Shown here: piece after piece, positions 1 to 32,000 of the stretch
How the letters are laid out: each line of letters opens with the position of its first letter
How positions within the stretch are numbered: position 1 is the first letter of the stretch
Source of the DNA: Longivirga aurantiaca
GTDB taxonomy: Bacteria > Actinomycetota > Actinomycetes > S36-B12 > CAIYMF01
Reading direction: 5' to 3'
Assembly: GCF_042660085.1 (NCBI RefSeq)
Contig: NZ_JBHSTI010000002.1
Location: 360,001 to 392,000 of the forward strand
Length of the DNA stretch: 32,000 nt
The notes under the pieces: generated by a model
Databases searched by the model: none
Told to the model about the DNA's origin: nothing
What the model saw: only the letters and a program-made list of their open reading frames with translations
Position numbers and translations under genes: made by a program

Positions 1-34
1 CACGGCAGTTCGACTGCACCTTCTGACCCTTGCT

Positions 35-59
35 CGTGATCTTCGACGTCGAGATCACG
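35..59. promoter_or_regulatory. near-palindrome CGTGATC-T-TCGACGTCGA-GATCACG about 50 nt upstream of the MFS start; candidate operator
   Basis: Read directly: 7-bp outer arms flank a self-complementary 10-mer. The position fits a repressor site for the downstream transporter. No regulator gene is visible because of the window edge. Confidence 0.3.
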
Positions 60-108
60 TCGTACGCCGGGGAGCCCGCTGGTCCGGCGGCACGTAGGGT
101 CGGCGCTC

Positions 109-1362
109 GTGGCCCGCCTCTTCGCCGATCTCTCGCCCCTGCGGGCATCGGCCGACTACCGGCGGATCATCCTCGCGCACGGCGTCAGCAACATCGGGCA
201 GCAGATGACGGCGGTCGCGGTCGGCATCCAGGTCTACGCGCTCACGCAGTCGTCGTTGGCCGTCGGGCTCGTCGGCCTGTTCCAGCTCGTGCCGCTCATC
301 GGCTTCGGCCTCTACGGCGGCGCGATGTCCGACACGCACGACCGCCGCACGCTCGGGCTCGTCGCCGCGCTCGGCCTCATGGGCTGCGCCGGCATCCTGG
401 TCGCGCAGTCGGCGCTCGGCCTCGGATCGGTCGCCGTGCTGTACGCCGTCGTCGCGATCCAGTCGGCGTTCTTCGCGATCGGGAACCCCGCACGCCAGGC
501 GATCATCCCGCGGCTGATCGCGCCCGAGATGCTGCCGGCCGCGAACGCGCTCGGCATGCTCGCGTGGGGCCTCGGCTTCACCGTCGGGCCGCTCGTCGGC
601 GGGTTCGTCATCGCAGCCACCGGCGGTGTCGCGTGGGCGTACGCCGCCGACCTCGTGCTGTTCACCGGCGTCGTCTACGCGATGTGGCGGCTGCGCCCCG
701 TGCCTCCCGAGGCGGCTGCGGAGGACCGGCGTACCGGCTGGGCCGCGGTGGGCGAGGGCCTGCGCTTCCTGCGCGGCAAGCACAACCTGCAGATGTCGTT
801 CTACGTCGACATCGCGGCGATGGTGTTCGGCATGCCGCGCGCCCTCTTCCCGGCGATCGCGGCGGCGATGTACGCCGACGACCCGAAGATGGCCGCGACG
901 GCGGCAGGCATCCTGTACGCCGCGCCCGCCGCCGGTGCGCTCGTCTCCGGCGTGCTGTCCGGTCCGCTCGGGCGGGTGCGGCGGCACGGGCTCGCGATCG
1001 TGCTGTCGGTGTTCGCCTGGGGTCTCGCGATCGCGGTGTTCGGGCTCGTCAGCTGGCTGCCGCTCGCGGCGCTCATGCTCGCGCTGGCCGGAGCCGCCGA
1101 CAACGTGAGCGCGGTGTTCCGGTCGACCATGCTGCAGTCGGCGACGCCGGACGAGTTCCGCGGACGCCTGCAGGGCGTGTTCACCGTCGTGGTCGCCGGT
1201 GGTCCGCGGCTCGGCGACGTCGAGTCCGGTGCTGTCGCCGCCCTGGCGGGCGAGCAGTTCTCGGTGGTGAGCGGCGGTGTCGCGTGCATCGCCATCACCG
1301 CGGCGCTCGTCGCGAAGTACCCCGGGTTCCTGGCGTACGACGCCGAGAACCCCGTGCCCTGA
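109..1362 (+). CDS. MFS transporter, EntS/YbdA-like exporter family
   Basis: 417-aa ORF with a GTG start and a multi-TM hydrophobic pattern throughout. The N-terminus LRASADYRRIILAHGVSNIGQQM is typical of MFS_3/EntS-type exporters. Overlapping ORFs in other frames are Arg/Pro-rich artefacts. Confidence 0.85.
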   Translation: MARLFADLSPLRASADYRRIILAHGVSNIGQQMTAVAVGIQVYALTQSSLAVGLVGLFQLVPLIGFGLYGGAMSDTHDRRTLGLVAALGLMGCAGILVAQSALGLGSVAVLYAVVAIQSAFFAIGNPARQAIIPRLIAPEMLPAANALGMLAWGLGFTVGPLVGGFVIAATGGVAWAYAADLVLFTGVVYAMWRLRPVPPEAAAEDRRTGWAAVGEGLRFLRGKHNLQMSFYVDIAAMVFGMPRALFPAIAAAMYADDPKMAATAAGILYAAPAAGALVSGVLSGPLGRVRRHGLAIVLSVFAWGLAIAVFGLVSWLPLAALMLALAGAADNVSAVFRSTMLQSATPDEFRGRLQGVFTVVVAGGPRLGDVESGAVAALAGEQFSVVSGGVACIAITAALVAKYPGFLAYDAENPVP

Positions 1363-1422
1363 CGCCGTCGGATCCGCTCTGCGGGACGGTCTCGGGTCAG
1401 AAAGCGCAGTCCAACTGCCGTG

Positions 1423-1470
1423 ATCGACCCTCAGGGCCCACAGAGAATCGACCCTCAGGGCCCACAGAGA
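1423..1470. repeat. perfect tandem direct repeat, 2 x 24 bp (ATCGACCCTCAGGGCCCACAGAGA), each with a CCCTCAGGG palindromic core
   Basis: Read directly; the copies are 1423-1446 and 1447-1470. A third degenerate core (GGGCCCTCAGGGG) lies at about 1523-1535 and overlaps the stop codon of the 1529..2146 gene. Confidence 0.9.
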
Positions 1471-1480
1471 GAGGACGGAG

Positions 1481-1499
1481 CGCGCCCGTCAAGGGCGCG
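1481..1499. terminator. GC hairpin (CGCGCCC-GTCAA-GGGCGCG) between convergent genes
   Basis: 7-bp perfect stem with a 5-nt loop, between the MFS stop (1362) and the minus-strand stop (1529). There is no U-tract, so it would be an I-shaped actinobacterial-type terminator at best. Confidence 0.35.
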
Positions 1500-1528
1500 A
1501 TCTGTCCTGAGCGGGTGGGATCGGGCCC

Positions 1529-2146
1529 TCAGGGGCGGTGGGTGAGCCAGGTGTGGAGGAGCTCGGCGGTGACGGCGTCGAGGTCGAGGCCGCGGCGTGC
1601 GGCCTCCTTCTCGGCGGCCTTGGCGAGCTTCTTCGGCAGCTTCACCTTGACCGTGGCGAGCGAGCCGGTCAGGAGGGCGGCGTCGGCCTTGGCGCGCTTC
1701 TTGGCCGCCTTGTCGGCGTTCTCCGCCGCTGCCGCAGCCGGGGCGTCGGTACGGCGCAGATGGTCCGAGGTGGTGCCGGAGAACCCGGTGCGCTTGCGCT
1801 TGTTCTTCACAGGAACCGCCGGCGGGGTCTGGTAGCGCTTGGACTTCTTCGGCGTCGCGGGGACGGCCGGCTCGGCCGCGATCTCGGCGGCCGCAGCGCT
1901 CGGGTCCGGCTCGGCCGGTACGGGTGTCGGCTTGGTGGCCTTCGCGGACCTGGCAGCGGCCGAGGCGGGCGCCGCACCTGCTCCGGCGGCCTTCGCCGGG
2001 GCGCGCTTCGCAGGAGCAGGGGTCTCTGCCGTGGCCGGCTCGGCGGTGCGGGGCGTGCGCGGGCGGCGCACGGGCTGCGGTGCCGCGGGGTGGACGTCGG
2101 CGTCCTCGGCCTTGCGCAGCGCCGGGCGGGGGGTGGGGTTGGTCAT
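1529..2146 (-). CDS. small basic protein, disordered Pro/Ala/Lys-rich N-terminus with a C-terminal RHH-like (ParG/CopG-type) tail; putative ParA partner
   Basis: An in-frame ATG at 2146 forms an ATGA overlap with the ParA stop; 205 aa. The C-terminus VKVKLPKKLAKAAEKEAARRGLDLDAVTAELLHTWL fits a strand-helix-helix pattern. The ORF-track start at 2302 is an Arg-rich extension overlapping parA. Confidence 0.65.
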   Translation of the reverse strand: MTNPTPRPALRKAEDADVHPAAPQPVRRPRTPRTAEPATAETPAPAKRAPAKAAGAGAAPASAAARSAKATKPTPVPAEPDPSAAAAEIAAEPAVPATPKKSKRYQTPPAVPVKNKRKRTGFSGTTSDHLRRTDAPAAAAAENADKAAKKRAKADAALLTGSLATVKVKLPKKLAKAAEKEAARRGLDLDAVTAELLHTWLTHRP

Positions 2147-2994
2147 GAGGAGTCCGTCCCTGTCGAGGTGAGGGTCGTGGGCAGGTGCCCGAGCTCGGCC
2201 ACGCCGCGCCCCGCCTCGGCCAGCAGCAGGTCGAGCAGGTCGTCGAACGCGTCCGCCGCCTCGCGGGCGCCGGAGGACCGCCAGGCCTGCACCGGCACGC
2301 ACGCGCCCTGGGCCTGCTGCAGCGCCGTCCGGTCGGGCACCGTCACCGGCAGGAGCAGCGTCGGGTAGTGCTCGGCGAGCTCGGCGAGGCGGTACGCGTG
2401 CTCGCTCGTCTGCGGCCGCGCGCGGTTGACGACGACCCCGGCGGCACGCAGCACGAGGTTGTTCGAGCCGCGCACCACCTCGATCGCCTCGAGCGCCGCC
2501 GCGGCACCGGGCAGGGCGAAGAACGACGGCTCGGTCACGACGAGCGCGAGCCGTACGGCGGCGAGCGCGTTGCGGGTGAGCTCGCCGAGCGACGGCGGGC
2601 AGTCGACGAGCACGACGTCGTACCGGTCGACCACGCCCTCGAGGGCGATCCGCAGCCGCAGCGCCGAGTCACGGCCCTCGGGCACGGCGCGGTGCTCCAG
2701 CGCGCGCTCGGAGGGCAGCACGTCGACGCCCGCGCCCCAGGACGACGGCACGATCGCGTCGGCGGCCACGCCGGGCCGGGCGTCGGCCAGCACGTCGTTG
2801 GTCGTGTACGCCGTGGACGCGGGATCGAGCGCGGCGGTCGCGTTGGCCTGCGGGTCGAGGTCGACCACCAGCACCCGGAGACCGCGCTCCCAGGCCGCGC
2901 CGGCCAGGCCGAGCAGGGTCGTGGTCTTGCCGACCCCGCCCTTCTGGGCGACGACGGCGCAGGTCAGGGGTGCGCGTGTGCTGCTGGCAGCCAT
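2143..2994 (-). CDS. ParA/Soj-family (MinD/ParA superfamily) ATPase
   Basis: Deviant Walker A VAQKGGVGKTTT, plus the DLDPQAN and VLVDCPPSLG motifs; ATG at 2994, in frame, 283 aa. The rest of the 765-aa ORF is an Arg/Pro-rich read-through antisense to the photolyase gene. Confidence 0.9.
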   Translation of the reverse strand: MAASSTRAPLTCAVVAQKGGVGKTTTLLGLAGAAWERGLRVLVVDLDPQANATAALDPASTAYTTNDVLADARPGVAADAIVPSSWGAGVDVLPSERALEHRAVPEGRDSALRLRIALEGVVDRYDVVLVDCPPSLGELTRNALAAVRLALVVTEPSFFALPGAAAALEAIEVVRGSNNLVLRAAGVVVNRARPQTSEHAYRLAELAEHYPTLLLPVTVPDRTALQQAQGACVPVQAWRSSGAREAADAFDDLLDLLLAEAGRGVAELGHLPTTLTSTGTDSS

Positions 2995-3074
2995 GGCACC
3001 TCCCCGGACTCGTCGTCGCCCGGCATCGTCCCACGTCAGGGGGTTCCTCGGCATCCACGCCGCACGCGCCGCGG

Positions 3075-4454
3075 CTACTCCTCCTTGAGCGCGGCGTACC
3101 GGCGCAGCGACTCCTCGCGCTCCTCGGCGTGCTCGACGATCCGCGGCGGGTAGTCGGGCGCGAGGAGCGGCGCGTCCCACGGCTCGTGCGCGTCCTTCCC
3201 GGCGAGGCCCCGCAGCTCGGGCACGTAGCGGCGCACGTAGTCGCCATCGGGGTCGAAGCGCAGGCCCTGCGTGACCGGGTTGAAGATGCGGAAGTAGGGC
3301 GAGGCGTCGGTGCCGCTGCCCGCGACCCACTGCCACCCCTGCTGGTTGCTCGCGAGGTCGCCGTCGCGCAGGTGCTGCAGGAACCAGCGGGCGCCGCGCT
3401 GCCACGGCACGTGCAGGTCCTTGACCAGGAAGCTCGCCACGACCATGCGCACGCGGTTGTGCATCCAGCCCTCGGCGAGCAGCTGGCGCATGCCGGCGTC
3501 GACGAACGGGTAGCCGGTGCGGCCCTCGGTCCAGGCCAGGAATCGCTCGTCGGCGAGCGGCCCGGAGTCGTGCTGCATCCGCGCGAACCTCGGGTCGAGC
3601 CACGTGCGGGCGGACTCGGGCGCGGTGCAGAGGACGTCCGCGTAGAACTCGCGCCAGGCGATCTCCTTGCGGAACACCTCGTGCCCCCGCGAGTCGTCGA
3701 GGTCCGCGAGCAGGGTGCGCGGGTGGATCTCGCCCCACTTGAGGTGCGTCGACAGGCCCGATGTCCCCGCGAGGTCGGCCCGGTCGCGGAGGTCGGCGTA
3801 CGACGCGAGCCCGTCCGCCCGGAAGGCCTCCCAGCGGTCGTGCGCGGCCTCCTCCCCGGACGGCGGCAGAACGGTGATGCCGAGGTCGGGCTCGTCGGGG
3901 ATCCCGTCGGTCGCGAGCGGGCCCGTGCCGTCCCGTCGCCAGGCCGGCCAGCGCTCGGGGTCGGGCGCGGGCGCGCGCCACCCGTGCGCGAGCCAGGCAC
4001 GGAAGAACGGGGTGTAGACGCGGTAGGGCGTGCCGTCGCCCTTGCGCACCCGCCCCGGTGCCACGGCGTACGGCGACCCGGTGGCGACCAGCTCGCGACC
4101 GGCGCCGGCGAGGGCCGACGCGACCGAGGCGTCCCGCCGGACGCCGTACGGCGCGAAGTCGGCGGCGACGTGCACGGTGCGGGCCCCTGCCGCGGCGGCG
4201 ACCTCGGGCACGACGTCGAGCGGGTCGCCGTGGCGCACCACCAGCCGGCCGTCCAGCGACTCGTCCAGCGCGTTCAACGACCGCACGAGGCAGGCGCGGC
4301 GCACGGCGCCGGCCGGGTCCCACAGGGTGCGGTCGAGCACGAACAGCGCCACGACCTCGTCGTCGCCGTCGGTGCGCGCCGCCTCGAGGGCCGCGAGCAG
4401 CGCCGGGTTGTCGTGCCGGCGCAGGTCTCGTCGGAACCACAGGACGCTCGGCAT
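3075..4454 (-). CDS. phr: deoxyribodipyrimidine (CPD) photolyase
   Basis: Starts MPSVLWFRRDLRRHDNPAL. Contains TSGLSTHLKWGEIHPR, AWREFY, GWMHNRVRMVVASFL and NQQGWQWVAGSGTDASPYFRIFNP. ATG at 4454 is in frame; 459 aa. Confidence 0.93.
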   Translation of the reverse strand: MPSVLWFRRDLRRHDNPALLAALEAARTDGDDEVVALFVLDRTLWDPAGAVRRACLVRSLNALDESLDGRLVVRHGDPLDVVPEVAAAAGARTVHVAADFAPYGVRRDASVASALAGAGRELVATGSPYAVAPGRVRKGDGTPYRVYTPFFRAWLAHGWRAPAPDPERWPAWRRDGTGPLATDGIPDEPDLGITVLPPSGEEAAHDRWEAFRADGLASYADLRDRADLAGTSGLSTHLKWGEIHPRTLLADLDDSRGHEVFRKEIAWREFYADVLCTAPESARTWLDPRFARMQHDSGPLADERFLAWTEGRTGYPFVDAGMRQLLAEGWMHNRVRMVVASFLVKDLHVPWQRGARWFLQHLRDGDLASNQQGWQWVAGSGTDASPYFRIFNPVTQGLRFDPDGDYVRRYVPELRGLAGKDAHEPWDAPLLAPDYPPRIVEHAEEREESLRRYAALKEE

Positions 4455-4613
4455 GCTGCCGAGGCTAGGTGCGCCGCGAGCCGGGCGCAGGTCGGGACGT
4501 GACCAGGACGACTCGGGGTTAGGTGAGGGAACGCTGCGACCCGACGGGCAGTAGGACAAGATGGGCGACGAGTTGATCTGCCCGGGCACCACCAGCGAAG
4601 GACTCAGCCGGCC

Positions 4614-5297
4614 GTGAGCGACCTCATCGACACCACGGAGATGTATCTCCGCACCATCTTCGAGCTCGAGGAAGAGGGCATCGTCCCGCTGCGGGCGCGC
4701 ATCGCCGAGCGGCTCGGCCAGTCCGGCCCGACGGTCTCGCAGACCGTGGCGCGCATGGAGCGCGACGGCCTGCTCTCCGTCGAGGGTGACCGCCACCTCG
4801 AGCTGAGCGACGCCGGCCGCGCGATGGCGACCCGCGTCATGCGCAAGCACCGCCTCGCGGAGTGCCTGCTCGTCGAGGTCATCGGCCTCGACTGGGAGGA
4901 CGTGCACGCCGAGGCCTGCCGTTGGGAGCACGTGATGAGCGAGCGCGTCGAGCGCCGCATCCTCGAGCTGCTCAAGAACCCGACCGTGTCGCCGTACGGC
5001 AACCCGATCCCGGGGCTCGAGGAGCTCGACCGCGACGCCGCCGCCTCCGACCTCTCCGGCCTCATGACCCTCGACAAGGTGGTGGGCGAGAGCTCGACCC
5101 GCGTCACGGTCGCGCGCATCGGCGAGCCGATCCAGAACGACGCCGCCCTCATGGCCTCGCTGCACCGCGCGGGTGTCGTGCCGGCCGCGACCGTGAAGGT
5201 CGTGTCGTCCCCGGGCGGGGTCCTCGTGGGCAGTGCCGGCGAGTACGCCGAGCTCGACTCGGCGACGGCGTCGCACGTCTTCGTCACCAAGGGCTAG
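4614..5297 (+). CDS. ideR: iron-dependent repressor, DtxR/IdeR family, with a C-terminal SH3-like domain
   Basis: DTTEMYLRTIFELEEEGIVPLRARIAERLGQSGPTVSQTV...MRKHRLAECLL...HAEACRWEHVMSE is near-colinear with mycobacterial IdeR as I recall it. GTG start; 227 aa. Confidence 0.92.
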   Translation: MSDLIDTTEMYLRTIFELEEEGIVPLRARIAERLGQSGPTVSQTVARMERDGLLSVEGDRHLELSDAGRAMATRVMRKHRLAECLLVEVIGLDWEDVHAEACRWEHVMSERVERRILELLKNPTVSPYGNPIPGLEELDRDAAASDLSGLMTLDKVVGESSTRVTVARIGEPIQNDAALMASLHRAGVVPAATVKVVSSPGGVLVGSAGEYAELDSATASHVFVTKG

Positions 5298-5319
5298 CAG
5301 CCCCGCCGCGCCTCCCAGC

Positions 5320-5351
5320 GACGCCCGCCCGACCTCCGTCGGGCGGGCGTC
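5320..5351 (+). terminator. perfect 14-bp GC hairpin (GACGCCCGCCCGAC-CTCC-GTCGGGCGGGCGTC) after ideR
   Basis: Read directly; begins about 23 nt after the ideR stop. No U-tract. Confidence 0.55.
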
Positions 5352-5605
5352 GGAGCGTCGGGGCCGCCACCCGTACGGCGCAGCCCCCGGCCGCCGACGC
5401 CCGCTGCCACACCCCGGGCTGGGCCGTTCGGGGGATGACCGGTCCGGTTCGGGCCCGATCCGGTCACGATGCGTCACCGGGCGCTGCTCCGGATGGGCCG
5501 TTCCGCCTACCGGTTTTCGGACGCCAGCCGGACGCGGGGCCGGCGTCCGCCCTGGTCTGCTTCGCCCGTGCCCGGGCAGGTCCGGGCCGTGGGAAGGGAG
5601 CGGGG

Positions 5606-6862
5606 ATGTTCCACGAGCACGAGAGGGCACGAGCAGCCACGGTCGACCTGACGGATGCGGTGGCGCCCGCCCCGCAGTGGAGTGCCGGTCGGGCCCGATC
5701 ACGCCGGGCGGCGCTGGAGCTCGCGGCGATCACGGCCCTCGCCTGGGTGGCCGTCGTGGTGCTGAACGACCCGTCGCGCGAGGCGTGGACGCAGAACGAC
5801 CACCGGTGGCTGGTGCCGGTGCTCGTCCTGCTGGCGGTCGCGGGCAACCGCGTGCGGGCGCGTCTCGGCCGCTCGCGCGGGGAGCGCACGGTCGTCTTCG
5901 ACGCCACCGGCGCCGCGCTGATCGGGGCCGTGCTGCTGCTTCCTCCGCTGTGGTTCCCGGTGGTCGCGCTGGCCTCGGCCTGGCGGCCGGACCGGCGTCG
6001 GCTCACCCTGAACACCGCCATCCGCGTCACCGCCATGTCGGTCGCGATGCTGGCGTACGAGCTCGCGACGTTCATGCTGGACGAGGCCGGCCTCCTCGTC
6101 GACACCGTCCGCGTCGCCGGGCTCCTCGCGGCGGGGGCGGCGTACCTCGCGACCGAGGCCGTGGTGCACCGGCGCCACCTCGACGAGGGCGACGGACTCG
6201 GCGACGAGATCCCGGGCCTCGGTGCGGAGCTCGTCCGACGCGACTCGCCCGGAGTGGCGCTCGGCCTGCTGGTCGTCGCGCTGCTCGCCGTCTCGCCCGT
6301 CACCGCGGTGCTGCTGGTCCCGCTCGCCTGGCTGGTCGTCCAGATGCTCCGGGCGCAGGAGCAGCTGCTGCTCGCGGGCACCGACTACAAGACCGGCCTG
6401 CTCACGTACGAGTCGTTCCGGCGGTGCGCCGCGGCCGAGATCGCCCGCGCCCGCCGCCAGGCCCGGCCGCTCGTCGCGGTGATGGTCGACCTCGACGGCA
6501 TGAAGAGCGTCAACACGCTGCACGGCCACCTCACCGGCGAGATCGTCCTGGCCTCGATCGGCGCTGTCCTGCGCGGCGCCATGCGTGCTGAGGACGTCGT
6601 CGCCCGCTTCGGCGGGGACGAGTTCTGCCTCCTGCTGCCCGACACCGACCTCGAGGGCGCGCTCGTGCTCGTGGAGCGGCTGCGCGTGGTGGTCGCCACG
6701 ACGGCGCTCACCCCGGGCGACGAGCCGCTCTACCGGACGGCGTCGTTCGGCCTCACCGGCCTGCGGATCGTGGACGACGTCGACTCGCTGCTCGGGCGCG
6801 CGGACTCGGCCCTGAGCCGGGCCAAGGAGGCCGGCAAGGACCGCCTGGCCTACGAGCTCTGA
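5606..6862 (+). CDS. membrane-anchored diguanylate cyclase (multi-TM N-terminus + GGDEF domain with RxxD I-site)
   Basis: ATG at 5606 is preceded by GGGAAGGGAGCGGGG. The N-terminal half is hydrophobic. The C-terminus has DYKTGLLTYESF, VMVDLDGMKSVNTLHGH and RAEDVVARFGGDEFCLLLP, with RAED five residues before GGDEF. 418 aa. Confidence 0.87.
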   Translation: MFHEHERARAATVDLTDAVAPAPQWSAGRARSRRAALELAAITALAWVAVVVLNDPSREAWTQNDHRWLVPVLVLLAVAGNRVRARLGRSRGERTVVFDATGAALIGAVLLLPPLWFPVVALASAWRPDRRRLTLNTAIRVTAMSVAMLAYELATFMLDEAGLLVDTVRVAGLLAAGAAYLATEAVVHRRHLDEGDGLGDEIPGLGAELVRRDSPGVALGLLVVALLAVSPVTAVLLVPLAWLVVQMLRAQEQLLLAGTDYKTGLLTYESFRRCAAAEIARARRQARPLVAVMVDLDGMKSVNTLHGHLTGEIVLASIGAVLRGAMRAEDVVARFGGDEFCLLLPDTDLEGALVLVERLRVVVATTALTPGDEPLYRTASFGLTGLRIVDDVDSLLGRADSALSRAKEAGKDRLAYEL

Positions 6863-6951
6863 GCCGTCCCACGCATCCCGGTATGTCCCGTTTCGTGCTG
6901 CATCGGGACCAGTCGTTGACACCCGATCGGTGGCCTTTCCGTGATGAACCC

Positions 6952-6981
6952 GTGACATCGGGGGTGGCTGTGGCCTAGGTT
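6952..6981 (+). promoter_or_regulatory. candidate sigma-A-type promoter (GTGACA-N18-TAGGTT) for the riboswitch/NlpC-P60 transcript
   Basis: Hexamers read by eye about 35 nt upstream of the riboswitch closing helix. Not scored statistically. Confidence 0.3.
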
Positions 6982-7016
6982 CGTCACGGCCCGTCACCCG
7001 ACGGGCGCCGAGGGTG

Positions 7017-7181
7017 GACGCCGAGTCCTGCCAGCCACCCACGGTCATGACCTCGCTGGCAGGAGCGGGGGACCCAGGATTTCCGGGCCTCGCCGCACGG
7101 CGAGCCCTCGGGGTGAAGCCGGTCCCCGGACCGGCCGGGTCAATCCACGACCCGAACCCGACAGCTCACCTCGCAGGCGTC
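7017..7181 (+). promoter_or_regulatory. cyclic-di-AMP riboswitch (ydaO/yuaA class)
   Basis: The conserved blocks GGAGCGGGGGACCCA, GGGGTGAAGCC and CCCGAACCCGACAGCTCACCTCGCAGGCGTC occur in the canonical order. The closing helix pairs GACGCC (7017-7022) with GGCGTC (7176-7181). The element ends 2 nt before the GGAGG RBS of an NlpC/P60 gene, a classic actinobacterial context for this class. Confidence 0.8.
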
Positions 7182-7192
7182 GTGGAGGACTC

Positions 7193-7834
7193 ATGGCGTC
7201 TGCTCGCGCACGCCTGGGCGCGGCCGTCTCGGCTGCCCTGGCGATCACGTTGCTGCCCGCGTTCACCGCGTCCGCCTCGGCGGCCGTGGCCGACGACACC
7301 GGTACGTCGACCTCGACGATCACCGGCACCTCGGTGGTCACCTCGACCTTGACGACCAGCAGCCTCTCGACCTCGACCACCGCGGTGAGCACCACTGCCC
7401 CCGCGTCGTTCTCCCTGCCGGTCTCGCGGACCGGGTACGTCACCCTGAGCGCGGCGGCCAAGGCCGACCCGGTCGTGCGCGGCAAGGCCGTGGCCCAGAC
7501 CGCCGCCCGCTTCGCCGGCGTCCCGTACGTCGCTGGCGGCACGAGCCCCGCCGTCGGCTTCGACTGCTCCGGCTACACGCGCTACGTGTACTCGCGCCTC
7601 GGTATCTCGCTGCCGCGCGTCTCGCGCGACCAGTACGCCGCAGCGACGCCGATCCCGCGGAGCACGGCAGTCAAGGGCGACCTCGTGTTCTTCTACAGCA
7701 CGAGCGGCCGGATCTACCACGTGGCGATCTACGCGGGGAACGGCTACATCTGGCACTCGCCGTACCCCGGGAAGCGTGTGATGCTGGAGCGCATCTGGAC
7801 CTCGTCCTGGAAGGTCGCGCGCGTCCGCGCCTGA
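7193..7834 (+). CDS. secreted NlpC/P60-family peptidoglycan endopeptidase
   Basis: Signal peptide MASARARLGAAVSAALAITLLPAFTASASA, followed by a Thr/Ser-rich linker. The catalytic region is GVPYVAGGTSPAVGFDCSGYTRYVY...GDLVFF...HVAIYAGNG. Confidence 0.9.
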   Translation: MASARARLGAAVSAALAITLLPAFTASASAAVADDTGTSTSTITGTSVVTSTLTTSSLSTSTTAVSTTAPASFSLPVSRTGYVTLSAAAKADPVVRGKAVAQTAARFAGVPYVAGGTSPAVGFDCSGYTRYVYSRLGISLPRVSRDQYAAATPIPRSTAVKGDLVFFYSTSGRIYHVAIYAGNGYIWHSPYPGKRVMLERIWTSSWKVARVRA

Positions 7835-7848
7835 CCCTCCCCCTGATC

Positions 7849-7890
7849 GACGAAGGCGGCCTGCCATCCCCCGTGCGGGCCGCCTTCGTC
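7849..7890 (+). terminator. perfect 13-bp hairpin (GACGAAGGCGGCC...GGCCGCCTTCGTC) after the NlpC/P60 gene
   Basis: Read directly; starts about 15 nt after the stop codon; 16-nt loop. Confidence 0.6.
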
Positions 7891-7946
7891 CTGTCCGGGC
7901 AGGGGGTGCGGCGCATTGACGCGTTCATGCGCCAGCATGGTCGCCT

Positions 7947-8840
7947 GTGACGACCTGGCGGGACGCGCTGCACGGGCTTGCTGCTGACGACGTGGCCCAG
8001 CTCGACCACGCCCTCGGGTTCCGGCTCGGCCGGGAGGACCTCGTGCGGTCGCTCATCGACCCGCGCGGCCACCTGTTCCAGCGCCTCGAGTACGTCGGCG
8101 ACTCGATCCTCGACGCGGTGGTGGTGAGCGAGCTCGTGCGGCTCGAGCCGTGGGACGAGCCCTCGCTGGCGCTGATCAACGGCGAGCAGCAGGCGATGGT
8201 CTCCGACCATGCCCTCGGGCGCGTCGCTGCGCGCCGGGGGCTGCCTCGCGTCCGCACGTTCCAGGCGTCGCGGCACCGGCTCGCCGACCGCATCGAGGCT
8301 GCGATCGGCGCGATCTGGGCCGACCGCGGTATCGAGGATGCGGCCACAGCGGCGTACGACCTCGTCGTGCGACCAGCGCTCGACGGGCTCCCTCGCCGCG
8401 TCGACCTGCCGGTGGCGGCGCGGGCCGAGCGGTACGAGGCGGCGTCGCGGCAGCTCGGGCACGAGCCGGTCGAGCCGGTGTGGTTCGGCGCCGCTGCGGA
8501 GCCCGGGCCCACCCGCCGTCGCCTCGCGGTCGTGGGCGACTCGGTCATCGAGGCCGCGATGTCGACCGCCCAGTACGTCGAGGAGCCCGAGGCCAGCGAG
8601 GCGGTGCTGAGCGAGGAGCGCAGGGGTGCGACGTCGAACGCGACCGTGTCCCGCCTGGCCCACGACCTGCGGCTCGAGCGCCGCCACGACGACCGGACCG
8701 ACCGACGGGCGATGGCCGACGAGGTGCAGGCGCTGGTCGGCGCGGTGGCACTGGACGGCGGGATCCGCGCGGGGCTCCTCGTGGCGTCAGGCGTGCTCGG
8801 CCGCACGTTCGCGCCCGGACCTCTAGCCTTCTCGACGTGA
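7947..8840 (+). CDS. protein with two tandem RNase III catalytic-type domains and no dsRBD
   Basis: 297 aa, GTG start. Block 1 is QRLEYVGDSILD (aa 45-56) ... LADRIEAAIGAIWAD (aa 112-126). Block 2 is RRLAVVGDSVIE (aa 191-202) ... MADEVQALVGAVALD (aa 256-270). Both match the ERLEFLGD ... ADxxEAxxGA RNase III signature pattern. Confidence 0.75.
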   Translation: MTTWRDALHGLAADDVAQLDHALGFRLGREDLVRSLIDPRGHLFQRLEYVGDSILDAVVVSELVRLEPWDEPSLALINGEQQAMVSDHALGRVAARRGLPRVRTFQASRHRLADRIEAAIGAIWADRGIEDAATAAYDLVVRPALDGLPRRVDLPVAARAERYEAASRQLGHEPVEPVWFGAAAEPGPTRRRLAVVGDSVIEAAMSTAQYVEEPEASEAVLSEERRGATSNATVSRLAHDLRLERRHDDRTDRRAMADEVQALVGAVALDGGIRAGLLVASGVLGRTFAPGPLAFST

Positions 8841-9646
8841 CCGTTCCCCAGAGCCCCGAGTCCCTCGCCGTCCTCGCCGACGGCTCCCTCTCCGGCCGGA
8901 CGGCCCTCGTCACCGGCGGTGGCAGCGGCATCGGACGAGCGAGCGCCCTGCTCCTCGCCCGGATGGGCGCGCGCGTCTGCGTGGTGGGGCGCACGGCCGA
9001 CAAGCTCGACGAGACGGTGGCGCTCTCGACGGCGGCCGGGCACCCCGAGCCGATGAGCACCGCGGTCTGCGACGTCCGCGAGCCCGAGCAGGTCGACGTC
9101 GTGCTCGACGCCGTCCTCGCCGACCTCGGACGCATCGACATCCTGCTGAACAACGCGGGGGGCCAGTTCGTGTCTCCGGCAGAGTCGTTGTCGCACAAGG
9201 GGTTCCGCGCGGTGACGCGGCTCAACCTCGATGCCACGTGGTACATGACGGCCCGTGTGGCCGAGCGCTCGATGCTGCCGAACGGCTACGGCAAGGTCAT
9301 CAGCATCACGATGTCCCCGCACCGGGGCACGCCGGGGATGGCGCACTCCTCGGCCGCGCGCGCGGCGGTGGAGTCGCTCACCCGCACCCTCTCGGTCGAG
9401 TGGGGTCCGCGCGGCGTCCGTGTCGTGGCGATCGCCCCGGGCTTCGTGCACACCGACGCGATCGCGAAGTACGGCATCGACACCTCGGTGCTCTCGAGCA
9501 TCGTGCCGCTGCCGCGCATGCAGAGCGCCGACGAGGTGGCCGCGCTGGTCGGCTTCCTCGCCTCGCCCGCCGGCGACTACATCACCGGCACGACGATCAC
9601 CGCCGACGGCGGTCTCGACAACGCCGGACCCGGCATCCTCGGCTGA
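8837..9646 (+). CDS. SDR-family oxidoreductase (enoyl/dienoyl-CoA reductase-like)
   Basis: An in-frame GTG at 8837 forms a GTGA overlap with the upstream stop. Contains TALVTGGGSGIGRA, NNAGG and the Pro-Gly region VVAIAPGFVHT; 269 aa. The ORF-track start at 8150 is an Arg-rich extension in another frame across the upstream (RNase III-domain) gene. Confidence 0.85.
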   Translation: MTVPQSPESLAVLADGSLSGRTALVTGGGSGIGRASALLLARMGARVCVVGRTADKLDETVALSTAAGHPEPMSTAVCDVREPEQVDVVLDAVLADLGRIDILLNNAGGQFVSPAESLSHKGFRAVTRLNLDATWYMTARVAERSMLPNGYGKVISITMSPHRGTPGMAHSSAARAAVESLTRTLSVEWGPRGVRVVAIAPGFVHTDAIAKYGIDTSVLSSIVPLPRMQSADEVAALVGFLASPAGDYITGTTITADGGLDNAGPGILG

Positions 9647-9656
9647 TTCGGAGCTT

Positions 9657-10904
9657 TCAGCCGCGGTCGAGGGCGAGGCGCAGGGGTACGTCGGCGAAGC
9701 CGTGCTGGTCGGGTGCCACGGCGAGCACCTGGTGCAGCTGGATCATGTTGCGGTGGAAGCCCATCTGCGACGCCGCGAGGTACAGCTTCCACACCCGGGC
9801 CTTGCCCATCCCTACCTCGGCGACCGCCTCGTCCCAATGCTCCTCGAGGTTCCGGAGCCAGTCGGCGAGGGTCAATGCGTAGTGCTCGCGCAGGTTCTCC
9901 TCGTGCCGCACCTCGAACCCCTGGTCCTCCATGGCCGACACGATGCGCCCGATGGGCACGACCTCGCCGTCCGGGAACACGTACCGGTTGATGAAGCCGT
10001 TCTTGTAGTGCGTCCGCGAGCCCGTGTCGGTGCGCGTGATGCAGTGGTTGAGCAGCCGGCCGGTCGGGTTGAGCCGTGACCTCAGGAAGCCGAAGTACGC
10101 CGGGTAGTGGGCAAGGCCGATGTGCTCGGTGAGCCCGATCGAGGAGATCGCGTCGAAGCCGGTCTCCGGCACGTCGCGGTAGTCCTGGTGCCGCACCTCG
10201 GCGAGGTGCCCGAGGCCGTCGGCCTGGATCGCCTCGCGCGCCCACTGCGCCTGCTGCTCGGACAGCGTGACGCCGATCGCCTTGACGCCGTAGTGCTTCG
10301 TGGCATGCCGCACGAGGCCGCCCCATCCGCAGCCCACGTCGAGCAGCCGGTCGCCGCGCTGCAGCCCGAGCTTGCGGCAGACGAGGTCGAACTTCTCCTC
10401 CTGCGCCTCCTCGAGCGTCGCGTCGGCCTTCGGGTAGACGGCGCACGTGTAGGCCATCGACGGGCCGAGCACCCATCGGTAGAACGTGTTGCTCACGTCG
10501 TAGTGGTGGCTGATGGCGTCGGCGTCGCGCCGCTTGGAGTGCCGCGACCCCCCGAGCCGCACCTCCTCCGGCGGCGGCGGCTCGCGGCGGAGCGCGAAGG
10601 GAGCGAGCGCGCGGTACAGCCGCAGCTTCTCGGAGCCGGTCGGCTCCGTCACACCGAGCCGGGCCAGCCGGTCGAGCGCCGTGAACAGGTCGCCGTGCAC
10701 CTCGAGCTCGCCGGCGACGTATGCGCGGGCGAGGCCGAGCTGTCCTGGGGCCGACATGAGGAGCGCCACCGCGCGCGGCGATCGGATGTCCAGGCGCACG
10801 TCGCAGTCGATCGGTCCGTGCCTGCTGCCGTCGTACGCCGTCAGCGCGACGTCGACGTCGTCCCCCACCACCAGCGACACCATGTCTGCCAGCTTCATCG
10901 CCAT
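9657..10904 (-). CDS. bfaB: SAM-dependent fatty-acyl methyltransferase, cyclopropane-fatty-acyl-phospholipid synthase family (BfaB/UfaA1-like)
   Basis: ATG at 10904 (MAMKLADM) is in frame; 415 aa. Contains HYDVSNTFYRWVLGPSMAYTCAVY, the SAM motif LLDVGCGWGGL, and SIGLTEHIG. Confidence 0.88.
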   Translation of the reverse strand: MAMKLADMVSLVVGDDVDVALTAYDGSRHGPIDCDVRLDIRSPRAVALLMSAPGQLGLARAYVAGELEVHGDLFTALDRLARLGVTEPTGSEKLRLYRALAPFALRREPPPPEEVRLGGSRHSKRRDADAISHHYDVSNTFYRWVLGPSMAYTCAVYPKADATLEEAQEEKFDLVCRKLGLQRGDRLLDVGCGWGGLVRHATKHYGVKAIGVTLSEQQAQWAREAIQADGLGHLAEVRHQDYRDVPETGFDAISSIGLTEHIGLAHYPAYFGFLRSRLNPTGRLLNHCITRTDTGSRTHYKNGFINRYVFPDGEVVPIGRIVSAMEDQGFEVRHEENLREHYALTLADWLRNLEEHWDEAVAEVGMGKARVWKLYLAASQMGFHRNMIQLHQVLAVAPDQHGFADVPLRLALDRG

Positions 10905-10938
10905 CGCTCGCCCCTTCGCCCGCGCTCCTTCGCGCGAT

Positions 10939-12336
10939 CTAGCCCCGACCCACGGTCTTGGTCCACATGTCCGGGAGCCTGCCTCCCGGGTCGTACGTCG
11001 CGCGGAGCCCGGAGTAGGCGTCCCCGCCGTAGATCCGCGCAAACTCCTCGGGCGGGTAGAACGCCGTCGAGTAGAGCGACTTCTTCCCGCCCAGCTCGGT
11101 GACGACCCGCTCGATCCGCCGGTTGACCCGGCCCTCGGCCGGCGTGACGCCCTCGGGAAGCGGAACGGTCGACCAGAAGCCGACGTTGACATACGTGACC
11201 GACGGGTCGAGCTCGTAGAGCGACCACGTCGCACCGGGATCGCGCTGGCGCAGCGGACACACCCACACCGGCTCGATGCCCACCTCGCGGTGGAAGAAGT
11301 CGAGGAACTCCGACAGCGCCCCGACCGGCACCTCGACGTCCTGCACCACCTGCTCGCGCGCGGGGCGACGCCGCGCGGAGTCGAGCCGCGCGGAGAACGA
11401 CGTACGCCGGTCGAGCGCCACGAGCTTCCAGTAGACGTCCGAACGCAGCTTGGACGTGGGCCACAGGCGGCGCACGAGGGGCTTCTGCACCCCGAACGCC
11501 CGGGAGCACCAGAACCAGTCGGTGTCCCAGCGCCACAGGTAGTCGTGCGTGGTCAGCAGATCGGTGCGGCGCTGCTGGATCGAGCGGTAGTAGATGTGCT
11601 CGCCGGTGTAGTCGCTCGGGGCGCGGCTCGCGGTCTCGGCGTACGTCGCCAGCGTCAGGTACGACTCGGTCGCCGAGAACACCGTGCCGTCGACGTAGTC
11701 GACCCTGGTGCCGTCGTACGAGCCGGACGCCGTGATGTCGGAGATGGCCGTCGCGAGCGATGCGGCGTCGCCGCAGGGCACGTGCCGCAGCGCCATGAAC
11801 GGCGTGACGGGCTCGAGCTCGATCCGCAGGCGCAGCGCGTAGCCGAGCGAGCCGTACGAGTTCGGGAAGCCGTGGAACAGCGCGGAGTGCTCGTTGTCGA
11901 GGGTCGCGGTCACGACGCGCCCGTCGCCGGTGAGCACGTCGAGGTCGAGCACCGACTCGTGCGGGCAGCCGTTGCGCCACGACGCGCTCTCGATCCCGAG
12001 CCCGGTGACCGCGCCGCCGAGCGTGATCGTGCGCAGCTGCGGCACGCACAGCGGCACGAGGCCGTGCGGCAGGGTCGCCGCCACCAGCTCCTCGTACGTC
12101 GTCATGCCGAGGACATCGGCCGTGCGCGCCTCGACGTCGACCTCCAGCACTCCGCGGAAGGCCGCGACGTCGAGCCCCGGCGTGCCGGTCGCCGATCGGG
12201 CGCGGAAGAGGTTGGACGTGGTCTTGGCCAGCCGCACGGGCGCCCCGGCCGGGAGCGCGCGGTACTGCCCCACCAGTGCGTCGACGGCCCGGTCGTACGC
12301 GCTGCGGGTCACGGTCGGTGTGACGGTGAGAGCCAC
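10939..12336 (-). CDS. bfaA: FAD-binding oxidoreductase (FAD_binding_4 type), BfaA-like 10-methylene reductase
   Basis: 465 aa, GTG start. Contains the FAD-binding region TLGGAVTGLGIESASWRNG. Sits immediately upstream of the CFA-synthase-like gene with a 34-nt gap, matching the described bfaA-bfaB pair. Confidence 0.82.
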   Translation of the reverse strand: MALTVTPTVTRSAYDRAVDALVGQYRALPAGAPVRLAKTTSNLFRARSATGTPGLDVAAFRGVLEVDVEARTADVLGMTTYEELVAATLPHGLVPLCVPQLRTITLGGAVTGLGIESASWRNGCPHESVLDLDVLTGDGRVVTATLDNEHSALFHGFPNSYGSLGYALRLRIELEPVTPFMALRHVPCGDAASLATAISDITASGSYDGTRVDYVDGTVFSATESYLTLATYAETASRAPSDYTGEHIYYRSIQQRRTDLLTTHDYLWRWDTDWFWCSRAFGVQKPLVRRLWPTSKLRSDVYWKLVALDRRTSFSARLDSARRRPAREQVVQDVEVPVGALSEFLDFFHREVGIEPVWVCPLRQRDPGATWSLYELDPSVTYVNVGFWSTVPLPEGVTPAEGRVNRRIERVVTELGGKKSLYSTAFYPPEEFARIYGGDAYSGLRATYDPGGRLPDMWTKTVGRG

Positions 12337-12463
12337 GCCTCAGAACCTAGCCCCGAGCCCACGCCGCGGGGCAGGGTTTGTGCCGAGATCGGACACCGCC
12401 GCAGACGACGGCCCGCCGCCCCGGTGGAGGGCGACGGGTCCGGTGATCGGGACGAGGCTGGGA

Positions 12464-13141
12464 TCAGACGCGGCGCAGGAGGCTGAGGCCGGTGCCCTCG
12501 CCGACGCAGGTCTGCAGGACCAGGTCGGCGTTGGTGCTCGGCATGGCCCCGCTCTGGCGGCCGAGGCGCATGTGGTCGTAGACCCGGTACGTGCCCTGCG
12601 CGACGCCGGAGGTGACGACCACGGTCGTGCCGGTCTTCACGAAGGCGAGCCACTGGTAGCCGCAGTAGTTGTGCGCGGCGAGCCACAGCGGGCTGCTGGA
12701 CCAGAGGACGAGCTGGCACTTGTCGATGGCGGCCTGCGACCCGGGGGCGTTGACGTAGCCCTTGATGTAGATCGTCTTAGGCGCCGATGCGGCGGCCCGG
12801 GCTGCCGTGGCCTTCTTCTCGGCGGCTGCCTTCTTCGCAGCTGCAGCAGCCTTGGCTGCGGCGGCCTTCGCGGCGGCTGCCTTCTTCGCGGCCGCTGCCC
12901 TGGCTGCCGCCTCGTCCGCTGCTGCCTGCTCGGCGGTCTGCGCCAGGCCGGCTGCGACCGCGGAGTGGACGAGGGAGGCGGCCGGGGAGACGACGGCGGC
13001 GGCGGTGACCGGGCCGCCGGTCGAGGCGACGACCGCGTCGTCCTGGCCGGCGAAGGCGGCGACCGTGGTGCCGGTGAGCACGAACAGCGCCGTGGCCGTG
13101 GCGAGGGCTGCCGATCGGCGGAGGTGCCGCGTGCGTGTCAT
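12464..13141 (-). CDS. secreted/anchored protein with an Ala/Lys-rich linker and a C-terminal sortase-like (class F-like) domain
   Basis: ATG at 13141 is in frame; 225 aa. The N-terminal signal/anchor is MTRTRHLRRSAALATATALFVLTG. The linker reads AAAKKAAAAKAAAAKAAAAAKK. The C-terminus has His (LAAHNY), LVLQTC (compare the TLxTC sortase motif) and a trailing LLRRV Arg. The domain call is motif-level only. Confidence 0.6.
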   Translation of the reverse strand: MTRTRHLRRSAALATATALFVLTGTTVAAFAGQDDAVVASTGGPVTAAAVVSPAASLVHSAVAAGLAQTAEQAAADEAAARAAAAKKAAAAKAAAAKAAAAAKKAAAEKKATAARAAASAPKTIYIKGYVNAPGSQAAIDKCQLVLWSSSPLWLAAHNYCGYQWLAFVKTGTTVVVTSGVAQGTYRVYDHMRLGRQSGAMPSTNADLVLQTCVGEGTGLSLLRRV

Positions 13142-13316
13142 GGTCAAGGCATCGGACCATCGGCCGAGCGACTGAACGCCGTTGCTCCATAGGGGTGAAC
13201 ACCAAGAATCACCGTTCGGCCGCTCAAGTCGGCCGACGCCGGGGCCGACGGCCGGCGCCGCAGCGGGAACCACCGACTCCAGGCTCTGCAGCGGTGCTCG
13301 CGCGTAGCGTGGGGTC

Positions 13317-13913
13317 GTGCCCGCCCGGACTGCGTACGCGGCCGTCGTGCTCGACGGCGGCCGCAGCCGACGCATGGGCGGGGTCGACAAGCCCGGGTTG
13401 CGCATCGCCGGCCGGACGCTGCGCGCGCGCGTCGTGGCGGCGGTGTCCGACGCGACGGTGGTGGTGCTCGTGGGGCCGCCGACCCCCGAGGACGCCGAGC
13501 TGCCGCCCAACGCCGTACGCGTGCGCGAGGACCCTCCCCTCGGCGGTCCGCTCGCGGCGCTCGCCGCGGCGCTGCCGCTCGTGGACACCGACCTCGTGGT
13601 GGTGCTGGCCGCCGACCTGGTCGAGGCCGCGGCGCTGCCGGCCGCACTGCTCGCCGCGCTCGCCGGCGATGCGACCGCCGAGGCGGTCGTCGCCGTCGAC
13701 CCGGACGGCCGCCGGCAGTGGCTGGCGGCGGCCTACCGGACCTCCGCCGTGCGCCGGTCGCTCGACGCGCTGCTGGTGCTGGACGGCGTCCAGGACCACC
13801 GTTTCGGCGACCTCGTCGACCTGCTCCGCGTGGTGGACCTGCCGCGGACCGACGTGGAGGACATCGACACCCCGGACGACCTCGCCCGGGTGAGGGAGCG
13901 TCACCCCGAGTGA
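13317..13913 (+). CDS. mobA: molybdenum cofactor guanylyltransferase
   Basis: 198 aa, GTG start. Contains AAVVLDGGRSRRMGGVDKPGL, EDPPLGGPLAAL and VLAADL; the tail DIDTPDDL is typical of MobA. Confidence 0.85.
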   Translation: MPARTAYAAVVLDGGRSRRMGGVDKPGLRIAGRTLRARVVAAVSDATVVVLVGPPTPEDAELPPNAVRVREDPPLGGPLAALAAALPLVDTDLVVVLAADLVEAAALPAALLAALAGDATAEAVVAVDPDGRRQWLAAAYRTSAVRRSLDALLVLDGVQDHRFGDLVDLLRVVDLPRTDVEDIDTPDDLARVRERHPE

Positions 13914-13924
13914 AGGAGCACACC

Positions 13925-14170
13925 GTGCTGGACGACTGGACCCGCGAGCTGGCTGCTGCGCTCGGTGTCGAGATGACGGCCGAGGTCGACACCGTCCTCG
14001 ACCTCGCCGGCGACGCGGCCCGCGCCGTGCTGCGCCCGGCGGCGCCGGTCACGACCTACCTCGTCGGCTTCGCCGCCGCACGCAACGGCGGAGACGCGGC
14101 TGCGGTCGCCGACGCGGTGGCCACGGCACGGGCGCTCGCGGCGGCCTGGGCCGAGCGGCAGCAGTCCTAG
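13925..14170 (+). CDS. DUF6457-like small protein, commonly found next to actinobacterial mobA
   Basis: GTG at 13925 is preceded by GAAGGAG with a 5-nt spacer. An alternative GTG at 13910 overlaps the mobA stop. LDDWTRELAAALGVE...DTVLDLAGDAARAVLRPAAPVTTYLVGFAAA fits the family as I recall it. Confidence 0.6.
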   Translation: MLDDWTRELAAALGVEMTAEVDTVLDLAGDAARAVLRPAAPVTTYLVGFAAARNGGDAAAVADAVATARALAAAWAERQQS

Positions 14171-14214
14171 ACTCGCCGCCTGCGGACCGATCGCGGCGAC
14201 CAGGAGGTGGCGGT

Positions 14215-15075
14215 GTGAGCACGGCCGACCTCGGGCACGGCGACGAGCCCCGCGCCCGCACGGGGGCCACCGCGAGCGTGCGCGTGCTGCGGGTGGGCGG
14301 CGCCGCCGCCGGGCCGAGACCCGACTGGGTCGTCGTCGAGGAGCCGTTGCAGGTGCACCTGCGCCATCGCGGCGTCACGGCCCTCCTCGGCTCGACGATG
14401 CGCACCCCGGGTCACGACCGCGAGCTGGGCGTCGGACTGGCGGTGGCCGAGGGCGTCGTGCGCCGCCGGGAGGACGTGCTCGAGGTGCGGCACTGCGCCG
14501 GCGACATGATCCGCTCGGACAACGACGTGATGCTGGTGATCGCCGACGACGTGGGGATCGACGGCGCACGGCTCGGCCGGGTGTCGCACCCGTCGAGCGC
14601 CTGCGGCATGTGCGGTCGGGACCACATCGACGACCTCCTCGCGATGGTGCCGCCCGTCGGCCGCGACGTCGCCGTCAGCGCCGAGGTCCTGCTCTCGCTC
14701 CCCGAGGCGATGTCCGAGCGGCAGACCGTGTTCCGCAAGACCGGCGGGCTGCACGCCGTCGCGCTCGCCACGGCCGACGGCTCGGTGCTGCTCGTCCGGG
14801 AGGACGTGGGACGGCACAACGCCGTCGACAAGGCGGTGGGTGCCGGGCTGCTCGACGGCGTGGTGGCCGACGTGCTCGTGGTGAGCGGACGTGCGGGCTT
14901 CGAGGTGGTGCAGAAGACCGCGATGGCGGGCATCCCCGTGCTCGTCGCGGTGTCGGCGCCGACGTCGCTCGCGGTCGACGCCGCCCGCGACGCCGGCCTC
15001 ACCCTGGCGGCCTTCGTGCGCGGCGACCGGATGACCGTCTACTCGGGCGAGCACCGGATCACGGGGGTCGCCTGA
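14215..15075 (+). CDS. fdhD: formate dehydrogenase accessory sulfurtransferase FdhD
   Basis: 286 aa; AGGAGG lies upstream of the GTG start. Contains MRTPGHDRELGVGLAVAEG, SSACGMCG, KTGGLHA and EDVGRHNAVDK. Confidence 0.9.
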   Translation: MSTADLGHGDEPRARTGATASVRVLRVGGAAAGPRPDWVVVEEPLQVHLRHRGVTALLGSTMRTPGHDRELGVGLAVAEGVVRRREDVLEVRHCAGDMIRSDNDVMLVIADDVGIDGARLGRVSHPSSACGMCGRDHIDDLLAMVPPVGRDVAVSAEVLLSLPEAMSERQTVFRKTGGLHAVALATADGSVLLVREDVGRHNAVDKAVGAGLLDGVVADVLVVSGRAGFEVVQKTAMAGIPVLVAVSAPTSLAVDAARDAGLTLAAFVRGDRMTVYSGEHRITGVA

Positions 15076-15078
15076 GGC

Positions 15079-15882
15079 TCAGCCCTGCGCCGCGATCGCC
15101 CTGCCGACCGCACGCATCGCGCCGAGCACGTCGTCGCGCTTCGGGTCGTGGGCCGACGGCGTCCAGGACGCGACCACGGCGTACGCCGTCACCAGCTCGC
15201 CGGACGCGACGATCCCGACGTCCGCGCGCACCCCGGAGTCGGTGCCGGTCTTGCCGAGCAGCCGGATCCCGCGGTCCTCCTCGACGTGCGCGAGCGGGTC
15301 GAGGCCGAGGTCGCCGGGCACCATCGAGAGGTCGACGCCCGAGGCCAGCCAGCGCCTCAGCACCGCCCACTCGAGCGAGTCCTCGGTGGCGAGCAGGGCC
15401 GCGAACCGCGCCAGGTCGAGGGCGCACCCCTGCGACAGCGTGGGCGGGTCGTCGGTGGTGCGGACGTCGCGGACCTGGTCGTGCAGGCGCAGCGTCCCGA
15501 GGCCGAGCGACGGCCCGACCTCGGCGACAGCATCGAGCCCGACGTGCCTCAGCAGGACGTTCGTGGCCAGGTTGTCCGAGACGCTCGCCACGAGGAGCGC
15601 GACGTCCTCCAGCGGCAGCGCGTCGGTGCGCAGGTGCTGCCACAGGCCGGAGTCCGCGACGGAGTCCGCCGGGCCGCGGCGCAGCGGCGTGGAGGGGTCG
15701 AGCCGGCCGTCGGCCAGGCGGCGTGCGGTCTCGAGCAGCAGGAGCAGCTTGCCCACGCTCGCTGTCGGCAGCACGCGGTCCGGGTGGCGGACGGCGAGGA
15801 GCCGTCCGGTGGCGGCGTCGAGCACCACGGCCGACCACGCGACGTCGGCCACCGCGTCCAGCGGGGTCAGGAGATCGTCCAC
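15079..15882 (-). CDS. class A beta-lactamase-related serine hydrolase (no obvious signal peptide)
   Basis: The SxxK (SVGK), SDN (SVSDNLATN) and KTG (GKTGTD) triad occurs in the correct order. I chose the in-frame GTG at 15882; the start is uncertain. The upstream part of the 471-aa ORF runs through a GC-homopolymer hairpin and is low complexity. Confidence 0.7.
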   Translation of the reverse strand: MDDLLTPLDAVADVAWSAVVLDAATGRLLAVRHPDRVLPTASVGKLLLLLETARRLADGRLDPSTPLRRGPADSVADSGLWQHLRTDALPLEDVALLVASVSDNLATNVLLRHVGLDAVAEVGPSLGLGTLRLHDQVRDVRTTDDPPTLSQGCALDLARFAALLATEDSLEWAVLRRWLASGVDLSMVPGDLGLDPLAHVEEDRGIRLLGKTGTDSGVRADVGIVASGELVTAYAVVASWTPSAHDPKRDDVLGAMRAVGRAIAAQG

Positions 15883-15944
15883 GCCGAGAGCCTTGCACGT
15901 GCGTGAGCCGGACCGCTGAGGGCGGCTCGGGGACGGTGCTCGCT

Positions 15945-16027
15945 GGAGCGGGGGAGGGGGCGGGTCCTCCCCGGAAAGGGCAGGGCGTTCCCATTCCCGG
16001 GGCGAACCCTCCCCCTCCCCCTCCTCC
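15945..16027. repeat. nested G-run/C-run inverted repeat (GGAGCGGGGGAGGGGGCGGGT ... AACCCTCCCCCTCCCCCTCCTCC) in a divergent intergenic region
   Basis: Read directly. The outer arms are about 20 nt and imperfectly complementary. Inside them, CCCCGG pairs with CCGGGG, and two GGG runs pair with two CCC runs. The G-tracts also fit a G-quadruplex-prone pattern. Confidence 0.7.
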
Positions 16028-16237
16028 TTTCGCAGCGGCCCTGAGGCCTTCCCGACGAGGGCCCGGATGGCCCGGTCTCCAGTGCGAGCCGCCCGTCCTC
16101 CCTCCCCAGGGACGAGGCAGCTCGGCCGGCCGACGAGCGGGGCGTGGGGAGGTGCGGCGTTGGGCGCGCTTGGTGCGCCGGGCGCACGTACGCTCGGGCA
16201 CGGCAGAGGATGACGGGCGGCCGGGGAGAGTGCAGCG

Positions 16238-17611
16238 ATGACAGGTCGGCGGACGGTCGGCGCCGTCGACAACATCTGGCTGCGGATGGACCGCCCCGCC
16301 AACCTCATGGTGATCGACTCCGTGATGTGGCTCGACGAGCCGCTCGACCTCGAGCGCTTCCGAGCCGTCGTGCAGCGCCGGATCGTCGACCGGTTCCCTG
16401 TGTTCTCCCAGCGGATCGCGCCGGACACCCTCCCGCTGCTCGCACCGCAGTGGGAGGACGACCCCGAGTTCGACCTCGACCGGCACCTGTTCATGGCGGT
16501 GCTGCCGGAGCCCGCGGGGGAGGCGGAGCTGAAGGCGTTCGTCGAGTCGGTGATGCACGTGCCCCTCGACCGTGCTCACCCGCTCTGGCAGATACACATC
16601 ATCGAGGGGTACGGCGGCGGCGCGGCGGTGGTGAGCAGGTTCCACCACGCGATCGCGGACGGCATCGCGCTCGCGCAGGTGCTCCTGTCGCTCACCGACG
16701 AGGAGCCGGACGGAGACCTCGTGGACGTCAGCCCGGAGCCGCCGCCCAACGCGGGCTGGACGCTGTCCGTCCCCGGCCTCGGCACGGCGCGGAACGCGAT
16801 CAACGAGGCGTCGAAGCTCGTGCGACCGTCGGTCGTGCGCGACGCGTTCACCCTGGTGTCGCAGACGGCGCACATCGCCGACAAGCTGCTGCTCGGGTCG
16901 AACCCGCCCGGGCCGCTCCTCGGGCAGCCGGGGCTCGCCAAGCGGGCGGTGTGGTCGCGTCCGCACCCCATCGCGCAGATCAAGGCCATCGGGCGCTCGA
17001 GCGGCGCCACGGTGAACGACGTGCTCGTGGCCGCAGTGACCGGCGCGCTGGCGTCGTACGTGCTCGACGAGGGTGGGGTCCCCGAGGACCTGACCACGAT
17101 GGTCCCGGTGAACCTGCGGCCGATCGACAAGCCGCTGCCGCGCGAGCTCGGCAACAAGTTCGCCCTCGCCATGCTGCCGATGCCGTTGGCCGAGAGGTCG
17201 CCGCGCGACCGGCTCACGGCCGCCAAGCAGCGGATGGACCGGATCAAGGAGTCGCCCGAGGCGCTCATCACCTTCGGCCTCATCAATGCGATCGGATTGA
17301 CGCACCCCAAGGTGGAGGACCTGCTCGTCGACTTCTTCTCGAGCAAGGCGATCGGCGTCACGACCAACGTGATGGGCCCGCTGCAGGACCGCTACCTCGC
17401 GGGCAGCCGCATCGCCGGCGTCCTCGGGTGGGTGCCGGGCTCGGGCCACCAGACCGTCGGCGTCTGCATCTTCAGCTACAACCAGACCGTGCGCGTCGGG
17501 TTCAAGGTCGACGCGACCGTCGTGCCGGACGCCGACCGGCTCGTCGACGCTTTCGACGCCGAGCTCGACGACCTCCTGGCCATCTCCACCGCAGCGCACC
17601 GAGGAGCGTGA
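16238..17611 (+). CDS. wax ester synthase/diacylglycerol acyltransferase (WS/DGAT)
   Basis: 457 aa. Has the HHAIADG active-site motif (HHxxxDG), an N-terminal NIWLRMDRPANLMVI, and a C-terminal TNVMGP. Confidence 0.9.
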   Translation: MTGRRTVGAVDNIWLRMDRPANLMVIDSVMWLDEPLDLERFRAVVQRRIVDRFPVFSQRIAPDTLPLLAPQWEDDPEFDLDRHLFMAVLPEPAGEAELKAFVESVMHVPLDRAHPLWQIHIIEGYGGGAAVVSRFHHAIADGIALAQVLLSLTDEEPDGDLVDVSPEPPPNAGWTLSVPGLGTARNAINEASKLVRPSVVRDAFTLVSQTAHIADKLLLGSNPPGPLLGQPGLAKRAVWSRPHPIAQIKAIGRSSGATVNDVLVAAVTGALASYVLDEGGVPEDLTTMVPVNLRPIDKPLPRELGNKFALAMLPMPLAERSPRDRLTAAKQRMDRIKESPEALITFGLINAIGLTHPKVEDLLVDFFSSKAIGVTTNVMGPLQDRYLAGSRIAGVLGWVPGSGHQTVGVCIFSYNQTVRVGFKVDATVVPDADRLVDAFDAELDDLLAISTAAHRGA

Positions 17612-17615
17612 CGCC

Positions 17616-18050
17616 GTGGCGACCGACAACGCCGTGAAGACCGTCCGGATCGAGGCCCCGGCGCAGGACGCGCTGGCCACGATCCGCGCCGTCGAGGGCC
17701 AGGTCGTCTGGGTGCACGAGATCAAGGCCGCGCAGGTGCTCACCCGCGACGACGAGGGTCTGCCGATCACCGCGGCCTTCGCGGCGTCGACGCCGGTGGG
17801 CACCGACGAGTACACGCTCGCGTACACGCACCGTGCCGACGGCATGGACTGGACCCTCGTGCAGGGCAAGCTGCAGACGGGGCAGGAGGCGCACTACACC
17901 GTGGTGCCCGCCGGCGCGGACGCCTGCGACGTGACCTTCGACCTGACCGTGAGCCACAACCTGCCCATCCCGGGGTTCCTGCGGCGCAAGGTCATCGGCG
18001 ACCTCGTCACGAGCACGCTCACCGGTCTGCGGCGTCACCTCGAGGGCTGA
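17616..18050 (+). CDS. SRPBCC (START/polyketide cyclase-like) family protein
   Basis: 144 aa; the GTG start lies 4 nt after the WS/DGAT stop. Size and an alternating beta-strand pattern followed by a long C-terminal helix fit the family. The family call is moderate. Confidence 0.65.
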   Translation: MATDNAVKTVRIEAPAQDALATIRAVEGQVVWVHEIKAAQVLTRDDEGLPITAAFAASTPVGTDEYTLAYTHRADGMDWTLVQGKLQTGQEAHYTVVPAGADACDVTFDLTVSHNLPIPGFLRRKVIGDLVTSTLTGLRRHLEG

Positions 18051-18894
18051 CCTTCACCGGATCGCGGCCGCGGCCGCGCAGGTCCTGCTCGAGCCGTGAG
18101 AGCGCGGTCTGCACCTCTGCGAGGCGGGTGAGCATCTCGGCGTCGTCCGCCTGCTCGCGCTTGTCCTCCTCCTCGCGCGCCTTCTCCATCGAGCTGATCA
18201 CGACGCCGATGAGGAGGTTGAAGACGATGAACGCCGCCAGCAGCACGTACGAGACGAAGAACGGGATGGCGAACATGCTGACAGGCTCGGCCTCGGCGAG
18301 GTACGTCGGGAAGTTCTCGAGCGTCAGCAGCACGAAGAGCGTGAGCATCGACCGGCCGATGGTCCCCCACGTCTCGGGGAGCGCCGCGCCGAACAGCGAC
18401 CAGCCGATCATGCCGTAGACGAACAGCAGCAGGACCGTGAGCACCACCATGCTCGCGACGGCGGGGATCGACTTGATGACCGTGAGCACGAGCATGCGGG
18501 CGTCGGGGAGGAAGCGCACCAGGCGCACGATCCGCGCGAGGCGCAGGAGCCGGAGCAGCTGGGCCTGCTCGCGCACGCCCGGGAGCAGGACAGCCCCGAT
18601 CACCACGAGGTCGAAGACGTTCCAGCCGTTGCGCAGGAAGTCCTGTGGCCGGCGGCCGTACGACGCGATGCGGAGGCCGAGCTCGACGACGAAGACCACG
18701 AAGAAGAGCTCGTTGAGCAGCACGAGCACGCCGCCGTACGAGTCCATGACCTCCGGGTAGGTCTCGAGCCCGAGGACGACGGCGTTCGCCACGATGACCG
18801 CAGCGATCGCGAGGTTGAAGCGGGACGAGTCGACGAGCCGGGCGATACGCCCGGCCCGTCGACTGTCACCTCCCGACGCGGAGGAGGAGGTCAC
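18019..18894 (-). CDS. voltage-gated ion channel, single 6-TM repeat, BacNav/NaChBac-like, with an atypical TLENFPT filter
   Basis: GTG at 18894 forms a GTGA overlap with the TerC stop; 291 aa. S4 is RLLRLARIVRLVRFL, with Arg at every third position. The pore is LTLFVLLTLENFPT, compared with TLESWSM in NaChBac. S6 is followed by a C-terminal coiled-coil-like tail. Confidence 0.85.
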   Translation of the reverse strand: MTSSSASGGDSRRAGRIARLVDSSRFNLAIAAVIVANAVVLGLETYPEVMDSYGGVLVLLNELFFVVFVVELGLRIASYGRRPQDFLRNGWNVFDLVVIGAVLLPGVREQAQLLRLLRLARIVRLVRFLPDARMLVLTVIKSIPAVASMVVLTVLLLFVYGMIGWSLFGAALPETWGTIGRSMLTLFVLLTLENFPTYLAEAEPVSMFAIPFFVSYVLLAAFIVFNLLIGVVISSMEKAREEEDKREQADDAEMLTRLAEVQTALSRLEQDLRGRGRDPVKVSPRGDAADR

Positions 18895-19982
18895 CCGCGC
18901 CCCTGGGGGGTCGATTCCGCCGGATCGGCGGTGGGCGCGGTGCCGACTGCGTCGGGGTGGTCGGCGGACGGGCTCCCGGACCCGTCCGCCGACCTTTCCG
19001 CGAGATCGACAGGGGCGGCGTCGATCTCGGCGGCGGGGGGGTCCTGGCCGCGCGTGGCGCGCAGGCTGAGGACGATGGAGCCGGTGATGATCGACGTGAC
19101 CACCACGAGCGAGACCCAGGTCGGGATCTTCACGATGTCCACGACCAGGAACATCTTGATGCCGACCCAGATGAGGACGAACGACAGGCCGGCCTTCAGG
19201 TACACGAACCGGTGCATGAGGTCGGCGAGCAGGAAGTACATCGCCCGAAGGCCGAGGATCGCGAAGGCGTTCGAGGCGAAGACGAGGAACGGCTCGCTCG
19301 TCACGGCGAAGACCGCGGGGATCGAGTCGACCGCGAAGATGATGTCGGTGACCTCGATCATCACGAGCACGAGCAGCAGCGGAGTGGCGAGACGCTTGCC
19401 GTTCTTGCGGATCCACAGCTTCTGGCCGTGGTACTCGTCGGTCGACGGCACGCGCCGGCGCCACCACGCGACGATCTTGGACGTCGACGGGTCGATGTGC
19501 GCGTCGCGCGTGCGCCACATCTTCCAGCCCGTCCAGACCAGGAAGAGCGCGAAGATGTACAGCACCCAGGCGAACGACGCGATGAGGGCGGAGCCGGCGG
19601 CGATGAAGATCGCGCGGAACACGAGGGCGCCGACGACACCGAGGAAGAGCACGCGGTGCTGGTACTGCCTCGGGACGGCGAAGTAGCTGAAGATGATCGC
19701 CCAGACGAACACGTTGTCGACGGCGAGCGACTTCTCGATCACGTACCCGGCGAAGTACTGCTGGCCGAACTCCGCGCCGTACACGGCCCAGATGACGCCG
19801 CCGGCGACGACGCCGATCGCGACCCAGATCCCTGTCCAGGTGGCGGCCTCGCGCACGGGGATCTCGTGGGCGTCGCGGTGCAGGAAGAGGTCGACGGCGA
19901 GCATCGCGAGAATCGCGACGAGCACGGCGCCCCAGGCGAGAAGGGACACGTCCACAGGAGAAACCTCCAGGTCGTACGGCAT
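18891..19982 (-). CDS. TerC-family integral membrane protein (putative Mn2+/metal exporter)
   Basis: ATG at 19982 (MPYDLEV) is in frame; 363 aa. Contains EKSLAVDNVFVW, EVTDIIFAVDSIPAVFAVT and AILGLRAMYFLL. Confidence 0.88.
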   Translation of the reverse strand: MPYDLEVSPVDVSLLAWGAVLVAILAMLAVDLFLHRDAHEIPVREAATWTGIWVAIGVVAGGVIWAVYGAEFGQQYFAGYVIEKSLAVDNVFVWAIIFSYFAVPRQYQHRVLFLGVVGALVFRAIFIAAGSALIASFAWVLYIFALFLVWTGWKMWRTRDAHIDPSTSKIVAWWRRRVPSTDEYHGQKLWIRKNGKRLATPLLLVLVMIEVTDIIFAVDSIPAVFAVTSEPFLVFASNAFAILGLRAMYFLLADLMHRFVYLKAGLSFVLIWVGIKMFLVVDIVKIPTWVSLVVVTSIITGSIVLSLRATRGQDPPAAEIDAAPVDLAERSADGSGSPSADHPDAVGTAPTADPAESTPQGRG

Positions 19983-19994
19983 CCCGGAAGAAAT

Positions 19995-20105
19995 GCCGTC
20001 GCAGGCCTGGTCTCCTTCACCCGGCGAGCCGGGCGGCGTCCCGGGCGGCACACGGGCCGCCGTACTGACGAGACGCTCTTGGTGAAGTACTCCCCACCGC
20101 GAACG
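19995..20105 (-). promoter_or_regulatory. yybP-ykoY (Mn2+-sensing) riboswitch in the terC leader
   Basis: The minus strand reads GGUGGGGAGUAC-CUUCACC ... GGUGAAG-GAGACC. The two conserved blocks flank a complementary helix about 25 nt upstream of the TerC ATG. TerC is a canonical downstream gene for this class. Confidence 0.7.
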
Positions 20106-20200
20106 CTAATACACGAACTGCATTTCCTGCAAATCGCACCAGGTGGGGGTCGAACCGCATCGCTGGGGACGCGTTCGGACCTCCAGCCCGAGACCCCCGC

Positions 20201-20252
20201 CGATTTGGTAGTGGAAAGTCGCGGCAGGGCGCGACTTTCCACTACCAAGTCG
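20201..20252. repeat. long perfect hairpin (TTGGTAGTGGAAAGTCGCG-GCAGGG-CGCGACTTTCCACTACCAA), left copy
   Basis: Read directly: 19-bp perfect stem at 20205-20248, extendable to about 23 bp with one G-T pair. Confidence 0.9.
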
Positions 20253-20339
20253 GGGTGCGGCCGGATTCGCCTGTGGTTGCTGTGGATATCGCCTGTCGGT
20301 GGTCGGTGCATTGTCGGAGGTGGTCGGCATGATGGGGTC

Positions 20340-21815
20340 ATGTCGCAGGCCACCATCGTCGATCCGGCGGTGGAGCTCGCGCGCCTGGTCGCGGGTGCGC
20401 GGGGCCTGCTTGCGGAGGCGTCGGCGCTGGCCGGTTCCGGTGCCGTGTCTGAGGTGCAGCTGGCGGGTCTGCCGGAGCTGACGGCGGAGCTGTTCGCGGC
20501 CCGGGACGCCGCCCACGCCCTGGGCGTGGTTGCGGTCGATCGCCTGGACGCGTCGGGGGTGCTGGCGTCGGCGGGGTTCGGGTCGACGACGGCGTTCCTG
20601 ACCCAGCGCACCGGCATGGCCCCCGGCAGGGCCAGCAGCGTCGTCTCCGGCGCCCGCACGCTGCGGTCGTACGCCGCGACGCGCGTCGCGCTGGTCGCGG
20701 GCCGGGTCACCCCGGACCTGGCCGCTGCCCTGGTGCGCGGGTCGGAGGCTGCGATCGCGGACAGGACCGCCGACGACCGGGTGCAGTGGCGGGCGTTCTG
20801 CGAGGACTACCTCCTCCCCATCGCCGAGCAGGGCTCGGTCGAGGAGGTCGTGGGCGCTGCCGCGGTCCTCAAGGAGATCCTGGATCCGGAGGCCGCGGCC
20901 CGCCGGGCCGAGGAGGCGATGGCTCAGCAGTTCTTGACGGTGACCCGGGTGGGGGACCAGTTCGTGATCAAGGGTGCGTTGACCCTGGAGGACGGCGCGG
21001 CGCTCAAGGTGCTGCTGGACCGGATGCGCGACGCGAAGTTCCGGTCGGGCTCGCTCACCCCTGAGGAGCAGCCCACCGGGGATGCCGCGGTCGACGAGCG
21101 CCGGCGCCGGATCGCCGCGGCGCACCAGGACGCCCTGTCGTTGAACCACCTCGTGCAGCTGTGGCTGACCAGCGGCATGGTCGGCCGCGCCCACGGGGTC
21201 CGACCGCACGTCACCATCACCACGTCGGTCGACGACCTCGACGCGGGGTTCCCGGGCGAGATGACCGTCCCCGGGATGTCGTCCCCGGTGCTGGTCAACG
21301 CCGAGACGGTGAAGCGGATGCTGTGCGACGCGTCGGTGACCGAGCTCGGCGTCATCGGGTCCGTCGCGGACCGGCACGCGCACCACCACGACGGCGTCCC
21401 CTGCCACGGCGCTGCCCACCGGGGGCGACACGGGCACGTGCACGGCGTCGGCGGCTGCGAGCTCAACGCGGACTCGGCGCGGTTGCTGCGCCGCCGCCAC
21501 CACGTCTGGGACGAGGGACGCCGGTACCGCACCGTGCCGCCCCGCCTGCGTCGGGCGCTGGACCTGCGGGACCGGCACTGCGCCTTCCCCGGCTGCCGGA
21601 TCGCGGTCGGGTGGTGCGAGGCCCACCACATCACCGAGTGGGAGCACGGCGGCGCGACCGACCTCGACAACCTCACGCTGCTATGCGCGAAGCACCACCA
21701 CGCGGTGCACGAGGGCGGCTGGACCATCGTGAAGAACCCCGGCATCGATCCGGGCTGCCCGACCTGGCTCACCGTCGAACCGCCCGACCCCAGCCCCGTC
21801 CGAACCCGGCCCTGA
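20340..21815 (+). CDS. DUF222 + HNH endonuclease protein (REP13E12-type family)
   Basis: ATG at 20340 is in frame (GTG at 20337 is possible); 491 aa. The C-terminus has RHCAFPGC...CEAHHITEWEHGGATDLDNLTLLCAKHHHAVH, the HNH motif. The N-terminal alpha-helical region is typical of DUF222. Confidence 0.88.
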   Translation: MSQATIVDPAVELARLVAGARGLLAEASALAGSGAVSEVQLAGLPELTAELFAARDAAHALGVVAVDRLDASGVLASAGFGSTTAFLTQRTGMAPGRASSVVSGARTLRSYAATRVALVAGRVTPDLAAALVRGSEAAIADRTADDRVQWRAFCEDYLLPIAEQGSVEEVVGAAAVLKEILDPEAAARRAEEAMAQQFLTVTRVGDQFVIKGALTLEDGAALKVLLDRMRDAKFRSGSLTPEEQPTGDAAVDERRRRIAAAHQDALSLNHLVQLWLTSGMVGRAHGVRPHVTITTSVDDLDAGFPGEMTVPGMSSPVLVNAETVKRMLCDASVTELGVIGSVADRHAHHHDGVPCHGAAHRGRHGHVHGVGGCELNADSARLLRRRHHVWDEGRRYRTVPPRLRRALDLRDRHCAFPGCRIAVGWCEAHHITEWEHGGATDLDNLTLLCAKHHHAVHEGGWTIVKNPGIDPGCPTWLTVEPPDPSPVRTRP

Positions 21816-21951
21816 AGAAGGGCCGGCGCGCGAGGGATCCACCAGCACCACCCCGAGACCGCACCACCCGACAGGGAGCGGTCCCTTCGGCATGTCCAGG
21901 CACGGGTGGCACCGCGAGAAGCAACAGGCAGTCGGCGTCACCGCGGATGGC

Positions 21952-22003
21952 CGATTCGGTAGTGGAATCTCGCGCTCTGCCCCGACTTTCCACTACCAAA
22001 TCG
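21952..22003. repeat. second, partly degenerate copy of the hairpin element, inverted relative to the left copy
   Basis: CGATTCGGTAGTGGAATCTCGCGCTCTGCCCCGACTTTCCACTACCAAATCG. It aligns best to the reverse complement of 20201-20252: the loop is CTCTGCC versus CCCTGCC and the outer flank CCAAATCG is shared. Confidence 0.85.
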
Positions 22004-22060
22004 CGCCCCGACGTGCCGTTCGCGTTCGCTTGGTTCGTGGCCAACCGGCATCATCGCCGC

Positions 22061-22269
22061 GTGCCGACGATCAGGCAACTACTGATGAACGACCTCTGCG
22101 TCGATCTCGGCTTCTGCTTGCCTCCGGAGGCGACCCGGCGCCTGCCTGGCTAGTCCAACCCAGACCCGCCGCGTTCGCCGACGCCATCTTCGAGGCCGAG
22201 GGCTCACCGGGCCCGAGCGTGACCTGCATCGGTACCGAGAGGTTCGCAGGCGGGCGGCTGAGGTCCTGA
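22061..22269 (+). pseudogene. possible frameshifted small ORF (VPTIRQLLMNDLCVDLGFCLPPEATRRLPG* continuing in the -1 frame as ...AAFADAIFEAEGSPGPSV...)
   Basis: Two adjacent short frames with high GC3 are separated by a 1-nt shift near 22150. No recognisable domain. Confidence 0.25.
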
Positions 22270-22388
22270 GCATGGACACGCCCTGGGCGATTGGCGCCGC
22301 TGTCGCTCGTTTCGCGCTGTGCGTGTCTCTTGGGCGCGTGGCGCGGAGGGGGGATGGTCCGCGAGGTCCCCAGGCCGCCCATCACGCG

Positions 22389-23537
22389 TCAGGCGAGTCG
22401 GGCCAGCAGGAGCTTGGCGACGATCTCGGTCATGATCTCGGTCGTGCCGCCGCCGATGCCGAGGATCCGGCTGTCGCGGTAGTGGCGCTCGACCTCGCAC
22501 TCGCGCATGTAGCCCATGCCGCCGTGCAGCTGCACGGCCGCGTCGACCACGCGGTCGCAGGCGGCGACTGCGGTGTTCTTGGCCATCGCGACGCGCATGA
22601 GGACGTCGTCGCCGGCGAGCCAGTCGTCGGTGACGGCACGGGTGTACGTGCGGGCGACGTCGACGTCGCGGGCCATCTCGGCCAGCCGGTGCGCCACCAC
22701 CTGTCGGCTGGCGAGGGGACGGCCGAAGGTTTCCCGCTGGCGCGTCCACGCGATGCTGAGGTCGAGGCAGCGCTGCGCGGTGGCGTACGCCTGGACGGCG
22801 ATCGACAGCCGCTCGGCCGCGAACTGGCCGACGATCTGCAGGAAGCCGGTGCCTTCCGCGCCGACGAGGTTGGCGCGCGGCACGCGCACCTCGTCGAAGG
22901 TGATCCCGGCGGTGTCCGAGCAGAGCCACCCCATCTTCGCGAGGGGTGCCGACACGGTGACGCCGGGTGCGGAGCTGTCGATCACGAGCAGGGAGATCCC
23001 GCCGGCGCCGTCACCGCCCGTGCGGACCGCGGTCGTGATGAAGTCCGCGCGGGTGCCGGACGTGATGTAGAGCTTCGCGCCGCTCACGACGTAGTCGTCG
23101 CCGTCGACGACTGCCCGCGTGCGGATGCCGGCCACGTCGGAGCCGCCGTCCGGCTCCGTGATCGCCAGCGACACGATGCGCTCGCCGGCGAGCACCGGGC
23201 GCGCCACGCGGTCGACCAACGCCGGGTCGCCCGCGGTCACGAGGTGCGGGAGCCCGATGCCGTGGGTGAACAGCGCGGCCACGAGGCCGGACGACGCGCC
23301 CGACAGGATCAGCTCCTCGGCCACGACGAACGCGTCGATCGGCGTGCCGCCGCTGCCACCGACCGACTCCGGGAACCCGATGCCGAGCAGCCCCGCCTCG
23401 GCGGTCTTCCGGTGCAGCTCGCGCGGCACCGATCCGGCCGCCTCCCACTCCGCGAGGTGCGGCAGCACCTCGCGCTCGCTGAAGCGCCGTACCGTCTCGC
23501 GCAGGAGCCGTCGTTCCTCGGTGTCCCAGCTGTCCAT
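22389..23537 (-). CDS. acyl-CoA dehydrogenase
   Basis: 382 aa. Contains LAITEPDGGSDVAG, YITSG, QVVAHRLAEM and QLHGGMGYMRECEVERHYRDSRILGIGGGTTEI. Confidence 0.92.
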   Translation of the reverse strand: MDSWDTEERRLLRETVRRFSEREVLPHLAEWEAAGSVPRELHRKTAEAGLLGIGFPESVGGSGGTPIDAFVVAEELILSGASSGLVAALFTHGIGLPHLVTAGDPALVDRVARPVLAGERIVSLAITEPDGGSDVAGIRTRAVVDGDDYVVSGAKLYITSGTRADFITTAVRTGGDGAGGISLLVIDSSAPGVTVSAPLAKMGWLCSDTAGITFDEVRVPRANLVGAEGTGFLQIVGQFAAERLSIAVQAYATAQRCLDLSIAWTRQRETFGRPLASRQVVAHRLAEMARDVDVARTYTRAVTDDWLAGDDVLMRVAMAKNTAVAACDRVVDAAVQLHGGMGYMRECEVERHYRDSRILGIGGGTTEIMTEIVAKLLLARLA

Positions 23538-23612
23538 GGGCGGTGCCTCTCCCTCATCTGCCGAGCGGGAGGCTCACGCTAGCTGCCGTTGGGGCAGTTG
23601 ACTTCTCGGGTC

Positions 23613-24215
23613 TCAGTCGTCGAGGCCGCGGGCCACGAGCGCATCGCCCAGGGCGGTCGCCATCCGCAGCGAGCGGACGACGAGCGCGACCGTGTACGCC
23701 TGCGGCGCGAACACCACCCCGCGCGCCCGCTGGGCGTCGCGGACGTCGTACGCCGCCCCCACGACCACGGGCACCGACCGCATCCCCAGCGCGAGCATGA
23801 GGCCGACGCGGTCGGGGTCGACGCCGAGACGCCGCAACGGCCCGCACGCGGTGACCACCGCGTCGGCCATGGCGGTCGTCCGCGTCGTCAGCGTCACGAG
23901 GGCGGCGGCCAGGACGAGCACGAGCACGGTGCCGACGACGACGGCGGCACGGGACCAGCCCGCCGCCCACACCTGGAACCCGCCGATGAACAGCAGCACC
24001 CACAGCATCGGCCGCACCTGGCGCCAGACCAGCGCCAGCGGGAAGCCAGCGACCCCGTACCCGACGAGCACCACGACGCCGACGGCCGCGATCTGCCACG
24101 GCGTGTGCAGCCAGATGGTGAGGACGGAGAGCGCGAGCAGCACCAGCAGCTTCACCCCTGCGCGGGTCCGGTGCAGCACGGAGTCGCCGGGGACGTAGAG
24201 CGAGAGGTCCCTCAT
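23613..24215 (-). CDS. ECF transporter transmembrane (T) component, EcfT/BioN-like
   Basis: ATG at 24215 forms an ATGA overlap with the ecfA stop; 200 aa. Hydrophobic, with DAQRARG near the C-terminus, resembling the conserved Arg-containing EcfT coupling motif. Confidence 0.8.
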   Translation of the reverse strand: MRDLSLYVPGDSVLHRTRAGVKLLVLLALSVLTIWLHTPWQIAAVGVVVLVGYGVAGFPLALVWRQVRPMLWVLLFIGGFQVWAAGWSRAAVVVGTVLVLVLAAALVTLTTRTTAMADAVVTACGPLRRLGVDPDRVGLMLALGMRSVPVVVGAAYDVRDAQRARGVVFAPQAYTVALVVRSLRMATALGDALVARGLDD

Positions 24216-24904
24216 GCCAGGAGCCGGCGGTAGAAGTCGACCGCGGCAGCAGGGGAGCCGTCGCACACGATCCGGCCCTCGTCGAAGACCAGGACCCGGT
24301 CGTACTCCGCCAGCAGCTCGAGGTGGTGGGTCACGAGCACCACCTGCTGCGGCAGCGACTCGAGCAGGGCTCCGATGCGGTGGGCGTTGCGGAGGTCGAG
24401 CAGCGTCGTCGGCTCGTCGAGCACGAGCACCGACGGCTCGGTGACGAGCACCGAGCAGAGGGCGAGCAGCTGCTTCTCGCCGCCCGAGAGCGAGTGGGCG
24501 GGGGAGTCTGCGAGCTCGGCGAGCCCGAAGTCGCCCAGAGCCTTCGTGACCAGCGCGGCCACCTCGGCGGCTGAGTGCCCGCGCCGCTTCAGCCCGAAGG
24601 CGACGTCCTCCTGCACGGTCGGCATCACGATCTGCGCGTCCGGATCGGTGAACACGAAGCCCACCCGCCGGCGGACCTGCTTGCCGTCCTTGTTCGCATC
24701 CAGCCCGTCGACGGTCACGCTGCCGCGGTCGGGCAGCACGAGGCCGTTGAGCAGACGCGCGAACGTCGACTTGCCCGAGCCGTTCGCGCCGATGACGCCG
24801 ATGCGCTGCTCGGCCAGGCGCACGCTGACGTCGTCGAGCACGGTCCGTCGGGCCGGGCCGGTCCCGAAGGCGTGCGTCACGCCGGTCAGCTCGATCACCG
24901 GCAT
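24212..24904 (-). CDS. ECF transporter ATPase component, EcfA/BioM-like
   Basis: The ATG at 24904 was placed by ORF-track frame arithmetic (MPVIELTGV); 230 aa. Has Walker A GANGSGKST, signature LSGGEKQ and Walker B VLVLDEP. Confidence 0.9.
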   Translation of the reverse strand: MPVIELTGVTHAFGTGPARRTVLDDVSVRLAEQRIGVIGANGSGKSTFARLLNGLVLPDRGSVTVDGLDANKDGKQVRRRVGFVFTDPDAQIVMPTVQEDVAFGLKRRGHSAAEVAALVTKALGDFGLAELADSPAHSLSGGEKQLLALCSVLVTEPSVLVLDEPTTLLDLRNAHRIGALLESLPQQVVLVTHHLELLAEYDRVLVFDEGRIVCDGSPAAAVDFYRRLLA

Positions 24905-26031
24905 CGCTCGACCACCATCGCGACACCCTGACCGCCTCCGGCCGCGATCGCGGCGAGCCCGTACCGCCCGCCGTCGCGCAGCACCAGCTGGCTGAAGAGG
25001 CGGACGACGAGCACCGCGCCGGATGCGCCCCACGGGTGCCCGAGCGCGAGCGCACCGCCCTCGGCGCAGACGCGCACCGGGTCGAGCCCGAGCGCGTCGC
25101 AGCAGGCGAGCACCTGCCCGGCGAACGCCTCGTTGATCTCGATGACGTCGAGGTCGTCGAAGCCGATGCCCGCCGCGATCACGGCACGCTCGACCGCCGG
25201 TACGAGGCCGATGCCGGGGCGTCGGGGGTCGACGCCCGCGGTCGCAGCCGCCAGCACGCGCAGGCCCGGGATCCCCAGCGCCTCATGGGTTTCCGCGTCT
25301 ACCACCGCCACCGCGGCGGCACCGTCGCTGATGCCGCACGAGTTGCCCGCCGTCACGGTACCGCCCTCGCGGAACGCGGGCCGCAGCCGGGCAAGCCGTT
25401 CGATGGTGAGCCCCTGGCGGGGGCGGTCGTCGTGCAGGACGTCGCCGACGGCGACGAGCTCTGCGTCGTACGATCCCGAGGCGATCGCCGCGGCCGCCCG
25501 GGCGTGCGACCGCGCGGCGTACTCGTCCTGACGCCCGCGGGTGATGCCGTGCTCCGCGGCGAGGAGGTCGTTCGAGACTCCCATGTCGGGGTCGAGCTCG
25601 GCGGTCGGTGCGAAGGGCGCGCGCTCGTAGCGCACAGGCTCCTCGCCCTCGTGCGGCGGCCACATCCGCCAGGGTGCCGTCGACACCGACTCGACGCCGC
25701 CTGCGAGCACCGCGCCGCGGTCGGCGCGCAGGGACGACGCCGCGACGGCGATGGCCGCGAGCCCGCTCGCGCACTGGCGGTCGACCGTGAGCGCAGGCAC
25801 CGAGACCTCGAAGCCGGCGGCCAGCGTCGCCACGCGGGCGACGTCGCCGCCCGGGCCCATGCAGTTGCCGAGGACGACCTCGTGGGGCTCGAGCCCGTGC
25901 TCGTCCAGCATCGGGCGCAGCCCGCGGAGCACGGTCGCTCCGAGGTCGGCAGCGGTCACCTCGGCGAGGGAGCGGCCGGAGGTGCCGATCGGGGTCCGCA
26001 GCGCGCCGACGATCACCGGGTGGCCGGTCAC
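24895..26031 (-). CDS. thiolase (acetyl-CoA C-acyltransferase family)
   Basis: GTG at 26031 forms a GTGA overlap with the upstream stop; 378 aa. Contains the VDRQCASGL catalytic Cys, NEAFA, and GHPWGASGA. Confidence 0.9.
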   Translation of the reverse strand: MTGHPVIVGALRTPIGTSGRSLAEVTAADLGATVLRGLRPMLDEHGLEPHEVVLGNCMGPGGDVARVATLAAGFEVSVPALTVDRQCASGLAAIAVAASSLRADRGAVLAGGVESVSTAPWRMWPPHEGEEPVRYERAPFAPTAELDPDMGVSNDLLAAEHGITRGRQDEYAARSHARAAAAIASGSYDAELVAVGDVLHDDRPRQGLTIERLARLRPAFREGGTVTAGNSCGISDGAAAVAVVDAETHEALGIPGLRVLAAATAGVDPRRPGIGLVPAVERAVIAAGIGFDDLDVIEINEAFAGQVLACCDALGLDPVRVCAEGGALALGHPWGASGAVLVVRLFSQLVLRDGGRYGLAAIAAGGGQGVAMVVERCR

Positions 26032-27044
26032 GGCGCGACCTCCACGCCATCGCCCGCAGCGATGCGCGCTGTCACTGCTGCCCGGTCGACCTTGCCGGCC
26101 GCGGTCAGCGGGAACGGCGTGAGCACGAACCAGCGGCGCGGCCGGTGCGACGCGGCGAGCTGTGCGCGCGACGTGGTGCGCAGCGGTTCGACGTCGTCCC
26201 TGTGCTCGAGCGCGGCGGCCACGACTGCTCCCAGCCGGGGATGCGGGATCCCGACGACGGCGAGCGCCCCGGTGGCACCTGCCCGCAGGCAGCCTTCCAC
26301 GTCGGCGACGTGCACGGTCGCACCGCCGGTGAGCACCACGTCGTCGCGCCCGTGCACCTGCAGCCGTCCGTCGGCGAGGCTGCCGCGGTCGCCCACCGTC
26401 GCGAACCGGTCCGCGCCCTGCAGGAAGGGTCCGTCGCCGTCGACGTACCCCGACGAGACGTACGCCGAGCGCACCCACACCACGCCGTCACGCACCTCGA
26501 GCTCGACGCCGGGGAAGGCGGTGAGGTCGTCCTCGTGCGTGCCCCACGCGACGAACGACAGCTCGGCCGCGCCGTAGTAGTGGCTCACCCGCAGGCCGGC
26601 GGCGGATGCCCTGTCGTGCAGCGCGATGCCGAGGCGGTCGCCCGCGACGACCGCGTGGACGCCGTCGAAGCGTTCCCCGGTGTCGAGCACGTCGTGCAGC
26701 GCCGACGGGGTCAGGAACCAGTGGGTGGCCGCGTGCGGCTCGTCCACGACGTCTGCGCCCAGGAACCGCGCGTGCACCGCTGCGAACAGGTTCATCGTGC
26801 CGGTCACAGGGGCCGGGATCCAGGCGCGCGAGGTGCGCGCGAGACCGGTGAGGGACTCGACGGGCGCGAACGAGTCGACCCACGACCAGGTGCTGCGGCG
26901 CACGATCCGGGGCGTGCCCGACGTGCCCGAGGTGCGCAGGAGCACGTCGTCGCCGGCCTCGTGCGCCGTGACGAAGGCCGCGACCGGGTCGGCCTCGGCG
27001 AGGAGGTCCCGTGCGCGGTCAGGCCGTGACGTCGACGGGTTCAT
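26028..27044 (-). CDS. short-form AMP-dependent synthetase/ligase (ANL family, about 338 aa)
   Basis: The AMP-binding P-loop TSGTSGTPR is at aa 39-47. Also has YGAAE, ATVGDRG and a C-terminal AAGKVDR. Lacks the usual ~150-aa N-terminal region, as in short MenE-like ligases. Confidence 0.8.
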   Translation of the reverse strand: MNPSTSRPDRARDLLAEADPVAAFVTAHEAGDDVLLRTSGTSGTPRIVRRSTWSWVDSFAPVESLTGLARTSRAWIPAPVTGTMNLFAAVHARFLGADVVDEPHAATHWFLTPSALHDVLDTGERFDGVHAVVAGDRLGIALHDRASAAGLRVSHYYGAAELSFVAWGTHEDDLTAFPGVELEVRDGVVWVRSAYVSSGYVDGDGPFLQGADRFATVGDRGSLADGRLQVHGRDDVVLTGGATVHVADVEGCLRAGATGALAVVGIPHPRLGAVVAAALEHRDDVEPLRTTSRAQLAASHRPRRWFVLTPFPLTAAGKVDRAAVTARIAAGDGVEVAP

Positions 27045-27615
27045 CGGCTGTCCGGCGCGGCGGGAGGAGGTCGGGCAGCGCCGAGTGCACGCCGCGCGCG
27101 ACGAGCGCTGCCACCACCATCTTCACGAGGTCGCCGGGGATGTAGATGGCGAGGAGCGCCAGTGCGGCCGCCGGTGCGTTGCCGCCCAGGGTCATCAGGC
27201 TGATCCAGCCGCCCAGGTAGAGCACGAGCGAGCCCACGACGTTGAAGGGGATGCCGTAGCGCACCTGGTACGGCGCCCCGCGGCGCTCGGTCAGCAGTCC
27301 GACGACCAGGGCCGCGAACGGGAAGGCCCAGAGGAACCCGGCGTACGGCGTGGTGAACACGCCGAAGCCGCCGCGGCCTCCGGAGAGGAGGGGGAGCCCG
27401 ATCGCCACGAGGGCGAGGAACAGCGCGACCGACAGGAAGCCACGGCGCGCGCCGAGCACGGCGCCCGCGAGCACGACGCCCATCGACTGCAGCGTGATCG
27501 GGGCAGGGAACCCGGGGACGAACACTGCGGGCACCAGGCCGAGGGCTGCGATGACGCCGGCGAAGACGGCGACGAGGGCGAGGTCGCGCGCGGGGCGTCG
27601 GGCAGGAGCGGTCAC
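27019..27615 (-). CDS. bioY: biotin transporter S component BioY
   Basis: 198 aa, GTG start. Contains PITLQSMGVVLAGAVLG, GLPLLSGGRGG, YAGFLWAFPFAA and YIPGDLVKMVVAA, all characteristic of BioY. Confidence 0.88.
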   Translation of the reverse strand: MTAPARRPARDLALVAVFAGVIAALGLVPAVFVPGFPAPITLQSMGVVLAGAVLGARRGFLSVALFLALVAIGLPLLSGGRGGFGVFTTPYAGFLWAFPFAALVVGLLTERRGAPYQVRYGIPFNVVGSLVLYLGGWISLMTLGGNAPAAALALLAIYIPGDLVKMVVAALVARGVHSALPDLLPPRRTADEPVDVTA

Positions 27616-28075
27616 AGGATCCTCCGGGGCGGACGGGGTCGGGCAGAGGCAGGCTACGGCCGCCGTGATCCCCGGCGGGAGCCGCCTGCGGCTCGCCGGG
27701 TGGAGCGGTCGCTACGGAGAAGGTTCCGGGACCGGTGTCGAAGACCCGTCCCAGGTTCTCCTCAGGTGCTGCCGCCGCCCGCCGATGGGGCGACAAGGAC
27801 CGGTCTGGCCGGCCCGCATCACGGCATCGGTGCACGGAGGCACCCCGCATGACGACTCTCACCCTGGATCGCGACGAGCGTGGACGGCGCCGCGGCGATC
27901 GCCGGCCAGATGCTGGCGCTGCCCGTTGCCGACGTGGCGCTGCCGGGCGGCGGCGTCGTGAGCGCTGACGCCTGATCCCACCGCGCAGCCACGGCCGCGA
28001 CATCCTTGCCCCTCGGGTCACTGCGCCGGAGGATGAGCCTCTCCGGTCATGGCGGCCGGTGCAGGAGGCTGGGCG

Positions 28076-28534
28076 ATGACGACGCAGTGGTCGGCCGAGG
28101 CGGCTGCGCGCGTGATCGCCGAGCACTCCGGCGTTCGCGGCCCCTTGCTGCCGGTGCTGCACGCGCTGCAGGAGGAGTTCGGCTACGTCGACCCCGCCGC
28201 GGTGCCGCTCGTCGCGAAGGCCCTGAACCTGTCGCGCGCCGACGTGCACGGCGTCCTCACGTTCTACTCCGACTTCCGTACGACACCCCCGGGGCGCCGC
28301 CGCGTCGGGGTGTGCCGGGGTGAGGCCTGCCAGTCAGTCGGCGGCCGGTCGCTCGCCGAGCACGCCACGTCGTCCCTCGGCATCCCGATGGGGGGGACGA
28401 CTCCGGACGGCGGGGTGAGCCTCGACCAGGTGTTCTGCCTCGGGCTCTGCTCGGTCGCGCCGGCCGTCCTCGTGGACGGCCGAGGCGTCGGCCGCGTGGA
28501 TGCCGCGACGTTCGACGGGCTGGTGTCGTCGTGA
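28076..28534 (+). CDS. fdsG: NAD-dependent formate dehydrogenase gamma subunit (NuoE-like, 2Fe-2S)
   Basis: ATG at 28076 is preceded by AGGAGG (the ORF-track start is 28049). Contains LLPVLHALQEEFGY, VCRGEACQ and FCLGLCSVAPA. Confidence 0.85.
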   Translation: MTTQWSAEAAARVIAEHSGVRGPLLPVLHALQEEFGYVDPAAVPLVAKALNLSRADVHGVLTFYSDFRTTPPGRRRVGVCRGEACQSVGGRSLAEHATSSLGIPMGGTTPDGGVSLDQVFCLGLCSVAPAVLVDGRGVGRVDAATFDGLVSS

Positions 28535-30114
28535 CCACCACCGTCTACGTGCCCGGCGACTCCGCGGCCCGCGCCGTCGGAGCTGATGCCGTCGTGGTCG
28601 CGCTCGAGTCCGAGGCTGTGCTGCGCGGGCTCGACCTGCGCATCGTGCGCAACGGATCGCGCGGGCTGCACTGGCTCGAGCCGCTGGTCGAGGTGTCGAC
28701 GCCGTCGGGACGGGTCGCCTACGGGCCCGTGACGGCAACCGACGTCGCGGGCCTGCTCGACGCCGGGATGCTCGACGGGGCGACCCATCCGCTGGGCCAC
28801 GGCCCCACCGACTCCCTCGACTGGCTGGCCCGGCAGCAGCGCGTCACGTTCGCACGGGTCGGCGTGGTCGACCCGCTGTCGGCGTCGGACTACGAGGCGC
28901 ACGGGGGCCTCGCGGGTCTGCGCGCGGCGCTGGCGATGGCTCCCTCCGACGTGGTGGCCGCGGTGACCGACAGCGGCCTGCGCGGCCGTGGCGGCGCAGG
29001 CTTCCCCGCAGGCATCAAGTGGCGCACGGTGGCCGACGCCCGGTCGACGGTGAAGTTCGTCGTCGCCAACGCCGACGAGGGCGACAGCGGCACCTTCGCC
29101 GACCGCATGCTCATGGAGGGCGATCCCTTCACCCTCATCGAGGGCATGGCTATCGCGGCGTACGCCGTCGGCGCGGGCGAGGGCTTCGTCTACATCCGGT
29201 CGGAGTACCCGGACGCCGTCCGCGTGATGCGCCGTGCGATCGAGGCAGCGACGGACGCGGGCTGGCTGGGCGCCGACGTTCTCGGCAGCGGCTTCTCGTT
29301 CGACCTGCAGGTGCGCGTGGGCGCCGGCGCCTACATCTGCGGCGAGGAGACCGCGATGCTCGACAGCATCGAGGGCAAGCGCGGCATGGTGCGGGCGAAG
29401 CCGCCGCTGCCCGCGCTGTCCGGGCTGTTCGGCCGACCGACCGTCATCAACAACGTGCTCACGCTCGCGACCGTGCCGATGGTGCTGGCGCAGGGGGCCG
29501 GGGCCTACGCGTCTCTGGGGATCGGGCGCTCCCGTGGCACCCAGGTCTTCCAGCTCGCCGGCAACGTCGCGCAGGGCGGCATCGTCGAGACGGCGTTCGG
29601 GCTGTCGCTGCGCGACCTCGTCGAGGGCTACGGCGGCGGCACGGCGTCCGGTCGCGCGGTGAAGGCGGTGCAGGTGGGCGGGCCGCTCGGCGCGTACGTG
29701 CCGGCATCCGGCCTCGACGTCGCGATGGGGTACGAGGAGCTCGCCGCCACGGGCGCGATGCTCGGGCACGGCGGTGTCGTGGTGTTCGACGACACCGCCG
29801 ACATGGGGCAGCAGGCCCGGTTCGCGATGGAGTTCTGCGCCGAGGAGTCGTGCGGCAAGTGCACACCGTGCCGCGTCGGCGCGGTGCGCGGGGTCGAGGT
29901 GATCGACCGCATCCTCGTCGGCCCGCCCGAGTCGCGGCGTGACGAGCTGGCCGTCCTCGAGGACCTCTGCGAGCTCATGGCCGACGGCTCGCTGTGCGCG
30001 ATGGGCGGGCTGACGCCCAACCCCGTGCGCAGCGTGATCCGGCACTTCCCTGCCGAGCTCGGCCTCGAACCGCTGGTCGAGGCGCCCACCCTGGGGGAGA
30101 GTGGGCAGCGATGA
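28531..30114 (+). CDS. fdsB: NAD-dependent formate dehydrogenase beta subunit (NuoF-like, FMN/NAD, 4Fe-4S)
   Basis: GTGA overlap with fdsG; 527 aa. Contains GLRGRGGAGFPAGIKW, NADEGDSGTFADR, YICGEETAMLDSIEG and ESCGKCTPCR. Confidence 0.92.
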   Translation: MTTTVYVPGDSAARAVGADAVVVALESEAVLRGLDLRIVRNGSRGLHWLEPLVEVSTPSGRVAYGPVTATDVAGLLDAGMLDGATHPLGHGPTDSLDWLARQQRVTFARVGVVDPLSASDYEAHGGLAGLRAALAMAPSDVVAAVTDSGLRGRGGAGFPAGIKWRTVADARSTVKFVVANADEGDSGTFADRMLMEGDPFTLIEGMAIAAYAVGAGEGFVYIRSEYPDAVRVMRRAIEAATDAGWLGADVLGSGFSFDLQVRVGAGAYICGEETAMLDSIEGKRGMVRAKPPLPALSGLFGRPTVINNVLTLATVPMVLAQGAGAYASLGIGRSRGTQVFQLAGNVAQGGIVETAFGLSLRDLVEGYGGGTASGRAVKAVQVGGPLGAYVPASGLDVAMGYEELAATGAMLGHGGVVVFDDTADMGQQARFAMEFCAEESCGKCTPCRVGAVRGVEVIDRILVGPPESRRDELAVLEDLCELMADGSLCAMGGLTPNPVRSVIRHFPAELGLEPLVEAPTLGESGQR

Positions 30115-32000
30115 GCATCATCGATCTCGGCACCCCGGCCGTCCCGGGCGAGCGCACGGTCGACGTCGTCGTTGACGGCGTCCCGGTCTTCGTCGCGCCC
30201 GGCACGTCGGTCATGCGCGCAGCGGCCGAGGCCGGCGTGGCGATCCCCAAGCTCTGCGCCACCGACTCGCTGGACGCGTTCGGCTCGTGCCGCCTCTGCC
30301 TCGTCGAGGTCGAGGGCAGGCCCGGCACCCCGGCGTCGTGCACCACGCCCTGCACCCCGGGCATGCGCGTGCAGACGCAGACGCCGAAGGTCGAGAAGCT
30401 GCGCCGCGGGGTCATGGAGCTCTACATCTCCGACCACCCGCTCGACTGCCTCACCTGCCCGGCGAACGGTGACTGCGAGCTGCAGGACATGGCCGGCGTC
30501 GTCGGTCTGCGCGAGGTCCGCTACGGCATGGACGGCGCCAACCACCTCGACGCCCCCACCGACGACAGCAACCCGTACTTCTCGTTCGACGCGAGCAAGT
30601 GCATCGCCTGCTCGCGGTGCGTGCGCGCCTGCGGCGAGACGCAGGGCACCTTCGCCCTCACGATCGAGGGGCGCGGGTTCGCGTCGAAGGTGTCGGCGAG
30701 CGCCGCCGAGCCGTTCATGTCGAGCGAGTGCGTCTCGTGCGGCGCGTGCGTGCAGGCGTGCCCGACGTCGACACTGCAGGAGAAGACGGTCATCGACCTG
30801 GGCACGCCGACCCGCAGCGTGAAGACGACGTGCGCCTACTGCGGCGTCGGCTGCTCGTTCGTCGCCGAGCTGCGCGGCGACCAGCTCGTGCGCATGGTTC
30901 CCGACAAGGACGGCGGCGCGAACGCCGGCCACAGCTGCGTCAAGGGCCGCTTCGCCTGGGGCTACGCCACGCACCGAGACCGCCAGCTCGAGCCGATGGT
31001 GCGGGGCTCGATCGCCGACGAGTGGCGCGTCGTCTCGTGGGACGAGGCGATCGCCTACGCCGCCGAGCGGTTTCTGGCGATCCAGCGCGACCACGGGGTC
31101 GGCGCGATCGGCGGAATCACCTCGTCGCGCTGCACCAACGAGGAGGTGTACGTCGTCCAGAAGATGATCCGGGCGGCGTTCGGCAACAACAACGTCGACA
31201 CCTGCGCCCGCGTCTGCCACTCGCCCACGGGATACGGGCTCAAGCAGACCTTCGGCACCTCGGCCGGGACGCAGGACTTCGAGTCGGTCGCGCACTCCGA
31301 CGTCATCGTGGTGATCGGCGCGAACCCCACCGACGGGCACCCGGTGTTCGCGTCGCGGATGAAGAAGCGACTGCGTGCCGGGGCGAAGCTCATCGTGATC
31401 GACCCGAGGCGCATCGACCTCGTGCGGTCCCCGCACGTGGAGGCGGCGTACCACCTGCAGCTGCAGCCGGGCACGAACGTCGCGATCGTCAACGCGATCG
31501 CGCACGTGGTGGTGACCGAGGGCCTGGTCGACCGGGACTTCGTCGCCGCCCGCTGCGAGGACGACTCGTTCGCGCAGTGGGAGACGTTCATCGCGCAGCC
31601 CGAGAACAGCCCGGAGGCGCTCGAGGCCGTCACCGGCGTGCCCGCTGCCGACGTGCGTGCCGCGGCACGGCTCTTCGCGACCGGGGGCAACGCCGCGATC
31701 TACTACGGCCTCGGCGTCACCGAGCACAGCCAGGGCTCGACCATGGTGATGGGCATGGCCAACCTCGCGATGGCTACGGGCAACATCGGCCGCACAGGCG
31801 TGGGCGTCAACCCGCTGCGCGGGCAGAACAACGTGCAGGGCTCGTGCGACATGGGCTCGTTCCCGCACGAGCTCCCCGGCTACCGGCACGTGAGCGACCC
31901 GGCCGTGCGCGGGATCTTCGAGGCCGTATGGGGCCGCGCGATCGACCCCGAGCCGGGCCTGCGCATCCCCAACATGCTCGACGCCGCCATCGCCGGCCGC
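30111..32000 (+). CDS. fdsA: formate dehydrogenase alpha subunit (Mo-bis-MGD, Cys type), 3' end outside the window
   Basis: ATGA overlap with fdsB. My translation gives MSIIDLG..., an N-terminal 2Fe-2S region CATDSLDAFGSCRLC, ferredoxin-like motifs CIACSRCVRAC and CVSCGACVQACP, CAYCGVGC, and the active-site region CARVCHSPT (Cys rather than Sec). It is absent from the ORF track because it has no stop within the window. Confidence 0.92.
   Translation, partial: MSIIDLGTPAVPGERTVDVVVDGVPVFVAPGTSVMRAAAEAGVAIPKLCATDSLDAFGSCRLCLVEVEGRPGTPASCTTPCTPGMRVQTQTPKVEKLRRGVMELYISDHPLDCLTCPANGDCELQDMAGVVGLREVRYGMDGANHLDAPTDDSNPYFSFDASKCIACSRCVRACGETQGTFALTIEGRGFASKVSASAAEPFMSSECVSCGACVQACPTSTLQEKTVIDLGTPTRSVKTTCAYCGVGCSFVAELRGDQLVRMVPDKDGGANAGHSCVKGRFAWGYATHRDRQLEPMVRGSIADEWRVVSWDEAIAYAAERFLAIQRDHGVGAIGGITSSRCTNEEVYVVQKMIRAAFGNNNVDTCARVCHSPTGYGLKQTFGTSAGTQDFESVAHSDVIVVIGANPTDGHPVFASRMKKRLRAGAKLIVIDPRRIDLVRSPHVEAAYHLQLQPGTNVAIVNAIAHVVVTEGLVDRDFVAARCEDDSFAQWETFIAQPENSPEALEAVTGVPAADVRAAARLFATGGNAAIYYGLGVTEHSQGSTMVMGMANLAMATGNIGRTGVGVNPLRGQNNVQGSCDMGSFPHELPGYRHVSDPAVRGIFEAVWGRAIDPEPGLRIPNMLDAAIAGR

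Follow-up and report, generated by a model that had tools for sequence, protein, structure and literature searches.

The window analyzed here, a 32-kb stretch of DNA with a GC content of 73%, contains in order a GGDEF gene, a c-di-AMP riboswitch (7009-7194), an NlpC/P60 gene (7193-7834), a hairpin, a gene encoding two RNase III domains (RIIIDs) in tandem (7947..8840), and a gene for an SDR oxidoreductase (8837..9646; Pfam adh_short_C2, E 5e-49). The tandem-RIIID and SDR genes both lie on the forward strand, and the coordinates given below for parts of the tandem-RIIID gene refer to the same strand. Downstream of the SDR gene, genes for a CMAS-type methyltransferase and an FAD-oxidase occupy the opposite strand. 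The gene order of the window recurs in related metagenome-assembled genomes (MAGs).

The hairpin (7849..7890, forward strand) is a GC-rich, terminator-like stem of 16 bp located just after the NlpC/P60 stop codon, and the fold of the segment from 7835-7949 had an energy of -65.1 kcal/mol (z -4.1). Cotranscription of the tandem-RIIID gene with the riboswitch-controlled NlpC/P60 gene is unlikely because this strong hairpin separates the two genes. The window hairpin was also found in the closest loci, and in two further loci (L003 and L010) its place was taken by different inverted repeats. A CAGCAT hexamer located 8 nt before the GTG start codon (7933..7938, forward strand) is a possible -10 element, and most of the diverged loci compared had a (C/G)AnnnT block 7-8 nt ahead of the start codon. 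A scan for consensus promoters and terminators gave no match. The arrangement suggests that a terminator may end the NlpC/P60 transcript and that a separate promoter may produce a leaderless tandem-RIIID mRNA.

The tandem-RIIID gene starts with GTG, stops with TGA, encodes a protein of 297 aa and is the longest open reading frame of its frame. It was read as a real gene because its GC content at codon positions 1, 2, and 3 (0.81/0.51/0.92) has the pattern expected for one. The start site, M/V-T-x-W-R, is common to the 297-aa protein and its homologs. The original prediction held that this polypeptide carries two RNase III domains and that PF00636 and PF14622 would each match it twice. Both models did so in a Pfam scan of the full-length protein, and each half was significant when scanned separately. 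The N-terminal half matched PF00636 at aa 45-128 (E 1.8e-8) and PF14622 (E 7.7e-8), and the C-terminal half matched PF00636 at aa 191-272 (E 1.1e-9) and PF14622 (E 8.7e-9); the PF00636 scores of the two halves were 35.5 and 39.3, respectively, vs. a curated cutoff of 27. The two halves were 31% identical to each other across 89 aa (E 1e-7). The Pfam content of the protein consisted of RIIID families only, with no PAZ domain, helicase or P-rich region. Neither a dsRNA-binding domain (dsRBD; dsrm), whose absence had also been claimed, nor any other further domain was detected by Pfam at E <= 10. The NCBIfam model for canonical RNase III (TIGR02191) gave 60.1 bits for the protein vs. a cutoff of 166.25. 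The 297-aa protein is a member of the RNase III superfamily, and its two-domain architecture and dead second site are close to certain.

Domain 1 (aa 42-135; 8070..8351) is an RNase III domain whose catalytic site is intact, as judged by Pfam and by conservation. Residue counts were made from an alignment of 40 members that were 50-87% identical to the 297-aa query. The first signature motif of domain 1, QRLEYVGD (aa 45-52; 8079..8102), was invariant in the alignment and contains E48 and D52, the equivalents of E. coli E41 and D45. The second motif, ADRIEAAIG (aa 113-121; 8283..8309), contains D114 and E117. The catalytic tetrad had been predicted to be intact, and E48, D52, D114, and E117 were each present in 40 of the 40 aligned homologs; nearly all distant relatives kept the tetrad as well. 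In Drosha and Dicer chains, ERLEFLGD and (N/D)xxEALIGA are the motifs to which those of domains 1 and 2 align. The second motif of domain 1 is preceded by a conserved loop, GLPRVRTFQASRHRLA (aa 98-113; loop and motif together, 8238..8309), and the invariant residues of the loop and motif region were P100, V102, R103, F105, S108, R111, L112, D114, R115, and E117. Mean conservation was 0.83 for this loop and 0.66 for its counterpart in domain 2. The loop corresponds to the alpha5-alpha6 or RBM4 region, which in RNase III and Mini-III determines where cleavage takes place (PMC5141509).

Domain 2 (aa 188-274; 8508..8768) has an RNase III fold with a degenerate but conserved pseudo-active site, again as judged by Pfam and conservation. 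Its first signature, RRLAVVGD (aa 191-198; 8517..8540), has A194 at the E41 position, and its second motif, ADEVQALVG (aa 257-265; 8715..8741), has Q261 at the E117 position. All four signature blocks lie exactly where the original prediction had placed them. The Ala and Gln claimed for domain 2 were invariant (A194 and Q261, 40 of 40 homologs each), as was D258 (40 of 40), and position 198, the D45 equivalent, was D in 20 homologs, N in 19, and I in one. Because the site was dead in all 40 homologs, its loss is a fixed character of the family and not decay in one genome. The two Asp residues said to remain in domain 2 are present in the window protein (D198 and D258), and with these residues its domain 2 might still bind metal weakly. 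Substitutions at the E117 position inactivate an RNase III site. ADEVQALVG aligned to MANCFQALIGAV in Drosha chains 6lxd and 5b16, and these chains and 6v5c have the same Q at the E117 position; we take all three to be engineered inactive mutants. An E-to-Q change here does not preclude the binding of dsRNA, since the structure of an Aquifex E110Q-dsRNA complex has been solved (1yz9, among the Foldseek PDB matches).

Conservation of domain 2 extended beyond the lost site. Its signature helix, which forms the interface, had a conservation of 0.87, and the non-catalytic RIIID residues that it keeps include E218, S222, R225, R226, and N231. Mean pairwise amino acid identity was 0.74 for domain 1, 0.70 for domain 2 and 0.48 for the linker; the inter-domain linker and the N-terminal helix of domain 2 (aa 147-186; 8385..8504) were the least conserved part of the protein, and helices were modeled in this region at aa 161-169 and 177-184 (AlphaFold2). 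The median pairwise dN/dS was 0.32 for domain 1 and 0.31 for domain 2 and fell to 0.07-0.17 for the closest pairs, values (NG86) that are rough at such GC3 and serve for comparison only. Domains 1 and 2 are under similar purifying selection.

AlphaFold2, run with the 40-sequence alignment, gave an all-helical model with a mean pLDDT of 91.9 and a pTM of 0.92. The best Foldseek match of this model in the PDB was human Drosha (5b16_A, TMq 0.69, rmsd 4.1 A), and mammalian, plant, fly, and Giardia Dicers matched at TMq 0.57-0.69. One-domain RNase III structures (Aquifex, E. coli, and Campylobacter) aligned over about 140 residues at an rmsd of about 2.8-3.3 A, and their TMq was about 0.36-0.40 because they cover only one half of the model. 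The model of a 41%-identical relative had a pTM of 0.93 and a TMq of 0.75 to Drosha and 0.78 to DCL3. The structure prediction proposed in the original analysis thus gave two models that superpose as whole chains on RIIIDa/b (TM 0.69-0.78), and the second half has an RNase III fold in the model and not an unrelated one. Domains 1 and 2 are predicted to form a Drosha/Dicer-like intramolecular pseudo-dimer; both AlphaFold2 runs modeled monomers, a setting that does not tell an intramolecular pair apart from a higher or domain-swapped oligomer with contacts between domain 1 copies.

The tandem-RIIID protein belongs to a family of some breadth. A word-indexed search found 90 protein clusters, namely a 100% identical cluster (P0001) and 89 more, drawn from JGI, ENA, NCBI, and Logan. 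Nearly all 90 clusters had lengths of 293-303 aa and the same two-domain Pfam content, and their names were generic, such as "dsRNA-specific ribonuclease" or "ribonuclease III domain-containing protein". Among species-representative genomes, 17 loci were detected, each in a MAG labeled Candidatus Nanopelagicales, Micrococcales, Actinomycetes, or Actinomycetota, and wherever a label was given for the tandem-RIIID architecture it was Actinomycetota. An exhaustive profile search of 1.84 billion representatives detected 115 proteins at E <= 1e-10, and profile searching for named or cultured relatives gave only metagenomic proteins with generic names. The best 150 profile matches included several dozen 50%-identity clusters of 220-330 aa that aligned over both domains. 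The plan of this wider family is a live N-terminal domain, with the domain 1 tetrad kept in almost all members, and a degenerate C-terminal domain, in which the E41 position is A, V, R, or G, the D45 position is A, S, G, T, C, N, or D, and the E117 position is Q, L, R, K, E, or D. Both sites were degenerate in one distant relative (P0096). In a metagenome scan, the family HMM gave at least 175 bits for members and at most 72 bits for canonical RNase III. Hhalign, in a comparison that covered bacterial profiles, gave 105 and 83 for the two domains against canonical bacterial RIIIDs and 57 for domain 1 against domain 2. The tandem arrangement looks like the result of an old internal duplication followed by divergence of the two copies.

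The SDR gene shares a GTGA sequence with the tandem-RIIID gene (8837-8840), in which its GTG start codon (8837-8839) overlaps the TGA stop codon (8838-8840). The overlap named in the original prediction is therefore real, but the pairing that it was taken to indicate is confined to close relatives and probably reflects operon packing and not function. The 4-nt overlap was found only in the window and in L001/L020, L002, and L015; more distant members had a gap of about 80-300 nt before the SDR gene, and neither L005 nor the locus of a 50%-identical relative (P0084) had an adjacent SDR gene. The SDR was rejected as a functional partner on these grounds, and its adjacency is probably local operon compaction. 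Gene contexts varied by clade and included NlpC/SDR, CarD, and IdeR/CMAS. For four metagenomic contexts (L044, L049, L050, and L078), ORF-based annotation was too noisy to be informative at such GC. A role in a defense system was considered and rejected, as PADLOC gave no match for the 297-aa protein, four relatives or the SDR, and we found no plasmid-borne homologs. The gene context gives no clue to an RNA substrate.

In RNase III, each RIIID provides one metal-dependent site that cuts one strand, and the valley of the dimer binds the duplex. The single-strand site of each domain and the duplex-binding valley have been reviewed, and when one subunit of an E. coli RNase III heterodimer is dead, the enzyme nicks dsRNA (PMC3867540). 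We favor, with a probability of roughly 0.55 for the explanation as a whole, a monomeric RNase III-type enzyme in which domain 1 cuts, domain 2 serves as its partner and the outcome is a single-strand nick. Domains 1 and 2 would pack like the two subunits of a bacterial RNase III or like RIIIDa and RIIIDb of Drosha and Dicer. Domain 1 would supply a complete two-metal catalytic site. Domain 2, without the equivalents of E41 and E117 and, in half of the family, also without that of D45, would be held under purifying selection for its part as a structural and RNA-binding partner, without which the valley for the duplex would be incomplete. Of a bound A-form duplex or stem, only the strand that faces domain 1 would be hydrolyzed, so that the product would be a nick and not a staggered double-strand cut. 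We infer both single-strand cleavage and RNA as the substrate. Because there is no dsRBD, the catalytic core would be expected to choose the target, probably through the invariant loop at aa 98-113 near the active site. Mini-III chooses its targets by way of its alpha4 helix and alpha5b-alpha6 loop (PMC5141509), and by analogy the domain 1 loop probably has a role in target choice.

Comparison with known systems points to the features that set this protein apart. Drosha and Dicer likewise have two RIIIDs in one chain that pair within the molecule, as is predicted here, and they gave the best whole-chain structural matches. However, both of their sites are active, whereas domain 2 of the tandem-RIIID family was dead in 40 of 40 homologs, and they are large proteins with a dsRBD, PAZ, helicase and other domains, whereas the bacterial protein has 297 aa and no accessory domain. 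No specific sequence kinship to Drosha and Dicer was evident, each domain being closer to canonical bacterial RIIIDs than to the other domain in the comparison of bacterial profiles. Canonical bacterial RNase III (rnc, TIGR02191) shares the RIIID fold and the signature motifs of domain 1, but it consists of an RIIID and a C-terminal dsRBD, and here a second RIIID stands in the place of the dsRBD. Mini-III, both bacterial and plastid, resembles the protein in consisting of the catalytic domain only, with no dsRBD and a similarly conserved loop; unlike the tandem-RIIID protein, with two RIIIDs per chain and one intact site, it is a homodimer of a single RIIID with two active sites.

Closer parallels exist among systems in which a live RIIID is paired with a degenerate one. 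In the trypanosome editosome, KREN1-3 are proposed to pair with KREPB4/5, which are dead, and to cut the mRNA strand alone (PMC3867540). These proteins are separate polypeptides with zinc-finger and PUF modules in a large complex, whereas the two RIIIDs here are fused in cis with nothing attached. By this analogy, the KREN1-3/KREPB4/5 pair would be the closest functional analogue of the tandem-RIIID protein. The engineered E. coli RNase III heterodimers also have one working site per dimer (PMC3867540), but they are laboratory constructs that retain dsRBDs, and the present protein is natural, fused and dsRBD-less, with the asymmetry found family-wide. Judged by these likenesses, the tandem-RIIID protein would be most like a live/dead RIIID heterodimer fused in cis.

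An alternative is that two chains pair through their domain 1 copies, which would create a two-site core that cuts both strands and would leave domain 2, as an appended module, to bind RNA in place of the dsRBD. This arrangement accords with the description of bacterial RIIIDs as homodimerizing (PMC5141509; PMC8708148), with the lack of a dsRBD in the 297-aa protein and with the many non-catalytic RIIID residues that domain 2 keeps. It is nonetheless unlikely, since both AlphaFold2 models pack domain 1 on domain 2 (pTM 0.92-0.93), the whole chain superposes on RIIIDa/b of Drosha and Dicer (TMq 0.69-0.78), and the interface signature helix of domain 2 is as highly conserved as described above.

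The gene contexts of more distant relatives raise a further alternative, in which the substrate would be an RNA:DNA hybrid or another non-dsRNA duplex in DNA metabolism, with the live site cutting RNA and the dead domain facing DNA. In a large sister clade (about 30-35% identical), sbcD-sbcC lay directly upstream of the tandem-RIIID gene at 13 distinct loci, and the stop codon of sbcC overlapped the start codon of the tandem-RIIID gene in 12 of the 12 loci inspected (GTGA in 11 and ATGA in one) even though SbcC identity between loci fell to 45%. An acyltransferase gene usually came next after the tandem-RIIID gene of this clade. The sister-clade operon is a hint that the role may lie outside classical RNA processing. 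Another clade adjoins carD and yet another an Ada/MGMT-like gene, the latter and a photolyase gene about 3.5 kb upstream in a close relative of the window locus (L020) being consistent with a function in DNA metabolism, and an enzyme with one site would suit a substrate with one cleavable strand. Even so, we found no SbcCD in the 32-kb window, gene contexts differ between clades, and the sbcDC association belongs to the sister clade and not to the window gene. We also know of no established cleavage of RNA:DNA hybrids by RNase III-family enzymes. A hybrid substrate is on balance improbable, and it is equally doubtful that the window copy is a stand-alone version of a factor that works with SbcCD in the sister clade. 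As a long shot, the protein could be a strand-selective nickase of A-form duplexes for substrates with one cleavable strand, and the sister clade an unrecognized RNase III-type accessory factor of SbcCD (Mre11/Rad50). The RNA strand of hybrids or R-loops, or one arm of an RNA duplex with the guide strand spared, would be speculative examples of such substrates.

It is far less probable that the protein is a non-catalytic RNA-binding protein or chaperone like plant chloroplast RNC1. The tandem RIIIDs of RNC1 are expected to associate with each other in a fold that binds dsRNA (PMC3867540) and are used for RNA binding only (PMC3867540; PMC8708148), and the distant relative with both sites degenerate shows that such a state occurs in the wider family. 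Both domains of RNC1 are catalytically silent, however, whereas domain 1 is intact and invariant here, and retention of its tetrad in 40 of 40 homologs and in nearly all distant members would be unexpected without catalysis. Fusion of two one-domain genes by a frameshift or an assembly error, which the original prediction had named as an outcome that would overturn it, recalls one MAG record with split (frameshifted) neighboring genes (L016) and one cluster fused with an SDR (P0087), but it can be dismissed given the same uninterrupted reading frame of about 296 aa in 90 independent clusters and 17 MAG loci, a linker that folds confidently in AlphaFold2, coding-type GC3 along the entire frame, and the separation of members from canonical enzymes by the family HMM.

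Reviews describe bacterial RNase III as a homodimer with one RIIID per chain and assign tandem RIIIDs to Drosha, Dicer, and plant proteins (PMC8708148; PMC5141509; PMC3867540). The view that tandem RIIIDs are a hallmark of the eukaryotic Drosha and Dicer agrees with how reviews treat them, but the architecture is not exclusive to these enzymes, as plant RNC1 (PMC3867540) and other bacterial architectures have it too. In the full-text literature, for which coverage was incomplete, we found no account of a tandem or half-dead RNase III in bacteria or of a link between such a protein and SbcCD. Judged by the reviews cited, the tandem-RIIID protein is an undescribed bacterial variant that probably cuts only one strand of an RNA duplex. 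Its architecture implies that bacteria, too, have fused two RIIIDs into a (predicted) intramolecular pseudo-dimer, with a fixed live/dead asymmetry. The only other cases on record are engineered heterodimers, in which such asymmetry has been reported, and trypanosome editing complexes, for which it has been proposed. If only one strand is cut, the protein would amount to a compact dsRNA nickase (about 30 kDa) with no dsRBD that could be useful as a reagent, and it would offer a simple model for the division of labor between the domains of Drosha and Dicer. The sister clade coupled to sbcDC presents an unexpected possible link between the RNase III fold and the processing of DNA ends or hairpins.

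Uncharacterized bacterial tandem-RIIID architectures of other kinds were also found. Proteins of the P0101 type, for example, have an insert of about 150 aa between the RIIIDs, for which we obtained no Pfam match and no informative PDB sequence match. Members of the family described here are already tagged generically in databases, where their domain content is visible to any reader.

In a sister clade of the family, whose proteins are approximately 255-265 aa long, the gene for the two-domain RNase III lies 3' of sbcD-sbcC, as in locus L018 (positions 3008-6768) and in the other sbcD-sbcC-linked loci L025, L033, L034, L036, L043, L045, L046, L047, L053, L055, L056 and L057. The stop codon of sbcC overlapped the start codon of the RNase III gene in all twelve junctions inspected (GTGA in eleven and ATGA in one), and the order sbcD-sbcC-RNase III was kept although the identity of SbcC between loci was as low as 45%. 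The next gene in these loci was usually an acyltransferase gene. A link between SbcCD and RNase III was not found in a literature search.

In P0096 (284 aa), a family member, both catalytic sites were degenerate: S and G stood in the site of domain 1, and domain 2 had A, G, R and K. This protein is possibly a pure RNA-binding pseudoenzyme. Three relatives (P0101, 503 aa; P0118, 517 aa; and P0110, 1016 aa) carried an insert of about 150 aa between the live and the degenerate RNase III domains. Pfam and PDB sequence searches with the insert returned nothing informative, and a D...E...D pattern within it looked loosely RNase H-like by eye. Matches from the exhaustive search included further, apparently bacterial, tandem RNase III layouts with one degenerate domain each: P0159 (439 aa), in which a live domain is followed by a degenerate domain and which also has a dsRBD; P0138 (499 aa), in which the order is reversed, the degenerate domain preceding the live one; and the low-GC P0152 (441 aa). 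P0309, a member of the same identical-cluster as P0138, is located on a 4.44-Mb NCBI contig.

Upstream in the window, a c-di-AMP (ydaO-type) riboswitch (RF00379; 7009..7194, + strand; score 62.7 bits, gathering threshold 38) directly precedes an NlpC/P60 peptidase gene (7193..7834), a pairing already known from Actinobacteria. The NlpC/P60 stop codon is followed by a GC-rich hairpin of 16 bp (7849..7890, + strand), which has no U-tract. Unrelated inverted repeats occupied the same position in the related loci L003 and L010 (alignment A4), which fits the expectation for a terminator. In the same alignment, (C/G)AnnnT was conserved 7-8 nt 5' of the GTG start of the two-domain RNase III gene, a hint that its transcript could be leaderless.

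At three loci, a citrate synthase gene was present a few kb 5' of the gene that encodes the two-domain RNase III: the close relative L020 (42-1169), L018 (1-1186) and the locus of P0084, a 50%-identical relative. These three contexts differ otherwise, and therefore the gene may reside in an old, conserved chromosomal neighborhood in which the intervening genes were exchanged.

The NlpC, SDR and FAD-oxidase genes of the L016 MAG (CAWGZO010000001.1) were split over several frames, and L016 thus probably comes from a long-read assembly that contains indel errors, in which case P0090 would be a fragment. In P0087, a frameshift appears to have joined the RNase III gene to the SDR gene. In the window, taking the longest ORF gave the GGDEF gene (4862..6862, + strand; 666 aa) and the CMAS methyltransferase gene (9657..11234, - strand; 525 aa) lengths far beyond those of the called L020 orthologs (415 and 413 aa, respectively), and the true starts of both genes are probably internal to these ORFs.

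Follow-up and report, generated by a model that had tools for sequence, protein, structure and literature searches.

Do a nuclease gene and the two long palindromes on either side of it make up a mobile unit, with the palindromes as its ends? The question is raised by a locus in a 32,000-nucleotide stretch of Longivirga aurantiaca DNA (hereafter the window), where a gene of the REP13E12 type lies between two hairpins that an earlier note on this DNA had read as palindromic terminal inverted repeats. DUF222-HNH genes of this type are found very widely among Actinobacteria, Mycobacterium tuberculosis being one example. For this locus, the answer is a clear negative: the hairpins on either side of the gene do not mark the ends of a transposon. 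The features on which this answer draws are as follows, in window coordinates.

18891-20051, minus strand: terC, the divergent left neighbor (Pfam TerC PF03741, 5.4e-56)
19950-20132, minus strand: terC 5' leader/promoter region (BLAST against relatives G018, G021, G007, G011, and G042)
20133-20199, plus strand: pre-hairpin segment of the repeated HNH unit, common to paralogs B and E (7-locus alignment, blastn)
20200-20253, no strand: left hairpin, member of a 33-copy family of 53-bp palindromes; AAAG/CTTT arm type, loop in minus orientation
20254-20339, plus strand: conserved 5' region of the HNH unit, in 7/7 paralogs and in G018 and G007
20312-20339, plus strand: RecA-NDp/PafBC-like promoter motif, TGTCGGAG-N8-CATGAT-N6, directly 5' of the ATG
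20340-21815, plus strand: DUF222 + HNH nuclease gene, 491 aa, REP13E12 type, paralog A of 7 (Pfam, tblastn)
21816-21925, plus strand: 3' UTR common to paralogs B, C, D (in part), and F (paralog alignment, blastn)
21926-22018, no strand: R-type composite palindrome, ~95 nt; homology at background outside the palindrome
21951-22003, no strand: right hairpin core; chimeric arms AATC/CTTT, loop in plus orientation
22019-22029, plus strand: TTCGCGTTCGC, apparent continuation of the HNH 3' UTR past the R-type module (short match)
22389-23537, minus strand: acyl-CoA dehydrogenase gene, the convergent right neighbor (Pfam)

Two hairpins bracket a multicopy DUF222-HNH gene

A repeat scan of the window bore out the basic arrangement described earlier, with hairpins at 20200-20253 and 21951-22003 bracketing one DUF222 + HNH gene. 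The left palindrome has 24-nt arms that are 96% complementary and a 6-nt loop (RNA folding energy -49.3 kcal/mol, z -9.2), and the right one, placed by the scan at 21952-22003, has 21-nt arms that are 86% complementary and a 10-nt loop (-31.4 kcal/mol, z -6.2). The motif GGTAGTGGAAAGTCGCG occurs four times in the window with up to three mismatches, vs 0.05 occurrences expected from shuffles. The inverted orientation of the pair also holds, the right hairpin matching the left at 89% identity when inverted and at 81% when direct, and a candidate reading of the second hairpin as a target-site duplication of the first was rejected, as the loops show the copies to be inverted. In the right copy, the outer arm, previously taken to be intact, is of the AAAG variant, but the inner arm is not simply decayed, as had been thought: it is of the AATC variant, which is more common in the alignment of hairpin copies than any other arm type, so that the right hairpin combines two arm subtypes as an AATC/CTTT chimera. 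No Rfam family matched the hairpins, either at gathering thresholds or at E<=1, the sole match being to a spurious plant miRNA model (29.7 bits vs a gathering score of 67). Neither hairpin is followed by a T-run that could form a U-tract, and the terminator scan calls neither.

The 491-aa product matches DUF222 (PF02720, 6.6e-15) and HNH (PF01844, 3.4e-6) in Pfam and has invariant HNH residues C414, C419, H429, H430, H452, H453, and H457. Consistent with its assignment to a multicopy REP13E12-type group, tblastn found seven close and three distant paralogs in the genome. The seven close paralogs share 91-95% amino acid identity, vs ~80% DNA identity for copies at orthologous sites in other species, and are under purifying selection (dN/dS 0.17-0.32). 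An AF2 model of the protein (pLDDT 88.6) was searched with Foldseek against the PDB, where only the HNH domain found counterparts (McrA, ScoMcrA, IscB HNH, Gme HNH), none at E<=1e-3, and DUF222 matched no DNA-binding fold, ParB-like or other; for these reasons, we propose no mechanism on the basis of the fold. A RuvC domain is absent from the protein, whose likeness to IscB is confined to the HNH domain.

A dispersed family of REP-like palindromes

The hairpins belong to a family of 53-bp palindromes, with 33 copies found in the genome by nhmmer and the consensus CGATTYGGTAGTGG-nnnn-TCGCG-loop-CGCGA-nnnn-CCACTACCRAATCG. Stems covary within the family, with 90% of cells paired and 49 double-sided changes vs 25.7 +/- 4.2 in shuffles (0/500 shuffles as high); GTAG occupies stem columns 13-16, where it is paired with CTAC. 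At least 18 of the 33 copies lie 0-15 bp from the stop codon of a called gene, often between convergent genes, and 25 have no HNH gene nearby. The genome-wide count thus describes a REP/terminator-like element placed after ordinary genes rather than the ends of an HNH unit, and the family is lineage-specific and REP-like. High copy numbers occur only in the clade that carries this HNH subfamily, and an HNH gene is present at only 1/30 hairpin loci outside this genome.

Solo hairpin sites have empty orthologous sites in G007, G021, and G018, and the same intergenic gaps are occupied by other palindrome families in other species. Five of 12 solo sites have the hairpin in both this genome and G018, and at the three shared sites seen directly (loci 5, 6, and 7) the inner stems are species-specific, which implies templated overwriting. 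At least three further long-palindrome families share the same placement in this genome. Among the close pairs examined in families 2 to 5, there was no consistent flanked partner gene; family 2 has two pairs ~1 kb apart, one enclosing an ORF with a weak resemblance to AbiEi/REase and the other enclosing two genes that look like those for a PadR regulator and a membrane protein. At a separate G018 locus (L067), in which the repeat scan found no second family hairpin, a 2.6-kb insertion with several ORFs lies beside the hairpin.

Boundaries of the HNH unit and the right-hand palindrome

Homology between the HNH copies does not end at the hairpins, contrary to what had been proposed for terminal repeats of a mobile unit. 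It begins 65-74 bp outside the left hairpin in paralogs A/B/E and D/F, the segment at 20133-20199 setting the left boundary ~65 bp outside the hairpin, and just inside the left hairpin in C and G, while on the right it stops at differing points. Nor is every paralog flanked by the same inverted pair, as the earlier model would predict: the left hairpin is found in 5/7 paralogs and the right in 2/6, and both are present in only two of the six complete copies.

The right hairpin is the core of the R-type module, a discrete unit in which outer arms CGGCAGTCGG and CCGACGTGCCG and an asymmetric bulge surround the core. The module is ~90% identical in A, in F, in a 40%-identity paralog (C8:84059), and at C2:203775, and so follows genes of two HNH subfamilies whose proteins are only 40% identical. 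It appears to have been inserted into the HNH 3' UTR, judging from the 11 nucleotides at 22019-22029, which match AACCGGCA^TTCGCGCTCG in G018 and G007, both without the module; because this match is short, we infer rather than observe the continuation of the 3' UTR beyond it. At C2:203775, the module lies after a phage-integrase gene and beside what reads like a tRNA fragment; when this locus was considered as a possible att site, ARAGORN called no tRNA, and the nearest HNH match on the contig was at C2:380340.

Occupancy of the HNH sites in related species

Orthology with all close relatives (BLAST against G018, G021, G007, G011, and G042) ends at 20132-20135, within the region between terC and the left hairpin, and synteny with G018 resumes at 22385. 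The terC leader contains no riboswitch recognized by Rfam, even at E<=1. An HNH gene sits at the same terC site in two sister species, G018 and G007, and the site of paralog F is likewise occupied at the orthologous position in G007. The nuclease gene has been at the terC site since before these species split, and it is a long-established resident present in multiple copies.

Comparison with empty sites, suggested earlier as a means of defining exact ends, gave ends that are not hairpins. In G042, the one relative without the gene, the absent stretch corresponds to window positions 20136-23612, neither end of which is on a hairpin. At the site of paralog B, a 4,139-bp block has been inserted, flanked by a 19-bp direct repeat; the ends of this block are not hairpins, and the right-hand hairpin, 4 bp away, is the resident one of the site, orthologous to hairpins of G018 and G007.

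These boundaries and occupancies bear directly on the proposal that the gene and its two hairpins are a transposon-like unit. The inverted orientation of the hairpins in copies A and F and the direct repeat around the B block speak for it, but the former is seen in a minority of copies, the latter surrounds a block with non-hairpin ends, homology runs past the left hairpin, the right hairpin is apparently an insertion inside the 3' UTR, and the positions orthologous to the terC and F sites are filled in other species. The two findings that the earlier note had named as contrary to its model, a hairpin dispersed genome-wide and relatives with the gene at the same site, are largely what we see. 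The likeness that had been drawn to ssDNA-hairpin-guided elements fares no better, with no PF01797 match and no RuvC domain in the protein. The model is already largely refuted, and we consider it extremely improbable.

A DNA-damage promoter motif and an upstream hairpin

The RecA-NDp/PafBC-like motif is found upstream of all seven copies, of the 32%-identity paralog, of uvrB, and of a Lhr-like helicase gene, with 20 matches in the genome vs 1 in a reversed control. The motif consensus that we used reportedly comes from Gamulin and co-workers in 2004. The motif lies directly before the ATG, and the HNH mRNA is probably leaderless. The nuclease gene probably responds to DNA damage. The 13E12 genes of M. 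tuberculosis are induced by DNA damage through RecA_NDp or LexA (PMC3381160), and the genes studied here, like these mycobacterial relatives, carry a PafBC-type damage promoter motif. A half match to the SOS box TCGAAC-N4-GTTCGA upstream of the HNH gene was noticed by eye only, and we make no claim for it.

One HNH subfamily keeps a member of its genome's own REP-like hairpin family just upstream. The upstream hairpin is retained in 8/10 subfamily copies in two species (5/7 in this genome, 3/3 in G018), at a distance from the start codon that is fixed within each genome (~87 bp here, ~138 bp in G018), and its variant matches the genome in which it resides: GTGG here and GTGC in 2/3 G018 copies, while the decayed hairpin at the G018 terC site reads GTGG. 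The association between the hairpin family and DUF222-HNH genes is non-random, and for this HNH subfamily it is stronger than simple co-inheritance predicts. Among 10 DUF222-HNH loci of other species, L032 (G018) has the family hairpin upstream, and at two others a long palindrome unrelated to the family lies 76-190 bp before the gene, too few for a rule.

Competing explanations

We think it fairly probable that the locus combines two overlapping things, a REP-like hairpin family and an old HNH gene with a damage-promoter-like motif. Hairpins in the gaps just after stop codons would act as bidirectional transcript-end hairpins, although the lack of a U-tract counts against a terminator function, and their copies would be gained, lost, and homogenized within each genome by a copying or conversion process. 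The HNH genes, old residents at conserved sites and apparently homogenized within the genome, may be kept alike by gene conversion and may have spread by recombination-type events with variable ends rather than by fixed-end transposition. The left hairpin is a conserved part of the repeated HNH unit, inside its boundary and upstream of the gene, and most likely insulates the damage-inducible promoter against read-through from upstream or against the divergent promoter of terC; the right hairpin is the core of a ~95-nt composite family member that apparently landed in the 3' UTR of the unit. The strength of the link between hairpins and HNH subfamily counts against this explanation, as do the R-type module behind two diverged subfamilies and the failure to find a candidate mobilizing enzyme such as a RAYT.

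If the palindrome served mainly as a double-stranded operator, bound by a dimeric protein that is either a regulator or DUF222 itself, it could control the HNH promoter and other genes. The outer half-sites are highly conserved, with GGTAGTG invariant, and a third half-site-like sequence, CGGATTCG(G/C)(T/C)TGTGG, follows just after the left hairpin. Most copies, however, lie after stop codons between convergent genes and not in promoters, compensatory inner-stem changes indicate that pairing is under selection or is the means by which the sequences arise, and arms of 23 bp are far longer than usual operators, all of which makes this reading improbable. A REPtron-like role for the nuclease is unlikely, though less so: the enzyme would recognize the conserved outer hairpin stem and nick or cut it; repair from other copies, a step that we hold equally doubtful, would homogenize or spread hairpins and occasionally carry the nuclease gene into hairpin-bearing sites; and the flanking hairpins, again only tentatively, would be cognate sites of the enzyme, as REPs are for RAYT genes. 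Such a role is possible because the hairpin travels with the HNH subfamily and no RAYT was found, the 96%-complete genome having no PF01797 (Y1 transposase) match where control genomes do match. The retained upstream hairpin of own-genome variant, the R-type module after two diverged subfamilies, the species-specific inner stems at shared solo sites, the existence of chimeric arms, the landing of the B block beside a resident hairpin, and the restriction of high hairpin copy numbers to the clade with the subfamily all favor it. Against it, co-occurrence is confounded by phylogeny, the genomes being closest relatives; hairpins are few in G007, which has the HNH subfamily, and are absent from its terC copy; the other palindrome families share the same placement with no nuclease evident between close pairs; paralogs at 32-35% identity are without hairpins; the unit boundaries fall outside the hairpin; the fold search linked DUF222 to no module known to bind hairpins or palindromes; and HNH genes are rare at hairpin loci in other genomes. 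Extended to the family at large, this reading would make DUF222-HNH nucleases the long-missing partner enzyme of REP-like hairpins in Actinobacteria, a non-HUH, damage-induced enzyme cutting the conserved outer stem, with repair copying hairpins or the gene between sites. We regard that as unlikely too; if true, it would account for the hairpins evolving in concert as well as for the multiplication of REP13E12-type genes, and a nuclease acting on hairpins would represent a new class of REP-mobilizing enzyme.

Comparison with known systems

RAYT genes are typically single-copy, whereas the flanked gene here is a multicopy DUF222-HNH gene, and no Y1/HUH RAYT gene was found in this genome. In other respects, the locus resembles REP/REPIN sequences and REPtrons (Di Nocera 2013, PMC3733652), with short extragenic palindromes in tens of copies, located downstream of coding regions and in the gaps of convergent gene pairs, several such families per genome, and a nuclease-type gene flanked by inverted copies of a genome-dispersed repeat. 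In described GTAG REPs, GTAG (or CGTC) is an unpaired tag at the palindrome end (PMC3733652); here, in contrast, GTAG is inside the stem and paired. The stems are also long for REPs (23 bp), and mobilization by the flanked enzyme is a candidate only.

Like REP13E12/13E12 of M. tuberculosis, the gene family described here is multicopy, has the same two Pfam domains, and has a RecA-NDp-type DNA-damage promoter motif directly upstream. Descriptions of the mycobacterial REP13E12 sequences present them as repeats or insertion elements whose ends are not defined, and do not include flanking hairpin repeats (PMC10589994, PMC3381160).

The locus is unlike IS200/IS605-type elements in having no Y1 TnpA (PF01797) match, the HNH domain alone being IscB-like. 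The I-shaped intrinsic terminators of high-GC Actinobacteria are strong stem-loops after stop codons that have no U-tract. Our hairpins are likewise strong, GC-containing stem-loops after stops, often common to convergent genes, but they are repeats of one sequence family whose outer stems and flanks are conserved, rather than stems that evolved independently. Finally, IS1397/ISKpn1 and some IS110-family elements target REP hairpins. The present locus differs from these in that there is one HNH case only and no transposase in the HNH block; in keeping with such targeting, the 4.1-kb HNH block at the B site lies next to a resident hairpin, and in G018 the orthologous hairpin has an IS481-family element within it.

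Hairpins around the HNH gene

As the earlier note had described, a DUF222/HNH gene in the window lies between two hairpins that match each other better in inverted orientation (89% identity) than directly (81%). A repeat scan of the window places the left palindrome at 20200-20253, with 24-nt arms that are 96% complementary, and the right palindrome at 21952-22003, with 21-nt arms that are 86% complementary. Single-strand folding gives -49.3 kcal/mol (z-score -9.2) for the left hairpin and -31.4 kcal/mol (z-score -6.2) for the right, and the core hairpin motif occurs four times in the window against a chance expectation of 0.05. The genes of the region are as follows:

upstream of the HNH ORF, opposite strand: terC
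20340-21815, + strand: 491-aa ORF with DUF222 and HNH domain matches, between both hairpins
downstream of the HNH ORF, convergent: acyl-CoA dehydrogenase gene

On domains and copy number alike, the HNH gene conforms to the REP13E12 family. The inner arm of the right hairpin, previously described as decayed, instead reads AATC, the commonest variant among aligned copies, and the outer arm reads AAAG; the right hairpin is chimeric, combining two arm subtypes. Elsewhere in the window, a c-di-AMP (ydaO/yuaA) riboswitch is found at 7009-7194 (+), scoring 62.7 bits where the gathering score is 38.

A genome-wide, REP-like hairpin family

In the Longivirga aurantiaca genome (G000; 3.67 Mb, 72% G+C, 71 contigs), in which the window corresponds to C2:360001-392000, a 53-bp palindrome with the consensus CGATTYGGTAGTGG-nnnn-TCGCG-loop-CGCGA-nnnn-CCACTACCRAATCG has 33 robust copies by profile search. 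When all 33 are aligned, 90% of stem cells are paired, and double-sided stem changes number 49 versus 25.7 +/- 4.2 in shuffled alignments (none of 500 shuffles as high), a signal that is lost when the partner column is slid. When genes are called approximately from GC3, a stop codon lies 0-15 bp from at least 18 of the 33, and many copies lie between convergent genes. The genome has at least three further long-palindrome families: CGAGTTACTGCCC... (37 full copies), CTGATCGATCCGTCG... and CACGCACCGAAGTGCCAGAAA.... A large fraction of these palindromes falls no more than 20 bp from the 3' end of a gene (for example, C8:475903, C2:502707, C8:1020257 and C2:120624).

Twelve solo hairpin sites of G000 were compared with five relatives. 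The relative G018 carries a hairpin at the same place in 5 of the 12, and the three of these sites seen directly (loci 5, 6 and 7) have the inner stem of the family variant that G018 itself carries (GGTAGTGC...). In G007, G021 and G018 there are cleanly empty sites where just 2-16 bp separate the stop codons, while at other solo sites a different palindrome family occupies the equivalent gap. Copies of the sister variant number ~30 in G018, ~5 in G007, 2 in G021, 1 in G008 and 0 in G009, and across 185,579 species representatives the pattern is almost confined to the clade of G000. The hairpins are therefore REP-like elements, mostly independent of any neighbouring gene, and in each genome they evolve in concert. 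In its behaviour the family resembles REPs (PMC3733652).

Two ORFs of ~1 kb (C8:1587773-1588899 and C2:574054-575216) show weak, sub-threshold AbiEi_4 and DUF559/REase-like signatures; one ORF lies between a pair of family-1 hairpins, the other between a pair of family-2 hairpins. In G021, three tandem ~97-bp units (C16:25900-27010) lie downstream of the ortholog of the gene upstream of paralog D, each with a half-site, CCTGGTAGTGG, akin to the hairpin arm.

HNH paralogs and their boundaries

Besides three distant DUF222-HNH paralogs (32-40% protein identity), G000 encodes seven close ones (A to G, A being the window gene; 91-95%). Paralog F (C8:2105261-2106753, minus strand) aligns to the query protein as two segments that share residues 43-45, a pattern suggestive of a frameshift or an assembly error; among five intact close paralogs, dN/dS is 0.17-0.32 at a dS of ~0.2. 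Not every close paralog is flanked by the inverted pair: the left hairpin accompanies 5 of 7 and the right hairpin 2 of 6 (A and F). Homology continues ~65 bp leftward of the hairpin in A, B and E, the segment in A starting exactly where cross-species terC-leader orthology ends (20132-20135), and 74 bp leftward in D and F, a stretch that takes in the final ~60 nt of the gene upstream of D, with its stop codon. In C and G it starts just inside the hairpin, and on the right its end point differs from copy to copy. Fixed ends at the hairpins are therefore not observed; a transposon with hairpins as terminal inverted repeats fails every test, and although hairpins and gene are real, the proposed hairpin-ended mobile mechanism is unsupported.

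The convergent gene pair at paralog B exists in four states. G042 lacks a hairpin and has stop codons 16 bp apart; G007 has a decayed hairpin between the genes; G018 (C1:600650-602100) has the orthologous hairpin interrupted by an IS481-family element, accompanied by a 6-bp duplication (GCTAGA); and in G000 a 4,139-bp block (C2:492523-496661), missing from the orthologous site of the other three, separates the stop codon from the resident hairpin (C2:496685). This block holds the pre-hairpin segment, left hairpin, paralog B, a beta-lactamase-like lipoprotein gene and further sequence, and on either side of it is a 19-bp direct repeat, GCCTGCTCGGCCTCTGACC, that matches the final codons of the upstream gene. 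This empty-site comparison yields one end-defined polymorphism, but the hairpins are not the block's ends: the right-hand hairpin is resident and the left-hand one arrived with the block. Paralog B shows a route to hairpin bracketing without hairpins being ends, and it is a single instance of insertion at 4 bp from a hairpin.

At the terC site, G018 is fully syntenic (terC leader, decayed hairpin, HNH gene, 477 bp, acyl-CoA dehydrogenase gene), its HNH gene sharing 80% DNA identity and being split into two frames. In G007 the HNH gene follows terC, no hairpin is present and the right side differs, and in G042 380 bp replaces window positions 20136-23612. G007 also has a copy at the F site. The HNH gene was therefore present at the terC and F sites before the species split. 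Despite this, paralogs of one genome are far more alike than same-site copies of sister species, a likeness that points to gene conversion among them. The terC leader (19950-20132) is conserved across species, and Rfam returned no riboswitch there, yybP-ykoY included, even at E<=1. In G042 (C9:19020-23200, at ~200-530), a ~330-bp element with ~33-nt inverted repeats (GGTGAAGGTGCCCCTGCTTGCGATAGAAGCAAG ...) adjoins the terC leader and looks like a MITE.

A composite module around the right hairpin

The right hairpin is the core of a ~95-nt R-type module (window ~21926-22018), in which the outer arms CGGCAGTCGG / CCGACGTGCCG extend it to a longer, imperfect palindrome. Four copies of the module agree at ~90% identity: those at paralogs A and F, one following the 40%-identity paralog (C8:84059) and one behind a phage-integrase gene (C2:203775). 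C8:2001781 has a fifth copy that has diverged further, and homology drops to background on both sides of the module. Module-less copies in G018 and G007 read AACCGGCA-TTCGCGCTCG, whereas A and F read AACAGGCA-module-TTCGCG.TCGC; judging from these short matches only, the module thus appears to lie inside the HNH 3' UTR. The copy at C2:203775-203827 sits between the 3' end of the phage-integrase-family gene and a sequence resembling the 3' part of a tRNA (no tRNA by ARAGORN), and this locus may be an island border.

Is the nuclease linked to the hairpins?

A functional link, with the DUF222-HNH nuclease acting on hairpins as RAYT does on REPs, seems unlikely on balance. The upstream hairpin does keep a set distance from the ATG (~87 bp in G000, ~138 bp in all three G018 subfamily copies) and a lineage variant (GTGG in G000, GTGC in two of three G018 copies; the decayed hairpin at the G018 terC site reads GTGG), and the R-type module follows two HNH subfamilies of just 40% mutual protein identity. 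This co-occurrence is, however, confounded by relatedness. G007 has the HNH subfamily but few hairpins, the 32-35%-identity paralogs have none, and outside G000 only one of 30 hairpin loci has an HNH gene. Nor is a flanking nuclease partner evident for the other palindrome families, and nothing in the DUF222 fold points to a DNA-binding module. That no Y1/RAYT transposase gene (PF01797) is detectable in the G000 genome counts in favor of such a role, yet it also separates the family from a REPtron, as does the pairing of GTAG within these hairpins where a REPtron has an unpaired tag.

A candidate DNA-damage promoter

All seven close paralogs carry TGTCGGAG-N8-CATGAT-N6-ATG (window copy 20312-20342). 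The 32%-identity paralog has the variant TGTCGGAG-N8-CACGAT-N6-ATG (C8:1496255), G018 and G007 have others, and the same architecture precedes uvrB (C8:1010782) and an Lhr-like helicase gene (C2:636693). Genome-wide, TGTCGG-N10-YAnnnT-N5-9-start codon occurs 20 times versus once in a reversed control. The motif resembles the actinobacterial RecA-NDp/PafBC promoter, the consensus compared being reportedly that of Gamulin in 2004. RecA_NDp or LexA sites and DNA-damage induction have been reported for M. tuberculosis 13E12 genes (PMC3381160; PMC8223512). Judged by its upstream motif, the HNH gene probably encodes a damage-induced nuclease and is transcribed as a leaderless mRNA.

Follow-up and report, generated by a model that had tools for sequence, protein, structure and literature searches.

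The window, a 32,000-nucleotide stretch of the Longivirga aurantiaca genome, carries six consecutive minus-strand genes that sequence reading and profile searches placed, with all of their junctions, exactly as in the first-pass annotation. The first of these, bioY (27019–27615), encodes the 198-residue S component of a probable biotin ECF transporter. It has a GTG start with a GGAGG ribosome-binding site ahead and matches PF02632 (E 4.7e-33; 114.5 bits against a cut-off of 25), which identifies its product as a BioY-family S component. The next four genes encode a short ANL (adenylate-forming) acid-CoA ligase (26028–27044; 338 aa), a thiolase-like enzyme recognized by Pfam and NCBIfam (24895–26031; 378 aa; TIGR01930, E 7e-105), an ECF transporter ATPase (ecfA, bioM-like; 24212–24904; 230 aa) and an ECF T component of the CbiQ family (ecfT, bioN-like; 23613–24215; 200 aa). 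The ATPase (PF00005, E 2.3e-27) and the T component (PF02361, E 6.4e-14) both match above the cut-offs and share an operon with bioY, as dedicated partners of the S component would. The best NCBIfam models for EcfA are those of the ECF ATPases, TIGR04520 and TIGR04521, matched below their cut-offs (199.7 vs 315 bits).

Each of these genes overlaps the next: bioY and the ligase gene by 26 nt, the ligase and thiolase genes by GTGA, the thiolase gene and ecfA by 10 nt, and ecfA and ecfT by ATGA. Internal stops are absent from all six genes, and the reading frames are backed by codon-position GC.

A −10-like hexamer, TAGCCT (27651–27656), lies 36–41 nt upstream of the bioY start and is a candidate promoter element; CGTAGCCT is conserved in four aligned loci of the same genus. 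A consensus scan found no sigma-70-type site. The region upstream of position 27615 had been singled out for a BirA- or BioQ-type operator. Neither a BioQ box (TGAAC-N3-GTTCA) nor any clear palindrome or biotin-responsive operator was found upstream of bioY, and the biotin ligase of the host has no HTH DNA-binding domain. Because this biotin ligase is class I, a BirA-type repressor/operator system is lacking in the window.

The sixth gene encodes an acyl-CoA dehydrogenase with all three ACAD domains (22389–23537; 382 aa). The 75-nt spacer that separates it from ecfT (23538–23612) harbors a pair of small hairpins as well as a GGGAGAGG ribosome-binding site. It has no T-tract terminator, and a terminator scan of the minus strand was empty. 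Only the window and two sister species (G000, G018 and G007) have the dehydrogenase gene next to the operon. Its orthologues (78–80% identity) also occur in genomes with neither BioY nor the ligase, and those in three further genomes (G011, G024 and G021) lie elsewhere, in unrelated contexts; G021 has the operon, but its orthologue is on a different contig. The dehydrogenase is an incidental, lineage-specific neighbor outside the core of the module, and the earlier inclusion of it in a coupled unit does not hold. The description of the unit as a beta-oxidation-like module falls as well: profile searches found no hydratase and no hydroxyacyl-CoA dehydrogenase at the locus, so there is no beta-oxidation set, and no full set of such enzymes is conserved together with the pair.

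Conservation of the ligase-thiolase pair beside bioY

The ligase family is present in 234 species genomes. We surveyed 80 loci, found via the ligase, and the thiolase gene follows the ligase gene in all 80, a count that includes one locus in which the thiolase is in three frame-shifted pieces (L072) and three loci cut by a contig end. The bioY, ecfA and ecfT genes adjoin the pair in nearly all loci that reach far enough, and in about 60 the gene order is identical to that in the window. Other arrangements occur. In the Geodermatophilaceae the pair faces bioY-ecfA-ecfT on the opposite strand, and in 14 loci of this family a 4HBT_2 thioesterase gene lies upstream of the ligase gene, mostly immediately adjacent. 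Azospirillum plasmids carry the order bioM-ecfT-bioY-ligase-thiolase, and Rhizobium etli pC, where a 4HBT_2 thioesterase gene is again upstream of the ligase gene, has a thioesterase-ligase-thiolase trio without an adjacent bioY. Among 121 Nocardioidaceae genomes, 57 have BioY and 19 have the ligase, which is beside BioY in every one of the 19. The remaining 38 of the 57 BioY-bearing genomes are without the pair, which is therefore dispensable for uptake as such.

The gene arrangement is not due to chance. The insertion of a ligase and a thiolase into biotin transporter loci, which the first-pass annotation had noticed in this one sequence, recurs in two phyla and is not peculiar to the strain; nor is either gene a pseudogene, both being intact in the window and the short length of the ligase being kept family-wide. 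These findings support the pair as a conserved component of the biotin ECF importer operon, to which it is joined by translational coupling. Taken together, bioY, the ligase and thiolase genes, ecfA and ecfT form one conserved five-gene unit, in which a BioMNY-type importer is combined with a two-enzyme CoA-dependent module.

The importer part of the operon resembles bioMNY/bioYMN of Rhodobacter, Corynebacterium glutamicum (PMC3398298) and Rhizobium in having a single operon for BioY, the ECF ATPase and the CbiQ-type T component, and in the presence of BioY where bioB is absent. The window differs in having two coupled enzyme genes between bioY and the A/T genes, and the BioQ box is missing.

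Active sites of the ligase and the thiolase-like enzyme

The ligase matches AMP-binding and AMP-binding_C, each slightly below the Pfam cut-off. Only positions 170–383 of PF00501 are covered (28.2 bits vs a cut-off of 29.9), so the protein does not contain the full-length (~400 aa) ANL N-terminal domain. Its length is typical of the family (about 320–345 aa), and residues 38–336 align to residues 151–493 of the 495-aa Azospirillum counterpart. The core motifs A3 (P-loop), A5, A7 and A8 and the catalytic Lys of A10 are all present, and family alignments show TSGTSGxPR, YYGAAE, TVGD, GRxDD and GKVDR to be invariant or nearly so. An AlphaFold model (pLDDT 87.8) has the two-domain ANL fold, with MenE, MatB and McbA as the best Foldseek matches (E 1e-20) and a TM score of 0.75 to chain 5x8f. 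The nearest solved relatives use o-succinylbenzoate, malonate or fatty/aryl acids and are only 20–27% identical to the ligase.

The short actinobacterial MenE-type ligases and the 350-aa ANL-like protein 4gs5 are of similar build (~350–360 aa, with the N-terminal subdomain missing). PRK07824 (362 positions) is the second-best NCBIfam model for the ligase, and its best fold matches include 4gs5 and MenE structures. However, identity to these proteins is only ~20%, the score is far below the MenE cut-off (84 vs 345 bits), and the genomic context of the window ligase is biotin uptake, not menaquinone synthesis. Nothing in the ligase sequence names biotin as the substrate; we infer both the substrate and the reaction of the pair.

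The thiolase-like enzyme shares the fold, length class and CxS, NEAF and GHP motifs of canonical thiolases (Zoogloea ramigera PhaA, Clostridium acetobutylicum ThlA, FadA). Alignment to chain 4n45 (243 bits) shows that it keeps the nucleophile Cys87 (CxS), Asn300 (NEAF) and His332 (GHP), which are conserved in at least 75 of 76–78 orthologue alignments. The same Cys-His-Asn triad is used by decarboxylating condensing enzymes, FabH among them. Unlike in canonical thiolases, the acid/base cysteine of the CxG motif (Cys378 of Z. ramigera) is replaced, by Ala363 in the window, by Ala in 56 and Ser in 3 of 59 orthologues, and by Gly in the alpha-proteobacterial counterparts from Azospirillum and R. 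etli; thiolase paralogues in the host genome retain it. The VMG fingerprint, which shapes the acyl pocket, has become RPG, with Pro and Gly conserved. The loss of the acid/base cysteine was not mentioned in the first-pass annotation. Cys378 serves thiolases as the proton-abstracting base (PMC3406046). Since this Claisen base is lost in every lineage examined, ordinary thiolase chemistry is unlikely.

The best NCBIfam models of the two enzymes are PRK07638 for the ligase (93 bits vs a cut-off of 518), which is also the best model for its longer relatives, and PRK06690 for the thiolase-like enzyme (308 bits vs 498), to which it is the best match in the host genome. We take these models to represent the YhfT and YhfS types, respectively. 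The nearest known system to the window is yhfU-yhfT-yhfS of Bacillus subtilis and yhfS-yhfT of Staphylococcus aureus, in which a BioY-family gene (yhfU, a bioY paralogue) is likewise linked to genes for an ANL ligase and a thiolase-family protein. It seems about equally balanced whether the window pair is the actinobacterial form of yhfT-yhfS, an orthology that would rest on model matches far below cut-off. The pair in the window differs in lying within a transporter operon, with the S gene on one side and the A/T genes on the other, and its ligase lacks about 115–150 N-terminal residues. No BirA-type repressor or operator is present in the window, whereas yhfS-yhfT, which has no assigned function, is BirA-repressed with biotin (PMC6391492, PMC5640590, PMC7235819, PMC11089781), and the link of yhfUTS to biotin status is established (PMC6391492, PMC5640590, PMC11089781). 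Hosts of the window type are, moreover, mostly biotin auxotrophs.

Probable biotin auxotrophy and a proposed role of the pair

Searches of the host genome (96.3% complete) gave no match above model cut-offs for bioA, bioD or bioB; a BioF-like protein scored 380 bits against a cut-off of 426. The genome encodes a single BioY, a class I biotin ligase and two biotin carboxylases. With this combination of missing synthesis genes and retained uptake and biotin-using proteins, the host is probably a biotin auxotroph. Among carriers of the ligase the pattern is similar, with bioB not found in 18 of 19 from the Nocardioidaceae, in any of the five from the host genus, or in six of ten sampled outside the host genus. 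The four with bioB are Nocardioides sp. Soil797, N. dubius and two Janibacter species, and they include the one Nocardioidaceae carrier with the gene (G041). BioY and bioB are nearly mutually exclusive, co-occurring in 1 of 41 relatives and in 7 of the 121 Nocardioidaceae genomes, as would be expected if BioY imports biotin.

From gene content and context, the pair probably handles imported biotin or a close relative of biotin. A reading that we hold with middling confidence is that importer and pair, made together in fixed proportion, allow auxotrophs to retain, salvage or remodel scarce biotin or its vitamers. Biotin would be brought in by BioY/EcfAT into a host unable to make it. The short ligase would adenylate the carboxyl group of the imported molecule (biotin, or an acid that resembles it and bears a valerate-type side chain) and convert it to the CoA thioester, from which the acyl group would pass to Cys87 of the thiolase-like enzyme. 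Because the Cys-His-Asn set is kept and the Claisen base is missing, acyl transfer, or cleavage without the help of a cysteine base, would be likelier for this enzyme than reversible thiolase condensation. Where a 4HBT-type thioesterase gene lies ahead of the ligase gene, the product may be released as the free acid. The net role would not be the supply of pimeloyl-CoA for biotin synthesis.

The strongest competing explanation, although unlikely, is that the pair spares biotin through lipid metabolism, activating short- or medium-chain fatty or keto acids and feeding acetyl-CoA/acyl-CoA pools so as to lessen the need for biotin-dependent carboxylases during biotin shortage. Its place in the bioY operon would then reflect common regulation only. 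The relatives of the ligase in fold and sequence, which are general acyl-CoA and MenE-type ligases, agree with such a role, as do the dehydrogenase gene that adjoins the operon in three species and the R. etli trio that lacks bioY. However, the linkage to bioY is very tight, being complete in the sample from one family (19 of 19), extending over two phyla and including translational coupling. The thiolase-like enzyme has no base for normal thiolase chemistry, the genome already encodes several canonical thiolases and many ligases, and conservation of the pair does not extend to the dehydrogenase.

A bolder form of the biotin-retention reading is a long shot, slightly less probable than the lipid explanation. 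The short ligase would be the long-orphan bacterial biotin-CoA ligase (EC 6.2.1.11). With the thiolase, and in some lineages the thioesterase, it would form an undescribed route for trapping, storing or remodeling biotin or vitamers as CoA or enzyme thioesters, common to Actinomycetota, Alphaproteobacteria and Bacillota (yhfTS).

Biotin breakdown is improbable. In this scheme the pair would initiate beta-oxidation of the side chain, either that of biotin itself or that of toxic analogues (for example alpha-dehydrobiotin) taken in via BioY, to give bisnorbiotin-type products, with housekeeping hydratase and dehydrogenase enzymes providing the missing steps. Bacterial degradation of biotin does begin with the formation of biotinyl-CoA (EC 6.2.1.11), a reaction to which no gene had been assigned in 2012 (PMC3377989); a thioesterase partner would suit release of a shortened acid, and the adjoining dehydrogenase of the three species would suit the first oxidation step. 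Yet auxotrophs that express the pair together with the sole importer they have would gain little from destroying biotin, and the Firmicutes pair is switched on under biotin scarcity, not plenty (PMC6391492). The missing acid/base Cys speaks against efficient thiolysis, and the dehydrogenase is not a conserved companion of the pair.

Precursor supply is very improbable, and for the host genome close to refuted. In such a scheme, pimelate or a longer odd-chain dicarboxylate such as azelate, imported through BioY or by another route, would be converted to its CoA ester and trimmed by the thiolase to pimeloyl-CoA. This is reportedly what was originally suggested for yhfTS in 2002, and a pimelate-like or dicarboxylate substrate was among those first considered for the window. 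A ligase and a thiolase are the minimum needed to enter and to finish one round of beta-oxidation, bioB is present in the four Nocardioides and Janibacter carriers named above, and the yhfTS-bearing Bacillus and Staphylococcus make biotin according to the literature. But pimeloyl-CoA would be a dead end in the host, since bioA, bioD and bioB gave no matches over cut-offs and BioF, BioA, BioD and BioB thus do not occur as a set in its genome, and bioB is lacking from nearly all Nocardioidaceae carriers and all those of the host genus. The hydratase/dehydrogenase step is not encoded with the pair, whose thiolase has no acid/base Cys. Least probable of all is the earlier alternative that BioY imports something other than biotin and that the whole unit takes up and activates another carboxylic acid: membership of the BioY family is no proof of substrate, and the ligase-linked BioY is just 32–39% identical to the solitary BioY proteins of sister species, but no other BioY was found in this genome, which has a biotin ligase and two biotin carboxylases and apparently cannot make biotin, and the near-exclusion of bioB by BioY extends across relatives.

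The yhfT-yhfS genes are a biotin-regulated pair that has been without a function for more than 20 years, and the window locus, with its relatives, makes the problem narrower. Most bacteria that keep the pair are unable to make biotin, so it does not serve synthesis of the biotin ring, and the thioesterase, as a recurrent third partner, points to a free-acid product. An open annotation problem is in this way reduced to a few enzyme assays and knock-outs. Should biotin be the substrate, a gene would be assigned to an orphan EC number, and the pair would show by what means auxotrophs retain a vitamin in short supply.

Organization and conservation of the importer operon

Six minus-strand genes, assigned with Pfam and NCBIfam models, encode BioY (27019-27615, 198 aa), an ANL ligase (26028-27044, 338 aa), a thiolase (24895-26031, 378 aa), an ECF ATPase (24212-24904, 230 aa), a CbiQ-type T component (23613-24215, 200 aa) and an acyl-CoA dehydrogenase (22389-23537, 382 aa). 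Reading the sequence directly verified the junctions of the first-pass annotation (a 26-nt overlap, GTGA, a 10-nt overlap, ATGA and a 75-nt gap) and found no internal stops in any of the six genes. By codon-position GC, minus-strand coding is unbroken from 27615 to 22389 in a window of ~73% G+C. The observation of an importer operon with an embedded ligase and thiolase (the pair) is confirmed. The operon is isolated from its flanking genes, with a divergent fdsG/fdsB/fdsA-like operon starting at 28049 and a convergent DUF222/HNH gene at 20202-21815. The interval between fdsG and bioY (27700-27990) has a coding-like plus-strand signal because it holds a ~130-nt internally deleted remnant of a small gene; in the sister species G018 and G021 this small gene, divergent from bioY, lies between fdsG and bioY together with a gene resembling LLM/F420-type oxidoreductases (L017:5450-7400 in G018, L019:5510-7400 in G021).

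Only 5 of the 25 host-genus genomes have a full-length ligase orthologue. Four of these carriers have the ligase at the same locus, and in the fifth (G001) a contig end cuts the locus, so that only the bioY-ligase adjacency is visible. Outside the genus the short ligase forms a large family (~320-345 aa, 53-60% identity to the window's protein), encoded in 234 genomes in a scan of species-representative genomes, the carriers including Nanopelagicales MAGs, Nocardioidaceae, Janibacter, Blastococcus, Geodermatophilus, Klenkia and Trujillonella. The ligase-thiolase insertion recurs at other bioY loci: the thiolase follows the ligase in 80 of 80 fetched loci (a contig end cuts it in three, and the Janibacter hoylei draft has it frame-shifted), about 60 of which show the gene order of the window (bioY-ligase-thiolase-ecfA-ecfT). 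In Geodermatophilaceae the pair is convergent on bioY-ecfA-ecfT, which sits on the opposite strand. Of 121 evenly sampled Nocardioidaceae genomes, 19 encode the ligase, each with a BioY gene within about 130 nt of it (19/19). The association of bioY with the pair crosses phyla. Azospirillum plasmids carry bioM-ecfT-bioY together with a 495-aa ligase and a thiolase that is 50-52% identical to the window's, compared with just 35-39% for the thiolase paralogues of the host; on Rhizobium etli pC a ligase and a thiolase are accompanied by a thioesterase, with no adjacent bioY.

The solitary BioY of sister species is divergent (32-39% identity to the window's BioY) and has no ecfA/ecfT beside it, so the five-gene unit is a distinct module and not a local insertion of the pair into an older bioYMN operon of the genus.

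Several neighboring features were also recorded. Two more BioY paralogues are encoded in G018; both are of the ligase-linked subtype (86% and 67% identity; C1:1053667-1054089 and C1:901388-901765, L133 and L134), and neither has a ligase within 1.5 kb. The BioY-linked thiolase of Janibacter hoylei PVAS-1 (L072:8978-10015), a species that has bioB, is split into three reading-frame segments, either an assembly error or a pseudogene. Genes between the thiolase and ecfA at six loci (GT2 glycosyltransferases, MFS transporters or a MarR regulator) were uninformative on pathway. In Geodermatophilaceae, a small MOSC-domain gene directly follows ecfT at 11 loci, including L053:10193-10726. A gene for a PF04228 putative neutral zinc metallopeptidase lies upstream of bioY in 37 Nocardioidaceae loci by tblastn; where genes were called, it is on the same strand, ~25-65 nt away (L020:6428-7360, L024:6431-7378). 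The arrangement may be plain synteny, or the peptidase may itself belong to the unit and, for example, free biotin from biotinyl peptides.

The acyl-CoA dehydrogenase and control of the operon

The first-pass annotation had joined the dehydrogenase to the operon as part of a beta-oxidation-like module. It adjoins the operon only in the host genome and in G018 and G007. In G021 the operon occupies the same locus and the dehydrogenase orthologue (80% identity) is on a different contig, and G011 and G024 encode an orthologue (78-80% identity) without BioY or the ligase; in these genomes the orthologue sits among unrelated genes (for a TetR regulator, an esterase and a GGDEF protein). The surroundings of the operon encode neither a hydratase nor a hydroxyacyl-CoA dehydrogenase, and the acyl-CoA dehydrogenase should be dropped from the module. 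No terminator-like site was found in the 75-nt spacer after ecfT, in a scan that is uninformative at 73% GC, so read-through from ecfT into the dehydrogenase may be possible. In G021, the only sister species to have the operon but no dehydrogenase next to it, an IS110-family transposase gene is found a short way downstream of the operon (L019:12672-13802), which fits a local rearrangement.

Any biotin control of the window's operon is putative. A search for a BioQ-type operator, suggested in the first pass (TGAAC-N3-GTTCA, up to 2 mismatches), gave 6 matches in the window against 4 expected by chance, and none of the 6 is near the operon. No clear palindrome was found upstream of it, and a palindrome census of 76 bioY upstream regions yielded no operator, only conserved coding sequence of the upstream Zn-peptidase gene. 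The four same-genus loci share a TAGCCT hexamer located 36-41 nt upstream of the bioY start; a sigma-70 scan was uninformative at 73% GC.

A short ligase and an atypical thiolase

Compared with full-length relatives, the ligase is missing about 115-150 residues at its N terminus; it retains ANL motifs A3, A5, A7 and A8 and the A10 lysine. Its structural model has a two-domain ANL fold (pLDDT 87.8), with MenE, MatB and the amide-bond synthetase McbA as closest structures and a 350-aa ANL-like protein (4gs5) also among the fold matches. Longer relatives (450-510 aa) share 40-45% identity with it, and the best NCBIfam model for short and longer forms alike is PRK07638, at scores well under the cut-off.

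In the thiolase, Cys87 (the nucleophile), the Asn of NEAF and the His of GHP are retained. Ala replaces the CxG cysteine (Cys378), the proton-abstracting base of thiolases (PMC3406046). This position is Ala or Ser in all 59 orthologues alignable there and Gly in the Azospirillum and R. etli thiolases; three canonical thiolase paralogues of the host retain MC[VI]G. The VMG pocket fingerprint is replaced by RPG. No substitute for Cys378 was identified among the cysteines conserved in the actinobacterial enzymes and their alpha-proteobacterial counterparts: Cys57, Cys310/311 and Cys322 are conserved within Actinobacteria only, and Cys232 (NSCG motif) is present in the alpha-proteobacterial counterparts but also in a canonical paralogue. 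Decarboxylating condensing enzymes use a Cys-His-Asn set, and the set that remains here may, as a lead only, hint at chemistry of that kind. In 14 Geodermatophilaceae loci a 4HBT_2 thioesterase gene precedes the ligase, in most of them as its immediate neighbor, and the first gene of the R. etli trio also encodes a 4HBT_2 thioesterase (the two share 33% identity).

Probable biotin auxotrophy and relation to yhfUTS

The host genome (96.3% complete) has no bioB, bioD or bioA above model cut-offs, and one BioF-like protein scores slightly under its cut-off. It encodes a single BioY and two biotin-carboxylase proteins, and its biotin protein ligase lacks an HTH domain; the host is probably a biotin auxotroph. 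Across 41 relatives, bioB and BioY hardly ever occur in one genome, and bioB is absent from all five ligase carriers among them. In the Nocardioidaceae sample bioB was found in 59 genomes, BioY in 57 and both in 7, and 18 of the 19 ligase carriers are without bioB. Six unpublished genomes entered the bioB tally only (G072, G081, G084, G091, G101 and G127; G081 is in the BioY tally too); none has the ligase, so the 18/19 figure is independent of them. Among ten other carriers, bioB was present in four and not found in six. Since most carriers are without bioB, the pair is kept mainly where pimeloyl-CoA could not become biotin, and the pimelate/dicarboxylate precursor first proposed as a substrate is to be dropped. 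Uptake as such can proceed without the pair, which is missing from 38 of the 57 BioY-bearing Nocardioidaceae genomes. The initial interpretation is partly supported: it stands for a conserved importer-linked pair, not for dehydrogenase membership or a pimelate role.

The module resembles yhfU-yhfT-yhfS (yhfUTS), the BirA-regulated cluster of Bacillus and Staphylococcus. BirA with biotin represses bioY and the downstream yhfS/yhfT in B. subtilis, and in S. aureus BirA represses yhfS-yhfT with biotin present; yhfS/yhfT are termed putative, with no function given (PMC6391492, PMC5640590, PMC7235819, PMC11089781). The likeness rests on gene content and best family models, the window's ligase and thiolase scoring under equivalog cut-offs. 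As of 2012, biotin-CoA synthetase (EC 6.2.1.11) counted among the orphan enzymes (PMC3377989). The five-gene unit is a conserved operon for a biotin importer into which a ligase and an atypical thiolase are built, a variant of the yhfUTS theme. By a chemistry that we infer, the pair most likely acts on biotin, or on one of its vitamers, that auxotrophs import.
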